In this document: piece by piece, positions 1 through 64,000 of the stretch
How positions within the stretch are numbered: the first letter of the stretch is position 1
How the letters are laid out: every line of letters begins with the position of its first letter
Source of the DNA: Hydrolagus affinis
Lineage: Eukaryota
Direction: 5' to 3'
DNA length: 64,000 nucleotides
NCBI GenBank assembly: GCA_012026655.1
Contig: JAAILG010001462.1
Location: 1 to 64,000 of the forward strand
The notes under the pieces: generated by a model
Seen by the model: only the letters and a program-made list of their open reading frames with translations
What the model was told of the DNA's origin: nothing
Database searches by the model: none
Translations under genes and position numbers: made by a program

Positions 1-497
1 GATGTTAAGGCATTGGAAAGGGTGCAAAGAAGGTTTACTAGAATGGTACCAGGATTGAGGGACTTCAGTTATGGGGAAAGGCTAGATAGGCTAGGTTTAT
101 TCTCTTTGGAACAGAGAAGGTTGAGAGGAGACCTAATAGAGGTTTATAAAATCATGAGGGGATTCGACAGGCTGAATAAGGAAAAACTGTTTCCACTGGT
201 GGACTCGTGGTCACAGATTTAAAATAGTTTCAAAACGAAGCAGAGGGGAGCTGGGGAGAAATGTTTTCACTCAGTGGGTTGTTCGAATCTGGAATGCATT
301 GCCTGAAAAGGTGGTGGAGACGGATTCAATAACAGCTTTTAAAAGATAATTAGATCTTTATTTAGGGAGAACAGGTCTGTTAGGTTATGGTGAGAGAGCT
401 GGGCAGTGGGATTGAGTTGCTCTTTTCAAAGAGCCGGCACAGACTAGATGGGCCAAATGGTCTCCTTTTGTGCTGTAAAATTCTATGATTCTATGAT
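1..497 (+). mobile_element. CR1-type LINE, 3' end (RT C-terminus and 3' UTR), cut by the window edge
   Basis: Translation ERVQRRFTRMVPGL..YGERLDRLGLFSLEQRRLRGDLIEVYKIM is the typical CR1 ORF2 C-terminus, followed by a frame disruption; ends in ATTCTATGATTCTATGAT tail repeats. Confidence 0.9.
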
Positions 498-601
498 AAG
501 ATATGTTCTCAAGAACATGATACGTAAGCTCTGCTCAATTTTTCTATTCTAGAGGATGCGGCAGTTACTTCTCAATACAATAAGTTTTGTATTGGAAATT
601 A

Positions 602-647
602 ATTGCTTCTTGGCCTTTTGGCTCAAATATCAAAGATCAAATATAGT
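602..647 (+). pseudogene. U2 snRNA 5' fragment (about nt 1-37), degenerate
   Basis: ATTGCTTCTTGGCCTTTTGGCT[caaatatca]AAGATCAAATATAGT versus U2 ATCGCTTCTCGGCCTTTTGGCTAAGATCAAGTGTAGT; two CpG>TpG changes, two G>A changes and a 9-nt insertion. Confidence 0.7.
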
Positions 648-1252
648 TTTTAAAAAAGTAATTTTGTTGTTACTCTTGCCAGAAGTAGTTTTATTGTGAT
701 GAATTGTTCAGATTGCTAACTTGTAATGTGGTAACTACTATCCTGTAAGACAGGAGGCACGCAGCAACCTTGTGCAGTGGTATACATTGATCACTCCTGA
801 GAAAACTGGTATTGCAGTGTTGGTGTGTCATTATGCAGCACTCAGAGTAGCGGTCTGTAAATTTAGCAAAGTCCCTCCCAATTGTTACTACCAGATTTGA
901 GTTTAGGAAATTGGTATGAGTTGTAAAGAGTATTGTCATGCCTGGTGCCCACTTTAGCAGAACTGCAGAGTAGTATGGAAGCGTTGATAATTTAAGGTGT
1001 AGTAAATAGTTTTTATATGAGGATGATCAGGTGCTCAAAACCTTGCCATTCAAACCATTTTATCCTATTCATGGACTGTAAGCAGTTTTGAGAGAGACCA
1101 CTAGGTGGAGTAATATGCCCCAAGATGTGGGTGTGCTGAGCAGTAGCATTGCAGCTGTTTGTAGAATGGCATGTATGTTCCCTTTTAAAATGATTGTTCC
1201 TTGAATTGTTGAATCCCCTTGCAATGTTTTCTTCTTTGTTTCTGTTTTAAAG

Positions 1253-35225
<33,973 letters not shown>

Positions 35226-36453
35226 TGGCCACATTACCAACAAAGAATTGCGCTTTTATTCATCAGAACTAGCCATAAATCCATGCTGATTTTTTTTATT
35301 ACTTTGCTCCTTAATCCAAATGTTTTGTATCTTGCTAATCTATGTCTGCCACTCCATGTGTAGTTCAAATTTGTTCCCCTAAGCTATTTTTTTATTAAGA
35401 ACACTGGAGTTCTATTTTTAGCTTATGAAAATATGTATTTTAACAATCTGCTTAGTTGTGCACTGTGACTGCTCTGCACCCACTTGATTACGTAACTATT
35501 TACTGCACTTTTAACCATAATTGCTATTATCTAAAGCATTCTCTTGTCCAGTTGCATTTGGCCAGTTAAACTGAATGGCTCATTAGTTATTGGGCATAAT
35601 CCCTAGGAAATTATGATGGCAGTCTTGCTTTGCTGTACATTGTGTAGTTTGTACATACTTTTGATTTTCACTAGGAACGTTTCAGATTATTTGTGCACCA
35701 ATTCAGGAATGTATAGTACTTTTTTCAGTTTCTATGTAGATGTAAAATTGTGTTAAGAATATATTCATCAAATCAATCTTATGGCACAAAACATGTACAG
35801 AATATTTTCATTTTAAATTATACAGTATGAACTTTCCAAGAATGTAAATGGTCTCTTAACATTTCAGCCATAAGAACGTCATTTTATGGGGAATATTAAT
35901 CTTCCTCAGGATGAAAGCATATAAACTTGCATTTATTTGAAACACTGACATATATGAATAATCGACAAATATGACACTGACAATGCAGCTGCGTTACACT
36001 ATTTACCTTGTGCATGGCTTGCGATCAAGAAACTGATCTGATGAGAGGCAAGGTGAAAGTCATTGTTTGAACATTTAAAAACTAGATCTATTTAGATATG
36101 GGCTCTTACAAGGCTTGCACTCCAAAATGTTTTTCAGTTTTCCATGATCTGTTCAATAAGGGGGATAAGGGATCATTAAAAATGTATGACCAGTTGAACA
36201 TGAGTCAACTTTAAATTGCTGAGTTGCAAAATAATGCACAATCCAGCTATTCAGATGTATTTTCCTACAAGGAAACATTATTCATATTTTGTAGGTGAAT
36301 TGCAATGTTACAACTAACTGTATGTAGCATGATGTCAGTACTAACTGCATGTGTAAATATCATAGGAAGGTCAAATATATTATATGTATTGTCATTCATG
36401 TAGTTGTCTATAAGATTTGTAATGGCTGGAAAACGATGGCTGTTTAATAACAC

Positions 36454-36459
36454 AATAAA
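36454..36459 (+). terminator. Probable RALGAPA1 polyadenylation signal AATAAA (3' UTR ~1.25 kb)
   Basis: First AATAAA I found after the stop codon, at the end of an AU-rich UTR-like stretch. Confidence 0.55.
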
Positions 36460-36861
36460 AAATATTCTTACCATGTCTAATTATGGAGATATTTATATAT
36501 TTGCAAAATTCAAATGATTAAAAAAAGTCATCTTAAAGCATCAAAAGCGTTCACTGAATCTAAAAACACAGACAAACATAGAAAAGCATGTAATACTAAA
36601 AGATCTGAGTTATTCATTCCACTGAACTTGTTTCGATAGATCAAGTGGAAACAAACCTTTTTTTTATCATTTGTTTTATCCTGTTTTTCTTTTATTCTTT
36701 TTATTTCTCTCCTCCTGCTCTCCAAATTTAGATTTTTTTGGATGAGTGAGCAACCAGGTCTCCTGGACCTAGGTATCTGGGGGTTCTAGTTTGCAATTGA
36801 CCACAAGCCATAATTGTAGGCTTAAAATTGACTTATTTTTGTGTATGTATGCGTGAATATA

Positions 36862-36872
<11 letters not shown>

Positions 36873-36897
<25 letters not shown>
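36873..36897. repeat. (GA)n microsatellite
   Basis: Direct reading. Confidence 0.9.
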
Positions 36898-37860
36898 TAA
36901 CTGTTGCTTTTTGAAAGTATGAAACCTGCACTCTGTCCCATTCCGTAATGTTCCAGTTCCAATCAAGAGATTCCAAGAAGGAAATTGCTAATATTAATCT
37001 GCATGCATTCATCAATATTTTCTGGCATGTTGCAAGTTAGAGCAATTCATTCATGACTCAGATGGGGGCCTATTGTTTAAATGTTCGTAGAATTCATAAA
37101 TAACTGCTCTTAGTTTAGACAGCACAAATTTCAATAAAATTTAATTTCGTATTGGACCTTTCAATAATCTTTAGAAGTCATACAATTCCAGTCTGAAATT
37201 ACTATGTAATGCCCTGTGGCAATAAGGGTGGAACAAGGCTCTTCTTTTTCCAAATTTGTAATTCATATTTAAAATGATGGATTATTAATCATGGACAGCT
37301 TGCAATCCAGGACCTCAATCAATGGAGCCTTATCAATGGAATGAAATCTAGGAAGAGGCTTGTGTATGGTATTTCCTTACATCATTCAATAAATGCCTCA
37401 AGTAATTCGCTGCAAAGTAAAATTCCTGAATTTGTCATATAAAAAAATTATGCACATACTTTTATCTAACTAAATTCGATGGATTTCCAACAACAGTGTT
37501 AGTAGAATATTACTGATCGCTTCCGTTTGCTTTTCAAGCACTCAGATTAAAAATCTTTAGACAAAGACTGTAAGATTTAACCTCTGAATTTCAAATGCTG
37601 ACATATTTACTTAGAATTGTTTTCAAAGTCTTTTTATATTCTCTCTGGAAAGTCTTTTGGTATTCTTGATTTTGGTTTTCTTGCCTCTCCGTGATAAATG
37701 AGCACCAGCAGTCAATTGGAAGAGGTGATTTAACAATGAGATGGTTAAGGAGTGTTCGACATCAAAGATCCATCACCACAATAAATAATTAGCATGGAAG
37801 ATGCAACTCTACATTGTCTGCCATAAGTACATCCAGATACATGATTTATCTGCTAAACCA

Positions 37861-37923
37861 GCACCTTGGGATGTCCTCCCAACATGAAAGGCACCATGCA
37901 AATGTAATTTTGTTCTTGTTGTC
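37861..37923 (+). mobile_element. L2 3' tail fragment
   Basis: GCACCTTGGGATGTCCTCCCAACATGAAAGGCACCATGCAAATGTAATTTTGTTCTTGTTG (CpG-decayed form of the L2 tail). Confidence 0.65.
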
Positions 37924-38041
37924 TTCCACAGGTGACAAAACCAGGCAGACTTATTAGCAGGGTTCCATTCCAGTGCATATTCTTGAAGTTTGTTGGTTTT
38001 CCTAGGGACAATAATCTGATTAGTTAAAATGTTGTGATCGT

Positions 38042-38344
38042 GGAGTCCTGTAGCTCAGTGGTTAGAGCACACGCCTTACAAGCAAGAGACTTGGGTTTGA
38101 TTCCAGGCAGGGTAAAACCTGGGGCAAGTTTCCTTACTCCACACGCCTGTTAATAATCCTTCAAGAAAAACAAAACAAATTGGTCATTTCAATCCTTGAC
38201 TGTTTGTGGGACACTGCTGGGTGCAATTGTCTGCCACATTTCATGCACAAATATACAATCAATTCACTTTACATTCTGTGAAGCGTTTTGAGACATCAAG
38301 AAGACGTGAAAAGCCCTATATCAAATACAAGTATTATCACTATT
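38042..38344 (+). mobile_element. Full-length tRNA-derived SINE with L2-type tail
   Basis: A box TAGCTCAGTGG, B box GGGTTTGATTCC, body, tail AAGCGTTTTGAGACATC..GTGAAAAGCCCTATATCAAATACAAG(TAT)n; several homologous copies in the window. Confidence 0.88.
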
Positions 38345-38552
38345 TTGATGCACCTTTTGGATATGTGATGTGGATGTGGTCTTAAGTCAATTTAGAAAAG
38401 ATGCTTGGCTTTGCTTTCCCTTCGATTTGGACTTCAGTTATTCTGTTACATCCTTTGTATTCCATACTGTGGGATTTCTTGTGAAATATATGGGGTTATT
38501 CTCCCTTCTGTATTAAAAATTGATGATGCATTCAATATTTCAAGCATTTTTG

Positions 38553-38558
38553 TTTAAT
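38553..38558 (-). terminator. Candidate INSM2 polyadenylation signal (ATTAAA); 3' UTR ~2.3 kb
   Basis: Ends an AU-rich block on the - strand; an alternative AATAAA lies at 39233-39238. Confidence 0.35.
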
Positions 38559-40869
38559 AAAATGTATGAAAATAGCTCAAACATGACATAAGCAGTATAA
38601 GAAAATACATAGAGTAGAAACTATTTTCACAAATATGAATTACCTAGCACACAAAATAAATATCTAGCGGTATAGAAATATATCACTTACGTTAAAAGCT
38701 ATTTTGGTACATTCTCACTATGTTCGGCACAAAACAAATAAGGTTGCAATACTGCAATCTTTACATATTAATATAGTACAAGGCAAATACATAATCATTT
38801 AAAGTTACGTCAACATAAATATATTTAGTTTTTGTTTTAAAATACAGATTGCAATACGGGTATTTGTGTATCATTTTAACATTATGCAGGTTATACCAAA
38901 ATGACAATCAGTGGAGAAATTCTACTTATAATGTGGACAACAGTCGATAAGTATTCTGTTAATACATCTTGAAAGGGAGTATTTTTCCCAAGCTTAGAAC
39001 AAACATTGTACAATAGTTACATAACAGGAACATTTGGATTAAGGAAACATTTTGTTCCATACATGGATTCTTGATAGTACAAGGCTTCTCGATATATCTT
39101 CACCATTTTAAAACTTTTGTACAACATACCCCAGTCAACCAACAAGGCAAACAAGCAAAGGTTTGGGTCAATGCTGCCATACACTAGTCAATATAATACA
39201 AAGGCTTAGAGGGAACATTGGTCAATCCACCCTTTATTTATTTGCCTCTCTTCAGCTGAGCTGCCTCTAACAGACCAATTTGCAGCAGAAGCTCAACATC
39301 TAGGAATTGAATACAGGTGTGCAAGGCCTATTCTCCACTACCATGAATACACTTGTTTACAACCATTTGTATTCACTCCTGCACTCACCTAAGTTAAATC
39401 TTTTGCTGGGGGAAATACATAGTTGTTTATAATTTGACGAACAAATGTACTGGTATTTAGTAGTACTCATCCTGTTTAGTAGGAAATAGTCAGCGGTTGA
39501 TCTTTTATACTAATACTTTAATTGAAAATAATAAATCGCATGTCGGGAAGATAGGTCCATAGAGGCGGGTGTTCCTGAACAAACAATGTGAAATAACATT
39601 AGATATGAAACCTATATTGTAGGTGCTGCGGCAAACCAGAGCAGTGAGATTAGGATTGTAAACAAGTGGCGTGTTTGATTATAATTGTCAGTGTTTTATG
39701 TTCCTGGTGAAACTTTCCCACAGAAGAGACCAGTTCAGATATTGCGCTGACAGCGGCTGAAATGATGCCTAGATGTTTGGTCAAAAACACGTGTACAGCA
39801 GAGAAGACCCGCATTGACATTAGTATTCACAGCATTCAATGCTAGATTAGGTTATTTGCAAAACGTGTGTGGATTTTGAATGCAACTCGCTGGCGACGCA
39901 TGGAATTCAATGACACGTAGTAAATACTTGTTTGTGGACTGGAATGTGTGGGAATAACATCAAGATTGGTAAAGTAATGAAGCCAAGCCAAGAACGGGAT
40001 AGTGAGAGAACATGGGGTGTCTGGGATGATGAGAGAATGAATGAGAAAGTTCTGTTACTGAGGTATCGATCCAGATTTGAGTATGTATTTCTGTTTTGAA
40101 AGATCACATCGCGAGATTGGTTACAGGGATGAATTTAAAGTTCACCTTTGAATTACATCCCCAAAGGTGTTGTGGGGGATAATAAATCTATAAATGCCCA
40201 GGTACACAAACAATAGGACTTTAATTGCATAATTTAGGTAACCGATGTTAGATCGAATCCCATTTTTCTTTAAAATAGACCGAAAGTGTAACTATTTGAA
40301 ATCCAAATCCTCACTCTTGTTTCCATCTCACCAATGACCTAAGAATTCACAGCATTTTTAAACAGTGCGACCTTGCAGCCAAACAACAGAACCAACTGAA
40401 CATAGCGTGTTAGCTTTTACTTTGGTAACATTCAATCGTAATTGTTAAATCCCAATGTATATCCTGTGTATAAATTCGAGGAACTCGTGGTAATGTTAAC
40501 ATTTATCAAGGCAATGTCTCCTGTATCAACAAACCGTGTCTGGGAAGGGGTGGTGGGTGGATTTGGGGGTAAATTTAGCTAATTATTTTAGGGAGTGCAT
40601 TTGGTCTAAATAGCAAAGGAGCAACGGCTAGTGGCAATTTTGCAAACATTCATTCTTTCATTTCATTTTTCTTTTATCGGAATCTAGGGGAGATCCAATG
40701 TCAAATTCCACGTTGGGGGTGGGGGGAGGTGAGGGTGATAATTTAGTCGTAAGAAGTTTAAGAAAACTCCCAGTTTGTTTAATTGAAAAAAATAAAACAG
40801 AATAATTATATTTTAAAAGGGCCAGGAAGGAGAGAGTGGAGACTGCCAACTGTGTGAACTGTACAGTGT

Positions 40870-42474
40870 TTAACAGCCGGGTCTGAGTGGGATCTGCAGC
40901 AATAGCACCTGTCTGCTCTCTGACGGGTGACACTTGTTGATGTGCCTGGTCAGGCCGGGGGAGCTGACGAAGGTGGACGGGCAGTGTTTACACGAGTAGA
41001 TCTGCGCTGCCGGCTCTCCTCCATTCGGGGTCTCCTCGATACATCTGTCCCCGGGACCCGGGCAAGGACCCGGGCAGGGACCCGGGCCGAGGAGAGCGGC
41101 TTCCCCGCGGCCCATGGCGTGCCACAGCAGGTGCTTGTCTCGGATCTCGGCCGAGGGCAGGTGCACCCCGCAGAGCTGGCAGGGGAAGGACAGGCGGCTC
41201 AGCTCCTCCACTCGGGTGCTGACCGAGCAGCGGGCAGCTTGGTGCGCGGCCAGGTGTTTTCTCAGGTAAGCCTGGCGGCGGAATGTCTTACTGCAGTAAC
41301 AGCACTGGAACAGCTCCTCGCCTGCCAGCAGCGCGGAGGAGGTGGAGGAGGAGGAGGTGGTGGAGGAGGAGGAGGTGGAGGAGGCCGTGTGGGCAGCACC
41401 GCCCGGGCTCTCCCTGGAGCTGTCCAAGTGCTGAATCCGAATGACTCCCGGAGACTCGCTGCCTCCGCCCCGCTTGCCCGAGTTCTCTTTGCTCTCCGAG
41501 TCCGCCTCTCCTTGCTTCTTGACGGCTTGGGCGTCGCCGTTAGTCCCTGGACGCGGCTTGTGCCAGCGCCGATGGGAAGCCAGGTTAGCCGGGCAGCTGA
41601 AGACCTTGTCGCACTCGGGACAGCGGTATTCCACGCGGATGATCCTGGAGCACTTGTGCTGGGCTAGAGAGAAGGGGTCGGGGTATTGCTCTTTGCACAG
41701 CTGGCAGATGAATTCGCCCAGAGCGCCGCCTCCTATGGACGGGCAGCGTTTGGAGTCGCCGGCGTCCACTTTAATCCTCAAACCCAGCACGGGAGAGGTG
41801 GTCATTTCATCTTGGAAACTGAGTTTCCTGATGACTTTGGGCTTCTTCGGGGCGGTGGTTGTGGCTGTGGTTGTTGTGGGTGCCGGTGTGGGTTGCCCAG
41901 CCTTGCTCTTGCGCTGGCCTTGCTCCCCAGCTCCTGCCCCTCTCTTGCCGCTTGCTGGCAAATGCAAAGGTGAGAATAGGTGAGCGGCGCCGTCCACTTT
42001 GGAGCGCACCGCCGAGAAGGTCGGCTGCAACAGGAGCCTCTCGATTGGGTTCAGGGTCGAAGCCACGGGGAAGGATTCTGCGGGAGCCGGCGAGACCAGG
42101 CATCTGTCAACGAAAGGGTTCTTCGGCTCTTTGGCCAGAGGTTTGGCCGGGCTGTAGGGTACACTGGCCCAGCGCGATATGTTATACTCTGCGAAAGGCG
42201 GCTGGGTGTAGAAGGCACCGTTCTCCAACAACGATCCCATCGCCTGGTTTGCCTCCGAGACTTTATCCTGAGCCGACTCATGGTTGAAAGGCTCCGGGCT
42301 GCTCCTCTGAGGAGAGGGCTGCAGAACGGTGTCCCCTGGTCCAGTTGCGAGGACATCGGCGCTCGGAGGGTGAGGTTCCCGCAGCTGGTGATAGTCCTCT
42401 TTCTCCTCAGTGCGAACCCGGTAGGAAACTGGAGACGACTTTTTGTTTCTTTTCACTAGAAATCCTCTTGGCAT
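40870..42474 (-). CDS. INSM2: Insulinoma-associated protein 2, SNAG plus 5 zinc fingers, single exon, 534 aa
   Basis: Starts MPRGFLVKR (SNAG); RKLSFQDEMTTSPVLGL motif; five fingers, the first atypical; C-terminus HPSESRQVLLLQIPLRPGC is INSM2-type (INSM1 has ENRQVILLQVPVRPAC); RALGAPA1 synteny. Confidence 0.95.
   Translation of the reverse strand: MPRGFLVKRNKKSSPVSYRVRTEEKEDYHQLREPHPPSADVLATGPGDTVLQPSPQRSSPEPFNHESAQDKVSEANQAMGSLLENGAFYTQPPFAEYNISRWASVPYSPAKPLAKEPKNPFVDRCLVSPAPAESFPVASTLNPIERLLLQPTFSAVRSKVDGAAHLFSPLHLPASGKRGAGAGEQGQRKSKAGQPTPAPTTTTATTTAPKKPKVIRKLSFQDEMTTSPVLGLRIKVDAGDSKRCPSIGGGALGEFICQLCKEQYPDPFSLAQHKCSRIIRVEYRCPECDKVFSCPANLASHRRWHKPRPGTNGDAQAVKKQGEADSESKENSGKRGGGSESPGVIRIQHLDSSRESPGGAAHTASSTSSSSTTSSSSTSSALLAGEELFQCCYCSKTFRRQAYLRKHLAAHQAARCSVSTRVEELSRLSFPCQLCGVHLPSAEIRDKHLLWHAMGRGEAALLGPGPCPGPCPGPGDRCIEETPNGGEPAAQIYSCKHCPSTFVSSPGLTRHINKCHPSESRQVLLLQIPLRPGC
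41416..41435 (-). promoter_or_regulatory. Exonic RE1/NRSE (REST site), 1-bp contracted form
   Basis: TTCAGCACTTGGACAGCTCC versus consensus TTCAGCACCNNGGACAGCGCC. Confidence 0.7.
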
Positions 42475-42689
42475 TTTTTTTTCCACCTTCCCGAACCCGC
42501 GTTCAACACAGTAGAGGAGAGGAGGGGGTGAATTTATGCTTTGTGGTTGATGGATCTCAAGATATTGGGAGGGGAGGGGGGGGCGGGGGCTCAGATATCT
42601 CAACGAAGGAACTTGAGTGGGTGGGGGTGTGTGCGTGTAGTCAAAGGCAGTCAGGAAACGCACTCCTGACCCCTCGACATGACTGCCTG

Positions 42690-42870
42690 GCTTTTTATTG
42701 ATGGCAATGGCTTTTGTTTGGAGCAGGGACTTGTCCAATCAGAGAATGGAGATGCTGGAGGATGGATCGGGAGGAGGAGAGACTGGCAGGGAAGGACCGG
42801 TGCATTGTGAGAGTAAGGTAACCAAGAGCTACTATCAACCTTAACTCATCAACACTCTTATGTAAATAAG
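42690..42870 (-). promoter_or_regulatory. Probable INSM2 core/proximal promoter
   Basis: TATA-like CAATAAAAAG (42691-42700, - strand), CCAAT box 42735-42739, FOX-type TGTAAATA 42861-42868; ~220 nt upstream of the ATG. Confidence 0.5.
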
Positions 42871-43924
42871 CCATATAGCAAAGGAGAGACTGCATACAAT
42901 CTTATATCCCTCCCCCCCTCCCCACCCCCTCAATATCCTCACTCTGGACGCACACATACCCAGTGGGCAGTTCGCTCACCATTAAGTGAACTTTTCTTTA
43001 GGAAACCGCGTGTTTTTGTCCATCCAGTGGTTGTACACGTTCAGAATTCCCCGTCTTTGGCAAAAAAAATAGTTCGGCAAAGTTTTATTTGAAGAGAGAC
43101 AAAAACCGCGGCTTCGTTTGCTCAAATAATCTTGCCTGGCTCATGTGGGGCGAATGTACGCGGCGTCGCTATTGTACCATTTGACAGGTTATTGAAATAT
43201 TTGGGACGTGAGTGCAGGTCCAATCTAATTATAGATGCAGCTGTTTGGAAGCTAAGACCCATTTCAATCCTGAGCGCTTTCGTTTTTTGTGCAGCGGCAG
43301 AACGTTATCCTCCACGGGATCTTGGTGACACAAACACCGCGTTGACCTGTTTGACCGATATATTGCGATGGATACTTTTTTTTTAAAAAAAGATGGTAAT
43401 TCAGGGTTTGATCTTTAGTGTTTGGGACACGGTGCTCGTTGATGTAAATACACGGGCACTCGAATCAGTCGCGGAAAATCGAAACCTCTACCAGAGTAAT
43501 TGCTGATAGATTTCCGCTGAGCACCGTGGCATTGAAGCGCTCTCTGTGCGTGAGAAACAACGTGAATCTTTGCGCCGATCAAGCGGTGGTTTGAAGGTGT
43601 AATCATTTTCAGAAAAGGTTCCCGAGCAACGGTTACCCAGCAGCAAACCTTTGCCTCAAGATCCATTAAAATCATTAGCGCGTTTACAGCGACTCGCGAC
43701 CGACTGTTGCATTTGATTTCCTCGGTTCGCTCTCTGCGTGGCTCGGGCTCAGCGTTAAACCGTGTGAATTGGAGTTTAATGAAATAGATAGAGGGCGGCG
43801 GGACCCGGTATCCAGCGGCTAATCTAATGAGTTGTATTCATGAGTAAAAAGAGAGGTGGTGGTGGGGGGAGGAGAGAACTACAGTACACCCGTTTTGAGT
43901 CTGTAGCAGGCGCAGACAAAATGC

Positions 43925-44031
43925 ATCGTGAATTCACCTTACAGTCTATTCCGAGAAGCGCTCTGAGACGTCCCAACCACGCGATAAGGCGCTGTATCGA
44001 ATGCAAGGATTATCATGATGACGATTATCAT
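43925..44031 (+). mobile_element. SINE 3' fragment retaining CpGs
   Basis: AATTCACCTTACAGTCTATTCCGAGAAGCGCTCTGAGACGTCC..GCGCTGTATCGAATGCAAGGATTATC. Confidence 0.7.
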
Positions 44032-46864
44032 GTAAATGTACAAAATTAAGGGAACTGGTTAAATATATTATTGTTACATAATCGAGTACCTATATTTGAA
44101 GTGGGCTCGCTTCCAAACGCTACATTTTGTAAAAATAAATAAATGTGGATTGGATTGTATCAAACGCTGATTGTACCGGATAACACATTTGCTGCCCAGA
44201 GTTTACATCAACTGTCCGGTATAAACCACTGAGGTGCACCTCCGGTCTGACCTTACTGTTTAAACAAAGTATGGTTTCATTATAAAATTGTCATACGACG
44301 CCAGGAGTTTTCATGCAGCGTCAAAAATCTGAATTGTTTCACGCCTCACAGACACTGACACCGGCACTCGCTGAATAATGTTTACTTGTCAAACGATTAA
44401 ATCCAACCTTGCCGACTGGTGTGTTTATAGTTTAGTAGAGGAACAATAAGTAAGAAGTAAATGTGCAGTCACCCGATTTAAATGTTTTTTTTGTGTGTGT
44501 GTGTGACGGACTGGATGTGGGTTCCGTCTTGCACCTTCTTCCTAAAGTTATTAGCCCAACTAATTATATATATTTTTTCCAGAACAGCGAGTGCTAATGC
44601 GAGCAGTTTTCTTGTGGTTCCAAATGTGTAGCCTCTGGGCAGCCGGACACGTGCCTTTGTTTATTCAGCCCTTCTCTGTGTCTCTTTGATGTTATCTTTT
44701 CTGAAAGGAGCGGATGACACGCGTATTTTGCGGGCATGGTTTCCGCGGCAATGCGGAGAAGGGGCGAATTAGCGAATTTGTACACTTTGTAAAAACAAAC
44801 TGTCAAATGTTTGAGTTGAGACTTAAGGAAAGTCTGACTTCCACGCTTGGATAAATATTTGCGCGAGTTAATAAGAGTATTTACTTGGGTGGGTGGGGAG
44901 GGGGGGAGGGAGGGAGGTGGGGGGAGTTTGCCCTATTGTCTGGCTGTGTGTTCAGTAATCTGCCATCTCCACCAGAGCTCATTTCCATACAGCTGTAAGG
45001 TTTTGCCTGCAGCCGACACCAGACACACCAAGATTATCTGTCTAACGCTCTCTCTATCTCTCTCTCTCTCTCTATTACCGCTCCTTCTTTCAGAAGTAAG
45101 AAATCTCTTAAAGAGCACTTTTCAGACGAAATCAGATTACAGGCTTATATTTTATTGCGGGAAAAATGATAAAAACAATATAGTAGGATTATGATTTGGC
45201 TGATCCTACAACTTTAATCTAATGCCTTGTGTGCGTGTGTGAGAGAGGGCGGGGTGTGGGGGGATAGACTGGTTTGATTCTTTGGGCTGAGCAGTGCAGG
45301 ATCTTGAGATATCTCACCCACATCTGCAGCAAAACAGCAGGGACCCGATGCTGTGAAGATGAACAAATACATTTCAGTAAAGTGGTTGAGTTTGACTATG
45401 TTTAAAGCGTGTTATAGTTTTGCGACTGATTTTAAAACTGTGTACAATTTATCAGTGCGATAAGTGCTGCCGGATATTTATTTACATACGTTATTGGAAT
45501 TGTTGCTGAATGATTTGGGATTCGTTTGGAATTCATTTGGAATTTCTTGAACCCTCCCAGTTTAACATAGGGGAGGTAGTTCAATGGCTTTAGACTTCCA
45601 GTGTGCGCACTCGAGATAGAGAGACGCACGACAGAGTTGTCTTGGTTAAGATTGTATAATTCTGCTCCTTGTGGTTGTTCTGAAAGTAAAGAGTCTGATC
45701 AGAACATAGTATCCCACAGGGCACCAGTAAATAATGAGTATTCATCAGACCCTGATCTCTCACTGATCTCTCTCTACTGTTAATGTCTGGAATGATCAGA
45801 TTGGGCTGTATGATACATACAGCCCAATGTGGCTTCAATGTTATTTCACTGCTAAAAAAAAATCATTCTGCGACCAAGGTAGATAAATGTAGGACGCATC
45901 TATTAAACAGTAGCTACATCATGAGTAAAAATTACTTGTCAGGTTTACTGAATGGGATGCAGGTGTAAAGGGCAACATATGCAGTTATTTATAATATAAT
46001 GGAAAGTGCTGCTTTTCCACACAGCTTCTGAGTAAACAGTCAGGGAGAGATTGGGTGAAATTGTTTGGCATTACGATTCATTCTGCACATAGTCTGTTTT
46101 TGCACCCACGCCATACAGAAAATAAGCACTGGCTTTCTTAGAGTAATTATCTGAACTTCACCAACCCTTTCAATGGTTTCACGCAGGGCGGATTAGCACA
46201 ATATAGGTTACCATGTGTTATTTCAGTCAGTTCCGTTAATTAGATTGCAACGAATAGCAAGTAGTACTATAAATTAAGTGAATGCAAAACAAAAGCCCGA
46301 GCAGAGAGGTGCATAGTACCGTTCTTTTTTTAAAAAAAATAGTATTTTAAGCGGCATCACATCAATGTGGCAAATATGGCAGATGTCTTCCCTTGTTTAT
46401 TATTTACATTTTGTTTACTCGCAGTTTTCGTGTAACCCGAAGCTCACTCACTGGCTGGCAGACTGGAGTCATTCGACACCAGCTGGTAACAAGACATGTT
46501 TATGCTGTGATGTCCTTGACGCTTCAATAATGACGGGGAAACCCGCATGTGCCTGTACTGTACAATCTCTCCCCCCCCACCCTTCCCCCCCCCACACACA
46601 AACAGCAACTACTCGAGTATCCAATGTCCGTCTAGCGCCAAGAAACAAATTAGGAGTTTAATTTCAAATGTCTTCTCACACCTTTGGAAGCATTATCAAT
46701 ATATATTGTATCGCTTAATTAACCGACTGCATTGGAACAATGCTTAATGTCTGTTTCCTCCTGTCTGTCATTCGTAATATTAAAACATAATAGGGTATCA
46801 TAATTAACGCATGGTACAACATTTGATGGACTCTAGTGACTGTGTATTTTGTAGATGGTTTTGT

Positions 46865-47189
46865 CCATGGCAGCCAAGTTGCTCGCAGCAATATCCCACA
46901 AACAACATGAAGTGAATGATTATTTTTTAGCTGGATGATGTTGGTGAGGATACTCGGACAAGCGTATTTCTCTTTTTGAATAGTGCCATGGAATCTTTAC
47001 CATCCACCTGAACAGGCAGACTTGATTTTAGTGTCTCATCTGAAGGACAAAAACACCCGACAATGCAATGCTCTCACAGCACTCCACTCTCACAGAGTAC
47101 CAGCCCAGAACTGAGCTCAAAGTCTTGTTGAATTAAGTTTACAGCCACAACCTTTACTCAAAGGCAAGAATTGCTACCAAATGAGCTAG
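46865..47189 (-). mobile_element. tRNA/Deu-domain SINE (SacSINE1/AmnSINE-like), old
   Basis: Reverse strand reads GTCTGCCTGTTCAGGTGGATGGTAAAGATTCCATGGCACTATTCAAAAAGAG..TGTTTGTGGGATATTGCTG..TTGGCTGCC, matching the recalled Deu core. Confidence 0.7.
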
Positions 47190-47562
47190 CTGGACACACA
47201 TTTCCATTGGAACAGTATACATCAGCTTAGAAGGTACAGGACACTCACTCATGTGTTGCTAAACATTTGACCCAGTTTAAGAGTAATTTATTCACATATA
47301 TTGGCACATTTGAGAAATTGTCTTCCATTATGCAGATATTTGTTAACTCTCCAGCAACTTTCATCGAGATCAAATACCTATATCCTTAGGTGACAAGAGG
47401 TTTGAAAGAAGATATTTCGGCCCATTTAATCTCATTCTTTCAAAATACTTGCCCATCTGTCTTCCCTTTACAGCACTAAGTTATTTTAAAAATTAATTAA
47501 GTATTTGGCCTCTATTACCCTTCCTGGTAATCTGTCCATCTGTTAATTGTTTTACGTGTAAA

Positions 47563-47780
47563 GTAATAATAATCCTTGCATTTGATATAGCACTTTTCAC
47601 TTCTTTTAGATGTCTCAGTGTTTCAAGTGATTTAGTAAAGTGTATTCATTGTATATTTGTGAGTGAAACACGGCAGCCAATTGAAGTAACCAATTTTACT
47701 TTTCTTGAGGGATTATTATCAGGTGTGTGGAGTAAGGAAACTACTGAGACATCTCACAAGCATTATTACCTCTGAGCTCC
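47563..47780 (-). mobile_element. tRNA-SINE copy, partial
   Basis: Tail, body and GTGTGGAGTAAGGAAAC shared with the 38042 copy. Confidence 0.7.
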
Positions 47781-47831
47781 AAGACTCTGTCCGACTTGAA
47801 GAGCATTTTTTAAGTGCAAGTTGTTGTTGTT

Positions 47832-48234
47832 CTGGTCCTCGCCTTCAAAGCCTTCCATAGCCTTGCTCTCCCCACCCCTACTTCTGCGACCTCCTAACCC
47901 CCTACCAACCTATCCACTCCCTCTGGTCAGTGGGCTCTGGCCTGATTCGTCCCCCACCTCAATTGCCCTACCATTGGTGGGTCTGCCATCAGCTATTCTA
48001 CCCCAATCCTCTGGAACTCCATCCTGCAATCCCTCCATCTTGCCCCATCCCTTGCTTCTTTCAAGACCTGCCTCAAGACCCTCCTCTTCGACCATGCACA
48101 TGATCAACCTCATTGCCCCCTGGCCTCCACCTTCCCCAATCCCGACCCCCAACTTGGGTTCAAAATACTGTCTGTCCAGCATCTTGGTATACCAATGTGA
48201 AAGATGCTCTAAAATGTAATTTTGATGTTGTTGT
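47832..48234 (+). mobile_element. L2 LINE 3' fragment
   Basis: Homologous to 8616-8995 (CTCTGGAACTCCATCCTGCAATCC; TTCAAGACCTGCCTCAAGACC); (GTT)n tail. Confidence 0.78.
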
Positions 48235-48680
48235 GATGTAAATTCAAGAAGCATTATGCAAATTGGCAGTTAAATTGTTTCTGAACATCCCTGACATGTA
48301 GCAACATAAAGGCCGTTTAGTATTGCATTTGCTCTCACGGACAGTGTAAATGAAGGTACTTGCTCATGAGTGTTTAAGTTTATTCATGGGGAGTGGGTAC
48401 ATGGAGAGTCCTGACAATCTATGCCAACAGGTAGTTCCACCATAGGGTTGCATTGCTTGCTACCCACATGTGCACTGTACAGGAGGGCTCATTTGAATAA
48501 CAGTGGAATGAGAAGACAGGCATCTGAGTGGGAACATCAAATATATTACCAAAGAAAATATTGAGTGATATTATCCCATTCCCCAGCTCCTATTAATATG
48601 CCTCAGTATCCTGTTATTCCCATATATTAGCACATATAAGAAATTGTCTTCCATTGTGCAGATATTCATTAACTATTATC

Positions 48681-48908
48681 CAGATCAAGGCCTTGTTCTC
48701 ATCCTCGTCCTCACTTTCAAGGCCCTCCATGGCCTTTCCCATCCTACATCTCTGACCCCTATCAACCTGTCCACTCCCTCCACTTAGCAAACTCAGGCCT
48801 GCTCCAGGTCTCCCACCTGATCTTTGGGAGAACCCTGATTGTTCAGCGCCTTCAGACATTGTCCCGACGTGAAAGGTGCTTTACAAATGTAATGAATGTG
48901 TTGTTGTT
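48681..48908 (+). mobile_element. L2 fragment, internally deleted
   Basis: TTCAAGGCCCTCCATGGCCTT..; tail CAGCGCCTTCAGACATTGTCCCGACGTGAAAGGTGCTTTACAAATGTAA. Confidence 0.65.
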
Positions 48909-48982
48909 ATTGCACCAGCAGGATCTGTTTCGTGTTCCCACACAAGACATAGCGTGGATTGTCTGAGTAAGATTTTCTATTT

Positions 48983-49284
48983 ATAATGATAATCCTTGCA
49001 TTTGTTATAGAGCTTTTCATATCTTCCAGATGTCTCAAAGCGCTTCTCAGAATATACCGTGAAGTGAATTGACTGTATATTTGTGGATGAAACATGGCAG
49101 GCAATTGCACAAAACAGTGTCCCATGAACAGTCATGGATTGAAATGACCAATTTTTTGTTTTAGGGGGATTATGATCAGGCGTGTGGATTAAGGAAACTT
49201 GCCCAAGGTTTCGATCTGCCTGGAATCGAACCCAGGTCTCTCACTTGCAAGGCAAGTACTCTAACCACTGAGCTACAGGACTCC
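48983..49284 (-). mobile_element. Full-length tRNA-derived SINE
   Basis: Reverse complement of the 38042 family with intact A box and B box GGGTTCGATTCC. Confidence 0.88.
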
Positions 49285-49337
49285 ATTTCATACCAATTTA
49301 TGTAAAACCCAGGCATAAATAATTTATTGGAATCAAT

Positions 49338-49553
49338 CCCACTCTGTGTGGATCTGTGGCAATAAGTTATTGTTGAACTGAGTCAAGTGTTTAACAGCAC
49401 GTGAGTGAGTGACCTGCATGTTCTATCCTTTTAATTCACTTCCTGTTGCTTGTTCAGCTCTGATATGTCAGATAATGCAGGTCACTCACTCGTGTGCTGT
49501 GAAAACCGTGGCTGAGTTTAACAACATATTCCCACAAACCCATACAGAGCGGG
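49338..49553. repeat. Long imperfect inverted repeat (~85-bp arms), MITE-like
   Basis: ACAGCACGTGAGTGAGTGACCTGCAT / ATGCAGGTCACTCACTCGTGTGCTGT core, extending to CCCACTCTGTGTGG / CCATACAGAGCGGG. Confidence 0.75.
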
Positions 49554-49731
49554 TTTCCACTCTTGCTAACCTTACAAGGTCTTAAATATCCCAACCCCCA
49601 TCCTGTCCCTCCATGCCCTGCTGATGAGCCACCCAGTTGGGTGAACTGTTGACCCGCCCGGTTCAGGAACGGGATTCCGAGGGTCGATTCAATTCCGACG
49701 ATCAAGGTGTTGCCAAATTCTGAAACACACC

Positions 49732-49819
49732 CTTTGAAGTTGGTTTGCTCTGGTTCTTTTTTTAAAAAAAAAAAACTTTTGTAAGTGTTATGTTTAACTA
49801 CAGCAAACCAACTTCAAAG
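49732..49819. repeat. Inverted repeat, perfect 18-bp arms
   Basis: CTTTGAAGTTGGTTTGCT (49732-49749) / AGCAAACCAACTTCAAAG (49802-49819). Confidence 0.8.
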
Positions 49820-49907
49820 TTAAGAGTTGCCAACTGATGGACTATCTGACATACTAGTTAAATAAAGTCAATCGAGACCAGAGTGGGATTTCTCCCCATT
49901 GACCTCG

Positions 49908-49975
49908 TAAGCGCCTTGGGAAGTCCTTCCAACGTGAAAGGCGCAAAACAAATGTAACTTTGTTGTTGCTGTTGT
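49908..49975 (+). mobile_element. L2 3' tail fragment
   Basis: AAGCGCCTTGGGAAGTCCTTCCAACGTGAAAGGCGC..CAAATGTAACTTTGTTGTTG. Confidence 0.7.
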
Positions 49976-52900
49976 GGTAATGTTAGATTCCTTTGTCCAG
50001 TGGTTTGAGAAGCCCTGGGTGTGTATTTTTTACACACACACTCCAATAATTCAGAGTGAAACATGAACTCAGCTCTCATGGAATTGGACTATCGGTTTCC
50101 ACCTTATCAGCTCACTGAATGTAAATCATTTTGAGCAGGGGAGACACCGATCTCTGAAGTTTATATTACACAGCCCATTTGAAAGGTCTCTCTTGGTTCA
50201 TTTCACACTGGAGGACTATTTTCATTACGTCATTGGTTTCTTTACTTTGGAGTGTTGTAGCTGTTGATTTTGCAGCCAGAGTGCAGGGAGCTTACCATTG
50301 CAACTGGCAAAGTGTTTCATTGAAATTCAAAGTAAAACAAAAATTTGAAAGCACCCACGCCGCCGTTTTAATCTTTTTTGGCCGTTACTCTTTGGTTGAT
50401 TCCAGTGACATTAATCAAAACAGAGTCTGGCTTCCTCATTGTGAATATAATGCGTGTAATTAAATTCTTATTCGTATTACAAATTGATTTAAATTAATCA
50501 CTTTTTTTTTCTCCAAATCGTCATTCCTACAGCTTCTACATGAATCGGATCATGGTTGGATTCCCACAGATCTGTTGTATTGTTGGCTTTGCATTTTTCT
50601 GTTTAAAAAGGTCGACGTTCAGATAAAAAGGTTCCACTATCAGCCTGACGCAGACAGACATTCATTAGGGCCCATTATGACTCACGCTTGCCTAGTTTCT
50701 ACTTTCAGCGATAAAGCATCTGTATCCCTGCACCATCTTGTCCCAAATTTGCACAAGTGTATTCAGAGAATATCCCACAGAGGCTACACGTAAAGCGGTT
50801 TTTTTTGTTCAGATTCAGGGATGTTGGAATGACGCTGCAGAATGAATGTGAAGCTTGACAGCGTCTCCTCGCCGAAATCGTGGGAATGTTTCCCTGCTTT
50901 TTCCCAAGTGTACAGCCTAGAGGCTGTTTATTATGTGAGGAGCGGACTGTGTGAGGTTTCACAGTAGCGGCAGCAGTAGGAATGGGGGGGGGGGAGGCTG
51001 GTGAGCAGTTGGTCGCTGGTAGCCAGTGAGAAAGGCCAGGCCAGCTGGGCTCTACCTCGCTCAGGGAAACTGCAATCAAAGAGATAAGAGTTGATACGCA
51101 ATTCCATCTGGGATCTTACCTCGTCCTTTTTTTTATATACAATAGTAAAAATGTTAAAATGCCAAAAGATTATCCTGAAAATAAATCTAAATACGGCAGC
51201 ATATTTACTGGCTATCAAAATTTACACATTTCATTTCATGGCTGCCACTCTTAGTGCTGTCAGCAAAAGAATGATAAAATAGACCCTGTTGAGCTTTCGA
51301 GAGGCACACACAAGGAAAAAAAAATCCAATTTATTTGGCATTTTGCAGTAGTATGTTGCTGAAAATCCTATTATTGTGGGTGGTGTTCAGGCCGTGATAA
51401 TGTAAGGTGTTGACTTTCTTGAACACTTGGTTTGATGGGTCTAGATACCTGTGACAAATTGTAGACTTCAATACTCGCTGCAACAATATTAGGTTCAATA
51501 CCAGGTTGAAAATTGTAGACTTCAACACTGGGTTCAACAGCCATTGTACATATACACACACATACACATACACTCTATCGCTGCCACTTCCTAGCTTCCA
51601 CATTGCCATCTGCTGCGCTTGTGAAACTCTCCGTTAGATTGTTGTCTTAATTACATTTCAGTTACTATTTATCCAGCAGTTATTGTGTTCACAATAACTT
51701 TCCATCTGCTTGTCAGAAAATAACAACGTGTGCTTTCGTGGGGAGGCTAAGAAACACGAGGAAACTGAAAAATCTCGTTGCGATTTCAATTTGTTTCATT
51801 CCCGTTCAACAACTATCATTTTTTTTTTGTCCGATAGATTTAACGTTTCCCTGAATATAACACTTTTTATCATGTTCATTAAAAAAAATAACCCGAGGTA
51901 GCCAGGCGCCTCGCGAGGTGATGCGCGTTTATAACTGTGTCAGAGCAATCAATAATGGATGGAGACCGAGGTCAGTTTCAGACATACACACAAAGCTGAG
52001 AGCCTTCGCTATTCGCTTTAAACTGTAAATATGCTCCACGTAGTCACATTACGCTGATGCCAGTGCATATGCATCGCTGAGGTGTGTCAGATCTCCACAG
52101 TTTTGCTGGATCGTGTGTCACATCTCCACAGTCTTGCTATGAAATGATAGATACCTCGCTTGCCGACCCATCTCCTCAACAACAAGTCTCCCTTTAACGC
52201 GAAGGCAGCAGTTGCAATGCGAGTGTAACACAGGGGAGGACTTTGGTCGCTACGCTTTTATATGTGGCATTTCTTAACCTGAATCTATTGGCTCTCCTTC
52301 TACATCAACTTTTCTGCTGGAGAAACTTGCGACTGCGAATCATCAGTCCTACTGTATTTACCGAAGGCCTTCACAGTTTTAGTCTATTGACAACCCAAAC
52401 AAGTACCTCTGTACTTTGAAATACAGGCACAGTCCAGAGATCATACGTTTTGAGATCAGAGTATCCGATTGTATGCCTCCCCAATACTAATGTGATTTTG
52501 TTGTTGTATATTTATAATGTTTTCTATCACATCATTTCGCCTACAGAATACACTGTAGATGTAGGTTACCATATATTCTTTGCAACGACGTTTCAACGAC
52601 GTGAGAAGGCGTCTTATCAAATGCGCGGATTTCATATTTTTCCTCTTCTTAGTTTTATTTGTACATCTCCAGTTACATGCGATTCTGAATTCCTACATAT
52701 AGTATTCACATTGAAAGATTGGAGGTGTGTATGTTTGGGTTGGGGGTGGGGGTGGGTGGGGGAGAGAGAGAGAGAGAGTGTGGAGAGGTTTCCAATACAT
52801 TTATTCTTCAGATGTTACTATGCAAGTATGTAAGTTGTGATCTGGTGTGAGTACAGCGCGTGGATAGATTTTTCACACAGGGCAGCTGCTGCTCAGTGCT

Positions 52901-55061
52901 GGAAGCTCCCACTCACTGTTCATTCTCCTGCTGTGGAGCCATGACGAACTCCTCTCATCTCTGACCACATGATGCACTTGTCTAGCGGACACCCCGCTGT
53001 TCTGGATGAGCACTTTCACGTTTGTTTTCTGCCAATTACGCTTCCTGAAATAAAAACAAAAGAAGAGCAAAATGAAATGGCTTTGCTGAGGGGGGAACGC
53101 CTCGACTGATATCTTGTTTAATTGGTTTCTTTCTATTCGGGGGTTGTTTGGTCGGTGTGGCTTGATATCTATGTTGTTGTGTGTGTCACCAGAATGAAAC
53201 CGAGCTGTGCTCTGCCATACAAGCCCCGTGCGAGCACTTTAGGGATTAAAACCTCTTTCTTCGCTTTGTGTGCAGTGACAGGCCTTTTCTCCATAGGTGC
53301 CAATTATAAGATTATTATCAGCTCTTCAATGTTAGCAGAGTCACGCAGAAGGCTGAGCTGACAAATTACTCCTTAGATAGCGTTGTACAAAGACAAGACA
53401 GACAATACATCATCATTTACCCTACCCAAGGCTTATTAATTACATATTAATGGGAGCAGCGCCGTGTGCATTGGAATTGCCAGCAACAAGGGTGTACGTT
53501 TCCTTATCAAAACCCGACGTCTGTGCAGTGCTGGTGTTCCAGTAATCCGTTTTCATCGTCTAATAAGAAATATTGACAATTAACCGTGTCACAGTAAACA
53601 CACAGGGGAGGGGAGGCAGACTTGCCTTTGTTAAAAACCAAACCAAACGTTCAAAATATTGCCCCCACCCCGCCTTTCCGTATTGGAAATACCGAGTAAT
53701 AAACAGGATGCCTCTTTTTTTTTGGTGGGGGGGGGGTATTTTGGGGACAGTGTCCAGTTGTTTATCACAGGCGACTTGTCCAAAAAAAGTCTAAAAGATT
53801 ATATTGTGAATCAGAAACTGTGTACAGATACAGCAATAATGGCGTGAACCCAATTCAAGAATGCCGCCCCCTGAATACCGCTCACCCGCTCTCCACAATG
53901 TGAATTAACCTAATAGCTATAGCAAGAAAGACACAAACTAGCCAATTTTCAGCTCTGTTGTTCCCAGTGAAAGGGCATGAAAGTAATCTGGTGTATAAAA
54001 TGTTCCTTTTCCCTCAAGACTGTCCACGTAGTTATGTCACTGTTAATTTCTTGGGGATTAAATTATCCAGAACTGTTTAATGTAACGCTCTTGTGACTTC
54101 TTGCAGTCATACATTTTCCTGAACATCAACGCTTCTGATGGCACTTCTATTATTTATGTGCAAGACCTCCCCCCACTCTTCAATATTACTCTGGCCCCAA
54201 GTGTCTTACAAGCCACTCTTTATCTTTGTTTAGACGCTGCCTGTACAGAACTGCTGATGTGGAATTGCTTTCATTATTGTGGTGGTGTGTTTTTTCAGCC
54301 TAGCTCTTCTCCCCCCCCACCACCACCACCTCCCCTCCCACCCAACATTCATCACTGTTAACACTTGTTCTTCTCTTTCAGTGTGAGCAACTGCTGCTTG
54401 CCTTCATACAAATGGTTTCTGTGAATCTGACAGCCTGTGTCTGTCTGCCTGTCTTGACTCTCACGTTAAACACAAGACGAACGCGTCCACATCCTTTTGT
54501 TCAGCTGTGTTAAAACAGCATTTCTCAATGAAACAGCTACCTCTGTTCCACAGCCACTCATCCGGATAACCTACCATGTGCTCCCTTTAGACTGGAGAGA
54601 ATGCTGTGCAAACCCAATATTTCATCTAATATTTTCTTCATTAAAATTAAGATCTTTATTTTGGGGGGAAAATCTCCTTTGCGCTGCTTAAAATCTTTTC
54701 TGGGTCAATTTTACATGAAATCCGAGCTTGTGTAATTAATTAACTCAGAGAGAGAGAGAGAGAGATATGCTGGAAACCTTTTTATCACAAATACAATCTA
54801 ATTTCATTTCAAACGTAATATAACCACAAACCTCCCCATAAAAAGAATGCTTGTATATATTTATCTTCAGAGAGAGGGAGAGAGAGAGAAAAGGAGAAAG
54901 AACGCGTGACTTTTAGATCTTTTTCAGAGACTCTTTTTGTTAAACATACATGTATTGAGTGTTTCAGGCAGATATTTCTCTGTTGGGAGCCGGGTGCCGC
55001 CTAAGCCTCAGACAGACACTGAAGGATTAGGGTCGATCCCGAAAGGATCATCAGGCGATGA

Positions 55062-55089
55062 TTCAGCACCATGGGGTATGGACAGCTCC
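55062..55089 (+). promoter_or_regulatory. Expanded (split) RE1/NRSE, 9-nt spacer
   Basis: TTCAGCACC-atggggtat-GGACAGCTCC; both half-sites near consensus. Confidence 0.65.
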
Positions 55090-55562
55090 AGTAACTGCAG
55101 GCACCAACAGGCAAAGGGATTAGAGCTGGCGTCTTAATTAAATTTTAATTATTGCTAATTAGAGTCACTGTTCCTTTGGCCTTGCCAACACGACACGTCA
55201 AGTTATGATAGTGCTTCTTGGAGTCGAAAATAAAACATGTTCATAAGATAATCTCAAATGGTAAATAAAGCCATCCTACCGTAAAACATTGACTGAAAAC
55301 CAGCCTACAATGCAGACATTATACTTCTTTGCGAATCGTGTGTAATGCTTTGAGACATCTTCCGGATGTGAGATGTCCTATGTCAAAAGCCAATAACTAA
55401 TTGTTATTAGTATCCACAACAGGTTACTCGATGTCTGTAAAATAGACAGATTACTGTTTCTTGTTTCCATTTTAGTCATATCCCAAAAATTCAACTCCCC
55501 GCACCCCCCGCCCCCTTTCAGATTCACTTTTATTCATAGTTTGACCACTGACAGCATTAAGT

Positions 55563-55870
55563 CAATAATCCTGGCATTTGGTATTCAAATCAGGAGGATG
55601 TCTCAAAGTGCTTCTTGGTGTAGTGACTGTATTTTGCAGGCAAATTTGTGCACAGCAATGTCCCTCAAACAGCCATAAAATGAATGGTCATATTTGTCTT
55701 GAGGATAAATTGATGCTGACAAGGACACAAGGAGAAATTGCCTTCGCTTACTGAATACAAATGTAATTTTGTTGAATAGTGCAGGTGGGAATTTTAACTT
55801 CCACCTGAATTGGCAGACAGGTGTTCATTCTAAAGTCCTTTCTGAAGGAAGGCACGTTTGGTAATGCAGA
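55563..55870 (-). mobile_element. Deu-domain SINE, partial, old
   Basis: Tail AATCCTGGCATTTG..GATGTCTCAAAG; CCACCTGAATTGGCAGAC reverse Deu core. Confidence 0.6.
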
Positions 55871-57489
55871 GCAAAAATTGCAAAACTGAAAAAAAAACTT
55901 GTGGATGATAGGTGATATTAGAAAACAAATATGCCCATGTCACTCCCAGATGCAAGACTGGAAACAGTGATGTATAAAACATGTCTCTACTCCAACCAGG
56001 TATTGAGATCCTTCTTGAAACTCTGATAGATATTGTCGTTTTATTATTATAAGAAAAAGGAAGATAGATATCTTCATAGAATAATATTATTATTTGTCTG
56101 GATTAAACTGTTGATTTTGTACTCTAGCATAAACTGAGAAATGATTCAGGTTCTGAAATGTGAAATATGGACCTTATTGCAAAGGAGCAAGAAACAAGAG
56201 ATTATGTTGAAACATCATTCAAAATATTTACACAGATTTTATTAACTAAAAACAGAATCTAATCTGTGGTTTCTATTGTAACCAAATGATATGCACATTT
56301 TTTGATGGGTGTGAGTATCGCTTCCATATTTTCCTATGGTGTTTCTTAACCCAACAGTAAAAACAAAACCATCTAATTAGTCAAACTAAGGTTCAATAAT
56401 GTGCATTGTTTAAATAAAAAAAAGAATTTTACAATGCCACAAATTATCCTTAAAATAAATCTAATACCACAGCATATTTGCTAGAATTATTTGCACTCAT
56501 GTGAAAGGCTATCAGAATCTATCTGCAGTGCTTATGAAGAATGGGCCATTCTGGCCTGTGAAATAAACTTGGTGATACTCTTACTTCAGTGGGGACCTGA
56601 CTATATGCATCTGCTGTGTTCAATTGTAAATCAAGTTCCATTTTAAATGATTGGTGTAATATATCAGATCTTGAATGATAGGCACTATATAGATGCACAT
56701 TGCTGTCATTGTTTCAACAAAAAAACATTGCAAAATAATGCTTATAGGTAATTCCGATAGATTAACTTAGACACAGTTAGTTGAGGTATATGGCATTAAA
56801 GAGCAGTGTTTTATACTTACTGCAGTGGATTTGATATTTTCAAAGATCATTAGAATTGAGCCTCCCTTATTTGCCAATGTGTGAATGCAGCACGGTGAGC
56901 TTCCACTAGCTTTCCTTGAAGAGTATTTTGTATTTTGCAAAATTTTTCATTTGAAGGATGTTTCTTTTATTATTATATCTCATTTTCGGTTTGATATTCT
57001 GCTTGGTTATATAGAACATTTACTTTCCTTAAATGATGTTGTCATGTGCTATTTGGAGTGATCTCAAAATGATGGCATATGCTTTTTTTCTAAAGGGATT
57101 TGACTGCATTCTTTCTTGTATTTAATCTCTTCAGATAACATGAGAACCATCTGCTCAGATAAGCAAATGACAAGTTAATGTTTAACCAAAATCATTGTGA
57201 AAGGTTGTCAAGTTCAACATAGCATGTACTTACATATGTCAGTTGTCAGACAACCTCATTCTACTAAAAATTTCAAATAAAAATTCAGACAGAAAATTAT
57301 CATGTAAAGTTACCAAAATAGTAATTTCAAAAATTGTTGGACTGTTCTTTAATACCATAGTAAATGCATCTCTTCCTTTGTTCATTTGATGTATAAAGCC
57401 ACAATATAGAAAGAATTTACATTTTCATGACACCTTATCATAATGAAATGCTTCACAAGTAATTACGATCAAGTGTGGTGACTTCCTTT

Positions 57490-57761
57490 TTCTAGGCAAA
57501 TGTAATATGAAGTGGCTGACCAATTAATTTGGAGGATTGTTGGAATGAAGAGATTTCCTGCACATTTCAAACAGTGCCTTGGAATCTTTAAATCTGAATA
57601 TATCTGATCATCTTTCTCATAAATCAGCATGCACAAATAGACAGCACTTCCACAGTGCTGCATTGGATTGCTAGCCTGGATTCGCGAGTTGAACTCTGAA
57701 ATGGCGCTTGAATTCTCAATCTTATGATCAAGAGACAAGAATGCACCTACCAACTGAGTCA
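57490..57761 (-). mobile_element. Deu-domain SINE, old
   Basis: AGTGCCTTGGAATCTTTA..CAGCACTTCCACAGTGCTGCA..CTACCAACTGAG, homologous to the 46865 copy. Confidence 0.5.
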
Positions 57762-58246
57762 AACACCCAAGAAAAAATGCATAGTTACATAGATTCCCAT
57801 GGCAGGAAACAAGCTATTTGGCCTAACGAGTCAATGCCGAAATACAACTCAATACAGCATTCACTCAATGTATTTTTGCTTATCTTTAATAGCACATCAT
57901 GTTGATTTTTTTTCAAACACTGAGATCATTAAATGCACCAGCTGCAATCCAAACATCTTTCATGCCACTTTGATTTATTTCAAATGCAAATCTAACAATA
58001 AAACAGTAAATATCATTATCGTGCTTGAAATAATAGAAGGTGAGGCTAGTGGATGTTTATGAAGGTTGCCCATTTTACAATGGGTAAAATATTCCTTGTA
58101 TTTGATAAAGGGTCTTTCATATTGGAAGGGTGTCTCAAAGCAATGTACACTGTAAAGGGTATTTTGTGTAAATATTTGTCTACAAAATACAGTCACAACA
58201 CTTCAAAATAAATCCTACAAAGTGCTTCCAGATATTCTTCCAGTGT

Positions 58247-58469
58247 GGAGTCCTGTAGCTCAGTAGTACTCTCCTTACAAGCGAGAGAACTGGGTTCAAT
58301 TCCAGGCTGGATGAAGCGAGAGAACTGGGTTCAATTCCAGGCTGGATGAAACCTTGGGCAAGTTTCTTTACTCCACATGCTTGAAAATAATAAGCATATT
58401 CTGTGAAGTGCTTTGAGACATCTAGAAGATGTGAAAAATGCTGTATCAAATGAAAGGATTATTATTATT
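58247..58469 (+). mobile_element. tRNA-SINE with duplicated B-box segment and deleted body
   Basis: GGAGTCCTGTAGCTCAG head, 35-bp tandem duplication 58279-58348, intact tail. Confidence 0.85.
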
Positions 58470-59170
58470 CATGTGAAAGGCAAATTGTGAAATAATGGCA
58501 GATATCAAATACTTGTTGTACACTATTCATAGCCACATCCATAATAATTAAGAAAAAGGTCTAATTTTTATAAACCTTATCCACAAATAAATAGATTAAC
58601 ATATGCTTTTCTGTTTACCTCCATGTTTTGATTTATTTTCCTATAATATCATAATCTTTGTAGCCTCGTTGGAACCTAAAACAAGTGAAAATCAAATTGG
58701 ATTGCTAAAATGTTTGCATGTATTTTTATTAATTCAAGACAGTAATTTTACAATAATTTGACTTTGATAACTTAGAATAATATTGTTCTACCTAATTATT
58801 TGAAATAGTGTATTTCACCACCGCTTTAAAACAAATTTGTCACTATTACCTTATTTAGCCATCTGCTGCTCTTAATGTTACTCCTCAATAAATATCAAGT
58901 AGACATTTCTCCCTAGATGGACTACAGAATAAATACATAAAGCCCTTGTATCGTAGTCCAGGAGCTTAGTCAGTAATTCCAATTTCCTGGGTTCATGTCC
59001 AGAGGCTGCCGCTACTCAAATATTGAGGGCCAGCATTTGAGAAGTAAATCATATTCAAAAAGAATAGGGAGTTTCTCCCATATCCTGGCCAACAATGCCC
59101 TCAAAATAAAAAAATACTGGCTGCCTGCCAAATCCACAGTCAATCCACTTTACAGTGTATCCAGTGAACA

Positions 59171-59546
59171 ATAATAATAATCCATGCATTTAATACAACA
59201 CCTTATCATGTCGTTGAGATTTTACAAAGCACTTCACAGAATAAAATGTCAAGTGAATTGACTGTATATTTTGTGGGCAATATGTGGCAGCCAGTTGCAC
59301 CCAGCAGTATCCCACAAACAGTATCCCACAAATTGAGTGACCACATTTTTTTTTTAAAAAAGGGGTTGTTACTGCCGAAAACAATGTGCCAATTGGCTTG
59401 TGGCTGGGTTCGTGCTGTTAGGTAAACAGAGGAGTGAAGTAATGAAAATTTGCTTAAAGTTTTGCCCCGTCCAGGAATCAAACCCTGGTTCTCCCGCTTG
59501 CGAGGCGAGCCAATACAATACATTAACCAATACACTATAGAACTCC
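59171..59546 (-). mobile_element. tRNA-SINE copy (longer variant)
   Basis: Tail, body and tRNA head homologous to 38042. Confidence 0.8.
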
Positions 59547-61000
59547 ACATTGCACCCAGTAACCGGAAAGTTAAATGTTTTGAGGTGTCTTAATGATGTG
59601 ATAAAGCATTATATCAAATGCAAGGATCATTATAACAAAGTAGTTTTTCCCTCTGTTCTTTCCAGGAACATTGTGAATTAATAAAGATTCTACAATCCTT
59701 TTTACGTCTCTTATTACAGTTTGCGATAACTGGCCTTGATTGCGAGTCCACAGAAAAACACCTCCTCAGTCCCTGTCACAAAGCCAGAAGCAAATATCTT
59801 TGAAGGCTCCGAAATCTTTCAGTACTCGAGGATGGGGGTTAACATGTGAAATGTGTTTTCCTGTTACAGGGTGCAATGTGAATCAATTAGCAGCGCACAC
59901 TCCAATGTGCCAGAACAATGGGAGGGTGAGAGTAGAATCTCTTCAGGACTCCACTACAAGACAGACAAGCACATAGGTTACATGTTTATTCAGTCAGTGG
60001 ATGAGTATTTGACATGATTACTGTAATCACAGAAATCTGTCTTAATTCCAATAAATAGTTAAAATCAAGCAGGTGCTGGCTCTCGTCTTTGCAGTAAATT
60101 TTATTCCATTTGCAGAAACAAGTGAAGAAAATACATTTGAATTTCAGTCACCCAGTGAGAGATGAAAGCTGAGAGTGGAGGTGCTCCCTGATGTGCTGCA
60201 GTATGACTTGGCATCAGTCTGCCTCATTTACCTGCTTTAGCAGTCTTCCTGCTCCAGAAAGTACCACGCAAGTGTATGAAATAATGAAGAGAATTTTTGC
60301 TCAGAAGCACTTTGTGTAACATTCGAAACCTTAGACAATAGGGGACAAATTGGAGTTTATGCTGCTTCAATTACAGCCGCCTAGCTCTCTGGTAATTTCA
60401 GTAATTTCATAATGAGTGTAGGGCTTGCGGTTCAATATCATTGTGCAGCATAAATGGGGCACAAATTCAAAGGAAAGATTGTGAATACTACAGACACAAT
60501 TCTCATAGTGCTATCACACTGAGCAGGAGTCGAGTATAAAGGTTAAAGAAATCTGGCTACACAGCCCTTTGGGCAGGTGAGAAGCCACTTGCCAGCTGAA
60601 CATGTTGAAACAGTGGTTCTGTGTTTATTCTGTGAGCTACCCAGTCCATTGGGAGGATTTTTACTGCTCCTGTGCTCTCTGGGCATCAGTACATCCCAGG
60701 GTCTGGACTGATCTAGAATCTGATCCATAGATTAGCTTTGTAATGGCCTCCCTCCCCCTACAATCCTACAGATAAATTGGTCATTCACTTCATGACTATT
60801 TATGGGACTTTGCTGTTGCAAAATGACTTTACAGTTTGCAAAATACACAACAACAGCAATTACCTCAGACGCACTTTCAAACGTTTCAATATTATATAGA
60901 ATGCAGTATGTATATCAAATTGTAGGAGGATTATAACAATTTACCTGTTAAAATGACAGACACAAGCTGAGGTCAGTGGCCTATCAATCCTGTTTTCAGA

Positions 61001-61190
61001 TAATAATAATATTTTATAATAATCCCTGTGTTTGATATAGTGCTTTTCACATCTTCTATACATCTTAAAGCATTTCACAGAATATACTGTAAAGTGAATT
61101 GACTGTATATTTGCAAGTGAAATGCAGCAGCCAATTGCCCACAGCAGTGTCCCACAAATTGCCTTGGATTGAAATAAGCAATTTATTATT
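61001..61190 (-). mobile_element. tRNA-SINE 3' half
   Basis: AGAATATACTGTAAAGTGAATTGACTGTATATTTG..CAGCAGTGTCCCACAAA. Confidence 0.75.
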
Positions 61191-62474
61191 GGGAGTGGGG
61201 GATGGATGGTAGAAGATGACCAAAAGCGCAGTCAAAGACGTAAAGCAGGCTTTGAAAGTTGGAGTGAGGAAGGATAGCAGAGGAAAGAGAGTCTATGTGG
61301 TAGAGACTCAAGGAAATAAGATTTCTTTCCTCCTTTTAAGTTTCTCCCCTCTCTAAATTCATCACTCGGGTATAATTCCATGACACGCACACCATTTGAT
61401 AAGATGTCTAACGCATAACCCATCTCTTAGCAACCCGCCATATTGTGCTTCCTTATAGTTAAAATATCGAAAGTACAAACAAGGCTTACATTTTATTTTC
61501 ATTTGGGTACAATTAATTCCGGGGCATTTATCATTCCTTGCAATAAATAACATCTTTTTCAATTCAAGAAATATCTTATTTCTTTAACAACGGGTTTAAC
61601 TAAAAGCAATTCCCATTTTGTTCTTAGATATAATTTTTATTGATTTTTAAAATCATTTTTAATGCTGTAAATCTTTACTTTACCTCCCTAGGCTTGTCAA
61701 ACTTTTCTAATAAAGCATTCTGTTTGGTATGCACCCTGTCGTTCATGTACAGCGAATGATAGAGCCAGTAGTGACCTTGGTGGTGGGGATATAATACTTA
61801 ATGCAAGTGCAAATTAAACACATAGATGGATTTTATCACAGTGAGAATCTCTGCAGTGGCTGGTGATCATTCCTACTGTTAGTTCTCCATCAAAAATGTT
61901 TAGCTTCACTTCATCCAATCGTTACCTTGCACCATATCTTGCAATTAGAATAAGGATTATTATCCAGTTCTCAGATTAACCACATGATCTTTAGTTCCTG
62001 TTAATGGGTCACATTGTGTAAATATGCAACATGCAGTGCAATGTCAGACATACGTTATGCTAATAGTTCTACTCACTTCTGCTCCAACAGATGTCTCACT
62101 CGAAGACTTACATTTTATTTGGGAAGTTTGTTAGAGCTATTAGTTGGAACCTGGGAAAATAGAAAAGTCCCAAAATATTTGCCCCAAATTGTGGGGGAAT
62201 TGGGAAATTTTGCGGAGATTTGGTCGGTCCTGTTGAGTTACATTTTATTCACTTTATTGACAAAAACTAAACATGAGGAAATAATATAGATTAGATTGTA
62301 GCCAAACATTTTTATTAATTTCTACTGTAGCAAAACCAGAGTGGCTCATTTGGGGTGAGGGCAATGTGACAGGCCCAAAGGGCCTAGAGATCCACCAAAA
62401 ACAGACACACAGGACCAGTGTCCTGACTGCAGGCTACAGGAGCTCATCACCTCCTGCCACTCAGGGCTCTGTAT

Positions 62475-63170
62475 TGCACACAGACATAGAGACCCAGAGA
62501 GAGGGACACAGACTCAGTAGAGACACGCACACCTTCAGAGGCACAGAGAGCGAGACACGCACACACACACACACAGATACACACACTCAGAGACACCAAG
62601 AGATACACACACTCACAGAGACACACACCCAGAGACAAAGAAAGAGACATATACGCTTAGAGACACACACACATTCAGAGACACATAGAGATGCACACAC
62701 TCAGAGACACCAAGGGACACACACACACTCACAGACACAGAGAGACACACACACTCACAAAGAAAGAGACATACACACTTAGAGACACCAAGAGAGACAC
62801 ATAAACTCACTGACACAGAGAGACAGATACACATAGAGGAGAGACACACAGAGGAGAGACACACATACACAGATACACTCACAAACACACATAGAAAAGA
62901 CACACTGACAAACTCACAAACACTTATACACAGAGGAGATAGACATATTTACCCAGACACTCACAAACAGACACACATACAAAGCAGACTGAGACACTCA
63001 CACAGAACTCAGAAACACATAAAGAAAAAGAGACGCACAGACATACTCACATAGAAACATGTAAATAGACACACAGACACTCTCTAACACATAGAGAGAG
63101 ACACACTCATATAGAGACACTCACAAACAGAGAGAGACACAAATATAGATATATTCAAACATACAGACAA
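62475..63170. repeat. Degenerate (CA/GA)-rich low-complexity satellite (AGAGACACACAC units)
   Basis: Direct reading; explains the spurious T/H/R-rich and V/C/S-rich ORFs. Confidence 0.9.
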
Positions 63171-63383
63171 TCTCAAATAATGGCCCAAATTATAACTAAA
63201 CAGTAAAATGATATATATGTACAGTATTACATAGTTAAAATATATATTAGGATCTGTTTTGAATTAATGGCTGAATCTTTAGTTTGGGCTCAAAAAGGAA
63301 ACTGAACTGCTTTCTTTGAGGAAAGTTCATACAAAAAACAAAAGAAGATGTCAATTTGCCCCATACGCTGTTGTTCTGACTCA

Positions 63384-63402
63384 TGCTCACTAGGTGGCGC
63401 CA
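63384..63402 (+). promoter_or_regulatory. CTCF-binding motif
   Basis: TGCTCACTAGGTGGCGCCA versus consensus TGGCCACCAGGGGGCGCTA. Confidence 0.55.
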
Positions 63403-63830
63403 CATAGCTTCTTTGTACAGTGTAAACATATTGTACCTCACTTCACCCCAGCTGTGTGTGTGTGTGTGTGTACATGTTTTTCTCCTTTTTTTTCTCTCCT
63501 GAGCATAGTCTCCAAAACACAAATATTAGCCCAGTAACGTGAAACTGTACAAACTTTGTGGGGCAACACACAATCACTTTCCACATGTTCATAATTGCAG
63601 GAGGACAGGGACTTTCCTTCGTTACTTTTTAACATGTTTCATTTCATGAAAAATCAGCAGAAATCGTTTGTGCGTATTTTTAATACTGGAAGTTACTGAG
63701 ATAATCAAAACAGAACTGTGAGAAGGCCTCTACTACTGAATCCATGATAACAAACTGCAGACTCCAGCCATTTTTTGCTGATCAGATTTCCTGTAATGTT
63801 CCTCTTTCAGACCAATGTTTTCCATTGATT

Positions 63831-64000
63831 TCATAGAATCGTAGAATTATTAGAACAGAAGGAGGCCATTCGGCCCATTGTGTCTGTGCTGGCTCTTTGA
63901 AAAGAGCTGTCCAAATCAATCCCACTCCCACACTCTCTCCCCATAGCCCAGCAAACCTGTCCTCCCCAAATAATTATCTACTCTCTTAAAAGTTGTTATC
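63831..64000 (-). mobile_element. CR1 LINE 3' end (runs off the window)
   Basis: TCATAGAATCGTAGAAT..GGCCATTCGGCCCAT..GGCTCTTTGAAAAGAGC is the reverse complement of the 3' UTR seen at 340-497. Confidence 0.85.

What the first reader, a model, noticed from the sequence alone, without database searches (positions are those of the whole stretch)
41416..41435. REST silencer written into the INSM2 coding sequence (dual-coding element, possibly conserved from cartilaginous fish to human)
Seen: the codons for I-Q-H-L-D-S-S in the poorly conserved ZF2-ZF3 linker read TTCAGCACTTGGACAGCTCC, an RE1 with both half-sites intact and the spacer 1 bp short. Established: REST binds canonical RE1s and also contracted and expanded variants. 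Recalled, unverified: human INSM2 has D-Q-H-P-D-S-A in the same linker, which can be encoded as TCAGCACCCGGACAGCGCC, and a neighbouring DQHPQARDSS that could encode an expanded RE1. Inference: the QHxDS peptide is conserved because the DNA is a silencer, and the in-frame contracted geometry reflects codon constraint. This would be an ancient neural/neuroendocrine repression circuit inside an exon.
Basis: partly seen in the sequence, partly recalled or inferred. Interest (0 to 1): 0.8.

Follow-up and report, generated by a model that had tools for sequence, protein, structure and literature searches.

The report
REST site hidden in INSM2 exon
The coding exon of INSM2, a neuroendocrine transcription factor gene, spells both halves of the REST silencer motif in a chimaera-type fish and in human, where REST is bound at that spot, so the exon likely doubles as an ancient repression switch, although the one-base-short spacing seen in this fish is probably a weak form.

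Summary
The 20-mer is real, in frame in INSM2 of a holocephalan. It has a perfect right half, a left half with one mismatch and a 1-nt gap.

The homologous human linker is a published REST ChIP-seq peak centred on two such units, with gaps of 10 and 1.

The conserved unit is not the contracted one:
- Bony vertebrates keep QH-x4-[DE]S, a 10-nt gap (193 of 230 linkers).
- Sharks and rays keep TM[DE]S, the RE1 core (11 of 13).
- INSM1 lacks it (0 of 116).

The residue after QH changed 19 times but kept a C-first codon (1 first-base against 15 second-base changes), which points to constraint on the DNA.

Against: gap 1 is not enriched in this genome (40 against about 31; gap 2 gives 134), and a published reporter screen found that among non-canonical gaps only 8 and 9 silence. 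A textbook 9-gap RE1 lies 12.6 kb upstream.

Verdict: likely an ancient dual-coding REST element whose spacing changes by lineage. Silencing by this contracted copy is unproven. I found no paper or earlier scan note on the exonic site.

The parts
41416..41435 (-). RE1-like element in the INSM2 coding sequence: left half TTCAGCACT (position 9 mismatched), 1-nt gap, right half GGACAGCTCC; codons I347-S353; about 1.04 kb downstream of the ATG
41416..41425 (-). Right half-site GGACAGCTCC (codons x-D-S-S); its peptide trace is kept in all jawed-vertebrate groups sampled
   Evidence: DNA seen only here and in human
41428..41435 (-). Left half-site core TTCAGCAC (codons x-Q-H)
   Evidence: CAGCAC is the main left-half contact (PMC8096226)
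40870..42474 (-). INSM2: single-exon ORF of 534 aa with an N-terminal SNAG-type sequence and five zinc fingers (domain names from own knowledge); the element lies in the linker between fingers 2 and 3
55062..55089 (+). Perfect expanded RE1, TTCAGCACC + 9-nt gap + GGACAGCTCC, in single-copy non-coding DNA 12.6 kb upstream of the INSM2 start codon; likely the stronger REST site of the locus
   Evidence: gap 9 is enriched in this genome and silences in reporters

Best explanation
The INSM2 exon linker encodes both REST half-sites in frame and likely acts as an ancient intragenic REST-binding element that would help repress INSM2 outside neural and endocrine cells, with this fish carrying a shortened and probably weak version. 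Shown: the motif here, the same half-sites in human at a REST ChIP-seq peak, and the peptide traces across jawed vertebrates. Inferred: REST fingers 3-5 read the right half (x-D-S-S codons) and fingers 7-8 read CAGCAC (Q-H codons). With both halves locked in these codons the gap can only be 1, 4, 7 or 10 nt, never 2, 8 or 9. Bony vertebrates fixed 10 and holocephalans have 1, probably by loss of three codons. Sharks and rays use the other frame (T-M-D-S, motif positions 7-21). At gap 1 the last C of CAGCAC falls on canonical position 9, so fingers 3-6 could bind normally while the left core sits one base out of register; this would explain why the synonymous TTG is tolerated. Bound REST would recruit Sin3 and CoREST (own knowledge) about 1 kb from the start, helped by the 9-gap RE1 upstream.
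For: (1) Human tile REST_chr14:36004473-36004673_nm: a REST peak without a canonical motif, centred on the peak by design; the four half-sites span nt 76-131 of 200 (hand count), and every synonymous position fits the motif. (2) QH-x4-[DE]S in 193 of 230 INSM2 linkers that range from 16 to 240 aa, and in 183 of 197 full-length ones. (3) The residue after QH is P, H, R, Q or L in 178 of 180; parsimony gives 1 first-base against 15 second-base changes (Fisher p 0.001 against pooled neighbours, 0.037 against the next position); this is the lowest share among 54 comparable columns, itself included. (4) The residue before DS can end in G in 180 of 180, and the residue before QH can end in T in 179 of 180. 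(5) TM[DE]S in 11 of 13 sharks and rays equals positions 7-9 plus 12-17, which PMC2532738 calls critical. (6) INSM1: 0 of 116 linkers. (7) INSM2 0.40-fold, p 0.002, on REST restoration. (8) Gaps 2 and 8-10 are enriched in this genome (134; 158 over three lengths), so a REST-type spacing rule holds in this lineage.
Against: Gap 1 (40 sites) and gap 10 (20 of the first 100 listed of 158, about 32) sit at background, about 31 per length, in this genome. Only gaps 8 and 9 silenced among non-canonical motifs. Half-sites bind about five-fold less, and that paper cites work that they repress poorly. The site here has a synonymous mismatch at position 9. Gap 7 is frame-compatible and in the favoured range but occurs in only 2 proteins, which is unexplained. 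Coelacanth has N-S-S, which would break the GG pair, and catshark has no trace. Only two DNA sequences were seen; the rest is inferred from proteins. The second oligonucleotide did not lower INSM2 (1.04-fold). Insm2 was not found in the supplements held for two other REST ChIP papers. No binding or expression data exist for this species.
Confidence: 0.55

Rival explanations
1. The element works in bony vertebrates, but this contracted copy is a relic of a three-codon deletion; REST control of INSM2 in this fish runs through the 9-gap RE1 at 55062-55089.
For: Gap 1 is not enriched; position 9 is lost by a synonymous change; a perfect 9-gap site lies upstream; the mammalian gap-1 unit decays in several lineages, bats among them.
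Against: QHLDSS is identical in Callorhinchus, though the rest of that linker is also similar. The other seven synonymous choices fit the motif (joint probability 0.0065 from this gene's codon use, but post hoc). Gaps of 0-1 nt are among the commonest altered spacings in mouse ChIP-PET peaks.
Confidence: 0.25
2. QH-x4-DS[SA] is a short protein motif (for example a degron or phospho-site next to the conserved KEN sequence); the RE1 likeness comes from GC-rich codons and the human peak from a CpG-rich gene body.
For: Fixed four-residue spacing; a KEN-like word upstream in 197 linkers and in no INSM1; gap 10 is outside the favoured REST spacings; GC3 of this ORF is 73%.
Against: P, L, H, Q and R share a first codon base, not a chemistry. 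Sharks replace QH by TM, which fits RE1 in another frame. Both DNA sequences use T-ending codons before QH (ATT here, GAT twice in human), which are minority codons in this ORF. The human peak is centred on the half-sites.
Confidence: 0.15
3. The DNA or mRNA is constrained here, but by another factor (another transcription factor, an RNA-binding protein or a microRNA site), not REST.
Against: Both constrained words are the two REST half-sites in the right order, and REST ChIP signal lies on them in human.
Confidence: 0.05

Closest known systems
Tandem half-site NRSEs in the first exon of CELSR3 (PMC8096226, passages)
   Same: Exonic cluster of four REST half-sites (left-11-right-9-left-11-right) with gaps outside 7-9, bound in EMSA; human INSM2 reads left-10-right-7-left-1-right (hand count).
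   Different: INSM2 is a transcription factor gene; its gaps are locked by codons to 10 or 1; its trace runs across jawed vertebrates with a change of geometry.
Coding-exon NRSEs of human and mouse clustered protocadherins (PMC2926608, passages)
   Same: REST sites written into protein-coding sequence (20 of 25 in human), bound in EMSA.
   Different: The authors think those arose anew in mammals; the INSM2 element appears to date from early jawed vertebrates and is non-canonical.
Non-canonical RE1/NRSE with 8-9-nt gap (PMC9903721, PMC8096226)
   Same: Two half-sites in the same order; the upstream site at 55062-55089 is a direct member.
   Different: The exonic sites have gaps of 1 or 10, which did not silence as classes in the reporter screen.
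INSM2 as a REST-regulated gene (PMC11456559, passage and supplement row)
   Same: INSM2 is tagged as an RE1 gene from ChIP-Atlas and falls when REST is restored.
   Different: No site, exonic position or conservation is given in the passage seen.

Membership tests
Canonical RE1/NRSE | Left half ending in CC, 2-nt gap, right half GGACAG | tested here: not met
   Gap is 1 and position 9 is T
Non-canonical RE1 (exonic site 41416-41435) | Both half-sites in left-right order on one strand | tested here: met
   One mismatch in the left half, none in the right
Non-canonical RE1 (exonic site 41416-41435) | Gap of 7-9 nt (bound) or 8-9 nt (silencing) | tested here: not met
   Gap 1 here, 10 in bony vertebrates; gap 1 at background in this genome; 0-1-nt gaps do occur in ChIP-PET peaks
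Non-canonical RE1 (exonic site 41416-41435) | REST occupancy in vivo | tested here: inconclusive
   Met for the homologous human linker from published data; no data for this species; which unit is bound is unknown
Non-canonical RE1 (exonic site 41416-41435) | REST-dependent silencing by the element | not testable with these tools
   The reporter result for the human tile is in Table S6 of PMC9903721, too large to read
Non-canonical RE1 (upstream site 55062-55089) | Both halves perfect with an 8-9-nt gap | tested here: met
   gap 9 is the commonest class among 42 long exact matches in this genome (11 of 42, hand count)
Dual-coding element (protein plus cis-regulatory code) | Nucleotide constraint beyond what the protein needs | tested here: inconclusive
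   Indirect test positive at one position, weak at two others; a direct synonymous-site test needs orthologue DNA, obtained only for human
INSM2 orthologue group | Groups with named INSM2 proteins and not with INSM1 | tested here: met
   Tree of 20 proteins; a separate INSM1 lies elsewhere in the genome (L058)

The most novel reading that the evidence does not exclude
REST silences INSM2 through codon-locked spacings (10 nt and 1 nt) that current models call inactive. One exonic silencer has been kept since the first jawed vertebrates while switching geometry by lineage (10-gap in bony vertebrates, canonical core in sharks and rays, 1-gap in chimaeras) and multiplying as coding repeats (15 units in Rana temporaria), so REST binding dictates the protein sequence and length of this linker.
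Probability: 0.3. Interest if true: 0.78.

Novelty: new variant of a known kind. Interest (0 to 1): 0.58.

Why it matters
It would be a clear case of a transcription-factor site shaping a protein for over 400 million years (date from own knowledge), readable from amino acids alone. It ties a neuroendocrine repressor gene directly to REST at a named site. It also gives a natural test of which half-site spacings REST can use, on which published ChIP and reporter data disagree. Synonymous or linker variants in human INSM2 could then alter expression.

Tried and rejected
Orthologue DNA: a metagenome scan with human INSM2 gave 56 loci, none near the identity and coverage of a vertebrate INSM2; one chance-level RE1-like match was found among them. 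Sequencing runs holding the gene were listed, but no read-level comparison was obtained, so DNA conservation among close relatives and at the upstream site is open. The genome search's own reversed-pattern control was rejected because it contains a CpG; gaps 4-6 served as background instead. A structure prediction had not finished, so nothing is claimed about the fold of the linker. REST itself was not searched in this genome, as no tool supplied a query. Supplements of PMC2573930 and PMC4055426 held no Insm2 entry. The supplement of PMC12202048 could not be read. Table S2 of PMC9903721 is held cut at 16,524 rows and its reporter results are unreadable, so neither the tile's activity nor a human upstream site could be checked. 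Earlier scan notes gave nothing relevant. Rejected: conservation of the contracted geometry itself from cartilaginous fish to human; an RE1 in INSM1.

Full report
Observation. Window 41416-41435(-) reads TTCAGCACTTGGACAGCTCC. It lies inside a 534-aa single-exon ORF at 40870-42474(-), at codons I347-Q-H-L-D-S-S353. A tree of 20 proteins places the ORF in INSM2, sister to Callorhinchus INSM2 (100/99), and a second gene of this genome (L058) in INSM1. The genome is therefore of a holocephalan.

Is gap 1 special in this genome? Whole counts of TCAGCAC-N-GGACAG were 40 for gap 1, 134 for gap 2, 92 for gaps 4-6 together and 158 for gaps 8-10 together. Among the first 100 rows listed, I counted by hand 40, 40 and 20 for gaps 8, 9 and 10. 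Gaps 2 and 8-10 are enriched (p 1e-27 and 2e-5); gap 1 is not clearly so (p 0.06-0.10), and gap 10 scales to about 32, which is background. With the longer right tail, 42 sites split by hand count as gap 9: 11, gap 8: 6, gap 2: 6, gap 1: 5 (three of them the same word), gap 10: 0, others 14. The known REST spacing rule thus holds in this lineage, and the finding's geometry is outside it.

Literature on spacing (passages read, not whole texts). PMC9903721: among atypically spaced motifs only gaps 8 and 9 repressed in the reporter screen. PMC8096226: ChIP-nexus gaps are 2 or 7-9; fingers 3-5 read the right half, fingers 7-8 read CAGCAC and finger 6 reads position 9 in canonical sites; right-half-only sites are bound; the first exon of CELSR3 holds four half-sites with 11-nt gaps that bind in EMSA. 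PMC2573930: altered gaps in mouse ChIP-PET peaks are most often 0-1 nt or expanded. PMC2532738: positions 7-9 and 12-17 are critical, and half-sites carry 13-14 tags against 68 for full sites. PMC2926608: most human and mouse protocadherin NRSEs are in coding exons. PMC3298695: 101 of 2596 NRSF peaks overlapped coding sequence. Coding RE1s are therefore known, and contracted ones are seen in peaks but not shown to silence.

Human evidence. Human INSM2 has DQHPQARDSS followed by DQHPDSA in this linker. Table S2 of PMC9903721 contains the tile REST_chr14:36004473-36004673_nm, whose sequence, read by eye, encodes this linker. The library's non-motif tiles are ENCODE REST peaks without a canonical motif, centred on the peak; that '_nm' marks this class is my inference. 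The tile holds a left half, 10 nt, a right half, 7 nt, a left half, 1 nt and a right half, spanning nt 76-131 of 200. The tile's reporter result is in a table too large to read. In PMC11456559, INSM2 is tagged as an RE1 gene and falls to 0.40-fold (p 0.002) with one REST-restoring oligonucleotide and not with the weaker one (1.04). Supplements held for two other REST ChIP papers had no Insm2 entry.

Orthologue proteins. Two searches (best 120 each) and cluster members gave 235 INSM2-like proteins, 230 with a parsable linker. These include close relatives and gene models with deleted linkers. QH-x4-DS[SAT] occurs in 180 of 230 and QH-x4-[DE]S in 193 of 230, or 183 of 197 full-length linkers. 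The 14 exceptions are 10 sharks and rays, 2 coelacanth models and 2 birds. QH-x4-DS implies a 10-nt gap. The residue after QH is P, H, R, Q or L in 178 of 180, the set with C-first codons. On a tree of those 180 it changed 19 times, with 1 first-base and 15 second-base changes, against 100 and 107 at six neighbouring positions (Fisher p 0.001; 0.037 against the next position alone). It has the lowest first-base share of 54 comparable columns, itself included; alignment error may inflate the controls. The residue before DS can end in G in 180 of 180 (p about 0.013), and the one before QH can end in T in 179 of 180, which is weak evidence because most residues can. Sharks and rays have TM[DE]S in 11 of 13, which can encode motif positions 7-21 in the canonical frame. 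Two holocephalans have QHLDSS. Mammals add a gap-1 unit, compatible with the motif in 44 of 91, against 89 of 91 for the gap-10 unit; that set was chosen for having the gap-10 unit. INSM1 has the gap-10 or gap-1 word in 0 of 116 linkers. Rana temporaria repeats the unit 15 times and Lithobates 8 times under a relaxed pattern.

Mechanism. Shown: the motif here, the motif and a REST peak in human, and a codon-level signature in bony vertebrates. Inferred: the linker DNA is a REST-binding half-site element about 1 kb into the gene that helps keep INSM2 off where REST is present. With Q-H and D-S as the halves, the frame allows gaps of 1, 4, 7 or 10 only. The holocephalan copy probably arose by loss of three codons, and the mammalian gap-1 unit by a separate duplication. 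At gap 1 the right half and position 9 are in canonical register and the left core is one base off, so binding is probably weak and driven by the right half. The upstream 9-gap site likely carries more of the repression in this fish. Why gap 10 was fixed and not gap 7 is unexplained. Rivals: this copy is a relic (0.25), the peptide is a protein motif next to a KEN sequence (0.15), or another reader constrains the DNA (0.05).

Novelty. Seven searches of the held library found one paper linking INSM2 to REST, and none whose listing or passages describe an exonic site or its conservation. Subscription journals, bioRxiv supplements and several large supplements were not visible. Earlier scan notes had nothing on it. 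This is a new variant of a known kind: a coding-exon REST element, unusual for its age, its codon-locked spacing and its change of geometry.

Noticed in passing
window 55062-55089 (+): Perfect expanded RE1 with a 9-nt gap in single-copy DNA 12.6 kb upstream of INSM2; conservation not tested.
   Followed up: partly
window 15844-15999 and 18060-18224 (+): Two RapGAP-domain exons (PF02145) facing INSM2 tail to tail; likely RALGAPA1 (gene name from own knowledge of synteny).
   Followed up: partly
proteins P0235, P0232, P0009 (INSM2 linker): Tandem amplification of the RE1-like peptide unit: 15 copies in Rana temporaria, 8 in Lithobates pipiens, several MDS[AT] copies in Amblyraja.
   Followed up: partly
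window ORF linker, about 18 residues before QHLDSS: A KEN-like word is kept in 197 INSM2 linkers and in none of 120 INSM1 proteins; possibly an APC/C degron specific to INSM2 (recalled motif, untested).
   Followed up: no
G000 genome-wide: Among 42 long exact RE1 matches, 9-nt gaps (11) outnumber canonical 2-nt gaps (6); with the shorter pattern the canonical form leads (134).
   Followed up: partly
L058:68-1654 (+): INSM1 of this genome, with poly-Q and poly-P runs and no RE1-like half-site pair in the 2.5-kb locus.
   Followed up: yes
window 41054-41087 and 41335-41384: Short coding repeats in INSM2: a 12-nt unit giving PGPC repeats and a triplet run giving a Ser/Thr tract.
   Followed up: no
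window 62555-63149: Long degenerate AC/AG simple-repeat tract near the window end.
   Followed up: no
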